A DNA stretch of 64,000 bases from Gemmatimonas sp. (GTDB lineage: Bacteria; Pseudomonadota; Alphaproteobacteria; SMXQ01). The notes below the pieces were generated by a model. The model was not told the DNA's origin and did no database searches. It saw only the letters and a program-made list of their open reading frames with translations. This document shows positions 1-64,000 of the stretch, one piece after another. Within the stretch, counting starts at the first letter, position 1; each line of letters begins with the position of its first letter. The position numbers and the translations under genes were made by a program. Location of the stretch: positions 48,331-112,330 of the forward strand of contig JBLNCI010000040.1 of assembly GCA_050260515.1 (NCBI GenBank), written 5' to 3'.

Positions 1-160
1 CGAGTTCCAGCCCAACGTGCCGCGAGCCTATGCGACCGAGGAGACCGAGGAGAGGATTCCCCTGCCCAAGGGCCGCTCGGCCGAGGCGTACGGCATCATC
101 GTCGGGCTCCAGTTGAGCCCGGCGGATCTCGAGTACAACCGGGCCCGGACGCAGCGCTGA
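1..160 (+). CDS. 3' end of an upstream gene (C-terminal ~52 codons, product unknown)
   Basis: Reading frame 2 is open from the window edge to the TGA at 158-160. No recognisable motif. The glycine riboswitch follows. Confidence 0.3.
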   Translation, partial: EFQPNVPRAYATEETEERIPLPKGRSAEAYGIIVGLQLSPADLEYNRARTQR

Positions 161-229
161 TCGCTGTGGATAACCGGCCACCGGCGCGCCTTGATTCCGC
201 TGGATTCCCGCACCCGCAGCCCTAAGATG

Positions 230-480
230 CGCCCACATCCTCTCCCCGCGGGAGAGACCGGCGGCCCGCTTCGGCGGGGCTCCGGCGCCGAAGGAGCAAC
301 CGCCCCGGAAACTCTCAGGCAAAAGGACCGCGGGGAGTTCGACACTCTGGAAAGCGGACGCGCCGATCGATCCGAGCGGCCCGTCCCACCGACGAAGTAA
401 GCCCGGCGGCGGCACTACCCGCCGAGCGAATCTTTCAGGTTCCCGCGACAGAGGGGGCGGGCGGCCATTCGGCCGCGATG
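230..480 (+). promoter_or_regulatory. Tandem glycine riboswitch (two aptamers) in the gcvT leader
   Basis: Aptamer 1 carries GGGAGAGACCGG...CGCCGAAGGAGCAACCGCC...CTCTCAGGCAAAAGGACCG. Aptamer 2 carries CTCTGGAAAGCGG...CCACCGACGAAGTAAGCC...CTTTCAGG. This matches the conserved glycine riboswitch core GGAGAG / ACCGAAGGGGCAA / CTCAGGCAAAAGGAC. It sits immediately 5' of gcvT. Confidence 0.8.
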
Positions 481-503
481 CTGCCGATTCGCGGGAGACG
501 TTC

Positions 504-1625
504 TTGACCTCAGCAGACAACCCCGGCGACGCCAAGCGGACACCGCTGTTCGACCTGCACACGCAGCTCGGCGGCAAGATGGTGCCGTTCGCGGGCTACG
601 CGCTGCCGGTGCAGTACCCGGCCGGCATCATCGCCGAGCACCTGCAATGCCGCGCCGCGGCAGCGCTGTTCGACGTCTCCCACATGGGGCAGGCGCGGCT
701 CCACGGCTCCGGCGCAGCCGCCGCGCTCGAGCGGCTGGTGCCGGCCGACATCCAGTCGCTGAAGCCGTTCGCCCAGCGCTACACGATGTTCACCAACGAT
801 GGGGGCGGCATTCTCGACGACCTGATGGCGACGCGGCTCCCCGACGGCGTGTTCCTGGTCGTCAACGCCGCGTGCAAGGACGCCGACTTCGCCCTTCTGA
901 AGGCCAACCTCCCGGGCGATGTCTCGCTCGAGGTCCTCGAGGAGCGCGCGCTGCTCGCGCTGCAGGGCCCCGCCGCCGAAGCGGCCTTGTGCCGCCTGGC
1001 GCCGAAGGTCGCCGCGCTCGGCTTCATGCGGGGCGCCTGGCTCGACATCCGCCACGTGCCGTGTTTCGTGACGCGCTCGGGCTACACCGGCGAGGACGGG
1101 TTCGAGATCTCGGTCCCGGCGAGCCATGCCTTCGCGCTCGCCGAGGACCTGCTGGCGCAGCCCGAGGTCAAGCCGGCCGGACTCGGCGCGCGCGACACGC
1201 TGCGCCTCGAGGCCGGGCTTTGCCTCTACGGGCACGACATCGACACGACGACGAGCCCGATCGAGGCGGGCCTCGCCTGGACGATCCAGAAGCGCCGCCG
1301 CACCGAGGGCGGGTTCCCGGGTGCTGCGCGCATCCAGCGCGAGCTCGCCGACGGGCCCAACCGTACCCGGGTCGGCATCAAACCGGACGGCCGAGCGCCG
1401 GCGCGCGATGGCACCGAGGTGACGGATGTCTCCGGCAACGTGATCGGCACCGTCACGTCGGGCGGCTTCGGCCCGACGGTCGGCGCGCCGATCGGAATGG
1501 GATATGTCGCCGCCGGCGCGGCAAAACCCGAGACGCCGATTCGTCTGACGGTGCGCAACAACGCCATGCCTGGCCGCATCAAGCCGCTGCCGTTCGTGCC
1601 GCACCGTTACCGCCGGCCGAGCTAG
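504..1625 (+). CDS. gcvT: Glycine cleavage system T protein (aminomethyltransferase)
   Basis: 373 aa, TTG start. The N-terminus [28 protein letters not shown] is typical of GcvT. It is the first gene of the gcvTHP operon. Confidence 0.92.
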
Positions 1626-1654
1626 AACCTTACGAGAGCCCGCAGGAGAGAGAT

Positions 1655-2032
1655 GTGACCGAGAGCCGCTACACCGATCAACACGAATGGGTCCGCGTCG
1701 AGGGCGATGTCGCCGTCGTCGGCATCACCGACTACGCCCAGCAGCAACTGGGGGACGTCGTCTATGTCGAGCTGCCGGCGGTCGGCAAGGCCGTGAAGCA
1801 GGGCGGCGAGATGGCCGTCGTCGAATCGGTCAAGGCCGCGAGCGAGGTCTACGCGCCGGCGTCGGGCACCGTCACCGAGATCAACGACATGCTCGGCGCC
1901 TCGCCGCAAACGATCAACGAGGATGCCGAGGGCAAGGGGTGGTTCGCCAAGATCCGGCTTTCCGACAAGGCCGAGATCGGCAAGCTGATGGACGCCGCCG
2001 CGTACCGGAAGTTCGTCGAGGATCTCGGCTGA
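1655..2032 (+). CDS. gcvH: Glycine cleavage system H protein (lipoyl carrier)
   Basis: GTG start. The translation [41 protein letters not shown]...[15 protein letters not shown] contains the GcvH lipoyl-lysine region. The listed 647..2032 ORF is an artefactual N-terminal extension through gcvT. Confidence 0.9.
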
Positions 2033-2101
2033 CCTTCGGCGCCGACTGCGCGAGCCTGACGCGCGCGTCGTCGCGAACGATTTCGACCTAAGGAATATTT
2101 C

Positions 2102-3448
2102 ATGCGTTACCTGCCGCTCACACCCGCCGACCGTCAGTCCATGCTGGCGACGATCGGCGTCCGCGCCGTCGACGACCTGTTCAAGGGCGTCCCGGAGCGC
2201 GCCCGCCTCAAGACTCCGCTCGACCTGCCCGACCACCAGGGCGAGCTCGAGGTCGAGCGCGAGATGGCGGCGCTGGCGGCGAAGAACGTTCCGGCGGGGG
2301 CGGCGGCGAGCTTCATCGGCAGCGGCGCCTACCGCCATCACGTTCCGGCGGCGGTCGATCACATCATCCAGCGCGGCGAGTTCCTGACCTCCTACACGCC
2401 GTACCAGCCGGAAATCTCCCAGGGCACGCTGCAGTACCTGTTCGAGTTCCAGACTCAGGTCGCGATGCTGACCGGCATGGAGGTCGCCAACGCCTCGATG
2501 TACGACAGCGCCACTGCCTGCGCCGAAGCCGTGCTGATGGCGCGCCGCATCACCCGGCGGCAGAAGGTGGTGATCTCGGGGAACCTCCATCCCCACTGGC
2601 GCGACACGGTGATTACCGCGACGCGTTACACCGACAGCAAGCTCGACATCGGCGCGCCGGCGCCCCGCGGCGGCGAGGTGCTCGAGTCCCATATCGATCC
2701 CGACACCGCCTGCGTGGTGGTGCAGAACCCCGACGCGTTCGGTCGCATGCGCGACGTCTCCGGGCTGGCCGAGCGGTGTCACGCCGCCGGCGCCCTGCTG
2801 GTCGTCGCCGTGACCGAGGTCGTGTCGCTGGGAGCGATCAAGTCGCCCGGCGAGATGGGGGCGGACATCGTCGTCTGCGAAGGCCAGTCGATCGGCAATG
2901 GCCTGAACTTCGGCGGACCGTACCTCGGTCTGTTCGCGACCCGCGAGCGGTTCGTCCGCCAGATGCCGGGACGACTTGCCGGCGAGACCGTCGACGCCGA
3001 CGGCCGGCGCGGCTTCGTGCTGACGCTGTCGACGCGCGAACAGCACATCCGCCGCGAGAAGGCGACCAGCAACATCTGCACCAACTCCGGGCTGTGCGCG
3101 CTCGCCTTCACGATCCACATGGCGCTGCTCGGCTCCGAGGGGCTCACGCGGCTCGCGCGGCTCAACCACTTCAAGGCAGTCATGCTCGCGGAGCGACTGG
3201 CGAGGGTGCCCGGCGTGAAGGTGCTCAACGATACCTTCTTCAACGAGTTCACGGTTGCGCTGCCCAGGCCCGCGGCCGCGGTTGTCGAGACCCTCGCGGC
3301 GAGGAAGATCTTCGCCGGAGTGCCGGCGACCCGGCTGTGGCCGGAGGCCACGGGCCTCGACAGCCTGCTGGTCGTCGCGGTCACCGAGACGTCGAACAAG
3401 GAAGAGATGGTTGAGTATAGCGAGGCGCTGACGGAGGCCGTGCGATGA
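2102..3448 (+). CDS. gcvPA: Glycine dehydrogenase (decarboxylating) subunit 1
   Basis: 448 aa with typical GcvPA N-terminus [19 protein letters not shown]. Its stop overlaps the gcvPB start by 4 nt. Confidence 0.92.
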
Positions 3449-4971
3449 GCAGCCTTCCGCCGAGCACGCCGTCGACCTTCACCGGAAACCGGGCCCTCCA
3501 GATCGAGGAGCCGCTCCTGTTCGAGCAGGACGCGCCCGGCCGCTGCGGCGTCGACATCCCGGAGGCGCCCGAGTTCAAGGACCGCCTCGGCGGTCTCGCC
3601 CGCGTGACGCCGCTCGGTCTTCCCGGGCTGTCGGAGCCGCAGGTGGTGCGTCACTTCACGCGGCTGTCGCAGAAGAACTACGCGATCGACGCCGGCATCT
3701 TCCCGCTCGGCTCGTGCACGATGAAGCACAACCCGCGGCTCAACGAGAAAATGGCGCGGCTGCCCGGCTTCGCCGACATCCATCCGCTGCAGCCGGTGTC
3801 GACCGTCCAGGGCGCGCTCGAGCTGATGGATCGGCTCGCCCACTGGCTGAAGACATTGACGGGCCTTCCAGCCGTCGCGCTCACGCCCGCCGCCGGCGCC
3901 CATGGCGAGTTCTGCGGCATGGCGACGATCCGCGCCGCCCACGCCGCGGCCGGACAGGAGCGCATGCGCGTGCTGGTGCCCGAATCGGCGCACGGCACGA
4001 ACCCCGCGACCGCCGCGGCGCTCGGCTATCACGTCGAGTCGATTCCGGCCAACGGGCGCGGCCGGGTCGATGTCGCGGCGCTCAAGGCGAAGCTCGGGCC
4101 CGACGTCGCCGCGATCATGGTGACCAACCCGAACACCTGCGGGCTGTTCGAGGACGAGATCGTGGAGATCGCCGACGCGACCCATGCGGCCGGGGCATAC
4201 TTCTACTGCGACGGTGCCAACTTCAACGCCATCGTCGGCAAGGTCAGGCCCGCCGATCTCGGCATCGACGTCATGCACATGAACTTGCACAAGACGTTCT
4301 CGACGCCCCACGGCGGCGGCGGTCCGGGCTCGGGCCCGGTGGCGCTCGCCGCGGCGCTGGCGCCGTTCGCGCCGCTGCCGTGGGTCGTCCACGGCAAGGA
4401 TGGATTCGCGCTGATCGAGACGGCGACCGGCGAGGCGTCGCGCAGCATCGGCCGCCTCAAGGCGTTCCACGGCCAGATGGGCATGTTCGTCCGCGCGCTC
4501 ACCTACATGCTGAGCCACGGCCGCGACGGCCTGAAGCAGGTCGCCGAAGACGCGGTGCTCAACGCCAACTATCTGCTCGCGCGGCTGAAGAACGAGCTCA
4601 GTCCGGCGTTCCCCGGCACCTGCATGCATGAGGCGCTGTTCGACGACAGGTTCCTCGACGGGACCGGTGTGTCCACGCTCGACTTCGCCAAGGCGCTGAT
4701 CGACGAAGGCTTTCACCCGACGACGATCTACTTCCCGCTGGTGGTCCACGGCGCGATGCTGATGGAGCCGACCGAAACGGAGTCGAAGGGGTCGCTCGAC
4801 CAGTTCGCCGACGCTGTACTGTCGCTCGCGCGGCGTGCCAAGGCGGGCGAGGGCGAGGCGTTCCACGCCGCCCCGCGCCTGAGCCCGCGCCGCCGTCTCG
4901 ACGAGACCCGCGCGGCGCGGACGCCCGTCCTGCGCTGGCGTCCTTCGGCGCCGAAGCAGGCGGCGGAGTAG
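3445..4971 (+). CDS. gcvPB: Glycine dehydrogenase (decarboxylating) subunit 2, PLP-dependent
   Basis: 508 aa, translationally coupled to gcvPA. It contains the PLP-lysine region [16 protein letters not shown]. Confidence 0.92.
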
Positions 4972-5066
4972 CCGCGGAGTAGCCAGCGAAGCGTTGCGGC
5001 ACGGCCGCGCCTCCGCTGCAACGCGGAGCGTCCTGCGGCGTTTAGGCGGCAGGACAGGAGGCCGCC

Positions 5067-5525
5067 ATGCTGCCAGCGACGACCCGCCGGGTGCCCGACC
5101 ACACCTCCGTGGCCGCCAATCAGCGCATTGCCGAGGACATCGAGGAGCGGGTGCGCTACTTCGCGCATCACCCCGAGGAGATCGGCCGACGGCTTCGTGA
5201 GCTCGACGAGGAGTGGGACATCGAGCGCATGATCGAGGCCAACGCCGCGACACTGGCGTTCACCGGGGTTGCGCTGGGCACGACCGTCGATCGGCGCTGG
5301 CTCGCGCTCCCGGCCCTCGTCGCCGGGTTCCTGCTGCAGCACGCGACCCAGGGGTGGTGCCCGCCGGTTCCGGTGCTGCGCCGCCTCGGCTTCCGCACCG
5401 AACGCGAGATCGACACCGAGCGCTGCGCGCTCAAGGCGCTGCGCGGCGACTTCGGCTCGATCGATGCCGACATCGGTGATCCCGACGCGGCCGCGATCCG
5501 TGCCATTGCCGCCGCCCGGGCCTGA
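5067..5525 (+). CDS. DUF2892-like small membrane protein (YgaP-like TM domain, GWCP motif)
   Basis: 152 aa. The C-terminal half has two hydrophobic helices flanking QGWCPPVPVLRRLGF. Confidence 0.45.
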   Translation: MLPATTRRVPDHTSVAANQRIAEDIEERVRYFAHHPEEIGRRLRELDEEWDIERMIEANAATLAFTGVALGTTVDRRWLALPALVAGFLLQHATQGWCPPVPVLRRLGFRTEREIDTERCALKALRGDFGSIDADIGDPDAAAIRAIAAARA

Positions 5526-5533
5526 GTGCGTCC

Positions 5534-6058
5534 ATGGCGGTGGATTCCGGGGAGGACATGGCGGGCTTCCCGGCGTCCGCGGGAATCCTGTTCGGGCTCG
5601 GGCTCGGCGGATTCTTCGACGGCATCGTCTTCCACCAGGTGCTGCAATGGCACCACATGCTGACGTCGGCTGGTTATCCGCCGACCACCGTCGAGAACCT
5701 CCGCATCAACACCCTGGCCGACGGGCTCTTCCACGTCACGACGTATATCTTCGTCGGCACAGGGCTCGTCGTCCTGTGGCGGGCGGCGCGGCGGCGCCAT
5801 GTGCGATGGTCGGGGAAGCTGCTCGCGGCGACGATCCTGATCGGCTTCGGCGCCTTCAACGTCGTCGAAGGTCTGGTCGATCACCAGCTTCTCGGCATCC
5901 ATCACGTCAACGAGACGGTGCCCCGCGGCCAGTGGATCTGGTGGGACACGGCCTTCCTCGCGTGGGGCGCGGCGATGCTGATCGGCGGATGGCTCCTGTT
6001 GCGGCGCGCACGCGCGGACACCGCGCACGGCGGTCCAGGCTCCGGCCGCGCGTACTAG
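5534..6058 (+). CDS. DUF2243 family integral membrane protein
   Basis: 174 aa. Contains GILFGLGLGGFFDGIVFHQVLQWHHML and several TM segments typical of DUF2243. It lies 8 nt after the preceding gene. Confidence 0.5.
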   Translation: MAVDSGEDMAGFPASAGILFGLGLGGFFDGIVFHQVLQWHHMLTSAGYPPTTVENLRINTLADGLFHVTTYIFVGTGLVVLWRAARRRHVRWSGKLLAATILIGFGAFNVVEGLVDHQLLGIHHVNETVPRGQWIWWDTAFLAWGAAMLIGGWLLLRRARADTAHGGPGSGRAY

Positions 6059-6084
6059 GCGACGTCCGCGCCGGTTGGAGCGGG

Positions 6085-7122
6085 CTATTGCTCGGCGTTG
6101 TAGAGCGCGAGCAGCCGCTTCTTGACGGACTCAGGGGCGCGATAGGTGTCGGCGATGATCGCCGCGATCTCGTCGCCGCTCGACGGACTGGTGCAGTCGA
6201 GATTCTGGTGCGCGCAGTCGTCGCGGAACTCGGCGCTGTGGACCGTCGCGTTGACGCCGTTCTTCAGCAGCGCCGCGCGATCGGCGGGGATTCCCGGCGG
6301 TGCCAGCATCGGGCGGCCGAGGTAGAAGGGTGCTGCGACGATGCGAAGAAGTGCACGGTCGTCCTCACTGGCGGCGAGATCGGTCGCCAGCGGCACGTTC
6401 TCCAGCCCGGGCTGGACGTCGCCGCTGTAGCGCAGCATGAACTTGATCTTCCTGTCGCGGATCCATTCGGAGCGGGTCGACTGCAGCGTCGACCAGAAGG
6501 AGGACGCATAGCCCTCGTTCTCGCCGCGTTCCATCGCGAGCAGAGCCTCGGCCAGACCCTTGTAGCCCGACACGGTCTTGATCTTGAGGCCGAACACCGC
6601 GGTCAGCACGCGCGAGTAGAACGCGCCGCCGGTCGCGGCTCCGGCCGAGCCGAGAATGAGCTCGCGGTTCTTGGCCTCGGCGATCGAGTTGACCGGCACC
6701 GTGTGCCACAAGAGGAAGACGCTGATCTCCTTGGTCGGGCTCCCGAGCCAATTGAACTTGGTCGGGTCGAAGTGCGCCTGCGACATCCCGTACAGCGGCG
6801 CGAACGGATTGCCGTTGTTGATCAGCCCGATGGTCAGGCCGTCCTTCGGCGCGACGTTGTAGAGGTAGTTGCTGGCGCGGAGGCCGCTCGCGCCGGGCAT
6901 GTTCTGGACGACGATGGCGGGACGGCCGGGGATGTGGTTCGGCAGCCACCGCGCCACCGTGCGGGCGTAGAGATCGTAGCCGCTGCCCGATTCCGTGCTG
7001 GCGACCAGCGTGAGCTGCTTTCCGGCGTAGACATCCGCGGCCTCGGCGCGGGTCCCGGCGCTGACGGCTACGGCGAAGGCGACGAGTCGCAATGCGACTC
7101 CGGCGGCGCGGTGCGCGAACAT
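6085..7122 (-). CDS. Periplasmic solute-binding protein, Bug/TctC (tripartite tricarboxylate transporter) family-like
   Basis: Start chosen at MFAHRAAGVALRLVAFAVAVSAGTRAEA (signal peptide). The motif IVVQNMPGASGLRASNYLYNVAPKDG resembles the Bug-family VENxPGAGG...APDG motif. The longer 392-aa ORF N-terminus is probably not translated. Confidence 0.5.
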   Translation of the reverse strand: MFAHRAAGVALRLVAFAVAVSAGTRAEAADVYAGKQLTLVASTESGSGYDLYARTVARWLPNHIPGRPAIVVQNMPGASGLRASNYLYNVAPKDGLTIGLINNGNPFAPLYGMSQAHFDPTKFNWLGSPTKEISVFLLWHTVPVNSIAEAKNRELILGSAGAATGGAFYSRVLTAVFGLKIKTVSGYKGLAEALLAMERGENEGYASSFWSTLQSTRSEWIRDRKIKFMLRYSGDVQPGLENVPLATDLAASEDDRALLRIVAAPFYLGRPMLAPPGIPADRAALLKNGVNATVHSAEFRDDCAHQNLDCTSPSSGDEIAAIIADTYRAPESVKKRLLALYNAEQ

Positions 7123-7288
7123 CTTGGCTCCCTGTTTGTCCATCCCGAGCGCGTGCCGGGCGAGTTCGAACACCTCGCCGAAGCGCCCGGTCGGGCACCG
7201 GTCGGGATTCCCCGCCGGCTTGTCGTTGGAGCCGATCTTCACCGCTTCCCGGCCAGGAGGCAACCCGCCGAGGCACGGCCACGGGCAA

Positions 7289-7320
7289 AGAAAAACCCCC
7301 GCGGGCGACCGCGGGGGTTC
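7289..7320 (-). terminator. Rho-independent terminator ending the atp operon
   Basis: On the minus strand the sequence reads CCCCCGCGGTCGCCCGCGGGGG followed by TTTTTCTTT. This is a GC-rich hairpin plus U-tract just downstream of the atpF stop. Confidence 0.7.
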
Positions 7321-7344
7321 GTCGTTGCAGCCGGAGAGCCGCGC

Positions 7345-7887
7345 CTAGTGGAGCTGCTTCGGCAGATTCTTGAGCGCCTCGTCGATCAGCGCGCCGGCGC
7401 GATCCTGCGACAGGCCGTCGGCGATCAGCTTGCGGGTGGCGGCGAGCGCCACCTCGACCGCCGCGTCGCGGACGTCCTTGGTCGCGCGCGCCTCGGCCTG
7501 GGCGATCTTCTCCATGGCGAGCTCCTCGCGGCGCTTCAGCGTCTGAGCGAGCTCCTTCTCGGCGTTCTCGCGCATCCGCTTGGCTTCGGCCTCGGCGTTG
7601 GCGACGATCTCGGAGGCCTCGCGCCCGGCGGCGGCGAGCTTGTGCTTGTAGCTCTCGAGCGCCGTGCGGGTCTCCTCGTAGAGCTTCTGGGCTTCGTCGA
7701 TGTTGCGCGCGATCTCGGCGGCGCGGGTGTCGAGCGCGCCGGTGACGGCGCGGGCGACCGGACGCGAGATCGCAACGATGAAGATCAGGAACGCGACGCC
7801 GAGCCAGAACTCGGGCGACTGGTAGAACGCTTCCTCGCCGTGGCCGGCGGCCTCGGCGGCAACGGCGGTGGAAATGAGGCCGAACAT
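7345..7887 (-). CDS. atpF: F0F1 ATP synthase subunit b
   Basis: 180 aa with an N-terminal TM helix followed by a long charged coiled coil, as expected for subunit b. It is last in the atpI-B-E-b'-b order. Confidence 0.88.
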   Translation of the reverse strand: MFGLISTAVAAEAAGHGEEAFYQSPEFWLGVAFLIFIVAISRPVARAVTGALDTRAAEIARNIDEAQKLYEETRTALESYKHKLAAAGREASEIVANAEAEAKRMRENAEKELAQTLKRREELAMEKIAQAEARATKDVRDAAVEVALAATRKLIADGLSQDRAGALIDEALKNLPKQLH

Positions 7888-8379
7888 CTAGCGCTTCTCC
7901 CCGCGGGCGGCGGCGACGGCGGCCGCCGCGGCGCCGGCGTCGACCGGCGCGCCGAGCAGCTTCTCGGCGGCGGCCTTGGCAATGTCCGCCGCGGCCTGAT
8001 TGATGCCCGTCAGCGCCTGGGCCTTGGCCCGCTCGACGGTCTGCTCGGCGTCGCGGCTCTTCGCCGCGAGCGCCTGACCCTGGGCTTCCATCCGGGCGTT
8101 CGCCTCGACCTTGGCCTTCTCCACCGCCTGGGTGACCTGGCTGTGGGCCTTGGCGCGGGCCTCGGCGATCGCCTTGTCGTAGCTGTCGCGGGCTGCCTCG
8201 GCCTCGGCCCGCAGCGCCTGGGCGGCGGCGAGGGTGCCCTCGGTCCGCGCCTTGCGCTCCTTCAGCACGGCGCGGATGCGCGGCAGAACGAACGCCGTCA
8301 TCAGCACGTAGAGGCCGATGAAGGTGATGGCGAGCCACACCAACTGCGGGAGGAAGGTCGAGACGTCGAGTTGCGGCAT
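7888..8379 (-). CDS. atpF2: F0F1 ATP synthase subunit b' (alphaproteobacterial second b subunit)
   Basis: 163 aa. MPQLDVSTFLPQLVWLAITFIGLYVLM gives a TM helix followed by a coiled coil. It directly abuts atpF. Confidence 0.85.
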   Translation of the reverse strand: MPQLDVSTFLPQLVWLAITFIGLYVLMTAFVLPRIRAVLKERKARTEGTLAAAQALRAEAEAARDSYDKAIAEARAKAHSQVTQAVEKAKVEANARMEAQGQALAAKSRDAEQTVERAKAQALTGINQAAADIAKAAAEKLLGAPVDAGAAAAAVAAARGEKR

Positions 8380-8436
8380 CTACATGATCCTAGGGACACC
8401 TAAGCCTGTGGGGGGCCGAAGCCCCCCGCGCGGCGA

Positions 8437-8661
8437 TTAGGAGAACAGGATGAGGAACGAGATCAGCAGGGCGTAGAGCGCGACCGCCTCGACGAGCGCG
8501 AAGCCCAGCATCGTGTACGGGAACACCACCGGACGGGCCGCCGGGTTGCGGGCGACCGACGAGATGAACGAGGCAAACACGTTGCCGATACCGACGCCGA
8601 CACCGGCGAGACCGATGACGGCGAGACCGGCGCCAATGAGCTTAGCGGCAGCAGCATCCAT
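8437..8661 (-). CDS. atpE: F0F1 ATP synthase subunit c (proteolipid)
   Basis: 74 aa hairpin proteolipid [18 protein letters not shown]...[18 protein letters not shown] with the conserved acidic residue. Confidence 0.92.
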
Positions 8662-8712
8662 GACTTTTATCCTTAGCTTTGGTGGTGGTTGGGTGGTTGG
8701 AGGGAGCGCCGA

Positions 8713-9468
8713 TCAGTGCAGATGCAGCGCGTCGTGGAGGTAGAGGCAGGTGAGGATCGCGAACACGTAGGCCTGCAGCAGCGCGACCAGCAGCTCGAGC
8801 ACGTAGAGCGCGACGATGACCGCGAGCGGCGCGATGCCGAACACGCCGAGCAGGATCACGAAGCCCGCGAACACGTGCAGCATCGTGTGGCCCGCCATCA
8901 TGTTGGCGAACAGTCGCAGCGCCAGGGTCACCGGGCGCGCGAGGTAGGAGATGACCTCGATCGGCACCAGCAGCGGCGCCATGTAGAGCGGCGTGTCCGG
9001 GGGCAGGAAGTAGCTGAAGAACTTGACGCCGTGCTTGGCCAGCGCGACCAGCGTCACACCGAGGAAGACGACGGCGGCCAGCGCGAACGTCACGACGATG
9101 TGGCTGGTGACCGCGAACGCGCCCGGGACGAGGCCGATCAGGTTCGCGAACAGGATGAACATGAACAGCGTGAACACGAACGGGAAGAACGGCCGTGCGT
9201 CGTGCCCCGCGTTGTCGCGAATCATGCCCGAGACGAATTCGTAGAGGATCTCCGACATCGACTGCCAGCGGCCGGGAACCAGCGCCGCCTTGCGCATGCC
9301 GAGGACGAGGAACGCGGTCACGCCGAGGACGGCGACCGCCATGTAGAGGGAGGAGTTGGTGAAGGAGGCGTTCACCCCGCCGACCTGGATCGGAGCGAGG
9401 GTGTGGATCTCGAATTGCTCAAGCGGCGACGCCACGCGCGTTCCCCCTAAGGGTCTGTCGTTTCGCAC
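8713..9468 (-). CDS. atpB: F0F1 ATP synthase subunit a
   Basis: 251 aa polytopic protein. Contains LRLFANMMAGH, the conserved Arg-containing helix of subunit a. Confidence 0.9.
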   Translation of the reverse strand: MRNDRPLGGTRVASPLEQFEIHTLAPIQVGGVNASFTNSSLYMAVAVLGVTAFLVLGMRKAALVPGRWQSMSEILYEFVSGMIRDNAGHDARPFFPFVFTLFMFILFANLIGLVPGAFAVTSHIVVTFALAAVVFLGVTLVALAKHGVKFFSYFLPPDTPLYMAPLLVPIEVISYLARPVTLALRLFANMMAGHTMLHVFAGFVILLGVFGIAPLAVIVALYVLELLVALLQAYVFAILTCLYLHDALHLH

Positions 9469-9471
9469 GGC

Positions 9472-9825
9472 CTAGCGGCCGTCCGTCTCCTCGTCCTTCT
9501 CGACGACCGGGCGATAGCCGGGGCCCGCGCCGATCCCCGACACCGCGCGCCAGACGTTGAGAACGCCGGCGGCCGCGCCGAGGAAGAAGAACACCACCAT
9601 CAGCCACGGCTTGGTGCCGAGCCAGCGATCGAGGAACCACCCGATGCCGACACCGACCGCCAGAGCCGAGACCAGCTCGATACCGACGCGGAACGCGAGG
9701 CCAAGACCGCTCATCGGCTGCCCGCCGCTCCTCTTGCCGCCGCCGGTCCGGGAATCGACCCGGTCCTGAGCGGCCCGCAAGCGGGCGTCGAGGTCCTCCA
9801 GGGAGGGCGGTTTGCGCTCGTCCAT
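9472..9825 (-). CDS. atpI: ATP synthase protein I (AtpI)
   Basis: 117 aa small membrane protein with two TM helices. It is the first gene of the atp F0 operon. Confidence 0.7.
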   Translation of the reverse strand: MDERKPPSLEDLDARLRAAQDRVDSRTGGGKRSGGQPMSGLGLAFRVGIELVSALAVGVGIGWFLDRWLGTKPWLMVVFFFLGAAAGVLNVWRAVSGIGAGPGYRPVVEKDEETDGR

Positions 9826-10024
9826 GGGAAGGGTTACGCCGTAAGCGCGTGGCCGGAAGGGCCGCGCCGGAAAGCGCGCGCACCTTATAAAGCGGCCCCC
9901 CGGGTGTCAAGGCCGAACGGCGCCTGTGAGGGCGCCGAGAACGCCGGAAAATCAGGGGTTTCCGTGCTCCGCATCGGGCAGCGAAGCGGTCCCGCTTTGG
10001 GTAGGTTCACCGATCGCGAATCAT

Positions 10025-10056
10025 GAAAAAACCCCGGGGGCGCGCCCCCGGGGTTT
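10025..10056 (-). terminator. Rho-independent terminator downstream of smc
   Basis: On the minus strand the sequence reads GAAACCCCGGGGGCGCGCCCCCGGGG followed by TTTTTTCATGA. It lies immediately 3' of the smc stop. Confidence 0.75.
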
Positions 10057-10080
10057 CTCGGCTCGTCGGTGGCGCCCGCC

Positions 10081-13000
10081 TTACGCGATCGCGCGCAGCC
10101 GGGTCACGCCCTGGAGGTCGACCGACACCAACTGCGACACGCCGCGCTCCGGCATGGTGACGCCGTAGAGGCGGTCCATGCGGGCCATCGTGATGCGGTG
10201 GTGGGTGACGATCAGGAAGCGGGTCTTGGTGATGTTGCCGATCTCCTCGATCAGGTTGCAGAAGCGACCGATGTTGGAGTCGTCGAGCGGAGCGTCCACC
10301 TCGTCCAGCACGCAGATCGGCGCCGGGTTGGTGAGGAACACGGCGAACAGCAGCGCCGTCGTGGTCAGGGCCTTCTCGCCGCCCGAAAGCAGCGACAGGA
10401 CCTGCAGCTTCTTGCCCGGCGGGCTCGCCATGATCTCGAGCCCGGCCTCGAGCGGATCCTCGGCTTCCGTGAGTTCGAGATGCGCGCGCCCGCCGCCGAA
10501 CAGCCGCGTGAACAGGGTCTGGAAGTGGCCGTTCACCTTCTCGAACGCGGCGAGGAAGCGCTCGCGGCCCTCGCGATTGAGCTCGTTGATGCCGTGGCGC
10601 AGACGGGCGATCGCGGCGACGAGATCGTCGCGCTCCGTCGTCATGCCGGCGATCTGCTCGTTGAGCTCCTTGGCCTCCTCCTCGGCGCGCAGGTTCACCG
10701 GGCCCATGTTGTCGCGCTCGCGGGTCAGGCGATTGAGCCGCGCCTCGGCCTCGGGCAGCGCCTCGATCTCCTCCTCGGTCTTTTCGGCGACCGCCAGCAG
10801 CTCGGTCGGCAGGCACGCGACGCGCTCGGCGACACGTTCCTCGACCTGCGCCAGGGTCTGCGTCGCCTGGGCGACGACGCCCTCGGTGCGGACGCGATCC
10901 TCGCGCACGTCGCGCAGCTCGCCGTCCACCTTCTTCAGAGCGGCGGCGGCCTCGTTCAGCGTCGCCTCGGCGGTGGCGAGCGCATCGGCGCGGGCCTGAC
11001 GCTCGCGCGCGGCCTCGTCGATGCGATCACCCAGCGCATGGCGCTCGGTCATGATCTCGGCGGGACGCGCGGCGAGGCGGGCGCGCTCTTCCTCGGCCGA
11101 GGCGCGGCGGGATTCGAGCTCGTCGATCTGCGACTGGGCGTGGCTCTCGCGCTCCTGCCAACCGCTGCGCTCGGTGCCGATGTCGGCGATGCGCTGACGG
11201 CGGGCCGCCGCCTGGCGCAGCACCTCGTCGTGGGCGCGGGCAGCTTCCGCCTCGATGCCGTGGCGGCTCGACAGTTCCTCGCGGGCGCGCTCGGAGTCCT
11301 CGCGGCGGGCGGCGAGCGAGGACTCGTCGTCGGGGCCGGGCTGCGCGGCCTCGGCGGCGGCGACCGCCTCGTCGCGGTCGCCGGTGAGCTGAGCGATCAG
11401 CTCGCGGACGGTCTCGAGCTTGGTCGCGAGCTGCGCGGCCTTCTGCGCCACGTCGGCGTGGGTCTCGCGGGCGGAGCGCTCGTCGGCGTCGGCGCGGCGC
11501 ACCGCGTCCCGCGCGGAGCTGGTCGCGGCGTCGGCCGCCTGCTGGCGCTCGCGGGCCGCGACGCGCACCGCATTGACGGTATCGGTCGCCGCCTGCTGAC
11601 GCTGACGGACCTCGGCGCGCACCGCGTTCATCGCATCGTCGGCGGCCTGCTCGCGTTCGCGCGCGGCGAGACGAACCGCGTTCACGACCTCGTCGGCGGC
11701 CTGCTCGCGTTCGCGCGCGGCGAGACGAACCGCGTTGACGGCGTCGACCGCTTCCTGCTGGCGCTGACGCACGTCGGCGCGCACGGCGTTGACGGATTCG
11801 AGCGCCGCCTGCTGCTCTTCGCGGGCAGCCTCGCGCGCCGCGTTGACCGCGTCGGTGGCGGCCTGCTGACGTTCGCGTGCGGCTTCGCGCGCGGCACGCT
11901 CGGCCTCGGCGGCGGCCTGCTGACGCTCGCGCGCGGCCTCGACCGCGGCGCGCATCTCGGCCGAGTTGGCTTCCGCCGCCGCGATCAGCGGCGCGAGCTC
12001 GGCGAGACGGTTGCGCTGGCCGAGGCGCACGGCGGCGGCGGTCTGCGCGCCCGCGCTGACCGTGTAGCCGTCCCAGCGCCACAGCGCGCCGTCGCGCGAC
12101 ACCAGGCGCTGGCCGAGCTGGAGCTGCGGAGCGAGGGCCACGCCCTCGGCGGCGGTCTCGACGACGCCGATCTGCGACAGCCGGCGCGCGAGCGCCATCG
12201 GCGCGTGGGCGAAATCCGACAGCGGGCGGACGTCCCCGGGCAGCGGCGCCGACGCGTCGAACGGCGGCAGCGTGCGCCAGTGGATCGGCGCGGCCTCGTT
12301 GACCGGCGCGATCAGGTCGTCGCCCAGCGCGACGCCGAGCGCGGTCTCGTAGCCGGGCGTGACGCTGACATGGTCGATCAGCGGCTCGTAGCCCTCGCCC
12401 TCGCTGTGGGCGAGGAGGTTGCGCAGCGCCGAATCCTCGGCGGTGAACTTGGCCAGCATCGCGTCGGTGGCCTGCGCCTCCTCGGCGCGACGGCGGGCTT
12501 CGGCATCGACACGCTCGCGATCGGACTCGGCGGCGGCGATCTGCTGGCGCACGGCTTCGGCGACGCGCTGCGCGTCGGCCTCGGCCGCCGCGATCCGCTC
12601 GCGCGCCGTCTCGGCGACGCGCTGGGCGTCGGCCTCGGCCGCCGCGATCTTCTGGGTCTCGGCCTCGGCGAATCGCTGTGCGTCGGCTTCGGCCGCGGCG
12701 ATCTTCTGGGTTTCGGCCTCGGCCACCTGCTGCGCGTCGGCTTCGGCCGCGGCGATCGCGCGCGCCTGCTCCTCGGCGACACGCTGCGCCTCGGCCTCGG
12801 CGGCGGCAAGCTGCTCGCGGCCCGCCTCGGCGATGCGCTGCGCTTCGGCCTCGGCGGCAGCGAGCTCTTCGCGCGACGCTTCGGCGATCCGTTGCGCCTC
12901 GGCCTCGGCGGCGGCAAGCTCCGCGCGCGCCGCTTCCGCCTGCTGCCGGGCGTCGGCGAGCCGCGCCTCGGCGGCCTCGATCTCGGCGCGGTCGGCGACG

Positions 13001-14295
13001 GCGATCTCGAGCCGTTCGGCCTCGGCCTCGGCGTCGCGCAGGCGCTCGTTCAGGCGCTCGGCGCGGGCCTCGGCCTCGGCGCGACGACGGGCGAGCTCGG
13101 CGAGGCGCGCTTCGGCCGCGGCCACCTCGGCGGTGAGCCGGGCAAGGGTTTCCTCGGCCGCGACGCGCTCGGCGGTCGCCTGGTCGAGGGCGCGGCGCGC
13201 CGCGTCCTCCGCCTCGTCCTCGGCGAGCTGCTCAGAGGCGATGCGCTCGGCTTCCTCATCGAGGCGGGCGATGGCGGACGCCGCGTCTTCGGCGCGGATG
13301 CGCTCGCGCTCGGTATCGCCGGCGATCTGCGCCAGACGTTGGCTGAGCTGCGCCTCGGCGGCGCGGACGCGCTCTTCCTCGCGGTCGAGTTCCTCGCTCG
13401 CGAGCTTCAGGCGCTGCAGCCTGGCGGCCGCCTCGGCCTCGGCTTCGCGGAGCGGCGGCAGCGCGGCGGCGGCTTCGGCCTCGCGCGTCGTCGCCGACGC
13501 GACCTCGGTGGTGAGGCGCGCGACCTCGGCCTCGAGCGCCGTCAGGCGCTCGGTCGAGTCGCGGAGCTGCGCGACCGCCGCGGTGTAGCGGTGATGCAGG
13601 ACCTGCGCCTCGGCACGGCGGATGTGGTCGGAGAGGTTGCGGTAGCGCGACGCCTGGCGGGCCTGCTTCTTGAGCGTCTGGAGCTGGGCTTCGAGGGTGC
13701 GGATCACGTCCTCGAGGCGGGTGAGGTTGGCCTCGGCGGCCTTCAACCTGAGCTCCGCCTCGTGACGGCGCGAGTAGAGGCCGGTGATGCCCGCGGCCTC
13801 CTCGAGGATGGCGCGGCGCTCCGACGGCTTCGCCGCGATCAGCGCGCCGATCTGGCCCTGGCTGACGATGGCGGTCGAGCGTGCGCCGGTCGCGGCGTCG
13901 GCGAACAGCGTCTGGACGTCGCGCAGCCGCGACTCGGCGCCGTTGACCTTGTAGGCGGTGCCGGAGCCGCGCTCGATCCGGCGGATGATCTCGATCTCGT
14001 CCTGGTCGTTGAACTGCGCCGGCGCCTTGCGATCGTTGTTGTCCATAACGATGCCGACTTCGGCGATGTTGCGCGGCGGCCGGTTCTGCGTGCCGGCGAA
14101 GATGATGTCGTCCATCTCCGCGCCGCGGAGCTGACGCGCCGAGTGTTCGCCCATCGCCCAGCGCAGCGCGTCGATCAGGTTGGACTTGCCGCAGCCGTTG
14201 GGACCGACGATCCCGGTGAGGCCCGGTTCGATGATGAGCTCGGTGGTGTCGACGAAGGACTTGAAGCCGGAAAGTCGAAGCTTGGAGAACTGCAC
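10081..14295 (-). CDS. smc: Chromosome segregation protein SMC with in-frame tandem-repeat expansions in both coiled-coil arms
   Basis: 1404 aa. The N-terminal head is MQFSKLRLSGFKSFVD...GPNGCGKSNL (Walker A). The hinge is GVALAPQLQLGQRLVSRDGALWRWDGY. The C-terminal head carries LSGGEKALT...CVLDEVDAPLD. A single uninterrupted ORF spans all of it. Confidence 0.95.
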   Translation of the reverse strand: MQFSKLRLSGFKSFVDTTELIIEPGLTGIVGPNGCGKSNLIDALRWAMGEHSARQLRGAEMDDIIFAGTQNRPPRNIAEVGIVMDNNDRKAPAQFNDQDEIEIIRRIERGSGTAYKVNGAESRLRDVQTLFADAATGARSTAIVSQGQIGALIAAKPSERRAILEEAAGITGLYSRRHEAELRLKAAEANLTRLEDVIRTLEAQLQTLKKQARQASRYRNLSDHIRRAEAQVLHHRYTAAVAQLRDSTERLTALEAEVARLTTEVASATTREAEAAAALPPLREAEAEAAARLQRLKLASEELDREEERVRAAEAQLSQRLAQIAGDTERERIRAEDAASAIARLDEEAERIASEQLAEDEAEDAARRALDQATAERVAAEETLARLTAEVAAAEARLAELARRRAEAEARAERLNERLRDAEAEAERLEIAVADRAEIEAAEARLADARQQAEAARAELAAAEAEAQRIAEASREELAAAEAEAQRIAEAGREQLAAAEAEAQRVAEEQARAIAAAEADAQQVAEAETQKIAAAEADAQRFAEAETQKIAAAEADAQRVAETARERIAAAEADAQRVAEAVRQQIAAAESDRERVDAEARRRAEEAQATDAMLAKFTAEDSALRNLLAHSEGEGYEPLIDHVSVTPGYETALGVALGDDLIAPVNEAAPIHWRTLPPFDASAPLPGDVRPLSDFAHAPMALARRLSQIGVVETAAEGVALAPQLQLGQRLVSRDGALWRWDGYTVSAGAQTAAAVRLGQRNRLAELAPLIAAAEANSAEMRAAVEAARERQQAAAEAERAAREAARERQQAATDAVNAAREAAREEQQAALESVNAVRADVRQRQQEAVDAVNAVRLAAREREQAADEVVNAVRLAAREREQAADDAMNAVRAEVRQRQQAATDTVNAVRVAARERQQAADAATSSARDAVRRADADERSARETHADVAQKAAQLATKLETVRELIAQLTGDRDEAVAAAEAAQPGPDDESSLAARREDSERAREELSSRHGIEAEAARAHDEVLRQAAARRQRIADIGTERSGWQERESHAQSQIDELESRRASAEEERARLAARPAEIMTERHALGDRIDEAARERQARADALATAEATLNEAAAALKKVDGELRDVREDRVRTEGVVAQATQTLAQVEERVAERVACLPTELLAVAEKTEEEIEALPEAEARLNRLTRERDNMGPVNLRAEEEAKELNEQIAGMTTERDDLVAAIARLRHGINELNREGRERFLAAFEKVNGHFQTLFTRLFGGGRAHLELTEAEDPLEAGLEIMASPPGKKLQVLSLLSGGEKALTTTALLFAVFLTNPAPICVLDEVDAPLDDSNIGRFCNLIEEIGNITKTRFLIVTHHRITMARMDRLYGVTMPERGVSQLVSVDLQGVTRLRAIA
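11491..11922 (-). repeat. 8 x 54-bp (18-aa) imperfect tandem repeat inside smc, C-terminal coiled-coil arm
   Basis: Repeat units read QQAATDAVNAAREAAREE / EQAADEVVNAVRLAARER etc. (residues ~792-935). Two units are identical at DNA level (CGTCGGCGGCCTGCTCGCGTTCGCGCGCGGCGAGACGAACCGCGTT). Confidence 0.85.
12484..12915 (-). repeat. 8 x 54-bp (18-aa) imperfect tandem repeat inside smc, N-terminal coiled-coil arm
   Basis: Units AAAEAEAQRIAEASREEL / AAAEADAQRVAETARERI etc. span residues ~461-604. At the DNA level 54-bp periodicity is visible in ...CTCGGCCGCCGCGATCTTCTGGGTCTCGGCCTCGGCGAATCG.... Confidence 0.85.
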
Positions 14296-14300
14296 GTCGG

Positions 14301-14999
14301 TTACCGCGCTGGCGTGGATGAAGAGGTGGACGAGGGCGACACGGCGGCGCCGGAGGCCGCCTCCTCGACGAGCTTGGTGAACTCAGGCGCCTCGTAGGCG
14401 CCGACGACGAGCTGGCCGTTGATCAGGAAGCTCGGCGTGCTCTTGATGTCGTAGGTCTGCTCGGCGTCGGTGCGGCTCTGCACGACGGCATTGAGCGCGT
14501 CCTGGTTCTCGATGCAGGCATTGAACTGCTCCTCGCTCATGCCGGCCTGGGCGACGATCGACTGCAGCGCCGAGCGCGGGTCCTGCGATGCGGCCCACTG
14601 CATCTGGCGCGAAAACAGGAGGTCGATCATCCCGAACGCGCGGTCGTTGCCGACGCAGCGCACCAGCATGGCGGCGCGCAGCGCGAGCCCGTCGAGCGGG
14701 AAGTCGCGGAAGACGAGGCGCGCCTTGCCGGTGTCGATCAGCGTCGACTTAACCTGCGGCAGGACGTCGACGGCGAAATGGGCGCAGTGCGGGCAGGTCA
14801 TCGAGGCGTACTCGATGATCGTGACCGGCGCGTCGGCGCTGCCCATCACCCGGTCGTCGGGCTTGACCTCGAACGGCCGCGGGCCGTCGGAGGCGCTCGC
14901 CCCGGGGGTCGCCTTGGACGCGGGCTGCCACTCGCGGTAGGCGACGAACGCGATCGCCGCGACGGCGAGAACCAGCAATCCTAACAATATCTTCCGCAT
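14301..14999 (-). CDS. DsbA-family thiol:disulfide oxidoreductase (periplasmic)
   Basis: Start at MRKILLGLLVLAVAAIAFVA (signal/TM anchor). It has a thioredoxin-fold CPHC active site (YASMTCPHCAHF). The 5' ORF extension to 15050 is not needed. Confidence 0.8.
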   Translation of the reverse strand: MRKILLGLLVLAVAAIAFVAYREWQPASKATPGASASDGPRPFEVKPDDRVMGSADAPVTIIEYASMTCPHCAHFAVDVLPQVKSTLIDTGKARLVFRDFPLDGLALRAAMLVRCVGNDRAFGMIDLLFSRQMQWAASQDPRSALQSIVAQAGMSEEQFNACIENQDALNAVVQSRTDAEQTYDIKSTPSFLINGQLVVGAYEAPEFTKLVEEAASGAAVSPSSTSSSTPAR

Positions 15000-15080
15000 G
15001 GAACCCTCTGGCCATACTACGTATAGCGCTTGGCGGCCGCTACCGTCCACGATTCCGCAGCCCGCCGCAAGGCTCGAATT

Positions 15081-15617
15081 TCACTTATCCCCAAACGTTT
15101 TCGCACGGTTCGAGGGCGGAGCGGAGCGCGCCGCGGCCGTGGTCTTGAGCGCCTCGGCGAGGCGCTCGAGCGCCGCCCTGACCCCCTCGTCGGCGACGTC
15201 GGCGATGGCCGCGAGGGTCGTGTCGTCGGGGGGCGGCGGGGCGGGGGTGGTGGGGCGCTGCTGCGGCGGCGACTGCGGCATCGTCCCCGGCAGGATCTTG
15301 AGCTGGGCGACCGCCGGATAGCCGAAGTGCACGTTGACCCGTTCGATGATCTGCGGCGCGAGATGCTGGACCTCGGGACCGAATGCCGGCGCGACGCGCA
15401 CCATCAGCGTCCCGTGGTCCCGGCGGTCGCGCTCGAACGCGAGGCGCTCCGGGGTTGCGATCGACGCGAGATGCGCGCCGACGATGGCGCCCCAGTCGGT
15501 GATGATCGCGCCTTCGGCGAAGCCGCGTTTCTTGAACAGCGGGCGGGCGATTCGCGCGACCGCCGACGCGGCGGTGGCGAGTCCGCGCCGGGCATCCTTG
15601 TCCTTGGGGTCCGCCAT
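15081..15617 (-). CDS. DUF721 (DciA-like) domain protein
   Basis: Start chosen at MADPKDKDARRG. The core FAEGAIITDWGAIVGAHLASIATPERLAFERDRRDHGTLMVRVAPAFGPEVQHLAPQIIERVNVHFGYPAV is DUF721-like. It is divergent from mutY, as in many alphaproteobacteria. Confidence 0.55.
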   Translation of the reverse strand: MADPKDKDARRGLATAASAVARIARPLFKKRGFAEGAIITDWGAIVGAHLASIATPERLAFERDRRDHGTLMVRVAPAFGPEVQHLAPQIIERVNVHFGYPAVAQLKILPGTMPQSPPQQRPTTPAPPPPDDTTLAAIADVADEGVRAALERLAEALKTTAAARSAPPSNRAKTFGDK

Positions 15618-15669
15618 CGTGGGATCGCTTTCCTTTGGGCGCGCTTTTCGCCCCGCGCCGCGAGCCCGC

Positions 15670-18047
<2,378 letters not shown>

Positions 18048-18086
18048 TTATAAATCTACCGGTGGGAGTCGCCGGAGTCGCGGGAC

Positions 18087-18761
18087 TCAAGATGTAGCGG
18101 TAGATGCCACGGTCTGGGCGATGCCCGAGAACAGCGTGACCGCCTCCGCGACCGGTGCGAACGAGCGGCGGTGGTGCACTGTCGGCCCGTGCTTCGACAG
18201 CGCCTCGGCGTGGATTTCGGTGCCGTAGCCCGCGTTGGTGTCCCAGCCGAACGCCGGATAGAACGGCGCGAGGCGCGTCATCAGCCGGTCGCGCGCGACC
18301 TTGGCGACGATCGATGCCGCGGCGATCGACAGCGAGCGGTGGTCGCCGCCGACCACCGCCTTCACCGGGCAGCCGAAATCCGGCGCTCGGTTGCCGTCGA
18401 CGAGGATATGGTCGGGCGCGAACGGCAGGCGCGCAACGGCGCGCTTCATGGCGCACTCGGTCGCGCGCAGGATGTTCATGCGATCGATCTCGGCGACGCT
18501 CGCCGCAGCGAGCGAGAGGACGACGCCCTCGCCCGCCTTCGCGCGGGCGATCAGCTCGGCCGCGACCGCCTCGCGCCTCTTCGCCGTGAGCGCCTTCGAA
18601 TCGTCGATGCGGTCGCGGAGATCCTTCGGCAGCTTGCGGCGCTCGAGCACGCACGCCGCGGCGACGACCGGTCCCGCCCACGGACCCCGGCCCACCTCGT
18701 CGACGCCCGCCACGCGTCCGTCTTTGCCCGCCACGTCGATCTCCAGCCGGAAAGTCGGCAT
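18087..18761 (-). CDS. rnhB: Ribonuclease HII
   Basis: 224 aa. Contains [19 protein letters not shown] (DEVGRG active site), typical RNase HII. Confidence 0.9.
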
Positions 18762-18865
18762 TCCCCCGCGGTCCCCTCCAATCCCCTGCGCGGGAATGTA
18801 GCCGGAAGCGACGACGTCGGCAGCGCCGGAATCGTCCCCGCGTGTTCAAAGAGTTTTGAGGCCGG

Positions 18866-19990
18866 CTAGAGCAGCGACATCTGCCGCGCATCGCCTTTCG
18901 GCGACGGGGCGGGCGGGCGGAACAGGTCGCGGCGCAGATCGCGTCGCTCGCGGTTGAGGCCGAGCTTTTTGACCGCCAGAGCGAAGCGGTGCTGGATCAG
19001 CTCTGCGTAAGCCCCGGTGCCGCGCTGGCGCGAGAACCACTGCGAATCGTAGAGCTTGCCGCCGCGAACCTGCCGCATCAGGGACAGCACGTGCTGCGCG
19101 CGGTCGGCGAAGTGCTCGGTCAGCCACTCGGCGAACAGCTCCTTGATCTCGTGCGGCATGCGCAGCATCACGAAGCCGGCACCCGTCGCGCCGGCATCGC
19201 GCACCGCCTCGAGGATGGATTCGATCTCGGGGTCGGTGAGACCGGGGATGATCGGCGCGACCATGACGCGCATCGGCACGCCTGCTTCCGACAGCGCCTT
19301 GATCGCGGCGAGTCGCTTCTTCGGCGTCGACGCGCGTGGCTCCATGACGCGGGCGAGCGCCGGATCGAGCGTCGTCACCGACAGCGCGGCGGAGACGAGG
19401 TTCAGCTTCGCGGCCGCACCGAGGAGATCGGCGTCGCGCGCGATCAGGGCGTTCTTGGTGATGAGCGTGAACGGATGGCGGTGCTCGACCAGCACCTCGA
19501 TGATGCTGCGCGTGATCCGCAGCTGCCGCTCGACCGGCTGGTAGCAGTCGGTGATGCCGGAAATCATGATCGGCTCGGGCGTGTAGCCGGGCGCCGCAAA
19601 CTCGGCCTTCAGGCGCTCGACGGCGTCGAACTTGCCGTAGAGCTTGGTCTCGAAATCAAGGCCCGGCGAATGGCCGAGATAGGCGTGGCTTGGCCGCGCG
19701 TAGCAGTAGATGCAGCCGTGCTCGCAGCCGCGATACGGGTTGATCGAGCGATCGAAGCCGACGTCCGGCGAGTTGTTGCGCGTGATCACCGTGCGGCTGG
19801 TGTCGCGCATCACCGTGGTCCGGAGCTTGGGCGGCTCGTCCTCGTCGGGCACGAGGCCGTTGAGGTCGCGCCAGCCGTCGTCGATCGCCTCGCTGGTGAA
19901 GCGCTCGAAGCGGCCGGTGCGATTGCTCACCGCGCCGCGGCCTTTCGTCGGGAGCCCGGCGCGAACTCTATTCGAAACACTGTCGCTCAT
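18866..19990 (-). CDS. PA0069-family radical SAM protein (SPL-like DNA-repair photolyase family)
   Basis: 374 aa. Contains NPYRGCEHGCIYCYA (a CxxxCxxC-like radical SAM cluster) and the PA0069-family architecture. Confidence 0.8.
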   Translation of the reverse strand: MSDSVSNRVRAGLPTKGRGAVSNRTGRFERFTSEAIDDGWRDLNGLVPDEDEPPKLRTTVMRDTSRTVITRNNSPDVGFDRSINPYRGCEHGCIYCYARPSHAYLGHSPGLDFETKLYGKFDAVERLKAEFAAPGYTPEPIMISGITDCYQPVERQLRITRSIIEVLVEHRHPFTLITKNALIARDADLLGAAAKLNLVSAALSVTTLDPALARVMEPRASTPKKRLAAIKALSEAGVPMRVMVAPIIPGLTDPEIESILEAVRDAGATGAGFVMLRMPHEIKELFAEWLTEHFADRAQHVLSLMRQVRGGKLYDSQWFSRQRGTGAYAELIQHRFALAVKKLGLNRERRDLRRDLFRPPAPSPKGDARQMSLL

Positions 19991-20014
19991 GAGGAAACGC
20001 TAGGAAAAGCATGC

Positions 20015-20029
20015 GAACAAATCAAGAAC
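20015..20029 (-). promoter_or_regulatory. Candidate alphaproteobacterial LexA (SOS) box GTTC-N7-GTTC upstream of the radical SAM gene
   Basis: The minus strand reads GTTCTTGATTTGTTC, about 25 nt upstream of the start codon at 19990. It matches the GTTCN7GTTC direct-repeat LexA consensus. Confidence 0.45.
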
Positions 20030-20153
20030 ATATTCTTACCGATCGGTCTGGCGAAGCTCGGCTTTTGGCGATTTCCCTGCAATCGCAATCGATTTGTTAA
20101 CCGACGCGGCCGCACACTTGTTCACAACAGCGAAGCTTCACAGGAAGACTGTC

Positions 20154-20858
20154 ATGTTGCTGAGTGTCGTCATCCCCACCGAGAACGCTGCGGCCGAATT
20201 GCCCGCGACCCTGTCCGCGCTCCGCGACGACATCGCGCGCACCTGCGGCACCAAGGGCCTGCAGGTGCCGGACATCGAGATCGTCGTCTGCGACGCGAGC
20301 TCCAGCGACGGCACCGCGGCTGTCGCGGAACGCCTCGGCGCGCGTGTGGTGACGGCTCCGGCGGGCGGGGCCCAGCTCCGCGCCGGCGCCGAAGCCGCGC
20401 GTGGCGAGTGGCTCCTGTTCCTCCATTCCGCGACGCGCCTCGGCGAGGGCTGGTCGGCGCGGGTCGCGGGCTTCGTCGCCAACCCAGCCAACCTCGGTCA
20501 GGCCGCCGCGTTCCGATTCCGCGTCAGCGACGAGCGCAAATGGGCGCGTCGTCTCGAGGCGATCTTCGACGGCCGCTCGAAGTGGCTCGGCCTGCCGTCG
20601 GGCGATCAGGGGTTGCTCATCAGCAAACCGTTCTACGATTCCCTCGGCGGCTACCCCGAGGTGCCGATGATGGAAGACGTCGAGATGATCCGCCGCATCG
20701 GCGCCGAGCGTCTTCGCGTGCTGCCGATCGCCGCGATCAACTCCGCCGCGCGCTACCAGGGCGACGACTGGTGGAAGCGGATGATGCAGGACGCGCTGTG
20801 CGTCGGCCTGTGGTTCGCGGGCGTCCCGGCCAACCGCGTGATGCGGCTCTACCGCTAA
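20154..20858 (+). CDS. Family 2 glycosyltransferase (TIGR04283-like)
   Basis: Start MLLSVVIPTENAAAELPATL with an AGGAAG RBS. Has a GT-A fold with a DAS/DxD region (VVCDASSSDGT). The 5' ORF extension from 20094 is unlikely. Confidence 0.7.
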   Translation: MLLSVVIPTENAAAELPATLSALRDDIARTCGTKGLQVPDIEIVVCDASSSDGTAAVAERLGARVVTAPAGGAQLRAGAEAARGEWLLFLHSATRLGEGWSARVAGFVANPANLGQAAAFRFRVSDERKWARRLEAIFDGRSKWLGLPSGDQGLLISKPFYDSLGGYPEVPMMEDVEMIRRIGAERLRVLPIAAINSAARYQGDDWWKRMMQDALCVGLWFAGVPANRVMRLYR

Positions 20859-20936
20859 CGGCCCAAGTCCGGCGGACACAAAAGTCCGGCGGACCAAAAA
20901 GTCCAGCGGACATGAGCGCCCCGTAAGCGCCTGTTG

Positions 20937-21067
20937 AAAAGTGTCCCAACTGTCCCAAGTGTCCCAAACGCCCAGTGTGGGACAGTGGGACAAAGGGCCT
21001 TAGTCATTGGGATTGCTTGCAATGTCTGTCCCACGCGGGCCGATCGGGCGGCGTGGCGGTGGGACAG
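20937..21067. repeat. Composite palindromic repeat element, copy 1 (TGTCCCA/TGGGACA half-site array plus second hairpin)
   Basis: AAAAGTGTCCCAACTGTCCCAAGTGTCCCAAACGCCCAGTGTGGGACAGTGGGACA, then after about 34 nt TGTCCCACGC...GGTGGGACAG. It is intergenic. A near-identical copy lies at 42053-42182. Confidence 0.8.
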
Positions 21068-21092
21068 CGCGCCCGGGGCTCGGCGCCCGGGT

Positions 21093-21618
21093 TTAGCGTC
21101 CGAGGTGTTCCTTGAGGCGCGGCATCAGTTCGACGAGATTGCACGGCCGGTGCCGCGAATCGAGCTGGAGGCGCAGGATCTCGTCCCAGCCGTCGCGGCA
21201 GGCCGAGGGCGATCCCGGCAGCGAGAAGATGTAGGTACCGCGGGCGACGCCGCCGGTGGCGCGCGACTGGATCGTCGACGTGCCGACCTTGCCGTAGGAG
21301 ATCCAGCGGAACAGCTCGCCGAAGCCCTCGATCTTCTTCTCGTAGAGCGCCTCGACCGCTTCGGGCGTCACGTCGCGGCCGGTCATGCCGGTGCCGCCGG
21401 TCGTGATCACGACGTCGACGTTGGGATCGTCGATCCACGCGGTGACCTGGGACCGGATCTGCGCGATGTCGTCCTTCACCACGGCGCGCGCGGCGAGCGT
21501 GTGGCCGGCGGCTTGGAGGCGGTCGATCAGCGTCTTGCCGGACTCATCCTCCTTCGGACCGCGACTGTCCGAGACGGTGAGAACGGCGATCGCTACCGGA
21601 AGGAACTTACGGGTCTCG

Positions 21619-21632
<14 letters not shown>
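21093..21632 (-). CDS. moaB: Molybdenum cofactor biosynthesis protein B (MoaB/MogA family)
   Basis: Start at MAGIDETRKF. Contains VITTGGTGMTGRDVTPEAV (MoCF_biosynth GGTG motif). Confidence 0.8.
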
Positions 21633-23307
<1,675 letters not shown>

Positions 23308-23471
23308 CCCGGCGTTCTTAACCGAGCCGTTGGCGTAACGGCAAGGCATTAACGTTAAGATCTGACCGACCGGTATGTTCTTTTTTGGGGGCACAGTGGC
23401 CCCTTATTGGTCCTAAGCGACCTAATTTTCCATTAACCAAGCCGGCGGGCAGGCCGGGCGAGGCGTCCGGT

Positions 23472-24362
23472 TCAGGCCTCGGCGAGCTTGCGGCGAATGG
23501 CGAGAAAGTCCTGCCACGCCAGTCGCTTCTGCCCCGGGGACCGGAGCAGATAGGCCGGGTGGAAGGTGGCGATCGTGGGCACCGGACGCGCCATCCGCGG
23601 GGTGCGGAACTCGAGCCACCGGCCGCGCAGCCGCATGATCCCCTCGGAGCGGGCGAGCATCGTCTTGGCGGCGATGCCGCCGGCCAGCACCAGCACCGCC
23701 GGGTCGACGATCTCGACCATGCGCTCGACGAACGGCAGGCACGCGGCGATCTCCGCCGGCGTCGGCGTGCGGTTCCCCGGTGGACGCCAGAACAGGATGT
23801 TGGTGATCAGGCTGTTGGTGCGGTCCTGGCCGATCGCCGCCAGCATCCGGTCGAGGAGCTGGCCCGACACGCCGACGAATGGTTTTCCCATCCGGTCCTC
23901 GTCGGCCCCGGGCGCCTCGCCGATGACCATGAGTCGGGCGTTCGGGTTGCCGTCGCAGAACACCAGGTTGGTCGCCGTCTTCTTGAGCGCGCAGCCGTCG
24001 AACGCCGCGAGCGCCGCGCGCAGCTCCTCGAATGTCGTCGCCGCTTCGGCAAGTTGCGCGGCCGTCCTGTCCTCGGGCGGGCGCACCGGGGCCGCGACCG
24101 GGGCGGCGCGCGGCGCCACAGGACTGCGGCCGACCGCCGTGCCCGGGGCCGGAGCGTCGCGATCGATGGTGCGGGCGGCAGGCGCGGTCGCCGGGGGCGC
24201 GGCAATGGGCGTCATGGGCGCCGCCGGCTGCGGCCGCTCGAGTCGATTGACCGGCGCATCGCCGATGGCGTCGATCGCGCCCGCGTCGACCTGCCACGCG
24301 AGCAGCGCGACGAGCGGATCGATGTCGGGTTTTCCCCCGTGTGGGTTCGGCGGCTCGGCCAT
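23472..24362 (-). CDS. Uracil-DNA glycosylase, family 4, with Pro/Ala-rich N-terminal extension
   Basis: The C-terminal domain [43 protein letters not shown]...HPAYLLRSP matches the family-4 UDG motifs (GEAPG, HPS/A). The N-terminal ~100 aa are low complexity ([23 protein letters not shown]...). Start coordinate is +/-2 nt. Confidence 0.8.
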
Positions 24363-24443
24363 GGCCGCGAAGCTACCACAGCGCTTGGCACCAATGCGCG
24401 GCCCGCTGTTTCCCTCGCCGGCCCAATGCAGTAAGCAAGCGGC

Positions 24444-26066
24444 ATGGCACGGGAATCGATGACGTTCGACGTCGTGATCGTGGGCGCGGGGCCGGCAGGC
24501 CTGTCGGCGGCGATCCGTCTCAAGCAGCGGGCAGCCGCGACCGGACGCGAGCTGTCGGTGTGTGTCGTCGAGAAGGGCTCGGAGGTCGGCGCGCACATTC
24601 TGTCGGGCGCCGTGCTCGAGCCGCGCGCGCTGAACGAGCTCTTCCCCGACTGGAAGGAGCGGGGCGCCCCGCTCATGACGCCGGCGACCAGCGACCGCTT
24701 CCTGTTCCTGACCGAGCGCCGTGCCTTCCACCTGCCGACGCCGCCGCAGATGCGGAACCACGGCAACTACATCATCTCTCTCGGCAACCTCTGCCGCTGG
24801 CTCGCCAAGGAAGCCGAGGCGCTGGGGGTCGAGATCTACCCGGGATTCGCCGCCGCCGAGATCCTCATCGAGGATGATGCGGTCGTCGGCGTCGCGACCG
24901 GCGACATGGGGGTCGGCAAGAATGGCGAGGCGACCGAGAACTATCAGCCGGGCGTGGAGCTGCGCGCGCGGCTGACGCTGTTCGCCGAAGGGTGTCGCGG
25001 CTCGCTCTCCGAGCAACTCATCAAGCGCTACGACCTGCGGCGTGACTCCGAGCCCCAGACCTACGGAATCGGCATCAAGGAGCTGTGGGAAGTCGATCCC
25101 GCGCGCCATCGCCCCGGCACGGTCATCCACAGCGTCGGCTGGCCGCTCGATCACGCGACCTATGGCGGCTCGTTCCTCTACCACCTCGAGAACAACCAGG
25201 TCGCCGTCGGGTTCGTCGTCGGCCTCGATTACGCCAATCCGTTCCTGTCGCCGTTCGAGGAGTTCCAGCGCTTCAAGCTGCATCCGGCGATCCGCCCGAC
25301 CTTCGAGGGCGGCCGTCGCATCGCGTACGGGGCGCGCGCTCTCAATGAAGGCGGCTTTCAGTCGATCCCGGCGCTGACCGTGCCCGGCGCGGCCCTGATC
25401 GGCGACAGCGCCGGCTTCGTCAACGTCGCCAAGATCAAGGGCATCCATACGGCGATGAAATCGGCGATGGTCGCGGCCGATGCGGCGGTGGAGGCACTCG
25501 CGGGTGACGGCCCGGTGACGCTCGCCGACTATCCCGCACGGCTGAAGCAGAGCTGGGTGTTCGAGGAGCTCGCGCGCGTGCGCAACATCCGGCCCGGGTT
25601 CCACGCCGGGCTGATCCCGGGACTCGCGAACGCCGTGTTCGAGACGCTCGCCGGCGGTCGTGCCCCGTGGACGCTGCATCATCGCCGCGACAACGAGGCG
25701 CTCCGTCCGGCAAAGGAATCGGTGCCGGTCGCGTATCCGAGGCCGGACGGCAAGATCACCTTCGATCGCCTGTCGTCGGTGTTCATCTCCAACACCAACC
25801 ACGAAGAGAACCAGCCCGCGCACTTGAAGCTGCGCGCGCCGGCGCTGGCGATCTCGCTGAACCTCGCCGCCTATGATTCGCCCGAGACCCGCTACTGCCC
25901 GGCGGGCGTGTACGAGATCGTCCGCGACGAGTCGGGAGAGCCGCGGCTGCAGATCAACGCCCAGAACTGCGTCCACTGCAAGACCTGCGACATCAAGGAC
26001 CCGGCGCAGAACATCGAGTGGACCGTTCCCGAAGGCGGCGGCGGGCCCAACTATCCGAATATGTGA
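24444..26066 (+). CDS. Electron-transfer flavoprotein:ubiquinone oxidoreductase (ETF-QO)
   Basis: 540 aa. It has an FAD site [16 protein letters not shown] and a C-terminal 4Fe-4S ferredoxin-like motif [13 protein letters not shown], with ETF-QO length and architecture. Confidence 0.9.
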
Positions 26067-26145
26067 CGAACCGGCGGTGCTGCCGCGCCCCGCTGGGTTG
26101 TCGCCACGACTCGTGCCGTCCCGCCGCCGTGCTATAGTTCCGCCA

Positions 26146-27906
26146 ATGACGTCCTACATTCTCCGCCTCACATCGCGCTTTGGCGCCGGCGCGGCCATCG
26201 CGTGCGCGCTCGCGCTCGGGGCCTGCGCGCAGGGAGCGCGCCAGCAGGTCCTCGTTCCGACCGAACCGACCGGAACGGCGGGCGACTATCTCGCGGCGCG
26301 GCATGCGCAGGCCGCCCAGGACACGCGCCTCGCGGCGAATCTCTACGCGCGGGCGTTGGCCGACGATCCCGACAATCAGGAGCTGCTGCGCCGCACCTTC
26401 CAGTTGCTCGCGGCCGACGGGCGATTCGACGAGGCGGTGCCCGTGGCAAACCGCATCGTCGCCGCGTCCCCGAATTCCGCCCTGCCGGTCCTCACGCTCG
26501 TCGTCGAGGACGTCCGGCAGCGTCGCTACGCCGACGCGGTGGCGCGCGCGAACGCCCTGCCGAACGAGGGCCTCACCGCCTTCGTCCGCCCGATCGCGCT
26601 GACGTGGATCGAAGCGGGCCGCGGAAACAAGGTCGCGGCCGAGAACGCGATCAAGGAGCTCGGCGGCAAGGCGGGCTTCGAGCTGTTCGCGTATTTCCAC
26701 ACGGCGCTGGTTGACGACCTGCTCGGCGACACCGACGGCGCCCGTCGCGCCTATGTCGCCGCGGCGGAGGCGAACAAGGCGCAGTTCGTCCGCGTGACCG
26801 AAGCGGCGGGTTCGTTCTTCGAGCGCACCGGCGACCGCGCCGAGGCACAGCGCCTCTACGAGGCGTACGAGCGCGCGCACCCCGACACGCTGGTCATGAA
26901 GTCGGCGCTCGCCCGGCTCGCATCGGGCGGCGCGCCGCCGCGGACGATCGCCTCGGTCGAAGCCGGGCTCGCCGAAGGGCTGTTCGACATCGCGAGCCTG
27001 CTGCACCAGGAGCGGATCGACGACGTCGGCATCATCCTCGCGCAGCTCTCGCTCCGGCTGCGCGGCGACTTCACGATGGCGAAGCTGCTGATTGCGGACA
27101 TCTACGAGAGCCAGGGCCATCTCCAGTCGGCCGTCGCCGCGTACCAGGACATCGATCCGCATGCTCCGGTCGCGTGGTCGGCGCGGCTCCGCGCGGCGGT
27201 GCTGCTCGCCGGCATGGGCGACATCGACGGCGCGACGCGCCGCCTCGAGGCCATGGCCGAGGAGCGGCCCGACCGCAGCGACGCGCTCGTCGCGTTGGGC
27301 GACGTGCTGCGGAGCTCGGATCGCTTCACCGACGCGGTCGCCGCGTACGACCGCGCGCTGGCGCGCATCCCGCATCTCGAGGAGCGCCACTGGTCGCTGC
27401 TGTATTCGCGCGGCATCGCGCTCGAGCGGGCGAAGCAGTGGCCGCGCGCCGAGGCCGATTTCCTCAAGGCGGTCGAGCTCAGTCCCGACCAGCCCTATCT
27501 GCTCAATTACCTCGCCTATTCGTGGGTCGAGCACGGCACGAATCTCGAGAAGGCGCAGGCAATGCTCGAGCGCGCGCTGCGGCTGCGGCCCAAGGATGCG
27601 CAGATCATCGACAGCATGGGCTGGGTGCAGTACCGGCTCGGCCACTTCGACAACGCGGTGAAGCACCTCGAGCAGGCGGTCGAGCTGAAGCCGCAGGACG
27701 CGGTCATCAACGATCATCTCGGCGACGCCTATTGGCGGGTCGGGCGCTACAACGAGGCGCGCTACCAGTGGCAGCGCGCGCTGCGCATGGATCCGGAGCC
27801 CGATCTCGTCGCCTCGCTCGAGGAGAAGCTGCAGAACGGACTGAAGCCGTCGGCCGGCGGCCGGTCGGCGCAGCCGCCGAAGCCGACCGCGCGTCGCGGC
27901 TCCTGA
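26146..27906 (+). CDS. TPR-repeat lipoprotein
   Basis: Start [27 protein letters not shown] (lipobox LGAC). Multiple TPR-like AxxxYxxAL repeats occur throughout. The ORF extension from 25873 is discarded. Confidence 0.7.
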
Positions 27907-27912
27907 GCGCGC

Positions 27913-28884
27913 GTGACGGACGCTCCCGCGCCTCCCGGCCTCGATCTTGCGCAGCGCGAGCCGGCGCCGGCCAAGATCAACCTCTATCTTCATGTCGTCG
28001 GTCGCGCCGAGAGCGGCCACCACATCCTCGATTCGCTGGTCGCGTTCACCGAGTTCGGGGACGCGCTTGCGGCGGGCCCCGCGCGCGGCGACGCCCCCGA
28101 GGCGCTGACCCTCGACGTCGACGGTCCGTTCGGCGCTGCTCTCACCCGCGAGGCGGGCGAGGACAATCTCGTGCTCAGAGCCGCCCGCGCGCTGCGCCGC
28201 GAGGCGGGGATCGAGCGCGGCGCGCACCTGCGGCTGATCAAGCGGCTGCCGATCGCATCGGGCATCGGCGGCGGCTCGGCCGACGCGGCCGCGGCGCTGA
28301 GGGCGCTTGCGCGCCTGTGGGGCGTCGATCTGCCGCGCGACCGCTTCGACGAGATCGCGGTGTCGCTCGGCGCCGACGTGCCGGCGTGCTTCGCCTCGCG
28401 CCCGGCGCGGATGGCCGGCATCGGCGAGCGCCTCACGCCGATGCAGCTTCCCGAGGTGGGCGTGCTGCTCGCCAACCCTGGCGCGCCGCTGTCGACCGCG
28501 CGGGTGTTCGCGGCGTTCGCCGCCGCGCACGAGCAGGGCGGGCGCCCGTACCGTCGCGCGCTGCCGATGATCCCGGCATTCGCCGACGCGCGCGTGTTCG
28601 CCGACTGGCTCGATCAGGCGACCGACAACGATCTCACCGAGGCGGCGGCGCGGCTTGCGCCCGAGGTCGCGGCGACGCTGATCGCGCTCTCCGAACTTCC
28701 CGAGGCGCTGCTGGTGCGGATGAGCGGCAGCGGCGCGACCTGCTTTGCGCTGTTCGCCGATGCCGAGGCGGCCGCGCGCGGCGCGCGCCGGCTCGCGGCG
28801 CTCCAGCCGAAGTGGTGGATCGCGGCGACGACGCTGATCCCCTGCCTCGACACGCCGCTCCCGGGCGAGGTTGAGCCGGACTAG
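27913..28884 (+). CDS. ispE: 4-(cytidine 5'-diphospho)-2-C-methyl-D-erythritol kinase
   Basis: 323 aa. Contains KINLYLHVVGRAESGHHILDSLVAF and the GHMP kinase motif PIASGIGGGSADAAAAL. Confidence 0.88.
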   Translation: MTDAPAPPGLDLAQREPAPAKINLYLHVVGRAESGHHILDSLVAFTEFGDALAAGPARGDAPEALTLDVDGPFGAALTREAGEDNLVLRAARALRREAGIERGAHLRLIKRLPIASGIGGGSADAAAALRALARLWGVDLPRDRFDEIAVSLGADVPACFASRPARMAGIGERLTPMQLPEVGVLLANPGAPLSTARVFAAFAAAHEQGGRPYRRALPMIPAFADARVFADWLDQATDNDLTEAAARLAPEVAATLIALSELPEALLVRMSGSGATCFALFADAEAAARGARRLAALQPKWWIAATTLIPCLDTPLPGEVEPD

Positions 28885-28945
28885 CGCGAGCGCCGGCGGC
28901 GGTTGCCGCCGGACCCATGGGGGCGGTAGTTTACGGCCCGCGCAT

Positions 28946-29020
28946 TGGGGCGTAGCCAAGCGGTAAGGCAGCGGATTTTGATTCCGCCATTCCCAGGTTC
29001 GAATCCTGGCGCCCCAGCCA
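28946..29020 (+). tRNA. tRNA-Gln (anticodon UUG)
   Basis: 75 nt. Acceptor stem TGGGGCG/CGCCCCA, anticodon stem GCGGA/TCCGC with loop TTTTGAT (anticodon TTG), T-arm CCAGGTTCGAATCCTGG, encoded 3' CCA. Confidence 0.85.
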
Positions 29021-29196
29021 ATTCCCCACTCGCCTCCGCACCCACCGTCGAGCTCCGGTTCCCCGGTCGCGCTTGTGGCAAAGACGTGCCAGCGGCGCGT
29101 TCGGCGCGACAGCGTACGAAGTTTGCGCGCGGTGCCCCGTTCGGCAGAACAAAACCCCCATGCGCGGCGTTGTACGCGTTCAGGGACACAGCCGAA

Positions 29197-29871
29197 ATGG
29201 AGGATGAGATGCGCGCATTGTTTCTGGCCCCGCTGGGGCTCGCATTGCTCGCCACCGCGTGTGGCGAGACCACGGGCGAACGCGCCACGACGGGCGCGGC
29301 GGGCGGGGCCGTGACCGGCGCCGCGGTCGGCGGCCCGGTCGGGGCGGTCGTCGGTGGCGGTATCGGCGCCGCGGGCGGCGCCTACCGGCCGCAAGCCGAT
29401 CAGGCGGTGGACACCGCGAAAGAGAACGTGTCCGACCAGATGAGCGGCACCACCGGCCGCACCGCCTCACAGAGCCGCACTCGCGGCGCAGCCGCCTCGT
29501 CGGGCGGCGCATCGCGCACGCAGGTCCGCCAGGCCCAGACCGCGCTGCAGAAGATGGGCTACTACAACGGCAAGATCGACGGCGTGGCCGGACCCCAGAC
29601 CCGTGCCGCGGTCCGTCAATACCAGGCCAAGGAGAACCTGGACCAGACCGGCAGGCTCGACCGGACGACGATGCAGCATCTGCGCAACGTCGCATCGTCC
29701 GGCAGCACCCCCGGCTCGAGCGGCAGCTCGACGACCACGTCGGGCAGCTCGGGTACCGTCAACGCGCCGAGCAACGCGGGCAGCGGTTCGGGCAGCAACA
29801 TCCCGAACAACGCGGGCAACAGCTCGGGCACGACCTCGGGAAGCCCGTCCGACCAGCCGATCAACCGGTAG
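29197..29871 (+). CDS. Lipoprotein with peptidoglycan-binding (PG_binding_1) domain and Gly/Ser-rich linkers
   Basis: MEDEMRALFLAPLGLALLATAC has a lipobox. The segment QTALQKMGYYNGKIDGVAGPQTRAAVRQYQAKENLDQTGRLD is a PG-binding-1 repeat. An alternative start is MRALFL at 29209. Confidence 0.65.
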   Translation: MEDEMRALFLAPLGLALLATACGETTGERATTGAAGGAVTGAAVGGPVGAVVGGGIGAAGGAYRPQADQAVDTAKENVSDQMSGTTGRTASQSRTRGAAASSGGASRTQVRQAQTALQKMGYYNGKIDGVAGPQTRAAVRQYQAKENLDQTGRLDRTTMQHLRNVASSGSTPGSSGSSTTTSGSSGTVNAPSNAGSGSGSNIPNNAGNSSGTTSGSPSDQPINR

Positions 29872-29955
29872 CGGCTGCGCGTGAGAGAGCCCGATCCCGG
29901 CACTCGGGATCGGGCTTTCTCTTCGTCGCCACGAACGGCCATCGCACGCACGTCG

Positions 29956-30561
29956 TCACTCGCGGCGCGCGGCTCGCCCTTCATCGTCGATCCGCTCCGC
30001 CATCGTGCGGAACGTGATCGAGTAGCGCGTCTGTGCGACCGGCGCGATGCTGTGCTCCCACACAGCGCGCGCCGGGCCGCGCAGCGCGTACAGCGAACGG
30101 GCCGCGCACGGCAGTGTGAACCGCCGCCATGTGCTGCCGCTCTTCCTGCGGAAGCGGATCGCGCAGTCCGACGCGAGCGACAGCCCGAACACCTCTCCGA
30201 ACTGCTTCTTGTCGCGATGCCAGCCGATGCCGGCGCCGACCGCGTACTCGGTGCAGAGGGCGTGGCGGATGCTGCCCGGGGCGATCCCCGCCGCATCCTC
30301 GGTGCGACGCGCGACCGGCAGCAGCCACTCGGGCAGCTCGTCGGCGGGCTCCAGTCGCTGGTGCGTGAAGTCGTAGCGCGTCCCGAAGGTGACGACGCGG
30401 CGCTTGCCCTCGTAGACGCCGAACTGGAACGGCGCGAGCGGCAGCGACGCCACGCGGTCGATCAGGTCGCGCTCTTCGGCTATGGTAAGGAACTCGGCGG
30501 TGTAGGAGAGCCCTTCGGGCAAGGGCCGGTCGTCCGAGAACAGGGGCAGTTGTCGGCGCAT
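29956..30561 (-). CDS. AlkB-family 2OG/Fe(II) dioxygenase (alkylated DNA/RNA repair)
   Basis: 201 aa. Contains GIGWHRDKKQFGEVFGLSLASDCAIRFRR (the HxD...H iron-binding region of AlkB-like proteins). Confidence 0.7.
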   Translation of the reverse strand: MRRQLPLFSDDRPLPEGLSYTAEFLTIAEERDLIDRVASLPLAPFQFGVYEGKRRVVTFGTRYDFTHQRLEPADELPEWLLPVARRTEDAAGIAPGSIRHALCTEYAVGAGIGWHRDKKQFGEVFGLSLASDCAIRFRRKSGSTWRRFTLPCAARSLYALRGPARAVWEHSIAPVAQTRYSITFRTMAERIDDEGRAARRE

Positions 30562-30668
30562 GGGTGTCGCGGGCGCACGGGCGTCGGGAGCGCGTCAATC
30601 CTAAGTCGACGGCACCGGCCGCGGTTGCGGCATTCTCGGGCGACCGTCCGCCATTCGAAGGGGGCATC

Positions 30669-31624
30669 ATGCAGCAGCGTACGTTGGGTCGCTCGGGTTT
30701 GCGCGTGTCGGTGATCGGAATCGGCTGCAACCAGTTCGGCGGCCGGGTCGACCTCGACGGCACGCGCAAGGTCGTCTACAAGGCGCTCGACCTCGGGGTG
30801 ACGCTGTTCGACACCGCCGACAGCTACGGCAACCGCGGCGGCTCCGAGGAGATCCTCGGCACGGTTCTCGGCGACCGCCGCAAGGACATCGTGCTGGCGA
30901 CCAAGTTCGCGATGCCGATGGACGACGCGGGCACGCTCAAGGGCGCGTCGCGCCGCTACATCATGCAGGCGGTCGAGGCGTCGCTGCGCCGGCTCAAGAC
31001 CGACTGGATCGACCTCTATCAGCTCCACCGGCCGGATCCGCAGACGCCGATCGAGGAGACGCTGCGCGCGCTCGAGGATCTGATCCGCGCCGGCAAAGTC
31101 CGCTACATCGGCTGCTCCAATCTCGCCGCGTGGCAGGTGGTCGAGGCGCAATGGACGGCGCGCGAGCTCGGCGTCAACGCGTTCGTGTCCTGTCAGGACG
31201 AGTACAGCCTCCTGGTGCGCGACATCGAGCGCGAGCTCGTGCCCGCGATGAACGCGTACGGCCTCGGCCTGCTGCCGTTCTTCCCGCTCGCCGGCGGGCT
31301 TCTCACCGGCAAGTACAAGCGCGGCGCGCCACTCCCGCAGGACGCGCGCTACGCGTCGTCGAAGAACATGGTGCAGCGGTTCATGACGCCCGCTGGCTGG
31401 ACCGCCGTCGAGGCGCTGGAGGGCTGGGCACGGGCGCGCGGCAAGACGCTGCTCGATCTCGCCGTCGCCTGGCTCGCGGCGCGCAAGCCGGTGTCGTCGG
31501 TGATCGCCGGCGCCACCAAGCCCGAGCAGATCGAGCAGAACGTCCGCGCCGCGGAATGGACGCTCACCGACGCGGACATCGCCGAGATCGACGCGCTGGC
31601 TCCGGTCGGCACGATCCCGCCGCG

Positions 31625-31628
<4 letters not shown>
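30669..31628 (+). CDS. Aldo/keto reductase
   Basis: 319 aa. Contains MQQRTLGRSGLRVSVIGIGCNQFGG...LFDTADSYG (the AKR catalytic tetrad region). Confidence 0.85.
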
Positions 31629-32607
<979 letters not shown>

Positions 32608-32611
<4 letters not shown>

Positions 32612-33438
32612 AAGTGATAGAGGAGGTGCAGCTCGGTCGAGACCTGATCGGCCGAGCCGCGCGTCTTGATCAGCGGGCTGTCCGCCGCCTGGTCGAGCAG
32701 GCGCTGGTATTTGACCCGCGCTGCGATCGCCCAGTGGCCGTCGAGATCGTAGATGAGGCTCGGCTGGACCACGGCATCGCGCATCCCGGACGACGGCGAG
32801 TAGACGGCGAGACCGCTCGCCGTCGACTGGCCGGGCGTGATCCCGAACATGGGTTGCAGCCCCGAGCGGGTCGCCCAGGTTGCCGTGAGCCGCAGGTTCA
32901 GGAACCAGTGCTGCGGCGCCAGCGGGGCCGTGACCTCGCCTCCGACGTCGACGAACGTCGCGTTGTCGGGATCGATGTCGTGCCGGGCTTTCAGGAACAC
33001 GTAGCAGCAGTCGTGCGGCTGGTACTCGGCGATCGCGCCGGCCTGGAAGCTCGAGCTCGCGTCGCCGAGGCCCTTGAGGTCGCTCGACCAGCGCTCGCGC
33101 CGGCCCGGGCGCCAGGTCAGCAGCGGTCCGATCCGCACCGTGGGCGTCGAGAACAGGTAGATGCCGAGCCCGTCGTCGACGTTGAGGAACGTGCGGGCGA
33201 GGCCGTTGGCGTCGTACCAGGTGATGTCGAAGTAGGGGAGCGGCTCGAACGAATGGCTGTCGGCGCCCTCGTAGTCGGGCTCGTAGCCCACGCCCGCGCC
33301 GAGGGTGATGTCCCATTGGTCGTGGAGCGTCTCGTCCGCCGCGGCGGGCGAGTGCCAGGCCAGCGCCCACGCCGCCACCGACAGAGCGGCGATCAAAACG
33401 CGGTGACGGCCCTGGAACGGCGGTTTGCGAATGCCCAT
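32608..33438 (-). CDS. MipA/OmpV family outer-membrane protein
   Basis: Start at MGIRKPPFQGRHRVLIAALSVAAWALA (signal peptide). It has a beta-barrel-like alternating pattern and ends with the aromatic C-terminal residue (..LHLLYHF). Confidence 0.65.
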
Positions 33439-33525
33439 TTTCGCCTTAGACTTCGATGAGGCACCTGCCTGAAGGCCCTCGCGCATTGATGCGCTTTCGC
33501 CGTTCATACCCCGGATTTCCGATCA

Positions 33526-34398
33526 ATGTCACGCTTCGCTGACCGCCCCGGCTCCGCCGCGCTGCTGGCCTACTCGCCGTGGGACGCCGTGCCGGTCGTT
33601 CTCGGGCTGCTCCACTTCGTTGGCGTTGTCGCGCTGGTGCTGAGCGCGCCGCACCTGTCGTGGCCCGCGTTCCTCGGCTTCGCGGCTCTCTACTCCCTGA
33701 GCATCGCGTGGAGCATCAACAGCATCTCCCACAACCTGATTCACAATCCGTACTTCTCGTCGGATTTGCTCAATCACCTGTTCTCGATGCTGCTGTCGCT
33801 GACCTTGGGCTTCTCCCAGGTCATGTACCACTACGTGCACATGCGCCATCACAGCGGCAACATGGACCGCCCGGACGCCAAGGGCGACACCGTCGACCTG
33901 ATCTCGATCTACAAGCACGGCCGAGACGGCCAGCCCGAGAATGCGTTCCGCTATTTCCTGATGAGCTACTTCCGCGACGACCCGTTCCCGATCTACCGGG
34001 CGATCAAGGCGCGCCAGCCGCGCGAGGCGCGCTGGGCCATCGCCGAGCTCGTCGTCGTCGTCGGGTTCTACGTCGCGCTCGCGGTGTGGGACTGGCGCGC
34101 GGTGCTGATGCTGGTGCCGTTCTACTGGCTCGGTCACTCGCTGTCGGCGGTGAACGGCTACTACGAGCACTACAAGGCCAATCCCGACCAGCCGATCGCG
34201 TGGGGCGTGTCGTCCTACAACAAGCTCTACAACTGGACGTGGATGAACAACGGCTACCACGCCGAGCATCATTACCGTCCGAAGTGCCACTGGACCAAGA
34301 TGCACGAGTTGCATCTGCAGATCGCCGACGAGCAGAAGAGGGCCGGCGTCCGCGTCATCGCCTGGCCGCACGTGCTCGGGTTCATGGCGGCGAACTAG
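33526..34398 (+). CDS. Membrane fatty-acid desaturase family protein
   Basis: 290 aa with three His boxes (HNLIHN, HMRHH, HAEHH) and TM helices. Confidence 0.75.
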   Translation: MSRFADRPGSAALLAYSPWDAVPVVLGLLHFVGVVALVLSAPHLSWPAFLGFAALYSLSIAWSINSISHNLIHNPYFSSDLLNHLFSMLLSLTLGFSQVMYHYVHMRHHSGNMDRPDAKGDTVDLISIYKHGRDGQPENAFRYFLMSYFRDDPFPIYRAIKARQPREARWAIAELVVVVGFYVALAVWDWRAVLMLVPFYWLGHSLSAVNGYYEHYKANPDQPIAWGVSSYNKLYNWTWMNNGYHAEHHYRPKCHWTKMHELHLQIADEQKRAGVRVIAWPHVLGFMAAN

Positions 34399-34454
34399 GG
34401 CCGCCGGCGCATCGGCTCCGGACGAGCTCCGCGACGAGCGCTTCTCGCGCCGCC

Positions 34455-34820
34455 CTACGGTTTATCCCTGTTGTTGAGGATGTCGAGCCGCTGCTGCTCG
34501 AAGTTCCTCTGCACGTCGAGGTCGCGCTGGCGCGCGGCGTCGATGTTTTGCTGCTGTTGCTGCTGCATCTCCAGCGTGCGCTGGCGTGCCCGGTCATCGA
34601 GCGCGCGGCTCCGCTGCTGCTCGATCGCCTCGCGCTCGCGGGCGCGGGTCTCGGGCGTCGGCGTCTCGCCGGGCAGCCGGATCGGCCGGCCGTTCTCGTC
34701 GACCTCGGTCTGGCTCAGCGACACGCCCGCCGACCAGGCCAACGCCGCGGCCGCGCCGACCAGCGCGAGAAAAGCGCGGCGCGTCACGGTCGGGTCGAGT
34801 GTCGCGGCGGTGTCGCGCAT
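34455..34820 (-). CDS. Small Tat-secreted Gln/Arg-rich protein (hypothetical)
   Basis: Start MRDTAATLDPTVTRRAFLALVGAAAALAWSA carries a twin-arginine motif TRRAFL. The rest is low-complexity and coiled-coil-like with a QQQQQQ run. Confidence 0.4.
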   Translation of the reverse strand: MRDTAATLDPTVTRRAFLALVGAAAALAWSAGVSLSQTEVDENGRPIRLPGETPTPETRAREREAIEQQRSRALDDRARQRTLEMQQQQQQNIDAARQRDLDVQRNFEQQRLDILNNRDKP

Positions 34821-34860
34821 GTCTCGGATATGGGGATGCGGCGCCGTTTTGCCAGCCGGC

Positions 34861-35553
34861 TCAGTCCCCGAGCCGCCGTGCGTCGCGGGCCGCCGGAAAG
34901 GCATCGAACATACGTTCCCGCCACGCCGCCACCGGGTCGTCGGCCGCAATCAGCGCAAACGGACTGGTCACGCGCGCCCATTGCAACGAGCCGAGCACGA
35001 TGATGTCGGCGTAGCTCGGCTTCTCTCCGCCGAGGAATTGCCGGTCGCGCACGGCCAGGCGCAGCGGCTGGAGCGTGTCGCGGAACGTCGACACACGGGC
35101 CTCGCGCCCGGCGCACAGCGCGTCGAGCGTGCGGCCGTAGCGCTCCTCGCGCGACTGCCGGAAGTACGGCTTGTCGCGTTCGTCGAGCTGATGAAAGACG
35201 TCGATCAGGATCAGCCGAGCCATTGCCGGCAGCAGTGTCGAGTCGGCCCAGGTGTTGACGAAGCGGATCGCCGCGCGCGCCGCCTCGCCCCCGAACAGAG
35301 ACGGGCGATCGGGATACCCATGATCGAGATACTCAGCGATGGTCCACGAGTCGGACACGACCCGGTCGCCGTCGACGAGCACCGGAACGCGGCCCTGACC
35401 GGAGAACGCGATCGCGTCCTTCTCCGAGAACCGCCACGGAACGGTCTCGAACGCGAGGCCTTTGTGGATGAGCGCGAGCTTGGTGCGCCAGCAGTACGGG
35501 CTGAAGCGTCGCTCCGGATCGGCGCCGGCGAGGTCGTAGAGCGTGATCGTCAT
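34861..35553 (-). CDS. Glutathione S-transferase family protein
   Basis: 230 aa. It begins MTITLYDLAG...RFSPYCWRTKLAL and has a GST N-terminal thioredoxin-like domain plus a C-terminal helical domain. Confidence 0.75.
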   Translation of the reverse strand: MTITLYDLAGADPERRFSPYCWRTKLALIHKGLAFETVPWRFSEKDAIAFSGQGRVPVLVDGDRVVSDSWTIAEYLDHGYPDRPSLFGGEAARAAIRFVNTWADSTLLPAMARLILIDVFHQLDERDKPYFRQSREERYGRTLDALCAGREARVSTFRDTLQPLRLAVRDRQFLGGEKPSYADIIVLGSLQWARVTSPFALIAADDPVAAWRERMFDAFPAARDARRLGD

Positions 35554-35587
35554 CGCCGACGACTATGCACCGGCGCTGTCATAGCCG

Positions 35588-35620
35588 CAAAAAAGAAGCG
35601 GCCCCGAATGGGGCCGCTTC
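35588..35620 (-). terminator. Rho-independent terminator after the UbiD-family gene
   Basis: On the minus strand the sequence reads CGGAAGCGGCCCCATTCGGGGCCGCTTC followed by TTTTTTGCGG. Confidence 0.75.
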
Positions 35621-35649
35621 CGTACGCGCAACGAGACTGATTGAGAGGC

Positions 35650-37134
35650 TCAGACCGACTTGCCCCAGCCCTCGATCAGGTGGCCGAACTTCTGGCGGGT
35701 CTCCTTCGCCAGCTCCTTCGAAGGCATGTTGACCTTCGGGAACTGGTCGCGCCAGTGGAACGGACGGCAGGCGTTGATGATCGCGCGCGAGCTGGTGAAG
35801 TCCTTGGTCGCGCGCTGCTCCGGGGTGATGCGCGGATCGAGCGGGGTCGACCACGCATTCTTGACGATGTCGATCGACGTCGCCGGGTCGGAGCGGCTCA
35901 CCGTGGCCCACATCAGCTCCTCGAGGTTCGAGGGGTCGATGTCGTCGTCCACCACGATCACGTACCGGCCGGCGTAGGCGCCGACGTGGCACTGGCAGGC
36001 GACGTGGCCGGCCTGGGTCGCGTGGCCCGGGTAGCGCTGCTTGATCGAAACCGCGACCAGCATGCGCGCCGTGCCGACTTCGTGGGCCCAGACGTTCGTG
36101 ATGTCCGGGACGCCCGCGGCCTGGATCGACTGCTTGAGCAGCGCCGAGCGAGCCACCGCGCGGTAGCGGGCGAGCTCATCCGGCGGACGCTGCGGGGGGC
36201 AGCCGAGGATGATCGGGTCGTTGCGATGATAGATCGCCTCGACGTGCATCACCGGCTCCGGACGGGTGTCCGACGCGTAGTAGCCGGTCCACTCTCCGAA
36301 CGGACCCTCGTCCTTGAACTCCTTCGGGTCGATCCAGCCCTCGAGCACGATCTCGGCGTCGGCCGGCATCGGCAGGCCCGTGATCTTGCCCTTCACGCAC
36401 TCCAGCGGCTTGCCGTACAGGCCGCCGAGGATGTCGTACTCGCAGACGCCGTAGGGGACTTCCTGCGACGACAGGATGAACTGCATCGGGTTGCCGCCGA
36501 CGACGATCAGCGCCGGCATCTTCTCGCCGCGCTCCGCGTACTTGTCGCGGTGGATGCGGCCGTGCTTGCCCGGCGAGATGTAGAAGCCGATCGTGTTCTT
36601 GCCCTGGATCATGCAGCGGTAGGTGCCGCAGTTGATCCAGTTCTCGTCCGGATCGCGGGTGACGTTGTAGGAGCCGGTGCCGAGGTAGCGGCCGCCGTCT
36701 TCCTCGTGCCACTTCGGCGTCGGGAAGATCCCGAGGTCGACCTTGTCGCCCGTCAGGATGTTCTCGAAGATCGGGCCCGTCTCGACGATCTTGTGCGGGA
36801 TCGGCTGGTTGTTCGGGTTCCGGTAGACCTTCAGGAACTCCTCCGACAGCTCGAGCCGGCTCAACCCCGCCGGGAAGCCCAGCGTCATGTTGGCGCGCTT
36901 CGCGCTGAAGAAGTTCGTCAGGACCCGGAAGCCCTTCTTCACGCCCGGGATCTCATCGAACAGGCCGCAGGGCGCCGGATCGGTGTGATGGAGCATCTCC
37001 GTCACCATGCCGATCTCGCGTTCCCAGTTGAGCCCGTTGATGTACTTCATCTCGCCGAGCTTGTCCGCCTCGCGGATCCACTCGCGCAGATCCTTGTAGG
37101 CGAACGCGTGTTTGACGTTCGAGTTGTTGCTCAT
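35650..37134 (-). CDS. UbiD-family (prFMN-dependent) reversible aromatic-acid decarboxylase
   Basis: Start MSNNSNVKHAFAYKDLREWI. 494 aa with the UbiD fold and the conserved E-x4-G..E region (EGPFGEWTGYY). The ORF extension to 37287 is discarded. Confidence 0.8.
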   Translation of the reverse strand: MSNNSNVKHAFAYKDLREWIREADKLGEMKYINGLNWEREIGMVTEMLHHTDPAPCGLFDEIPGVKKGFRVLTNFFSAKRANMTLGFPAGLSRLELSEEFLKVYRNPNNQPIPHKIVETGPIFENILTGDKVDLGIFPTPKWHEEDGGRYLGTGSYNVTRDPDENWINCGTYRCMIQGKNTIGFYISPGKHGRIHRDKYAERGEKMPALIVVGGNPMQFILSSQEVPYGVCEYDILGGLYGKPLECVKGKITGLPMPADAEIVLEGWIDPKEFKDEGPFGEWTGYYASDTRPEPVMHVEAIYHRNDPIILGCPPQRPPDELARYRAVARSALLKQSIQAAGVPDITNVWAHEVGTARMLVAVSIKQRYPGHATQAGHVACQCHVGAYAGRYVIVVDDDIDPSNLEELMWATVSRSDPATSIDIVKNAWSTPLDPRITPEQRATKDFTSSRAIINACRPFHWRDQFPKVNMPSKELAKETRQKFGHLIEGWGKSV

Positions 37135-37183
37135 TGTTCCTCGCTGTCCTCCTTGACGTACGCGTAGGTTGGTTAGAAGACGC

Positions 37184-37666
37184 TCACGCCGAGCGGGCGG
37201 CCCGTGAGGGTTCCCGCGCGGCGGATTCGGGTTCGGCGCTGGCGTTGAGGTTCTCGAGCATGCGCCCGAGGGCGACGCGCAGCGCATCGGTCTCGCGCGG
37301 CGTCATGCCGGCGAGAAGGATTTTTTCGTAGTCGCGGAAATAGACCGGGCGCTCCTTCTGCGCGAGCGCGCGGCCCTTCGGCGTGATGAAGACGATGACC
37401 TCGCGGGCGTCCTGGCCGCTGCGGGCGCGGCGCACGAGACCGCGCGCCTCCATGCGCGAGACGACGCGCGACAGCGTCGACAGCTCGATGCCGGTGAGGC
37501 GGGCGAGCTCGCCCACCGGGCGGCCGTCCTTCGCCATCAGGCGATAGAGGACGCGCACGCCCTCGAACTTGAGGCCGTAGGCGCGCGCATGGCGGTTGAC
37601 CGAAGCCATCACCTGGCTGGCGATCTGATGCATGAGAAAGGGTACCGACCAGTCGGCGTTCGCCAT
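37184..37666 (-). CDS. MarR-family transcriptional regulator
   Basis: Start MANADWSVPF. It has a winged helix ELARLTGIELSTLSRVVSRMEARGLVRR. It lies immediately upstream of the UbiD gene on the same strand. Confidence 0.8.
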   Translation of the reverse strand: MANADWSVPFLMHQIASQVMASVNRHARAYGLKFEGVRVLYRLMAKDGRPVGELARLTGIELSTLSRVVSRMEARGLVRRARSGQDAREVIVFITPKGRALAQKERPVYFRDYEKILLAGMTPRETDALRVALGRMLENLNASAEPESAAREPSRAARSA

Positions 37667-37740
37667 GCCCGGCGCCTCCCCGCGCCGTGGCGGACAGCAA
37701 GCGACCCCATGGGGCCGCAGGTCCGCCGGGCGCGAACGAT

Positions 37741-37792
37741 GCCCCAAACAATTTGCAGGTGCAAGTAATTTGGGGCGCAAGATTCTTGCGCC
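37741..37792. promoter_or_regulatory. Two adjacent inverted repeats between tauE-like stop and marR start (operator and/or terminator candidates)
   Basis: GCCCCAAACAATTTGCAGGTGCAAGTAATTTGGGGC contains the inner near-palindrome TTGCAG-GTGCAA. It is followed by GGCGCAAGATTCTTGCGCC. Confidence 0.4.
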
Positions 37793-37825
37793 TTAACGAC
37801 CACGGGGCGGGTCTATTCCCTGCGG

Positions 37826-38590
37826 CTAGAACAGGCCCTGACGCACCATATTGAGGCCGATCAGCACCAGCGCGATCAGCAGCACCTTGCGGAAGGTGTC
37901 CTCGTTGATGCGGCCGCGGATCCACTGGCCGGCGAGCATGCCGACGAACACCGGGATGCAGGCGATCGCCGTCGGCACGACGTGTTCGGCGCGCAGCACG
38001 CCCTCGGCGACGTAGGCGATGCCGGTCGGGATGATGCCGAGGAGATAGACGAGGGCGATGGTGCCGATGAACTCGTCCTTCGGCACCCGGAGCGCGACCA
38101 TGAACATGATGACGGCGGGGCCGATGAACAGCGTGAGCCCGCCGAAGAAGCCGCCGGTCACGCCGACCAGGATCGACAGCCACAGCGCGTGCTGCTTCGG
38201 CACCGCGAGCTTCGGCTGCAGCAGGTTGACGAGCGAGAAGCCCGCGACGGCCGCGCCGACGACGATCTGCAGCGACTGCGAGTCGATGCCGACCAGCGTC
38301 TTGGCGCCGAGCCATGTCCCGGCGATCACCGCCACCATCATCGGCCAGAAGTTGCGCAGCGCGACGAGGAAGTAGCCGCCCTGGAACGTCTGCCAGACGT
38401 TCATGATCAGCACCGGCCCGTACATCAATGCGACCGCTTCGCGGATCGGCACCGAGGTGTAGAGCAGCGGCAGCGCGATCATCGGCAGGCCGACGCCGAG
38501 CACGCCCTTGGCGAGACCGCCGGCGAACAGCGCGGCGGCAGCGGCGGCGAGGAGAAGAGGTGAGCTGTCGATCATCAGGGTGGGCGTCAT
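37826..38590 (-). CDS. TauE/SafE family sulfite/anion exporter-like membrane protein
   Basis: About 254 aa and polytopic, with a GxxxG-rich internal duplication (LGVGLPMIALPLL... / GVTGGFFGGLTLFIGPAVIMF) typical of the TSUP/TauE family. Confidence 0.7.
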   Translation of the reverse strand: MTPTLMIDSSPLLLAAAAAALFAGGLAKGVLGVGLPMIALPLLYTSVPIREAVALMYGPVLIMNVWQTFQGGYFLVALRNFWPMMVAVIAGTWLGAKTLVGIDSQSLQIVVGAAVAGFSLVNLLQPKLAVPKQHALWLSILVGVTGGFFGGLTLFIGPAVIMFMVALRVPKDEFIGTIALVYLLGIIPTGIAYVAEGVLRAEHVVPTAIACIPVFVGMLAGQWIRGRINEDTFRKVLLIALVLIGLNMVRQGLF

Positions 38591-38679
38591 GGGGCGGCAC
38601 ACCGTAGCCAAACAGCGTCGCGCGTGCTAACCGAAATTTCGCAGAGCGATATGGGGAGATTTACGTGTCGGACGTGGGG

Positions 38680-39888
38680 ATGATCGTCATTGCCGGAGCG
38701 GGGCACGCGGGCGGGCGCGCCGCCGAGGCGATGCGCCAGGCGGGCTACACCGGACGCATCGTGCTGGTCGGCGACGAGTCGCATCCGCCGTACGAGCGCC
38801 CGCCGCTGTCGAAGGAGATGCTGGCGACCGAGTACGCGCCGGAGAAAGCCTATCTCGCGCCGCTCGCCGCCTGGGCCGAGAAGACGATCGAGCTTCGCCT
38901 CGACGCCAGGGTCGAAGGCCTCGACCGCGCGTCGCATCGCGTCCATCTCGCCGGCGGCGAGGCGCTGCCCTACGACCGGCTGCTGATCGCGACCGGCGGC
39001 CGCGTGCGCACGCTGTCGGCGCCGGGTGCCGCACTCGCCGGCGTCCACTACATCCGCTCGATCAAGGATTCGCTCGCTCTCAAGGCCGAGCTCAAGCCGG
39101 GCGGCCGCGTCGTCGTCATCGGCGGCGGCTTCATCGGCCTCGAGGCCGCGGCGGCCGCCATCAAGCTCGGCTGCAAGGCGACGGTAATCGAGGCCCAGGC
39201 CGAGCTCCTCAACCGTGTCATGGACCCGTTGATGGGCCGCTGGTTCGAGCAGCTCCATCGCGCCAACGGCGTCGAGGTGCTGAAGGGCGTCACCATCGAG
39301 CGCCTCGAGGGTCGCGACCGCGTCGAGGCGGTGGTGCTGACGTCGGGCGATCGCATCGACGCCGACGCCGTCGTGATCGGCATCGGCATCATCCCGAACG
39401 TGGAGATCGCCGCGAACGCCGGCATCGAGGTCGGCAACGGCGTCAAGGTCGACGAGTTCGGCGTCAGCTCCGATCCGGACGTGTTCGCCGCCGGGGACGT
39501 CGCGTTCCACCTCAATCCGATCCTCGGCCGTCACGTGCGGCTCGAGTCGTGGGCCAATGCCCAGAACGGCGGCATCGCCGTCGCGCGCAACATGGTTGCC
39601 GAACCGGCGCCGTACGTCGACGTGCCGTGGTTCTGGACCGATCAATTCGGCGCCAACATCCAGATCGCCGGCGCGCCGCAGGCCTGGGACCGCATCATCG
39701 TGCGCGGCAAGGCGGAATCCGGCAAGTTCATCGCGTTCGCGCTGCATGGAGCCAAGGTGGTCGGCGGCACCGCGGTGAACCTCGGCCGCGACATGCGTTT
39801 CATTAAGTCGCTGATCCAGTCGGGTAAGGACGTGCGCGACGAGGACCTCGCGAACGAGGCCGTGCAGATGCGAGCCTTGGCGGGGTGA
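38680..39888 (+). CDS. FAD-dependent NAD(P)H:ferredoxin reductase (putidaredoxin/rubredoxin-reductase class)
   Basis: MIVIAGAGHAGGRAAEAMRQAG (FAD GxGxxG), VVVIGGGFIGLEAAAA (NAD GxGxxG), and a C-terminal dimerisation domain. A GTG at 38665 is an alternative start. Confidence 0.85.
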   Translation: MIVIAGAGHAGGRAAEAMRQAGYTGRIVLVGDESHPPYERPPLSKEMLATEYAPEKAYLAPLAAWAEKTIELRLDARVEGLDRASHRVHLAGGEALPYDRLLIATGGRVRTLSAPGAALAGVHYIRSIKDSLALKAELKPGGRVVVIGGGFIGLEAAAAAIKLGCKATVIEAQAELLNRVMDPLMGRWFEQLHRANGVEVLKGVTIERLEGRDRVEAVVLTSGDRIDADAVVIGIGIIPNVEIAANAGIEVGNGVKVDEFGVSSDPDVFAAGDVAFHLNPILGRHVRLESWANAQNGGIAVARNMVAEPAPYVDVPWFWTDQFGANIQIAGAPQAWDRIIVRGKAESGKFIAFALHGAKVVGGTAVNLGRDMRFIKSLIQSGKDVRDEDLANEAVQMRALAG

Positions 39889-39959
39889 CGCCGGGACCGC
39901 TATAAAGCTCCCCCACACCTGCGGTTCATCGCGGGCATCCGCATTTCAGGGGAGAGCCG

Positions 39960-41840
39960 ATGGCGACGAAAGTGAAGGCCAACAAGCCGGCCGCGAAGTC
40001 CGGAGCGAAGACGCGCAAGGCGGCGAAGTCGGACGGGATCGACGCCCCGGCGAACATCGGCAATCCGCGCTTGGGCTGGGCGTCCGACGCGATCGCCGAG
40101 CTGTTGGCGCGCATGGACTTCCCCTACATCAGCCTGGTGCCGGGCGCGTCGTATCGCGGCTTCCACGATTCGATCGTCAACTACCTCGGCAACAAGAACC
40201 CGCGCATGCTCGTGAATCTGCACGAGGAGCATGCGGTCGCCGTCGCCCACGGCTGGGCCAAGGTCACCGACAAGCCGCTGCCGGTGGCGCTGCACTCGAA
40301 CGTCGGCCTGTTGCACGGCACCATGGCGATCTTCAACGCGTGGTGCGACCGCGTGCCGATGCTGATCTTCGGCGCCAACGGCCCGATCGACGCCAACGAG
40401 CGCCGGCCGTGGATCGACTGGATCCACTCGACGTCCGACATGGGCGCGCAGATCCGCGACTACACGAAGTGGGACGACACGCCGATGAGCGTGCCGGCCG
40501 CCTTCGAGTCGATCCTGCGCGGCTACCAGCAGACCTGCAGCCAGCCGTGCGCGCCGGTCTACATCTGCCTCGACGCCGGCCTCCAGGAGAAGAAGCTCGA
40601 CGAGCAGCCGGACTTCCCCGACCTCGCCCGCTACCAGCCGGCCGAGCCGCCGGCCCCGTCGGAGGAGCAGGTGGCGCGCGCCGCCGACTGGCTGCTCAAG
40701 GCCAAGCGGCCGCTGATCATGATGGGCCGCGGCTCGCGCGATGGCGCGGACTGGACGCACCGCGTGAAGCTCGCCGAGCAGCTCGGCGCGGCGGTGATCA
40801 CCGACATGCACAATCCGGCGGTGTTCCCGACCAACCATCCGAACCACCTCATCGAGCCGCGCTTCCGCCCGTCGCCGCGCTCGGCGGAGCTGGTCAAGCA
40901 GGCCGACGTCATCCTGATCCTCGACTGGCTCGATCCGGCGGGCTTCTTCGCCCAGACCCTGAAGCTGGGGCTCGCGCAGGCGCCGGAGGCGAAGATCATC
41001 AACGTCTCGCTCGACTCCTACCTGCATCGCGGCTGGAGCAAGGATCATCAGGCGCTGCCGGCCGCCGACCTGCCGGTGCTGTCGGGGACCGACGCGTTCG
41101 TCGCCGCGCTGCTCGAAGAGGTCATCAGCCGGACCAAAGGGAAAGCCAAGACGCTCGCGCCGTTCAAGCTGCCGCCGGCGCCGAAGGGTGCCGCCCGCGC
41201 GCTCGACAAGTCGCGCTCGCGCGGCGGCATGAACCTGCGCGAACTCGCCGACGCGACGGTGGCGGCGCTCGAAGGGTACGACGTCAGCTACATCAAGCTG
41301 CCGCTCGGCTGGCCGGGCGACGCGATCTCGTTCAATCACCCGCTCGATTACCTGGGCCACGACGGCGGCGGCGGCGTGGGCTCGGGCCCCGGGATCTCGG
41401 TCGGCTGCGCGCTCGCGCTCAAGGACTCGGGCCGCCTGCCGGTCGCGCTCCTGGGCGACGGCGACTTCATGATGGGCAGCAACGCGCTGTGGACCGCGGC
41501 CCACAACAAGATCCCGTTCCTCATGGTGGTGTGCAACAACCGCTCGTACTTCAACGACGAGACCCACCAGGAGCGGATGGCCGTCGTCCGCGGCCGCCCG
41601 CCCGAGAACAAGTGGATCGGCCAGCGTCTCGACGAACCGGCGATCGACCTCGCGGCGATCGCCCGCGCCCAGGGCCTCGAGGCCGAGGGCCCGGTGTGGG
41701 ACGCCGCGGGCCTGCGCAAGGCGCTCGAGCGCGGCATCGAGGTGGTGGAGAACGGCGGGACCTACGTCATCGACGCCCGCATCGACACCGGCTACGCCGA
41801 GCCGATGATGACGCACCCCGGCAACCGCAAGGCGGGGTAG
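39960..41840 (+). CDS. Thiamine-diphosphate-dependent enzyme (benzoylformate decarboxylase / acetolactate synthase superfamily)
   Basis: 626 aa. It has Lys/Ala-rich N-terminal ~30 aa and a ThDP-binding motif GDGDFMMGSNALWTAAHNKIPFLMVVCNN. Confidence 0.8.
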   Translation: MATKVKANKPAAKSGAKTRKAAKSDGIDAPANIGNPRLGWASDAIAELLARMDFPYISLVPGASYRGFHDSIVNYLGNKNPRMLVNLHEEHAVAVAHGWAKVTDKPLPVALHSNVGLLHGTMAIFNAWCDRVPMLIFGANGPIDANERRPWIDWIHSTSDMGAQIRDYTKWDDTPMSVPAAFESILRGYQQTCSQPCAPVYICLDAGLQEKKLDEQPDFPDLARYQPAEPPAPSEEQVARAADWLLKAKRPLIMMGRGSRDGADWTHRVKLAEQLGAAVITDMHNPAVFPTNHPNHLIEPRFRPSPRSAELVKQADVILILDWLDPAGFFAQTLKLGLAQAPEAKIINVSLDSYLHRGWSKDHQALPAADLPVLSGTDAFVAALLEEVISRTKGKAKTLAPFKLPPAPKGAARALDKSRSRGGMNLRELADATVAALEGYDVSYIKLPLGWPGDAISFNHPLDYLGHDGGGGVGSGPGISVGCALALKDSGRLPVALLGDGDFMMGSNALWTAAHNKIPFLMVVCNNRSYFNDETHQERMAVVRGRPPENKWIGQRLDEPAIDLAAIARAQGLEAEGPVWDAAGLRKALERGIEVVENGGTYVIDARIDTGYAEPMMTHPGNRKAG

Positions 41841-41893
41841 GCGGCCAACGTCTCGCGTGTGAGGGCCAGGCCTCCTGTCCCTGAAGAACGAAG

Positions 41894-41925
41894 AAGGGGC
41901 GCTCCGACGGAGCGCCCCTTTTGTT
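41894..41925 (+). terminator. Rho-independent terminator after the ThDP enzyme gene
   Basis: AAGGGGCGCTCCGACGGAGCGCCCCTT followed by TTGTTCTT. Confidence 0.75.
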
Positions 41926-42052
41926 CTTCACATTCGCACACGGCGAAGAGACGTGCAGCCGCGACGCCCCTCACATCTCGCTGCGCCCGGCGGCGACGAT
42001 GACGTTGATGCGAGAACCGTGCCGCACGCACGCGGCCGCATGGCCCCTGTGC

Positions 42053-42182
42053 AAAAGTGTCCCAACTGTCCCAGGTGTCCCAAATGGCCAGTGTGGGACA
42101 GTGGGACACTTGGGGGTTTCTGGCGGAAATCCGCGGGGTTTGCTGTCCCACGCCGGCGCGCGGCGGCGAACGCCGTGGGACA
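42053..42182. repeat. Composite palindromic repeat element, copy 2
   Basis: AAAAGTGTCCCAACTGTCCCAGGTGTCCCAAATGGCCAGTGTGGGACAGTGGGACA, then after about 35 nt TGTCCCACGCCGG...CGCCGTGGGACA. It differs from copy 1 by 3 substitutions in the 56-nt core. Confidence 0.8.
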
Positions 42183-42259
42183 CTCGCACGACCGGAGACG
42201 CGGAGACGAAAAGGCCCCCGACAAGCGCGCTATGGCGAAAGGAAAACCAGGTAGGGAGG

Positions 42260-42640
42260 CTAGGCGACCTGGATCGGGATCGCGCGGCGCTGCTGCTTGA
42301 TGCGGTTGTTGGCGTCGACGTAGACGAGCTTCGGCTGGTACGAGGCCAGCTCGCTCTCGTCGTAGCGCGCGTAGGCGGCGATGATGACGATATCGCCGAC
42401 CGCGCCCTTGCGCGCCGCGCCGCCGTTGAGCGAGATCGTGCCCGAGCCCGCCTGGGCGCGGATCGCGTAGGTCGTGAACCGCTCGCCGTTGTTCACGTTG
42501 TAGATGTCGATCTGCTGGTACTCGCGGATGTCCGCGGCCTTGAGCAGGTCCTCGTCGATCGCGCACGAGCCTTCGTACTCGAGCTCGCATTGCGTGATCG
42601 TGACGCGGTGCAGCTTGGACTGGAGCATCGTACGTTGCAT
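42260..42640 (-). CDS. panD: Aspartate 1-decarboxylase proenzyme
   Basis: 126 aa. Contains [33 protein letters not shown] with the self-processing G-S site. The long ORF extension to 42988 is discarded. Confidence 0.9.
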
Positions 42641-42996
42641 GGCGACCCCCTCCGACGGGGTCCAAACGGCCGGTACTTGTAAGGTATCGGCGGCCGTTTG
42701 TCTCCCGGTTAACGTGCGCGCCCGGAACATGGCTCCCGCGAGGCCCGCAACCGGCCTCGGCGTTGACAAAAGCCGCGCCGGAATAGGAAAATACGCAACC
42801 CTTAGATATTTACCCTTTCGCTGAAATCCAGCCCCGGAGGTAAAAACTCCGGGAGCGCGGCATCCGGCGGCAGCAAGGGGCCGGTGCAGACCTCCCAAGG
42901 CGCTCCAGTGCGGGCATACCAGCGGGCAGGCGCGGCGGCGGCCGGGGCGTTTCGCGTGCCGGTCCGGACAACCCTCGACAAGGAACAAGAAAGCAC

Positions 42997-43305
42997 ATGG
43001 CGGAGCATCTGGTAGCGAAGACCGGAGAGATCGAGGACGGCCAGGCCAAGCGCGTGGTCATCGGTCAGAACGAGATCGCGATCTACAACCTCGGCGGCAA
43101 GTTCTACGCCACCGACGACATCTGCACCCACGCGTACGCGTCGCTCGCCGACGGCTACATCGAGGAGGGCGCGGTCGAGTGCCCGCTCCACGCCGCGCGC
43201 TTCGACATCGTCACCGGCAAGGCGCTGAGCATGCCGGCGACCACCGACCTTCGCGTCTACAAGGTGCGCGTCGACGGCGACAGCATCTACGTCGACGTCG
43301 CGTAA
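42997..43305 (+). CDS. Rieske [2Fe-2S] ferredoxin (oxygenase electron-transfer component)
   Basis: 102 aa. The cluster motif is [27 protein letters not shown] (CxH-x17-CxxH). Confidence 0.85.
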
Positions 43306-43327
43306 CCGAACGCAACGGGAGATCGAC

Positions 43328-43912
43328 ATGGCCGAGGTCAAAGACGCTGGCGTGAAGGGTGGGGAACTGATCCCTCGCGTCGCGTGGGAGGATTTCCCCG
43401 AGGGCCTCAAGGCGGCGCTCAAGCCGAAGGTCGACCGGCTCGGCTACTGCGGCGAGATCTGGCAGGTCGGCGCCAATCTGCCGAAGAGCATGCTCTCGTT
43501 CTGCAACATGACCGAGGACCTCAAGGACGAGATGCCGATGAAGCTCGTCGAGCTCACGGCGCTTACCGTCGCCGGGGTCATGGGCAACACCTACGAGAAG
43601 AACCAGCACGAGCGTCTCGCCGACAAGCTCGGCTACGGCCGCGAGTGGATCGCCGACGTCGGCCGCCTCAACCCGACCGAGGCCACGGTGATGTCGGACG
43701 ACGAGAAGAAGGTCCAGAAGTTCATCATCGCCGCGATCTACCGCCGCGGCCACGACTCGCGCGCGCTGTTCGAGGACGCGGCCAAGGCGATCGGCGCCAA
43801 GGCCGCCGTCGGCGTGCTGCTGTCGATCGGCCGCTGCATCCAGCACGCGATCTTCCGCAACGTGCTGGAGCTCGCGCCGCCGGTGACCTCCGTATTCGAG
43901 GGCAAGAAGTGA
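43328..43912 (+). CDS. Carboxymuconolactone decarboxylase (PcaC-like) family protein
   Basis: 194 aa. The core GYCGEIWQVGANLP...LTALTVAGVMGNTYEKNQHERL resembles the PcaC motif EYCWGEIWSRPGL...LAMLTAL. Confidence 0.55.
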   Translation: MAEVKDAGVKGGELIPRVAWEDFPEGLKAALKPKVDRLGYCGEIWQVGANLPKSMLSFCNMTEDLKDEMPMKLVELTALTVAGVMGNTYEKNQHERLADKLGYGREWIADVGRLNPTEATVMSDDEKKVQKFIIAAIYRRGHDSRALFEDAAKAIGAKAAVGVLLSIGRCIQHAIFRNVLELAPPVTSVFEGKK

Positions 43913-44460
43913 GCGACCTCGTTCCGCGCATCGAGTTCGAGGACATCGAGCCCGGCCTCAAGGAGCTGTTCCGCCCGCGCGTCGAGCGGCTCGGCTATCT
44001 CGGCGAGTTCTTCAAGGTGATGTCGGCGTGCCCCGAGACAATGAAGGGGTTTTTCACCATCACCGAGAGCCTCAAGAAGGAGCTGCCCGACAACCTGTCG
44101 CAGCTCGTGTCGGTCGCGCTGTCGTCACGGCTCGGCAACACGTACGAGCAGTACCAGAACGAGCGGCTGTCGCTGAAGCTCGGCCTCAGCAAGGAGTGGG
44201 TGCGCTCGGCGCTCGGCGCCGTCGACGATCCGGCGAGCGTCTTCACGCCCGAGGAGAAGGCGGTTCAGAAGTACGCGATCGCCGCCGGCCAGGGCATCGG
44301 CCGGGGCGTCGAGGCGGAGTTCAAGGCGCTGGTCGAGGCGGTCGGCCCTCGCAAGGCGGTCGCCGTGATGTGGCTGGTCGCGCGCACGATCTCCCACGCG
44401 ATGATCTCGAACACCCTGCACCTGGCCTCGCCGGTCACGTCGGTCTTCGACAACGGATAA
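43909..44460 (+). CDS. Carboxymuconolactone decarboxylase (PcaC-like) family protein, paralogue
   Basis: A GTG start overlaps the preceding stop (GTGA). GYLGEFFKVMSACPE...LVSVALSSRLGNTYEQYQNERL is homologous to the upstream gene. Both share the C-terminal motif PVTSVF. Confidence 0.5.
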   Translation: MSDLVPRIEFEDIEPGLKELFRPRVERLGYLGEFFKVMSACPETMKGFFTITESLKKELPDNLSQLVSVALSSRLGNTYEQYQNERLSLKLGLSKEWVRSALGAVDDPASVFTPEEKAVQKYAIAAGQGIGRGVEAEFKALVEAVGPRKAVAVMWLVARTISHAMISNTLHLASPVTSVFDNG

Positions 44461-44498
44461 CCGCAAGCCAACAAGACACCTGAACAAGGGAAAGCATC

Positions 44499-45506
44499 AT
44501 GGCGTTCAAACTCAAGGTCCCCGACACCTTCCTGTGGCTCACCGAGGCCGACGTCTGCAAGCTGATCGACCTCAAGGATTCGATCTCGGCGCTCGAGAAG
44601 GGCCTGATCATGGAGGCCGAGGGCAAGGCCGTGAACATGACCAAGACCCAGACCGTGTGGCCGGTCGGCTCGATGAACGTCACCGGCGCGCAGATGCTGG
44701 GCGACGGGCTGGTCGGCGCCAAGGTGTGGACCAACGCCAACACCCATGCCGCGCCGCTCATCATCCTGCACGGCTCCGAGGACGGTCAGATCCGCGCCAT
44801 CATCGAGGCGTTTGCGCTCGGCCAGATGCGCACCGCGGCGCTGTCGTCGACCGCCACCAAGTGGCTGTCGGACGAGAAGGCCGACACCATGGCGATCATG
44901 GGCTCGGGCCATCAGGCGCTGCCGCAGGTCTCGGCGGTGGTGAAGGTCCGCCCGATCAAGCACGTCAAGGTGTGGAGCCGCACGCCGGAGAACCGCGCCG
45001 CCTTCGTCGAGATGATCCGCAAGGCCTATCCGAACCTCAAGGTGACCGACTGCGCGACCACCGCCGAGGCGTGCAAGGACGCCCAGGTCATCACCAGCTT
45101 CACGCGCGCCAAGGAGCCGTTCGTGATGTCGGACATGGTCGCCAAGGGCACCCACATCAACGCCGGCGGCGCCATCATCCCGACCAACGCCGAGATCGAC
45201 CCCGCGATCTTCCCGCGCTGCGCCGTGGTCGCCTGTGACAATTTGCCGCAGGTCCAGAAGGGCTCGAAGGAACTCATGGATTTCGTGGCTTCGGGGAAGG
45301 GGAGCTGGGACAAGATCTACCCGCTCAACCAGGTCGTTTATAAGAAAATGACCCGTCCCAAGGACGCCGATCTCACCATATATAAGTTCATGGGATATGG
45401 TCTCGCCGACCTGGCTTCCGCCACCGAGATCTACAAGCGGGCGCTGGCGCAGGGCGTGGGCAAGCAATACCCCCACCCGAAGCGGTCCGAGCCCAAGCTG
45501 CTTTAG
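44499..45506 (+). CDS. Ornithine cyclodeaminase / mu-crystallin family NAD(P)-dependent enzyme
   Basis: 335 aa. It has a Rossmann motif MAIMGSGHQALPQV and the OCD-family architecture. Confidence 0.75.
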   Translation: MAFKLKVPDTFLWLTEADVCKLIDLKDSISALEKGLIMEAEGKAVNMTKTQTVWPVGSMNVTGAQMLGDGLVGAKVWTNANTHAAPLIILHGSEDGQIRAIIEAFALGQMRTAALSSTATKWLSDEKADTMAIMGSGHQALPQVSAVVKVRPIKHVKVWSRTPENRAAFVEMIRKAYPNLKVTDCATTAEACKDAQVITSFTRAKEPFVMSDMVAKGTHINAGGAIIPTNAEIDPAIFPRCAVVACDNLPQVQKGSKELMDFVASGKGSWDKIYPLNQVVYKKMTRPKDADLTIYKFMGYGLADLASATEIYKRALAQGVGKQYPHPKRSEPKLL

Positions 45507-45531
45507 TTCACCGTCCGAAAGGAGGACGACG

Positions 45532-46671
45532 ATGCCGTTCGATTTCAACCAGAAGTTCAAGATGGTCGACCAGTCCGGCCGCCAGACGTCGGACAACAAG
45601 GCCTGGGGAGATCACTCGCTGGAGCTGTGGGCGCCGCTCATCATCCGCAAGGAGGAGATCGACGCCGAGGTGAAGCGCCTGATGGCGCTGCCGCGCCCGA
45701 ACAACGGCGTGCGCCGGACGCAGTTCGTGCATCCGCAGTGCGAGCCGGGCCTCCTGTCGTTCGCGCCGGGCATCGGCGTGTCGCTCGACGTGCTGCTGCC
45801 GGGCGAGCGCACCAAGCCGGTGCGGCAGAACTCGTCGGTCGTCGACTTCTGCATCCAGGGCAAGGGGTCGAAGATCGTCAACGGCAAGCGCTTCGAGTTC
45901 GACCAGTACGACGTGCAGACGACGCCGGCGATGACGGTGCACGAGTACATGAACGAGTCGAACGAGCCGCACGTCCGGCTCCGCTACTCGAACGCACCGC
46001 TGCTCGAGCGCCTCAAGATCCACTGGGTCGACGAGGATCCGCCGGAGAAGCCGAAGGACGTCACCGAGGCGGTCTCCGAGGCCCACGAGAAGGGCAAGGA
46101 GATGCCGAAGAGCCCGTACGGCACCTTCCAGCTCACCGACGACGGCGCCTGGCTGATGCCGTACGAGGAGCTCATCAACCCGAAGCCGATCGCGATCGAC
46201 CCGCATTCGTGGCCGTGGAAGAAGGTCAAGGCCGAGCTCGACAAGCTTGCCGCGCTGGGCTCGTCGTACAAGGGCCGCCGCCTGTACCTGCTCTACGATC
46301 CGGCGACGGGCCGCACCAACGGCACCAACCCGAACTTCTTCTCGGCGATCACCATCCGGCCGCAGGGCATCGTCGACCGTCCGCACCGTCACGCGTCCGC
46401 CGCCATCAACTACTACTTCGGCGGCGAGGGGCACTCGGTGGTGCAGGGTCAGCGCCTCGACTGGAAGGCGGGCGACCTGATGTTCTCGGCGCCGGGCTGG
46501 GCGATCCACAACCACGCCACCGACGTCGGGCCGGTGTACGAGATGACGATTCAGGACATGCCGTTCTGCATCAACACCGACGCGCTGCTGTGGCAGGAGG
46601 ACCTGAAGGGCCCGATCTCGCTGCTCGGCTCCCACGCCGGCTTCGAGACCAACCGCCAGAAGGTCGCCTGA
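45532..46671 (+). CDS. Bicupin dioxygenase-like protein (gentisate / 1-hydroxy-2-naphthoate dioxygenase-like)
   Basis: 379 aa. It has an AGGAGG RBS and a cupin metal motif RPHRHASAAINYYFGGEGHS (HxH...E...H). Length and two-domain layout are consistent with bicupin ring-cleavage dioxygenases. Confidence 0.55.
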   Translation: MPFDFNQKFKMVDQSGRQTSDNKAWGDHSLELWAPLIIRKEEIDAEVKRLMALPRPNNGVRRTQFVHPQCEPGLLSFAPGIGVSLDVLLPGERTKPVRQNSSVVDFCIQGKGSKIVNGKRFEFDQYDVQTTPAMTVHEYMNESNEPHVRLRYSNAPLLERLKIHWVDEDPPEKPKDVTEAVSEAHEKGKEMPKSPYGTFQLTDDGAWLMPYEELINPKPIAIDPHSWPWKKVKAELDKLAALGSSYKGRRLYLLYDPATGRTNGTNPNFFSAITIRPQGIVDRPHRHASAAINYYFGGEGHSVVQGQRLDWKAGDLMFSAPGWAIHNHATDVGPVYEMTIQDMPFCINTDALLWQEDLKGPISLLGSHAGFETNRQKVA

Positions 46672-46785
46672 ACGAACGCCGCGCGAGCGGTTCACGACCA
46701 GGGGGAGCTAGCCTCCCCGCAAACTCCGGAGGGGGGCGAAAGCCCCCCTCTCGCCATACCCACTCCCGCTACAAGGTAAAAAGAC

Positions 46786-47694
46786 GTGATCAAGCTGAAG
46801 AAGGATTTCCTGCGCGGCTCGTACCCGCCGGTCGTCACTCCGTTCAAGAACGGCAAGGTGGACTACGACACGTTCGCCAAGCTCGTGAACTACATGATCA
46901 AGAACGGCACGCACGGCATCCTGGTGACGGGAACGACCGGCGAGCCGTCGACGCTCACCACCGACGAGCGCATCAACCTCTACCGCACCGCGGTCGAGGT
47001 GACCGACGGCCGGGTGCCGGTGGTCGCGGCGACCGGCTCGCAGTCCGAAGCCGAGACGATCGTGCTGTCGGAAGGCGCCGAGAAGGCGGGCGTCGACTCG
47101 CTGCTGATCGTGACCCCGTACTACGTGCGTCCGCCGCAGCGCGGTCTCGTCCAGTACTACAACAACATGTGCAAGCGCACGTCGCTCCCGGTGATGCTCT
47201 ATCACATCCCGGGCCGCACCGCGGTCGCGGTGACGCTCGATACCCTCGAGCAGATCGTCGAGAAGTCCGACAACTTCGTCGGCATCAAGCACGCGGTGAA
47301 CGACCTCGGGTTCGTCACCCACATGCTCGACAAGTTCGGCTTCGACTTCCGCGTGTTCGTTGGCCTCGAGGACCTGTCGTTCCCGATGCTGTGCGTCGGT
47401 GCCTGCGGCCTGATGAACGCCGTCGGCAACGTCGCGCCGAAGAAGGTCGCGCAGCTCTACGACAAGACCGCGGCGGGCGACATGGCCGGCGGCCGCAAGC
47501 TCCACTTCGAGCTGATGGAGCTGAACGAGGCGGTGTTCTACGACACGAACCCGATCGCGATTAAGTACATCATGATGAAGATGGGCCTGCTCGCGAAGAA
47601 CGAGCACCGTCTGCCGATGGCGCCGGCGACCGACGAGGTCGCGAAGCGCCTCGACGGCGTCATGCAGCGCGCGGGCCTCAAGGCCAAGCGCTGA
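46786..47694 (+). CDS. Dihydrodipicolinate synthase/N-acetylneuraminate lyase family protein (aldolase, hydratase-aldolase or deaminase)
   Basis: GTG start, 302 aa. Contains GILVTGTTGE...the Schiff-base Lys region FVGIKHAVND and the Y-x-x-P motif. Confidence 0.75.
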   Translation: MIKLKKDFLRGSYPPVVTPFKNGKVDYDTFAKLVNYMIKNGTHGILVTGTTGEPSTLTTDERINLYRTAVEVTDGRVPVVAATGSQSEAETIVLSEGAEKAGVDSLLIVTPYYVRPPQRGLVQYYNNMCKRTSLPVMLYHIPGRTAVAVTLDTLEQIVEKSDNFVGIKHAVNDLGFVTHMLDKFGFDFRVFVGLEDLSFPMLCVGACGLMNAVGNVAPKKVAQLYDKTAAGDMAGGRKLHFELMELNEAVFYDTNPIAIKYIMMKMGLLAKNEHRLPMAPATDEVAKRLDGVMQRAGLKAKR

Positions 47695-47729
47695 TCGCCA
47701 CCGCGGTTGCGATACATCTTGCGATACGA

Positions 47730-47763
47730 GGGCCCGGCGGAAACGCCGGGCCCTTTGCATTTG
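47730..47763 (+). terminator. Rho-independent terminator closing the 42997-47694 operon
   Basis: GGGCCCGGCGGAAACGCCGGGCCC followed by TTTGCATTT. Confidence 0.7.
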
Positions 47764-47817
47764 GTGCTATCCGTCGCCGAGATGCTGGGCGGCATCGGCG
47801 AGCAGCGGTAACGCGGC

Positions 47818-48414
47818 TCACGCCCGCGTCAGCGCGGTCCAATAGGCGTCGGCCTGGGCACGTCGCGCGGTGACAGTAGGCGCCAGCTCGCCGCTCGCGA
47901 CGCCGGTGCCCGCAGCGAGATCGGCGATGACCAGCAGGACCTCGCTCGCGGAGGCGACGAATCCGTCGTAGGCATCGGGCGGCACGTCGTCGTAGCGCGG
48001 CAGCAGGCGAGCCTGAGTTGCGTCCCACGCCTCGCGAATGAGCTGGAGCGACGGGTTGTCGCGAAGCGCCGCCCAGCGTTCGGCCGACGAGCGCAGACGC
48101 GCGCCGTCGCCCGTAGCTGCCACGTCGGCGAACGTTGCTGCGTCAGACAACGCGATGAACACCGGCGCGAGGCTCGCCGCGGCATCGCGCCGCGGATCGG
48201 TGAGGCGCAGGACGGCGTTGATCAGCCGCTCGACCGCCGCGGCGTGAACGACGGCGGCGATGGGGGCCGATTCCGGCGCCAGCCGGGTCGATCCCGCCCG
48301 CGCGTGGCCGAGCTCGAAATACGAGAGCAGCGCCGCGATCTCGCCCACGGCCGCATGGGCGGCGCGCGCGACGCCGATGATCTGTTGAGCGGTGTTCACG
48401 TGAGCGGGATTCAC
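47818..48414 (-). CDS. Hypothetical alpha-helical protein
   Basis: A GTG start is preceded by GGAGG (VNPAHVNTAQQI...). About 198 aa with no recognisable motif. The longer ORF to 48510 lacks an RBS. Confidence 0.4.
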   Translation of the reverse strand: MNPAHVNTAQQIIGVARAAHAAVGEIAALLSYFELGHARAGSTRLAPESAPIAAVVHAAAVERLINAVLRLTDPRRDAAASLAPVFIALSDAATFADVAATGDGARLRSSAERWAALRDNPSLQLIREAWDATQARLLPRYDDVPPDAYDGFVASASEVLLVIADLAAGTGVASGELAPTVTARRAQADAYWTALTRA

Positions 48415-48559
48415 GAGTCGCGCCTCCGGGCCGTTCCCTCCGCGAGTGTCGCTGCGACAATAACGGTCCGGCGGCGGCCGCAGAAGCGAAGCTTGGCACT
48501 TTTTGCTCACGTGAAGGCCACCGGCAGTGCGCTCCTATACTGCGGGCAGGAGAGGGGAC

Positions 48560-49222
48560 ATGTCCGCCTGCAGTCGCACCCGGCACCGCTTTGGCATTTC
48601 CGCGCTGATCGCGCTCGCCGCGATCGTCGTCCTGGCGCTGCCGACGCGCGCCCAACAGGCGGCCGACGATGCGACGGTGGTCATCGATCCCGCCGACGGC
48701 CAGCGGGAGCTCGCGATGAAGCTGTTCCCGGGCCTGCTCGAGATGGGGCTCGACGTGACGCCGAGCGACGATCAGGTGCGCAGCGTCCTGGCCGCGGTGA
48801 ACGCGCTCCGCCGCCAGGACAACCAGCGGCAGTTCGCGCAGCTCGACGCCGACGCCGCGGCCTACGTCGAGGGCAAGCTCGCCGCCTATCGCACCCAGCA
48901 CCAGCTCACGCTCCGCATCCAGGGCGCGCTCGACGCGCTCGGCTTCTCGCCCGGACCGCTCGACGGTATCTACGGCCCCCTGACGACCGACGCGGTGCGC
49001 CGCTACCAGCGCAGCACCGGGCTGTCGCCGTCGGGTCAGCTCACCGCCGAGCAGGTCGATGCCCTCGAGATGCGGAGCATCGACCGCATCATGCGGCCGC
49101 CGGAGACCGCGACGTCCGGCGCGACTGGCCCCGCCGCCGACAACGGCGACGCGATGGTCGCTGCGCCGGCGGCCAACGCCCCCGAGATCGATCCCGACCT
49201 CCTCGATTACATCGGCCGCTGA
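48560..49222 (+). CDS. Secreted protein with peptidoglycan-binding (PG_binding_1) domain
   Basis: MSACSRTRHRFGISALIALAAIVVLALPTRAQQA is a signal peptide. IQGALDALGFSPGPLDGIYGPLTTDAVRRYQRSTGLSPSGQLTAEQ is a PG-binding-1 repeat. Confidence 0.6.
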   Translation: MSACSRTRHRFGISALIALAAIVVLALPTRAQQAADDATVVIDPADGQRELAMKLFPGLLEMGLDVTPSDDQVRSVLAAVNALRRQDNQRQFAQLDADAAAYVEGKLAAYRTQHQLTLRIQGALDALGFSPGPLDGIYGPLTTDAVRRYQRSTGLSPSGQLTAEQVDALEMRSIDRIMRPPETATSGATGPAADNGDAMVAAPAANAPEIDPDLLDYIGR

Positions 49223-49284
49223 CCGGCCCCGCGCCGTGTGCTACACGAGCGCGGGATGAATCGAAGCACCGGAGACAACCGGCG

Positions 49285-50031
49285 ATGACGGGATCCGCGC
49301 CGCGGGTGGACGCGGCCGCCTACGACAAGCGCCTCGCGATCATCGTTCCCTACCGCGACCGCCAGGAGCACGTGCAGATGTTCCTGCCGCACATCGTCGC
49401 GTACTTCGCCCGCGACAAGCTCGATCGCTACATCGATTACGCCATCCACATCGTCGAGCAGGCGCCGGGCAAGCCGTTCAATCGCGGCCTGTTGCTGAAC
49501 GCGGGCTTCCAGATCGCCCGCGACTCCTGCGATTACGTGTGCTTCCACGACGTCGACTACCTGCCGCTATGGGCGGACTACAGCTATCCGGCGTCGCCCA
49601 CCCGCCTGATCTGGCACGGCCTCACGATGAAGGAGGACTACGGCGGCTTTTTCGGGGGCGTCGTGCTGTTCCCCAACGAGCACTTCGCGAAGGTCAACGG
49701 CTACAGCAACGGCTACTGGGGATGGGGCGCCGAAGATACGGAACTCGGGCTCCGGTGCGACATCAGCGGTCTGCCGCGCGCGAACCGCGACGGCACCTAC
49801 CGCGCGCTGCCACACCCGAACGCCGGCAACAATCCCGACCGGACGCTGACGCCGGAGGCGGTCGCCAACCGGCAACGATTCAGGGAACGCCGGGACCGGC
49901 TGGCCGAGCTGATGACCGGAGACGGCTTGTCGAGCGCGGAGTTCCGTATCGCGGAGACGACCGAGGTCTCGACCGCCGGCCTGCCGGAGCCCCCGAGAGG
50001 TCCGATCCGCCGCTATCTCGTCGAGGTGTAG
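49285..50031 (+). CDS. Galactosyltransferase-like glycosyltransferase (beta-1,4-GalT / GT7-like fold)
   Basis: 248 aa with a GGAGA RBS. Contains LAIIVPYRDRQEHVQMFL...FNRGLLLNAGF...FHDVDYLP...WGWGAEDTEL, matching the conserved blocks of the beta4GalT N/C domains. The ORF extension from 48244 is an artefact. Confidence 0.6.
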   Translation: MTGSAPRVDAAAYDKRLAIIVPYRDRQEHVQMFLPHIVAYFARDKLDRYIDYAIHIVEQAPGKPFNRGLLLNAGFQIARDSCDYVCFHDVDYLPLWADYSYPASPTRLIWHGLTMKEDYGGFFGGVVLFPNEHFAKVNGYSNGYWGWGAEDTELGLRCDISGLPRANRDGTYRALPHPNAGNNPDRTLTPEAVANRQRFRERRDRLAELMTGDGLSSAEFRIAETTEVSTAGLPEPPRGPIRRYLVEV

Positions 50032-50050
50032 ACGGTCGACGTCTGACGCG

Positions 50051-51274
50051 TCAGGCGCGGCGGCTGCGGCTCTCGATGTGGGGCAGGAACGCCGCGAGCA
50101 GCCCGATCGCCGGCAGGTACGAGCAGACGTCGTAGACGAACTCGATGCTGGTCGCGTCGGCGAGCCAGCCCAGCACGGCGGCGCCGATGCCGCCCATGCC
50201 GAAGGCGAGGCCGAAGAACAGCCCCGAGATCGCGCCGACCTTTCCCGGCACCAGCTCCTGGGCGTAGACCACCATGGTCGAGAACGCCGAGGCCAGGATC
50301 AGGCCGACGGGCACGCTCAGCACCGCGGTCCAGAACAGGTTGGCGTAGGGGAGGGCGAGCGTGAACGGCAGCGCGCCCAGGATCGAGAACCAGATCACGT
50401 GCTTGCGACCGAAGCGGTCGCCGATCGGCCCGCCGGCGATGGTCCCGACCGCGACGGCCGCGAGGAACACGAACAGGTAGAGCTGGGACGCCTGGACGCT
50501 GACCCCGAACTTGTGGATCAGGTAGAACGTGTAGTAGCTCGACAGGCTCGCGAGATAGAAGAACTTCGAGAACATCAGCGCGATCAGGATCGCGAGCGCA
50601 CCGGCCACGCGTCCGCGCGGCAGCGTCGGGGCCTCGACGGCCGCCGGCCGTTTCGCGGCGGCGCGGCGATGGGCGCGGTACCACGTCCCGACGTGCCACA
50701 GGATGACGATGCCGAGCAGCGCGAGCGCCGAGAACCACGACACGCTCGCCTGTCCGTCGGCGAACACGACGAACGCGGCGAGCAGCGGACCGATGGCCGA
50801 GCCGAGATTGCCGCCGACCTGGAACACCGACTGCGCGAAGCCGTGGCGTCCGCCGGAGGCGAGCCGGGCGACGCGCGAGGATTCGGGATGGAAGATCGAC
50901 GAGCCGATCCCCATCATCGCCGCCGCGGCGAGCAGCACGTGGTAGCCCGGCGCGAACGCGAGCAGCAGCAGCCCCGCCATGGTGAACGTCATGCCGACGG
51001 CGAGCGCGTAGCTTTTCGGACGATGGTCGGTGTAGAGCCCGACGAGCGGCTGCAGCACCGACGCGGTGAGCTGGTAGGTGAGGGTCAGGAGTCCGATCTG
51101 GCCGAAGTCGAGCGCGAAGCTCTGCTTCAGCATCGGGTAGATCGCCGGCAGCAGCGCCTGCAGCGAATCGTTCAGCAGGTGGCAGAAGCTGATCGCGAAC
51201 AGGATTCGGACGACGGTGCCGTCGCTCCGCGTCGCCGCCGCTGTCTTGCCGCTGTCGTGGGTGATGTCCGTCAC
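50051..51274 (-). CDS. MFS transporter
   Basis: GTG start (VTDITHDSGK...). 407 aa with 12 predicted TM helices and an MFS signature region GLYTDHRPKSYALAVG. Confidence 0.7.
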   Translation of the reverse strand: MTDITHDSGKTAAATRSDGTVVRILFAISFCHLLNDSLQALLPAIYPMLKQSFALDFGQIGLLTLTYQLTASVLQPLVGLYTDHRPKSYALAVGMTFTMAGLLLLAFAPGYHVLLAAAAMMGIGSSIFHPESSRVARLASGGRHGFAQSVFQVGGNLGSAIGPLLAAFVVFADGQASVSWFSALALLGIVILWHVGTWYRAHRRAAAKRPAAVEAPTLPRGRVAGALAILIALMFSKFFYLASLSSYYTFYLIHKFGVSVQASQLYLFVFLAAVAVGTIAGGPIGDRFGRKHVIWFSILGALPFTLALPYANLFWTAVLSVPVGLILASAFSTMVVYAQELVPGKVGAISGLFFGLAFGMGGIGAAVLGWLADATSIEFVYDVCSYLPAIGLLAAFLPHIESRSRRA

Positions 51275-51442
51275 GCGTCGCTCCGGCCGAAACGAAACCC
51301 GCGCGGGGTTTCGCCGCGCGGGGGTGACGTTATAGGGGAAACGGGCCGCGTGCGGCAGTGACGAAACCCGCGCCGCGCGCAACTCTGCTATCCGCGACCC
51401 TGGCATCCGCTGCGGCCGCGCTCCGCCCGGCCGCAGGGGCCG

Positions 51443-51952
51443 TCAGAACGGGTAGACGATGGTCGCCGGGACGATCTCGGAGTCGTAGATGCAGAGCCGC
51501 TGGCGCAGCTTGAGCTGCTTGCCCTCGTAGACGAACTCATCGAGGTAGCGGCCGACGCTGAGGATTCGGGTGACGTCGGTCGGGATCGTCTCGACGACCA
51601 TGTAGTTGGCCTCGGCGCGGATCACGCCCTCGTTCACGCCGAGGACGCGGATGTTCGAGATGAAGTGCCGCAGGTAGCGCGGCCGCGCCACGGTCGTCTT
51701 GGTGATGGCGACGGTGCGGTCGACGAGACCGCCGCGGCCCTCGGCGAAGATCGTCGCCAGCGGCAGGTTCTGGTCCCAGTTCTCGCGGGCGATGACCTTG
51801 TAGACCGCATCCTCGGTGAAGAAGTCCGGCCACAGCATGATGTCGCCGTCGTCGATGCACGCGGCGTAGGCGCTGTTGAAGTCGTAGATGTCGGCGCGGA
51901 GAGCGCGCGCGTCGAGCGGCTTCGTCATCGTCTTGGTGTCCATGATGTCCAT
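51443..51952 (-). CDS. Rieske-type ring-hydroxylating dioxygenase beta subunit
   Basis: 169 aa, MDIMDTKTMTKPLD.... It has a SnoaL-like small-subunit fold and sits immediately downstream of the alpha subunit. Confidence 0.75.
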   Translation of the reverse strand: MDIMDTKTMTKPLDARALRADIYDFNSAYAACIDDGDIMLWPDFFTEDAVYKVIARENWDQNLPLATIFAEGRGGLVDRTVAITKTTVARPRYLRHFISNIRVLGVNEGVIRAEANYMVVETIPTDVTRILSVGRYLDEFVYEGKQLKLRQRLCIYDSEIVPATIVYPF

Positions 51953-51978
51953 CTGTCGTGCCGCGTGGTTCGTGCCGC

Positions 51979-53238
51979 TTACAGGCCCATGATCTTGCGA
52001 TAGCCGCTGTAGAAGCCGCGGATCATCGACTCGGTCACCATGTGGTCGGTGTCCTCGAAGTCGCGTCCGCCCATCTCCACGACGGCTTTTGCCTCGGGGT
52101 AGTTGGCGACGCCGAACTGCGTCGCCTCCATGACCTCGCTGTCGTCGGCGGAGACGAAGCCGGCCGGACCCATCAGGTTGGCCTGGCGCAGGCGCTTCAT
52201 GGTCATCTCCTCCGACTCGTCGGCGTAGCCGAAGAACGTCCAGTGGAGCTCGAACTCCTGCGGACTCACGGTCTGGATCTGGCGCATCGCGAGCGTGTTC
52301 GACTGCTGCTGGATGATCAGGTTCGGCCAGATCGTCTGCATGACGACGGTGGCGTCGCCCGGGAACTCCTTCTCGGGCTGCAGCATGTTGGGGTTGGCGA
52401 GCTTGAGATGCGCGATGTTCTGGCGGATGTCCTCGGTGCCCTCGTCGTGCTTCTGCTCGCCGCGCTGCGAGATCTGCACACCGTGCAGCCCGGTGCCATC
52501 GAGCTGCACCTTCGACGGGTTGTCGGCGCGGAACAGGCTGAACGAGACCAGGAACACGTGCATCAGCGACGCGTGGTACGGGTCCTTGATGTTCTCGAAC
52601 ATCAGCTTCCAGTTCGAGCGCAGGCGCTGACGCTCGTAGCCGAGGACCTTCAGCGGACGGCCGTTGAACACCCGGTTCACCCAGTGGAGCATCTTCGGCC
52701 CGAGGTACTCCTCGAACGACGGCATGCCGTGATCGAACGAGGCGAAGATCGTGCCGTTGTAGGTCGCGACCTTCAGCTCCTGCAGCCGATGCTCCTTCAT
52801 GTCGAAGTCCTTCGGCATGCCGCCGTGCTTCTTGAGCCCGCGGCGGAACGGGATGGCGATGGTCTCGCCCTTCAGGTTGTAGGTCCACTGGTGGTACGGG
52901 CAGATGAACTCGGTCTTGCCCTTGCCGTGGGTCTCGTAACAGAACTGCACGCCGCGGTGGGCGCAGCGGTTCGCGAACACGCGCACCTGGCCGGTCTCGT
53001 CGCGGGTGTAGATGACCGGCTTGGAGCCGATCTTGGTGGCGCGGAAATCGCCGGTGTTCGGGATCTCGCACTCGAAGCCGATGAAGCTGTAGGCGGAGCC
53101 GCCGAACACGACCTCCTGCTCGCGCGCGTAGATCTCGGGCGCGGAGTACACCCAGTAGGGGACGCGGGTGTATCCCTCCTCAGGCCAGGTGAAGTTCAGC
53201 GGCGAATTCTTCAGTTGGGTGGCCATGGCTCTTCCCAT
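51979..53238 (-). CDS. Rieske non-haem iron oxygenase alpha subunit
   Basis: 419 aa. The Rieske motif is CAHRGVQFCYETHGKGKTEFICPYHQW. The mononuclear Fe motif is DPYHASLMH (D-x2-H-x4-H) in the catalytic domain. Confidence 0.85.
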   Translation of the reverse strand: MGRAMATQLKNSPLNFTWPEEGYTRVPYWVYSAPEIYAREQEVVFGGSAYSFIGFECEIPNTGDFRATKIGSKPVIYTRDETGQVRVFANRCAHRGVQFCYETHGKGKTEFICPYHQWTYNLKGETIAIPFRRGLKKHGGMPKDFDMKEHRLQELKVATYNGTIFASFDHGMPSFEEYLGPKMLHWVNRVFNGRPLKVLGYERQRLRSNWKLMFENIKDPYHASLMHVFLVSFSLFRADNPSKVQLDGTGLHGVQISQRGEQKHDEGTEDIRQNIAHLKLANPNMLQPEKEFPGDATVVMQTIWPNLIIQQQSNTLAMRQIQTVSPQEFELHWTFFGYADESEEMTMKRLRQANLMGPAGFVSADDSEVMEATQFGVANYPEAKAVVEMGGRDFEDTDHMVTESMIRGFYSGYRKIMGL

Positions 53239-53291
53239 GCGAACGAGTGGGCGGTGCAGCTCGGGCCCGTTTCGACCCGGGGCGAGTCCGT

Positions 53292-53317
53292 CTCACATAT
53301 GGGACTCACATATGGGA
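53292..53317. promoter_or_regulatory. Perfect tandem 13-bp direct repeat CTCACATATGGGA x2 in the promoter region of the Rieske oxygenase operon
   Basis: It lies in the locally AT-richer 218-bp gap upstream of the alpha-subunit start (53238). Each unit contains the palindrome CATATG. Confidence 0.4.
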
Positions 53318-53456
53318 ACGGACAGGCACTATGCCGCCGCGAACGGCCGTTTGCTTTGATCTAGGGCATGGCGGTCGCGGCCGGCGAATAAAGGATAGAT
53401 ATCAAAGTATTTTGCCGGGTTCAAGGGGCCTTCGGTCGCGACCGACCCCGGATGCG

Positions 53457-55403
53457 TCAGGATTTCCGCGCCCCGCGCACCGCCGCCGCGTTCCGCCGCG
53501 CGACCGAGGCGATGCTGAGCGCCGCGAGCGCGATGCCGACCGGGTTGCTCCACAATGTCGGGGCGACGAAGAACAGCCCCGACGCGGCAAGGAGCAGCCG
53601 TTCCCACCACAGGACGCCGAGCCGCGGGTGGCCCTCGCACGCGGCGGCGAGCAGCACGAAGCCGATTGCGGCGGTGACGAAGTCGAGCGCGATCCGCCAC
53701 GGCTCGCCGATCATCAGAAGCGTGGTCGAGATCGCGAACGCGAACGGCACGACGAAGGCGGCCAGCGCGAGCCGCACCGCCGTCATGCTGATGTGCAGCG
53801 GGTTCGTGCCGTGACCGGCGATGGTCGCCGCGGCGTAGGACGCGGCGTGGGTCGGTGGCGTGATCGCGCTCATCGCCGCGAAGCACAGCAGGAACATGTG
53901 CGCGGCGATGTCGGGAAGTCCGACGTTCTGCAAGATCGGGCTCATCAGCGCCGCGCCGATGATGTAGGCGGCCGGGATCGGCATGCCCATGCCGAGGATG
54001 ACGGTCAGCGCGGCGGCTATCGCCAGCGCCCAGAGCATGCTGTCGCCCGTGAAGCCGTACGCGAACGCGGCGAACTTGAGGCCGAAGCCCGTCAGGGTCA
54101 GGCCGGCGACGATGAGCCCGGCGGCGGCACACGCGGCGGTGATCGGCATCATGCGCAGCACGGTGTCGGCGCACGCCCGCAGCAGCGACAGGGCGCCGAA
54201 CCGGGTCTCTCGGCGGGCGCTCGCCATCGCGAGTGCCAGTCCGGTTGCCGCGATCGCGACGTAGGAGGCATCGAACCCGAGCACGACACCGACGATGAGC
54301 GCGACCGTCGGCACCAGGAAGATGCCGCCCTTGCGCAGGTTGGGGCCGAGCTTCGGGATCTCGTCCTCGCGCAGGCGCGGGACGCCGCGGTTCACCGAGT
54401 GGAAGTGCACCTGCGAGTACACGGCGATGTAGTAGAGGATCGCCGGAAGCACGGCGGCGAGCGCTACCTCGCGGTAGGGGATGTCGGCGTACTCGGCCAT
54501 GATGAAGGCGGCGGAGCCCATCACCGGCGGCATGATCGCGCCGCCGGCGGAGGCGGTGAGCTCGATGGCGGCGGCGAGGTTCGCGCCGTAGCCGTGGCGC
54601 CGCATCGCCGGTATCGAGATCGCGCCCGTCGTGACCACGTCGAGCGTCGTCGAGCCCGAGATCGCCCCGTAGAGCCCCGAGGAGATCACCGCGATCTTCG
54701 CGGGCGCGCCGCGGCGGCGGCCGGCGATCAGCGCCGCGAGATCGACGAAGAACGCTCCGCTCCGGGCGAAGCGCATGATCTCGGCGAACAGCACGAACAG
54801 GAACGCGTACTTCGCCGCGGTCTGCAGCGGTAGTCCCAGCAACCCCTCGTCGGTGAGCGCCTCGCCGTCGATGAAGTTGCGGAACACGATCCGCGGGTGA
54901 CCGAGGATTCCGCCGATGTGATGGCCGAGAAGGACGTAGACGATCACGACGACGGTTAGCAGCGCGAAGGCGAGCCCGACGGCGCGTCGGGTCATCTCGA
55001 TGGTCAGCAACACCAGCGCCGAGCCGGCGAGGATGTCCCATGGCGACATCAGGTCGAGGAAGGGAATCCGGTCCTCGACGCGCGCGGCGGCGAGCATGAA
55101 ATAAGCACCGATGACGACGGCGGCGACGGCGAGGGCGCAGTCGTACCACGGTACCCGTCGCGGGTCGGCGCGGGATGACGGCGCGATCATCAGGAAGGAG
55201 AGCGCGAGCGACCCGGTGAGGAAGCTGGTCGCGACGCGCCACAGGCTCACGGTGGGCAGCAGCGCCGCGGCGATGACGTAGACGGTGAGGGCGGCCGAGC
55301 CGAGCGCGAAGGTCCACGCCGGCCAGCCTTCGGGCGCGCGGCGCGCAGCCATCGAGAACCACGTCTCGACACGGAACAGCCGGGCGGGGAATGCGATCGG
55401 CAT
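53457..55403 (-). CDS. TRAP transporter fused permease (DctQ-DctM fusion, TAXI-type architecture)
   Basis: 648 aa and highly hydrophobic with about 16-18 TM helices. The small N-terminal 4-TM module is fused to a 12-TM DctM-like module. No DctP/TAXI-type secreted binding protein is adjacent. Confidence 0.7.
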   Translation of the reverse strand: MPIAFPARLFRVETWFSMAARRAPEGWPAWTFALGSAALTVYVIAAALLPTVSLWRVATSFLTGSLALSFLMIAPSSRADPRRVPWYDCALAVAAVVIGAYFMLAAARVEDRIPFLDLMSPWDILAGSALVLLTIEMTRRAVGLAFALLTVVVIVYVLLGHHIGGILGHPRIVFRNFIDGEALTDEGLLGLPLQTAAKYAFLFVLFAEIMRFARSGAFFVDLAALIAGRRRGAPAKIAVISSGLYGAISGSTTLDVVTTGAISIPAMRRHGYGANLAAAIELTASAGGAIMPPVMGSAAFIMAEYADIPYREVALAAVLPAILYYIAVYSQVHFHSVNRGVPRLREDEIPKLGPNLRKGGIFLVPTVALIVGVVLGFDASYVAIAATGLALAMASARRETRFGALSLLRACADTVLRMMPITAACAAAGLIVAGLTLTGFGLKFAAFAYGFTGDSMLWALAIAAALTVILGMGMPIPAAYIIGAALMSPILQNVGLPDIAAHMFLLCFAAMSAITPPTHAASYAAATIAGHGTNPLHISMTAVRLALAAFVVPFAFAISTTLLMIGEPWRIALDFVTAAIGFVLLAAACEGHPRLGVLWWERLLLAASGLFFVAPTLWSNPVGIALAALSIASVARRNAAAVRGARKS

Positions 55404-55419
55404 GTCGCCCGCCCCGCCG

Positions 55420-56418
55420 TCAGATCCGGCTCTGCTCGAGCGTCGAGGCGGCGAACAGGTCGGCGATCGTCAGCGGGCGCGGCGAAAGTCCCTGGCTGTG
55501 GTGGTAGCGGAGGAAGGCCTCGATCGTGACGCGGTTGGCCTGGACGCCGTACGGCCAGAAGTCGCGGCCGAACAGCGCCGCCGCCTCGTTCGCCATCTCC
55601 TCGACCCACGGCAGCGCGACCGGCGGAATGTTGATGCTGCGCAGCTCGTCGAGGGCCAGGTCCTTCGCCTTGTCGAACGCCTTGTAGATGCTGGCCGGCA
55701 GCCACGGGTACTGCTGGACCTTCGATTCGCGGACGCCGACCAGGTGCATGATCGGGAAGATGCGCGTCTTCGCGTAGTACGCCTTTTCGGCCGACACGAA
55801 GTCCTCGAACAGCCGGGCGATGTTTGGCGTCCGCTTGAGATAGACGCTCGGCGGCCGCGGCGCGATGACGGCATCGAGCTCGCCCGAGGCGAGCATTTCG
55901 GACAGCGTCCGGTCCGACGGGATCAGTTGCAGCTCGACTCCGGCCGGGAGCTTCAGCGCCACCTTCTCGGTGCGGCCCGCCTGCTCCAGCCCGCCGGTGC
56001 GCCAGCGGATGTCCGAGGGCTTCACGGCGTACTCGTCCTCGAGCACGCCCCGCATCCAGACGACGGCGGTCACCTGATACTCGGGAACGCCGACCAGCTT
56101 GCCCTTGAGGTCCTGCGGCTTCGCGATGCCGCGGTCGGTGCGGACGTAGATGCCGGAATGGCGGAACTTGCGGCCGGGGAAGATCGGGATCGCGACGTAC
56201 GGGCACTCGCCGCGGGCGCGCAGCGCGACGTAGTTGGAGAACGACAGCTCGGCGACGTCGAACTCCTCGTGGTGCAGCGCGCGGTGGAACATCTCCTCGG
56301 GCTCGAGGTCGAAGTACGTCGGATCGCAGCCTTCGATGGTCACGCGGCCGTCGAGCAGCGGGCGGGTGCGGTCGTAGTTCGAGAAGGCGACGGTCAGCGG
56401 GACGCGATGCACGGGCAC
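55420..56418 (-). CDS. Cytoplasmic NMT1/THI5-fold protein, 4,5-dihydroxyphthalate decarboxylase (PhtD)-like
   Basis: GTG start at VPVHRVPLTVAFSNYDRTRPLLDGRV. About 332 aa with no signal peptide. The 5' part of the listed 422-aa ORF is Arg/Ser-rich antisense junk overlapping ctaA. The family assignment is from recalled motif similarity and not verified. Confidence 0.4.
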   Translation of the reverse strand: MPVHRVPLTVAFSNYDRTRPLLDGRVTIEGCDPTYFDLEPEEMFHRALHHEEFDVAELSFSNYVALRARGECPYVAIPIFPGRKFRHSGIYVRTDRGIAKPQDLKGKLVGVPEYQVTAVVWMRGVLEDEYAVKPSDIRWRTGGLEQAGRTEKVALKLPAGVELQLIPSDRTLSEMLASGELDAVIAPRPPSVYLKRTPNIARLFEDFVSAEKAYYAKTRIFPIMHLVGVRESKVQQYPWLPASIYKAFDKAKDLALDELRSINIPPVALPWVEEMANEAAALFGRDFWPYGVQANRVTIEAFLRYHHSQGLSPRPLTIADLFAASTLEQSRI

Positions 56419-56434
56419 CTCGGTCAGGTTGGTG

Positions 56435-57526
56435 TCAGGAGTTGGCGGTGAGGTCGAGCACGATGCGCGTGCGCTCCATTTCGATGCGGTACCACTGGAT
56501 CGAGGCGAGCAGGGCGAGCGCTCCGGCCTGGTGCGCGAGGGCGAGCGGAATCGGCACGACGTTGATGAGCGTGAGGATGCCGAGCGTCGGCTGGACGAGC
56601 GCCATGCCGCCAACGTGGTGCAGCGCGACGCGCGCCTTGCGCGGCAGCGGCCGTCGCATCGCCGTGAGCCACACCGCGATTCCGGCAAGTGCCGTGACCA
56701 TGCCGAGCACGCGGTGGTCGAACTGCACCGCGGCGACGTTCTCGAAGAGATTGCGCCACCACGGCTCGAGCATGAGATAGCCGTCCGGCACGAGGCGGCC
56801 GTCCATCAGCGGGAAGGTGTTGTAGGTGAGGCCCGCCTTGAGGCCGGCGACGAACGAGCCTGCGATCGCCGTCACGTAGGCGAGCACGAGGAGGGCGCCG
56901 GCGCGGCGGCGCATGTCGTGCGCGGCGGCCGCCTCGTCGGGTGTCGGCAGCGGCCGGTGGAGCAGCTTCAGCCCGATCGTCAGCAACGACAGGAAGATCA
57001 GCACGCCGACCGCGAAGTGGAGCGCGAGCCGGTAGGCGCTGACCTCGGGACGGTCGACCAGCCCGCTCGCGACCATGAGCCAGCCGATGACCGCCTGGAC
57101 GCCGCCGAGCGCGAAGACCCCGAGCAGGCGCGTCAGCAGCGCGCGCCCGGTATCGCCGCGGAACGCGCCGCGGACCAGGAACACGAGGAACGGGATCAGG
57201 AAGCCGACGCCGATCAGGCGTCCCCACAGGCGATGGACGAACTCGACCCAGAAGATGCGTTTGAACTCGGGAAGCGCCATCCCGTAGTTCAGCATCTGGT
57301 ACTCGGGCGACTGCTGATAGAGGCGGAACGCCTCGTCCCAGGCGCGATCGCTGAGCGGCGGGATCGCCCCGGTGATCGGCTGCCACACGACGATCGACAG
57401 GCCGGATTCGGTCAGCCGCGTGAGCCCGCCGATCAGCACCATGGCCGCCGCCATCGCGGCGAGGGTGAAGATCCAGGCGACGATGACCCGGCGGCGGGGA
57501 TGGTCGTAGGCGGCAAGCGGAAGCAT
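56435..57526 (-). CDS. ctaA: Haem A synthase (CtaA/COX15)
   Basis: Start MLPLAAYDHPRRRVIVAWIF. It has 8 TM helices with conserved His pairs (HRLWGRLIG, HFAVG, HHVGG). Confidence 0.8.
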   Translation of the reverse strand: MLPLAAYDHPRRRVIVAWIFTLAAMAAAMVLIGGLTRLTESGLSIVVWQPITGAIPPLSDRAWDEAFRLYQQSPEYQMLNYGMALPEFKRIFWVEFVHRLWGRLIGVGFLIPFLVFLVRGAFRGDTGRALLTRLLGVFALGGVQAVIGWLMVASGLVDRPEVSAYRLALHFAVGVLIFLSLLTIGLKLLHRPLPTPDEAAAAHDMRRRAGALLVLAYVTAIAGSFVAGLKAGLTYNTFPLMDGRLVPDGYLMLEPWWRNLFENVAAVQFDHRVLGMVTALAGIAVWLTAMRRPLPRKARVALHHVGGMALVQPTLGILTLINVVPIPLALAHQAGALALLASIQWYRIEMERTRIVLDLTANS

Positions 57527-57803
57527 GAGGGCCTCGGAGGGACGGGCTACGGCGCGGTGCCGCCGCAACATATTGAAGAATATGAGGAGTTCGCGTCCGG
57601 CGGAACAGCCCAGCGACACGCCACATATTCACCTAACTGTGATGTAATTTTTCGAATTTCACACCACGTTAATTGACAAATGAGCGGTCGGCGCTAGGAT
57701 ACGCGCCTCTTGGACATTCCGCTCCCCGACCCCGTCGCGGGAGCGTTTTGCGCATTTGCCGCCGCTGCCGTACAAACCCGGCGGCCGTTTTTAGGAGATC
57801 GTC

Positions 57804-59972
57804 ATGTCCCAGTCCACCTCCGCCAACGTGCGCTTCCGTTCGGGGGAGATCGTCGTCGGCACGCAGGCCGCCGAGCCGCTGGCGCGCGTCGAGGACGCGG
57901 CGGAATTCCGCGCGGCCTATGCGCGGAAGGTGTCCGGCGAGTGGGACAACGCGAAGTGGCAGCCGTTCCGCCTCCGCTTCGGCGTCTACGGCCAGCTCCA
58001 GCCCAACGTCCATATGGTGCGCATGAAGGTCCCGGGCGGCGTGCTGCCGTTCGCGTGGGCGCGCGCCGCCGCCGAGGCCGCCCGCCGCTGGGGCAACGGC
58101 AAGGTGCACGTCACCACGCGCCAGGATCTCCAGACCCACTTCGTGAAGCCGGACGACGCTCCGGACATGCTCGACTTCATCTACGCGCGCGGGCTGACGA
58201 CCCGCGAGGCGTGCGGCAACACTCTGCGCAACATGACCTCGTGCCCGCTCGCGGGCGTCTGCCCGAAGGAGCACGTCGACGCGGGCGATCTCGCCGCGCG
58301 GCTCGCGCAGGTGTGGATCCGTCATCCGCTGGTCCAGCACATGCCGCGCAAATTCAAGGTCACGGTGTCGGGCTGCGAGGCCGATTGCGGCGCGAGCGGC
58401 ATCCATGACCTCGGGCTCGTCGCGGTCCGCAAGGACGGCAAGGTCGGCTTCAAGGTCTACGCCGGCGGCGGCACCGGCGGTCAGGCCGTGTCCGCGGTGC
58501 TCGTCAAGGACTTCGCCGAGGAATCGGAGCTGCCGAGCGTCCTCGAGGCGCTGGTGCGGCTGCATCAGAAGTACTCGAACCGCCGCAACCGCAACGCCGC
58601 GCGCATGAAGTTCGTCCTCAAGCGCTTCGGCGAGGAGAAGTTCAAGGCGCTGTTCGACGAGGAGTACGCGCGGGTGCGCGGTCTGCCGACCCGGCCGTGG
58701 GACAAGCTCGCGTTCCGCAAGGGCGACGAATCGCTGCCGCCGCCGGCCTCGCCCGGCGGCGTGGTGACGCGCGACGACGGCCAGATCGGTGTCGTCGTGA
58801 AGGCCCCGCTCGGCATCTACACTTCGGCCGAGCTCGAGCACATCGTTGCGCTCGCCGAAGAGGCGGGGGCCAAGGAGCTGCGCACCACCCGCGACCAGAA
58901 CCTGATCATCGTCGCGCCGAAGCCCGAGCGCACGGCGGAGGTCGTCGACCGCATCCGCACGATGGGCTTCTACGTCGAGAACAAGGCGGGCGACGTGCCC
59001 GACGTCGTCGCCTGCCCGGGCACGACCACCTGCGGCATCGGCATCACCAACTCCCAGAACTTCGGCAAGGAAGTCCAGGACGCGGTGCGCGAGTTCACGA
59101 CGAAGCCGAACCTCACCGTCAAGATCTCCGGGTGCCAGAACGGCTGCGGCCTCCATCATGTCGCCGACTTCGGCTTCCGCGGCATGGGCAAGAAGATCGG
59201 CAGCCGCAACGCGCCGCATTACCAGATCTACATCGGCGGCGACTTCCGCGTCGTCGGCCACATCGGCCTGTCGGGGCCCGTCGTGCCGGCGCGGCTCGCC
59301 GAGAAGGCGCTGCGCCTGATGCTGAAGGGCTACGAGGACGGCCGCGCGAGCGCGACCGAATCGGTGCGCGACTGGGCGTTGCGCGTCGGCAAGGACGGGC
59401 TCAAGGCGCTGGTGAAGCCGATCGAGGCCGAGATCAACCCGGCCGACGAGGGTCTGTTCTTCGACTTCGGCGAGGACTGGGAGTTCTCGCCGCCGGCGGG
59501 CCGCACCTCGGAATGCGCCGCGGGCTTCGCCGACGACGACCTGCAGAAGGACCTTGCCGACGACGCGCTGGTCGACATGGATCGCGCGATCGCCGTCGCC
59601 AACGTGCCCGTGGCGGTGGTCCGCGCGAACGAGGGGCTGCGCTATGCCGCCCAGCGCCTGCGCATCAAGGCCGGCGACCCGGGCAACGAGAGCGACGCCG
59701 AGGACATGGTGCTGGGAGCCATTCGCGCCTATTTCGCCCACGAGGCGGACGTGATCGCGGCGCTCGACGGCTTCGTGAAGGCGCGCGACGCGGCGAAGGC
59801 GAGCCATGACGGCCTGTCGGCCGTCGAGGCGCTGCGCGAGGCCTTGGCGCTGTGGCTCGACACCGTGGCCGAGGTCATCGAGAAGCCGGCGATCCAGCCG
59901 GCGTTCGATCCCGCGATGCTCGGCGACGGCGGCGGCTCGGTTGCGGCCATGCTGCGGGGTAGCGGAGCCTGA
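57804..59972 (+). CDS. Ferredoxin-dependent nitrite/sulfite reductase family hemoprotein (sirohaem-[4Fe-4S]) with ~150-aa C-terminal extension
   Basis: 722 aa with two NiR/SiR half-domains. The cluster/sirohaem ligands are in CPGTTTCGIGITNSQ and ISGCQNGCGLHH. Residues after about 570 have no counterpart in typical 550-590-aa NirA/Sir enzymes. Confidence 0.8.
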   Translation: MSQSTSANVRFRSGEIVVGTQAAEPLARVEDAAEFRAAYARKVSGEWDNAKWQPFRLRFGVYGQLQPNVHMVRMKVPGGVLPFAWARAAAEAARRWGNGKVHVTTRQDLQTHFVKPDDAPDMLDFIYARGLTTREACGNTLRNMTSCPLAGVCPKEHVDAGDLAARLAQVWIRHPLVQHMPRKFKVTVSGCEADCGASGIHDLGLVAVRKDGKVGFKVYAGGGTGGQAVSAVLVKDFAEESELPSVLEALVRLHQKYSNRRNRNAARMKFVLKRFGEEKFKALFDEEYARVRGLPTRPWDKLAFRKGDESLPPPASPGGVVTRDDGQIGVVVKAPLGIYTSAELEHIVALAEEAGAKELRTTRDQNLIIVAPKPERTAEVVDRIRTMGFYVENKAGDVPDVVACPGTTTCGIGITNSQNFGKEVQDAVREFTTKPNLTVKISGCQNGCGLHHVADFGFRGMGKKIGSRNAPHYQIYIGGDFRVVGHIGLSGPVVPARLAEKALRLMLKGYEDGRASATESVRDWALRVGKDGLKALVKPIEAEINPADEGLFFDFGEDWEFSPPAGRTSECAAGFADDDLQKDLADDALVDMDRAIAVANVPVAVVRANEGLRYAAQRLRIKAGDPGNESDAEDMVLGAIRAYFAHEADVIAALDGFVKARDAAKASHDGLSAVEALREALALWLDTVAEVIEKPAIQPAFDPAMLGDGGGSVAAMLRGSGA

Positions 59973-60105
59973 CCCGCGGTCCTATCTAACAGTCGCCCGG
60001 CGCCTCGCGCCGGATCGTTCCCACCGCCCGGCCCGAACCAGCGAAGGGCCGGGCGGCGCCTTACCAAGCGCCCGGCGATTTCGGGCGGAGTTTCCGGAGT
60101 AGCCG

Positions 60106-63100
60106 GTGTCCGAGCTCACCCTGAAGCACGGTCTTCGCTTCGAGGACCTCTACGATCACGCGGGCCTCGCCCGCCTCGACGGGGCGTTCCGCGCCGAGCT
60201 CGCCAAGTCCGATGCCGAGCTTGCCGCGCGTCTCGATGCGGCGCGGGTCGATCCCGACGCGCTGGGCCAGAAGCCCGAGGCCGACCTGCTGCTCGCCGTC
60301 GCGCCGTACTTCGAGGATTTCGTCGCCGATCTGTTCGGCATCCGCGCCGACGTGCAGGCGCTGGCCGAGAAGCACAACGCGCTCGCGCCGCTCTACGCCT
60401 GCAAGCGCCTGTTCGTGCAGCGCCGCGCCGCCAAGGCGGTGAAGGCCGACCAGATCGAGGGCCTCGACGGCCGCGCGCTCGAAGCCGAGCTGCTCGCCGT
60501 GCTCGGCATCGCGACGTTCGACGAGCTCGCGTTCGCGCGGACCGTCATGTCGTGGCTCGACGACGAGCCCGCCCACGAAGCGCCGCTCGCGCTGGCCGCG
60601 CGCTACGCCGCGTGGGCGACGCTGTCGAAGCCCGGCCGCGAGCGCCACGCCGGCAGCGTGCTGTTCCATATTCCGGCGAAGATCGACCCGATCCACCTCG
60701 TGCACGTCGAGAAGACGGAGCGCGACGGCGTCGCCGTGCTCGGGCTGCCGCAGGAGAAGCAGCGTCGCCGCGAGGGCTTCGGCCTGACCGACCCGCGCAT
60801 GGACATGGTGGCGGCGCTCGATCACGCCCACTACTGCATCGTCTGCCACAACCAGGGCAAGGATTCCTGCTCGAAGGGTCTCAAGGACCGCAAGACCGGC
60901 GACTACCAGAAGTCGGCGTTCGGCGTGTCCCTGCCGGGCTGCCCGCTCGACGAGCGCATCTCGGAGATGAACTCGCTCAAGTCCGAGGGCCACGCCATCG
61001 CGGCGCTTGCCGCCGTCGCCATCGACAACCCGATGTGCGCGGCGACCGGGCATCGCATCTGCAACGACTGCATGAAGGCCTGCATCTATCAGAAGCAGGA
61101 GCCGGTCAACATCCCGCAGGTCGAGACGCGCTCGCTCACCGACGTGCTCGATCTGCCGTGGGGCTTCGAGATCTACGCGCTGCTGACGCGGTGGAATCCG
61201 CTCAACCTGCGCCGGCCGTATCCCAAGGTCGAGTCCGGCTACAAGGTGCTGGTCGTCGGCATGGGCCCGGCGGGCTTCACGCTCGCCCATCACCTGCTCA
61301 ACGAGGGCCACGCGGTCGCCGCCATCGACGGCCTCAAGATCGAGCCGCTCGACCCGGTGCTCTCCGGCGTGAAGGCCGACGGCTCGCGCGTGCCGTTCAA
61401 GCCGGTGCGCGACTGGAAGTCGCTGCGCGAGAATCTCGACGACCGCACCATGGCGGGCTTCGGCGGCGTCGCCGAATACGGCATCACCGTCCGCTGGGAC
61501 AAGAACTTCCTCAAGCTGGTGCGCCTGCTGCTCGAGCGCCGCTCGACTTTTGCGCTCTACGGCGGGGTCCGCTTCGGCGGCACCATCACCGTCGAGGACG
61601 CGTTCGCGATGGGGTTCGATCACATAGCGCTGTGCGCCGGCGCCGGCCGTCCGACCTTCATCAGCATGCCCAACGCGCTCGCCCGCGGCGTGCGTCAGGC
61701 CTCCGACTTCCTCATGGGCCTGCAGCTCACCGGCGCGGCCAAGGCCGACTCGATCGCCAATCTCGTCGTGCGGCTGCCGGTGGTCGTCATCGGCGGCGGC
61801 CTCACCGCCATCGACACCGCGACCGAATCGCTCGCCTACTACCCGGTGCAGGTCGAGAAGTTCCTCGCGCGCTACGAGACGCTGATCGCCGAGCGCGGCG
61901 AGGAGGCGGTGCGCGCCCGCTGGACGCCGTCCGAGGCCGAGATCGCCGAGGAGTTCCTCGCCCACGGCCGCGCGATCCGCGCCGAGCGTGAGACTGCGAA
62001 ACGGGACAGCCGTGCGCCGAAGATCCGCGAGCTGTTGCAGTCGTGGGGCGGCGCCACCATCGCCTACCGCCGCTGGCTCACCGACAGCCCGAGCTACACG
62101 CTGAACCACGAGGAAGTGGAGAAGGCGATGGAGGAGGGCATCGTCTTTGCCGAGGGCCTGAGCCCGGTCGAGGTCGAGATCGACGACGCCGGCCACGCCA
62201 AGGCGCTCGAGTGCGCGCGGATGGAGCCCGGCGACGACGGCCGCCTCCAGGACACCGGCACGACGGTGTTCCTGCCGGCGCGCACCATCCTGGTCGCCGC
62301 CGGCACCCAGCCCAACACCGTGCTTGCCCGCGAATCCAACACGCCGATCGCGCTCGACGGCCGCCACTTCCAGGCGGTCGACGAGGACGGCAACTCGGTG
62401 CATCCGGAGCGCTCGGCGAAGCCCGCCAAGACCCACGTGCTGATGGCGGTCGAGCAGGACGGCAAGCGCGTCAGCTTCTTCGGCGACCTGCATCCGTCGT
62501 TCGCCGGCAACGTCGTCAAGGCGATGGCCTCGGCCAAACGCGGCTACCCGGTGGTCAGTCGCACGCTCGCCAGGCGCACGCCCGCGGGCCCGAGTCCGCG
62601 CGAGCTGTTCGCGACCCTCAACCGCGATCTCCGGCCGCGCGTCCACGCCGTCAACCGGCTCACGCCGACGATCATCGAGGTGGTGGTCGAGGCGCCGGCC
62701 GCGGCGCGCGCGTTCCAGCCGGGCCAGTTCTTCCGGCTGCAGAACTTCGAGACCGCGGCGCCGCTGGTCGACGGCACGCGGCTCGCAATGGAAGGCCTGG
62801 CGCTCACCGGTGCCTGGGTCGACCGCGACAGGGGCCTGGTCTCGGTGATCGTGCTCGAGATGGGCGGCTCGTCGGATCTGTGCGCGATGCTGAAGCCCGG
62901 GGAGCCCGTCGTGCTGATGGGCCCGACCGGCACGCCGACCCACACGCCGCCCAAGGAGACCGTGCTGCTGGTCGGCGGCGGCCTCGGCAACGCCGTGCTG
63001 TTCTCGATCGGCAAGGCGCTGCGCGCCGCCGGCTCGAAGGTGCTGTACGTCGCCGGCTACAAGAAGCGCATCGACCGCTACAAGGTCGAGGAGATCGAGG

Positions 63101-63615
63101 CCGCGGCCGACGTCGTCGTCTGGGCGTGCGACGAGGCGCCGGGGTTCACCCCCGACCGGCCGCAGGACGCGGCGTTCGTCGGCAACATCGTCGAGGCGAT
63201 CAAGGCCTACGGCGAGGGCAAGCTCGGCGCGCCCGCGATCAAGCTGTCCGAGGTCGACCGCATCGTCGCGATCGGCTCCGACGCGATGATGGCCGCGGTG
63301 GGGCGCGCCCGCCACGGCGTGCTGCAGCCGCTGCTCAAGCCCGAGCATGCCGCGATCGGCTCGATCAACTCGCCGATGCAGTGCATGATGAAGGAGATCT
63401 GCGCGCAGTGCCTCCAGCCGCACGTCGATCCCAAGACCGGCGAGACCACGGTGGTGTTCTCCTGCTTCAACCAGGATCAGCCGCTCGATGAGGTGAACTT
63501 CGCCGGGCTGCGCGACCGGCTGTCGCAGAACGGCGTCCAGGAGAAGCTGACGGCGCAGTGGATCGACCGCTGCCTCAAGCGCCTCGGCGCCCGGACGGCG
63601 ACGGCGGCCGAGTAG
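60106..63615 (+). CDS. Large multidomain flavo-iron-sulfur oxidoreductase: N-terminal unknown domain + GltD/NfnB-like (2x[4Fe-4S], FAD, NAD(P)H) + PyrK/NfnA-like ([2Fe-2S], FAD)
   Basis: 1169 aa. The GltD-like cluster region is YCIVCHNQGKDSC...GCPLDERISEMNSL...CNDCMKAC. The FAD/NAD(P) motifs are KVLVVGMGPAGFTLAH and VVVIGGGLTAIDTA. The C-terminal PyrK-like part has FQPGQFFRL (FAD), LLVGGGLGNAVL (NAD) and CMMKEICAQC...C (2Fe-2S). Confidence 0.7.
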   Translation: MSELTLKHGLRFEDLYDHAGLARLDGAFRAELAKSDAELAARLDAARVDPDALGQKPEADLLLAVAPYFEDFVADLFGIRADVQALAEKHNALAPLYACKRLFVQRRAAKAVKADQIEGLDGRALEAELLAVLGIATFDELAFARTVMSWLDDEPAHEAPLALAARYAAWATLSKPGRERHAGSVLFHIPAKIDPIHLVHVEKTERDGVAVLGLPQEKQRRREGFGLTDPRMDMVAALDHAHYCIVCHNQGKDSCSKGLKDRKTGDYQKSAFGVSLPGCPLDERISEMNSLKSEGHAIAALAAVAIDNPMCAATGHRICNDCMKACIYQKQEPVNIPQVETRSLTDVLDLPWGFEIYALLTRWNPLNLRRPYPKVESGYKVLVVGMGPAGFTLAHHLLNEGHAVAAIDGLKIEPLDPVLSGVKADGSRVPFKPVRDWKSLRENLDDRTMAGFGGVAEYGITVRWDKNFLKLVRLLLERRSTFALYGGVRFGGTITVEDAFAMGFDHIALCAGAGRPTFISMPNALARGVRQASDFLMGLQLTGAAKADSIANLVVRLPVVVIGGGLTAIDTATESLAYYPVQVEKFLARYETLIAERGEEAVRARWTPSEAEIAEEFLAHGRAIRAERETAKRDSRAPKIRELLQSWGGATIAYRRWLTDSPSYTLNHEEVEKAMEEGIVFAEGLSPVEVEIDDAGHAKALECARMEPGDDGRLQDTGTTVFLPARTILVAAGTQPNTVLARESNTPIALDGRHFQAVDEDGNSVHPERSAKPAKTHVLMAVEQDGKRVSFFGDLHPSFAGNVVKAMASAKRGYPVVSRTLARRTPAGPSPRELFATLNRDLRPRVHAVNRLTPTIIEVVVEAPAAARAFQPGQFFRLQNFETAAPLVDGTRLAMEGLALTGAWVDRDRGLVSVIVLEMGGSSDLCAMLKPGEPVVLMGPTGTPTHTPPKETVLLVGGGLGNAVLFSIGKALRAAGSKVLYVAGYKKRIDRYKVEEIEAAADVVVWACDEAPGFTPDRPQDAAFVGNIVEAIKAYGEGKLGAPAIKLSEVDRIVAIGSDAMMAAVGRARHGVLQPLLKPEHAAIGSINSPMQCMMKEICAQCLQPHVDPKTGETTVVFSCFNQDQPLDEVNFAGLRDRLSQNGVQEKLTAQWIDRCLKRLGARTATAAE

Positions 63616-63679
63616 CGAGAGGGGCTTGGCGCGGGCACTCGTCCGCGCCACACTCGTTCCGGCAGCGAAGGAGCGACCC

Positions 63680-64000
63680 ATGTCCCGTGCCGCGAGTCAC
63701 GTCCGTCTCGATTACGCCGAGTTCCGCAAGCGGGCGCCCCAGGTCGCCGACGCGCTGACCGCGCTGAGCAAGACCGCGCGCGAGAACGGGATCGAGCCCG
63801 ACCTCGTCGAGCTGATCAAGATCCGCGCCTCGCAGATCAACGGCTGCGCGTTCTGCCTCCAGTACCACCTCAATGAGGCGCGCAGGCTCGGCGTCGCGCC
63901 GGAGAAGCTCGACCTCGTCGCGACGTGGCGCGAGGCCGGCATCTACTCGGCCCGCGAACAGGCGGCGCTCGCCTGGACCGAGGCGCTGACCGAGGTCTCG
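63680..64000 (+). CDS. Carboxymuconolactone decarboxylase / AhpD-like family protein (3' truncated by window end)
   Basis: MSRAASHVRLDYAEFRKRAP... contains the AhpD-core motif INGCAFCLQYH. Confidence 0.6.
   Translation, partial: MSRAASHVRLDYAEFRKRAPQVADALTALSKTARENGIEPDLVELIKIRASQINGCAFCLQYHLNEARRLGVAPEKLDLVATWREAGIYSAREQAALAWTEALTEVS

Follow-up and report, generated by a model that had tools for sequence, protein, structure and literature searches.

CysJ of the E. coli type, which is built of flavodoxin-like FMN and FNR-like FAD domains and contains no Fe-S clusters, passes NADPH electrons to the sirohaem sulfite reductase of the same operon. It reduces sulfite with NADPH alone; sulfite reduction has no thermodynamic need for bifurcation. 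In Corynebacterium glutamicum (Fpr2-CysX of the fpr2-cysIXHDNYZ cluster) and in pseudomonads (FprA), a nucleotide:ferredoxin reductase, sometimes together with a small ferredoxin, serves a ferredoxin-type CysI in sulfate assimilation; Fpr2 and FprA are plain FNR-type flavoenzymes of ~30-50 kDa that lack Fe-S clusters and have only one nucleotide site. Lewis and colleagues reportedly implicated, in 2013, a ferredoxin:NAD(P)H reductase in sulfate assimilation of pseudomonads. In dissimilatory sulfur metabolism, the NfnB/GltD-like iron-sulfur flavoprotein DsrL links NAD(P)(H) with the sirohaem sulfite reductase DsrAB. Among Alphaproteobacteria, those that possess cysI lack cysJ, and the origin of the electrons is unresolved in them (bioRxiv 10.1101/072470, where CysX of C. 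glutamicum is mentioned as well). Naturally fused Nfn homologues of 'Pattern C' are present in Actinobacteria, Alpha- and Gammaproteobacteria, exceed the other fused Nfn proteins in length by ~200 aa and are uncharacterised (Liang, Huang & Wang 2019, PMC6405883).

The window analysed here, a 64,000-nt stretch of the Gemmatimonas sp. genome, has at 60106..63615 on the forward strand a gene of 1169 codons plus stop that starts with GTG; its product is an Nfn-like iron-sulfur flavoprotein in one chain and falls into the RP005_N / PRK06567-like family. The open reading frame is exactly the one described in the original prediction. With GC3 0.95 and GC2 0.46, its codons look like those of a genuine gene in a genome of 70% G+C; it also has a Shine-Dalgarno sequence (GGAG) 9 nt 5' of the GTG and a match to the family profile, and its product, for which a structure model was obtained, is identical to database protein P0001. 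A longer antisense open reading frame at 60061-63681 (1206 aa) was dismissed as a high-GC artefact because its translation is of low complexity and rich in R, A and G.

Sequence matches and AlphaFold2 fold matches agree on the predicted chain of three modules (whole-protein model: pLDDT 90.9, pTM 0.91). The N-terminal domain (residues 1-238; 60106..60819, + strand) is all-alpha in the model, with helices within residues 12-180 plus a beta-hairpin at 202-213, contains no Cys/His ligand pattern and has the conserved motifs KRxFxQR (100-106) and RxGFxLTD (222-229). Initially regarded as a novel domain of ~230 aa, it turned out to be already catalogued as Pfam PF27156 (RP005_N), which is precomputed on P0001 and on all homologues, and NCBIfam NF005128 aligns from residue 8. 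Modelled alone, the domain reached a pLDDT of 87.7, and Foldseek returned no PDB fold match for it (best E-value 2.1). RP005_N comprises 1407 representative clusters, the full-length ones always 960-1195 aa long, and is functionally uncharacterised.

Next in the chain is a Fer4_20-like helical domain (residues ~239-365; 60820..61200, +; weak Fer4_20 Pfam match at 278-341), in which TGHRICNDCMKAC aligns with TGRVCPQEEQCEGAC of NfnI. Its seven Cys residues (244, 247, 255, 279, 319, 322 and 326) are predicted to ligate two [4Fe-4S] clusters together with one non-Cys ligand, which we assume by analogy to NfnB and DPD. The FAD and NADPH domains of the NfnB/GltD-like module (residues ~366-835; 61201..62610, +) were delineated by a Pyr_redox_2 match (379-575, 6.2e-12), by HMMER alignments to 5vj7_A, 5jca_L and 4ylf_B, and by Foldseek, and contain the motifs GMGPAG (385), GGGLTA (563) and YRR (654-656). 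The NADPH domain harbours a family-specific helical insertion of ~70 aa (residues ~580-648; 61843-62049, +; model helices 566-633). The C-terminal NfnA/PyrK-like module (residues ~845-1169; 62638..63612, +) consists of an FAD-binding beta-barrel, a predicted NAD(H) site (GGGLGNA, 957-963) and the [2Fe-2S] motif C1093-x5-C1099-x2-C1102-x17-C1120, and matches 5jca_S (2.2e-12) and 4ylf_A (5.3e-11) in sequence. PDB sequence matches were to large subunits of NfnI/Xfn and small subunits of NfnA/NfnI. Without exception, 65 diverse homologues with identities down to 43% retain all 11 cluster Cys of the two modules and the FAD/NAD(P)H motifs.

The protein shares with Nfn both modules in matching folds, with TM scores of 0.80-0.82 on the large-subunit side (5jca_L, 5vj7_A and 4ylf_B; NfnI/Xfn/TmNfnB) and of 0.89 (5jca_S) and 0.84 (4ylf_A) on the small-subunit side (NfnI-S/TmNfnA), the NfnB-type YRR and GxGxxA motifs, and a predicted cofactor set of two [4Fe-4S] clusters, two flavin sites, two nicotinamide sites and one [2Fe-2S] cluster. 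The proposed NfnB-like and NfnA-like complement, fused and in reversed order, was thus recovered by both PDB sequence and Foldseek matches. In contrast to Nfn, however, it unites the two parts in one polypeptide, NfnB-like before NfnA-like, adds the 238-aa helical N-terminal domain and the insertion in the NADPH domain, and is only ~20% identical in sequence. Its four [2Fe-2S] ligands are all Cys, whereas NfnA uses Asp and three Cys, and its family occurs in aerobes and endosymbionts, whereas Nfn occurs in anaerobes; bifurcation by the protein is only a possibility. DsrL differs in having neither an NfnA-like module nor RP005_N. CysJ, although similar in proposed role, is unrelated in sequence and cofactors, and Pfam detected no flavodoxin-like or FNR-like domain of the CysJ type in the protein. 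Pattern C proteins likewise end in the a-FAD/NAD/[2Fe-2S] part (PMC6405883), but the corresponding NCBIfam models PRK12779 and PRK12778 give our protein only 105-149 bits, the Pattern C representative being that of Mobiluncus curtisii.

The family is catalogued as PRK06567-like 'GltD-UbiB chimera', and the RP005-type proteins of Rickettsiales are built of the same three parts, the N-terminal domain among them. Within the family, the window protein falls into a free-living branch (60-72% identical), while the endosymbiont branch is 43-55% identical. The NF005128 (PRK06567) alignment spans residues 8-983 and scores 762 bits, below the curated cut-off of 1072, and NCBI's rule would therefore not call the protein an equivalog. 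Identities of 60-72% across Alpha- and Betaproteobacteria, Acidobacteriota and Planctomycetes indicate that the family is under strong purifying selection. We found no report of a purified or mutated member in the literature. Rickettsia and Ehrlichia are not known to assimilate sulfate; if they lack the pathway, sulfite reduction is neither the sole nor the ancestral role of the family. Nearly every Rickettsiales genome, Ehrlichia included, is reported to carry a member (PMC3641634, PMC4251998), and endosymbiont-type members, likewise that of Odyssella, sit amid housekeeping genes such as pgk, ftsH and tilS, which argues against the original assignment as a dedicated donor to the upstream reductase. 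Azospirillum also carries a member; in a published RB-TnSeq study of Azospirillum, the gene flagged as cofit with cysI was DUF2849 and not the family gene.

The gene immediately upstream (57804..59972, +) encodes a 722-aa NirA-family sirohaem/[4Fe-4S] reductase (Pfam NIR_SIR 1.3e-51, NIR_SIR_ferr 3.2e-28). It scores below every NCBIfam cut-off (top: NirA family, 196 bits) and is probably the assimilatory sulfite reductase; an orthologue with 54% identity heads a cysD-cysNC operon (locus L008). Its core (~residues 1-545) is followed by a helical C-terminal extension of ~180 aa (about 59439-59969) with no Pfam match at E<=1 and only eight relatives in the database. The 133-nt spacer between the two genes (59973..60105, +) contains, as originally described, GC-rich hairpins without a T-tract, and no terminator-like site was found in it; it has no Rfam match, its folding is unremarkable (z = -1.06), and the spacer measures 36 nt in an 86% identical relative (L085). 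The flavoprotein gene is probably co-transcribed with the reductase gene, and a sigma-70-like promoter candidate 5' of the latter (TTGACA-16-TAGGAT, 57673..57700, +), a consensus match at 10/12 positions and the sole such site in 57400-64000 (shuffle mean 0.3), is the putative start of this transcription unit. A CMD/AhpD-like gene (63681..64000, +; Pfam CMD 3.7e-21), truncated by the window end, follows the flavoprotein gene on its strand after 65 nt, with AAGGAG before its ATG, and may belong to the same transcript. The order reductase-flavoprotein is retained in relatives with 86-93% identity, and two of the loci (L085 and L086) share the order including the CMD gene. The window contains no cysH, cysD, cysN or fdxA.

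Linkage to sulfate assimilation recurs beyond the window's clade, a point on which the original prediction had been staked. We compared the genes within 10 kb of the flavoprotein gene at 162 related loci, 82 from genomes and an independent sample of 80 from metagenomes. NIR_SIR genes were present at 11 and cys genes at 12 of the 82 genome loci, against a chance expectation of 0.3-1.2, and cys genes at 5/80 metagenome loci. The 17 cys-linked loci (cysI, cysH, cysD, cysN) are spread over 8/27 clusters (70% identity) and five clades of the NJ tree, and their cys genes lie upstream on the same strand, except at one convergent locus (L034). Gene orders vary, from cysI followed by the flavoprotein gene, to cysI-sirohaem synthase-cysH-cysD-cysNC with overlapping stop and start, to cysI-DUF934-cysH-cysD-cysN; in Rickettsiales MAGs the cysNC stop overlaps or abuts the ATG of the flavoprotein gene. 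Pfam confirmed the neighbour identities (PAPS_reduct, APS_kinase plus GTP_EFTU, sirohaem synthase, DUF934). The linked sulfite reductases fall into three subtypes, and one is a bona fide CysI-type enzyme (PRK13504, 672 bits, cut-off 457) in an operon without cysJ. Neither glutamate-synthase large subunits nor a dihydropyrimidine dehydrogenase context turned up at the loci.

A 7Fe ferredoxin gene, fdxA (Fer4 plus DUF3470), is directly adjacent to the flavoprotein gene at 12 loci. At four genome loci it lies on the same strand within ~130 nt (upstream in three, downstream in L072), at eight metagenome loci it lies 50-129 nt upstream, and L034 combines fdxA, the flavoprotein gene and cysH-DUF934-cysI. 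This recurrent adjacency suggests a ferredoxin intermediate rather than direct, CysJ-like contact. Within 10 kb, about 85-90% of the related loci contain neither cys genes nor fdxA. Alphaproteobacterial relatives of the window's clade more often have a divergent ctaA beside the gene; because sister clades show the flavoprotein gene simply divergent from ctaA, the latter may be the ancestral neighbour and the NirA-like gene a secondary insertion between the two.

We propose that the protein is a general low-potential, NAD(P)H-driven electron supplier that has been repeatedly recruited to sulfate-assimilation operons, and not a dedicated replacement of CysJ, a reading to which we assign a probability slightly above even (about 0.55). 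The original prediction of an electron donor to the upstream reductase is thereby supported in part, through the recurrent cys linkage, whereas its qualification as dedicated is at odds with the majority of loci, endosymbiont lineages included, lacking such a link. Regarding the substrates and direction of electron flow, we infer that NADPH would reduce the NfnB-like flavin and that single electrons would exit via the two [4Fe-4S] clusters to a small ferredoxin of the FdxA type or, alternatively, directly to a ferredoxin-dependent enzyme. In Gemmatimonas sp. the main client would be the sirohaem sulfite reductase whose gene lies 133 nt upstream. True Nfn chemistry (2 NADPH + NAD+ + 2 Fd(ox) -> 2 NADP+ + NADH + 2 Fd(red)) is also conceivable because the second nicotinamide/flavin/[2Fe-2S] module is conserved.

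An unlikely alternative is a housekeeping Nfn-type transhydrogenase or ferredoxin reductase that has no special tie to sulfite reduction and balances the NADPH, NADH and ferredoxin pools, e.g., for Fe-S assembly, radical-SAM enzymes or IspG/IspH. It would then owe its place behind the NirA-like gene to an accidental insertion beside ctaA. The extreme conservation and breadth of the family, with its endosymbiont-type genomes and near-universal presence in Rickettsiales (PMC3641634), the retention of every Nfn cofactor site and the prevalence of divergent ctaA in alphaproteobacterial relatives all fit such a role. However, membership in cys operons in 8 of 27 deep clusters, in varied orders and with translational coupling, is far above chance. 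The housekeeping role and the general-supplier reading are not exclusive; the main difference is that the former denies that sulfite reductase is a principal client here.

It is similarly doubtful that the protein is a dedicated CysJ analogue that docks directly on the NirA-like reductase, perhaps through its N-terminal domain and the C-terminal extension of the reductase, and passes NAD(P)H electrons to the [4Fe-4S]-sirohaem centre without free ferredoxin. Immediate same-strand adjacency is kept in the window's clade, the gene fills the slot of cysJ in cysJ-less cysI operons, and GltD, the closest paradigm, passes electrons directly to its partner subunit. The window and Nitrosovibrio reductases both bear extra C-terminal extensions of ~160-180 aa, but these have no detectable homology to each other (E = 0.24), and the partner reductases elsewhere, of three subtypes, mostly lack an extension. 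The fdxA adjacency points instead to a soluble ferredoxin, and the genes of most family members lack a sulfite reductase gene in their neighbourhood, with some lineages reportedly lacking one altogether. Very improbable, finally, is a GltD-type glutamate synthase small subunit, a dihydropyrimidine/dihydroorotate dehydrogenase-type enzyme or the reductase of the Rieske oxygenase at 51979-53238 (- strand): DPD and GltD fold matches appear further down the Foldseek list, a class-2 pyrD lies directly upstream in one betaproteobacterial clade, a Rieske oxygenase alpha subunit is encoded ~7 kb upstream, and there is a faint BenC match (E = 0.0014), but the GltD family TIGR01317 scores 52 against a cut-off of 447.7, no gltB or DHO_dh domain occurs in or beside the gene, the pyrD of that single clade is of the quinone type as judged by sequence, and the Rieske genes lie on the opposite strand beyond a TRAP transporter and ctaA, in a synteny limited to close relatives of the window.

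Because a conserved Nfn-like protein repeatedly sits in sulfate-assimilation operons, the general supplier proposed here can be put forward, and tested, as a candidate for the electron donor still missing for sulfite reductase where CysJ is absent.

The gene at 60106-63615 (+) is real and has the extent originally predicted, as the open reading frame listing of the window (GTG start, 1169 aa), the coding signature and a codon-usage model agree. The G+C content of the window is ~70% and spurious open reading frames are abundant; the coding signature is restricted to the frame of this gene (GC1/2/3 = 0.70/0.46/0.95), which is also favoured by the codon-usage likelihood model, and a GGAG stands 9 nt 5' of the GTG. 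The antisense open reading frame at 60061-63681 (1206 aa), although longer, is a high-GC artefact with a junk translation rich in arginine, alanine and glycine.

The encoded protein joins an NfnB-like, i.e., GltD-type, large part and an NfnA-like, i.e., PyrK-type, small part of Nfn, the NADPH/ferredoxin bifurcating enzyme, in one chain and in reversed order. This architecture had been proposed from the DNA alone and is upheld by sequence matches, folds and conserved motifs. Relatives among PDB sequences were Nfn-type enzymes only, with residues ~300-745 matching the large subunits of Pyrococcus furiosus NfnI/Xfn and Thermotoga maritima NfnB and residues ~850-1040 matching the small subunits NfnI-S and NfnA. 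An AlphaFold2 model built with 65 homologues was confident throughout (pLDDT 90.9, pTM 0.91), and Foldseek aligned it to 5jca_L, 5vj7_A and 4ylf_B (TM 0.80-0.82) and to 5jca_S (TM 0.89) and 4ylf_A (TM 0.84), ranking Nfn structures above dihydropyrimidine dehydrogenase and GltD. Pfam placed Pyr_redox_2 at residues 379-575 and, below threshold, Fer4_20 at 278-341; the NfnA-like tail was without a Pfam match even at E<=1. Seven cysteines of the Fer4_20-like domain (244, 247, 255, 279, 319, 322, and 326) are invariant in homologues down to 43% identity and were assigned as seven of the eight ligands of two predicted NfnB-type [4Fe-4S] clusters. Four C-terminal cysteines (1093, 1099, 1102, and 1120) are invariant over the same range, and GMGPAG (FAD site), GGGLTA with YRR (NADPH site, NfnB-like), and GGGLGNA (NAD(H) site, NfnA-like) are conserved. 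The protein is thus predicted from sequence and model to hold the complement of the large Nfn subunit (FAD and NADPH sites, two [4Fe-4S]) and of the small one (FAD, NAD(H) site, [2Fe-2S]). Nfn, however, consists of two subunits or an A-B fusion of ~750 aa in total without extra domains, whereas here the B-like part precedes the A-like part and a 238-aa N-terminal domain and an insertion of ~70 aa are added. The related NCBIfam model PRK12778, for bifunctional dihydroorotate dehydrogenase B NAD-binding subunit/NADPH-dependent glutamate synthase, gave 149 bits, its cut-off being 1103.

The N-terminal domain is not novel, contrary to the original prediction, because a 100%-identical database protein (P0001) and all 240 listed homologues carry a precomputed match to PF27156 (RP005_N), a name that we take to refer to Rickettsia prowazekii RP005. 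Our direct Pfam scan of the domain was empty even at E<=1, the scanned release predating PF27156, and an exact-sequence look-up of P0001 gave no record. In the model, residues 1-238 consist of a purely helical bundle (helices 12-180) and, after it, a small hairpin; the conserved motifs are KRxFxQR (100-106) and RxGFxLTD (222-229), and a metal-ligand pattern is absent. Full-length RP005_N carriers span 960-1195 aa and align colinearly, and our protein shares the family architecture of N-domain, GltD-like and PyrK-like parts in one chain of ~1000-1200 aa. Its residues 8-983 aligned to positions 5-925 of the 1031 in NF005128 (PRK06567); with 762 bits it stays short of the curated cut-off (1072 bits) and represents a sister branch to the Rickettsiales equivalog described by that model.

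More than 8000 database proteins, GltD-type relatives included, matched at E <= 1e-5, and the best 120 of these were all family members. Conservation is high, identities between phyla being 60-72% along the 1,169 residues. Genome matches at 61-72% came from Rhodospirillales, Stellaceae, Reyranella, Azospirillum, Caulobacteraceae, Xanthobacteraceae and Rickettsiales MAGs on the alphaproteobacterial side, and from Burkholderiales, Nitrosomonadaceae, Gallionella, Acidobacteriota, Paludisphaera (Planctomycetes) and Nevskia; a divergent branch at 43-55% identity comprises Holosporales, Paracaedibacteraceae, Odyssella and Rickettsiales. The family is among the most conserved uncharacterised redox enzymes of Alpha- and Betaproteobacteria that have CysI/NirA but no CysJ. 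The orthologue of Azospirillum brasilense Sp245 has ~1,164 aa and bears the annotation 'pyridine nucleotide-disulfide oxidoreductase'. Another member, Ehrlichia ECH_0778, appears in a list as an enzyme presumed to convert glutamine to glutamate (PMC4251998), and Liang et al. (2019) described uncharacterised 'Pattern C' fused Nfn homologues with a C-terminal NfnA part in Actinobacteria, Alpha- and Gammaproteobacteria (PMC6405883). Literature searches on RP005, on NfnB with assimilatory sulfite reductase, and on Nfn with Rickettsiales returned no functional study of the family, and its associations with cys operons and fdxA were not found in the literature searched, which lay mostly outside subscription journals. 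The protein is hence a member of a catalogued yet uncharacterised family; new in comparison with characterised systems are the reversed fusion, the extra N-terminal domain, the aerobic hosts and the association with cys operons.

The gene follows, after a spacer of 133 nt, a NIR_SIR_ferr/NIR_SIR gene (57804-59972, +) for a NirA-like protein of 722 aa. This reductase remained below every NCBIfam cut-off, the best model being 'NirA family'. In L008, an orthologue with 54% identity is the first gene of a cysD-cysNC operon, an argument that the substrate is sulfite and not nitrite. Its helical C-terminal extension of ~180 aa (59439-59969) had no Pfam match even at E<=1 and only eight database relatives, each of which bears the annotation of a nitrite/sulfite reductase fragment or is fused to one. 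The reductase of Nitrosovibrio tenuis (L062 4008-6119) has a C-terminal extension of similar size, homology to which was not significant (E = 0.24). A promoter-like site upstream of the NirA-like gene (57673-57700) was the sole such site in 57400-64000. No terminator-like site was found between the two genes, folding of the spacer was not unusual, and Rfam detected no riboswitch or other RNA element in 57500-60200 at E<=1. The leader of the NirA-like gene contains, between the promoter-like site and the start codon (ATG, 57804), a hairpin that resembles a terminator and precedes CGTTTTTAGG (57764-57785, +); it could act as an attenuator. Downstream, a gene of the carboxymuconolactone decarboxylase family (CMD/AhpD-like; 63681-64000, +) begins 65 nt past the stop codon and runs off the window. 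The two closest relatives of the window share this same-strand arrangement (L085 13623-14084; L086 13586-14074), the distance ranging from 65 to 82 nt over the three loci, and the gene may belong to the same transcription unit.

Other parts of the window resemble an ordinary alphaproteobacterial chromosome, with smc, rnhB, ETF-QO, ispE, ctaA and tRNA-Gln (28946-29020). A glycine riboswitch aptamer (RF00504; 239-340, +; 68 bits) lies upstream of the first coding region, and a CcrM-type N6-adenine methyltransferase (N6_N4_Mtase and RAMA domains) is encoded at 16836-18047 (-). The nearest relatives are alphaproteobacterial MAGs, yet P0001 is labelled 'MAG: Gemmatimonas sp.', and the contig is probably mis-binned. 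The 422-aa open reading frame of a TRAP-associated periplasmic binding protein (55420-56688, -) overlaps ctaA (56435-57619, -) by ~250 nt; translation probably begins downstream of the first in-frame TTG, because the orthologues in L085 and L086 have 330 aa.

For comparison, we fetched 81 genome loci with flanks of up to 10 kb, called their genes by a per-locus codon model trained on the family gene and clustered the neighbours; counts are given over 82 loci. There was no universal neighbour and there were two recurring kinds of operonic partner. A NIR_SIR gene occurred within 10 kb in 11/82 loci, upstream and on the same strand in ten of these 11, and cys genes occurred in 12/82 loci once the cysH of L021 is counted, compared to 0.3-1.2 loci expected by chance. 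Linkage to sulfite reductase genes in other genomes, proposed as a check of the original prediction, was therefore found. Five gene orders were seen: the family gene directly follows cysI in the window and L002 and cysI-sirohaem synthase in L005, and it ends the orders cysI-...-cysD-cysNC in L008, cysI-sirohaem synthase-cysH-cysD-cysNC in three Rickettsiales MAGs, and cysI-(DUF934)-cysH-cysD-cysN in Nitrosovibrio tenuis, Nitrosomonas and a related metagenome chromosome. Two variants add to these: in L021 the family gene follows sirohaem synthase-cysH, and in L034, a Caulobacteraceae MAG, it converges with cysH-DUF934-cysI on the opposite strand. Identities of these cys-type neighbours were confirmed by Pfam, and the linked sulfite reductases represent three subtypes. 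In the three Rickettsiales MAGs, the cysNC stop codon overlaps or abuts the ATG of the family gene (TAATG, TGATG). The Rickettsiales reductase subtype passes the CysI model PRK13504 (672 bits vs. 457), and its operon lacks cysJ. Rickettsiales are better known for reduced, host-dependent genomes, and the complete sulfate-assimilation operon of these MAGs (L047 8031-10007, L064 7411-9378, L079 8065-9984), with CysI-type reductase, sirohaem synthase, cysH, cysD and fused cysNC, is unusual for the order.

The second partner is a 7Fe ferredoxin gene of the FdxA type (Fer4 and DUF3470), which adjoins the family gene on the same strand in L018, L034, L063, and L072, lying directly upstream in three of these loci and downstream in one (L072). 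An independent set of 80 metagenome loci, collected with the Rickettsiales-MAG type as seed, showed both patterns again, with cys genes upstream in five and fdxA 50-129 nt upstream in eight. The 162 pooled proteins formed 27 clusters at 70% identity, eight with a cys-linked and two with an fdxA-linked member, and the cys link appeared in five separate clades of a neighbour-joining tree.

Within sulfate assimilation, an electron supply of this kind is required by the six-electron reduction of sulfite alone; the accepted donors are ferredoxin:NADP+ reductases in Corynebacterium (fpr2-cysIX...) and pseudomonads (FprA). In many Alpha- and Betaproteobacteria a sulfite reductase of the CysI/NirA type is present but CysJ is missing, and published fitness genetics left the electron source open (bioRxiv 10.1101/072470). 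That work turned up only small accessory proteins without cofactors, namely DUF2849, which Price et al. put forward, and DUF934, of which at least the latter has none of the CxxC motifs found in the ferredoxin-like CysX (bioRxiv 10.1101/072470). We favour, with a probability of roughly 0.55, a role of the fused flavoprotein as a reductase driven by NAD(P)H that supplies electrons to the upstream sulfite reductase, probably via an FdxA-type ferredoxin, and to other ferredoxin-dependent enzymes besides, which would explain its retention in endosymbionts. The predicted cofactor chain is that of Nfn: electrons would leave a nicotinamide site through FAD and both [4Fe-4S] clusters for a one-electron acceptor outside the protein, and a side branch would connect FAD, via [2Fe-2S] and the other FAD, with another nicotinamide site.

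The original prediction had named the protein a strong candidate for the dedicated donor of the reductase, a claim that is not upheld, as most loci have no cys gene, among them 46 of 57 genome loci with an upstream flank of 6 kb or more. Aliidongia and Azospirillum oleiclasticum have no cys gene near the family member, and tblastn found no cysH, cysD, cysN, sirohaem synthase, DUF934 or fdxA elsewhere in the window. A strictly direct, dedicated role in the manner of CysJ seems unlikely to us. CysJ has a flavodoxin-like FMN domain and an FNR-like FAD_binding_1/NAD_binding_1 domain, both lacking here according to Pfam and NCBIfam. Equally doubtful is a housekeeping role with accidental adjacency to the reductase. 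It would fit Odyssella and two other endosymbiont-type genomes, which have housekeeping neighbours only, as well as the Reyranella and Rhodospirillaceae relatives, where the family gene and ctaA are immediate, divergently transcribed neighbours; in the clade of the window, the NirA-like gene lies between the two and looks like an insertion into this older arrangement. The order of divergent ctaA, NirA-like gene, family gene and CMD gene is stable within the clade (gap of 36 nt in L085), and the recurrence of cys genes in separate clades speaks against accident. ABC ATPases, SDRs and similar neighbours were taken as synteny by descent because each tracks a single clade.

Roles in glutamate synthase, as dihydropyrimidine dehydrogenase (DPD/PydA), as PyrK for PyrD and as Rieske oxygenase reductase were rejected for their domain content and the lack of conserved linkage, and the glutamate-synthase and PydA-like alternatives named with the original prediction were not borne out by domain content, scores or linkage: GltD models scored far below cut-off (TIGR01317, 52 vs. 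447.7; TIGR01318, 49.5 vs. 482.95), no gltB-like gene was noticed among the annotated neighbour families of the 162 loci, and DPD/PydA ends in a DHO_dh (FMN/pyrimidine) domain and carries two additional [4Fe-4S] clusters, whereas our protein has no DHO_dh match in Pfam and a PyrK/NfnA-like C-terminus, with DPD matches spanning the shared N-terminal modules only (TM 0.31-0.38). A dihydroorotate dehydrogenase gene lies 44-120 nt upstream on the same strand in L032, L045, and L054, which form one betaproteobacterial clade. This neighbour is curious because the C-terminal module of the family is PyrK-like; PyrK partners class-1B dihydroorotate dehydrogenases, and the enzyme encoded here is, judged by its sequence, apparently of the class-2 quinone type. 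The Rieske ring-hydroxylating oxygenase alpha subunit of the window (51979-53238, -), which adjoins a beta subunit in relatives, has no reductase or ferredoxin component nearby, and its synteny with the family gene is limited to close relatives of the window.

True flavin-based bifurcation, as in the ferredoxin- and NAD+-dependent oxidation of NADPH by Nfn, seems improbable to us. With similarly low confidence, it is intriguing to propose that the RP005_N family represents a single-chain, flavin-based bifurcating Nfn that runs 'backwards' in aerobes and uses the NADPH/NAD+ disequilibrium to produce low-potential reduced 7Fe ferredoxin. It might then be the missing electron source of assimilatory sulfite reductases in cysJ-less Alpha- and Betaproteobacteria and a housekeeping ferredoxin reductase of Rickettsiales-like endosymbionts, with the N-terminal helical domain as docking site for ferredoxin or another partner. 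The combination of every predicted Nfn cofactor site with an end-of-operon position in sulfate-assimilation operons of many independent clades turns a long-standing gap in sulfur assimilation into a cheap and directly testable question. If true, it would place Nfn-type chemistry, so far a speciality of anaerobes, in aerobes and Rickettsiales.
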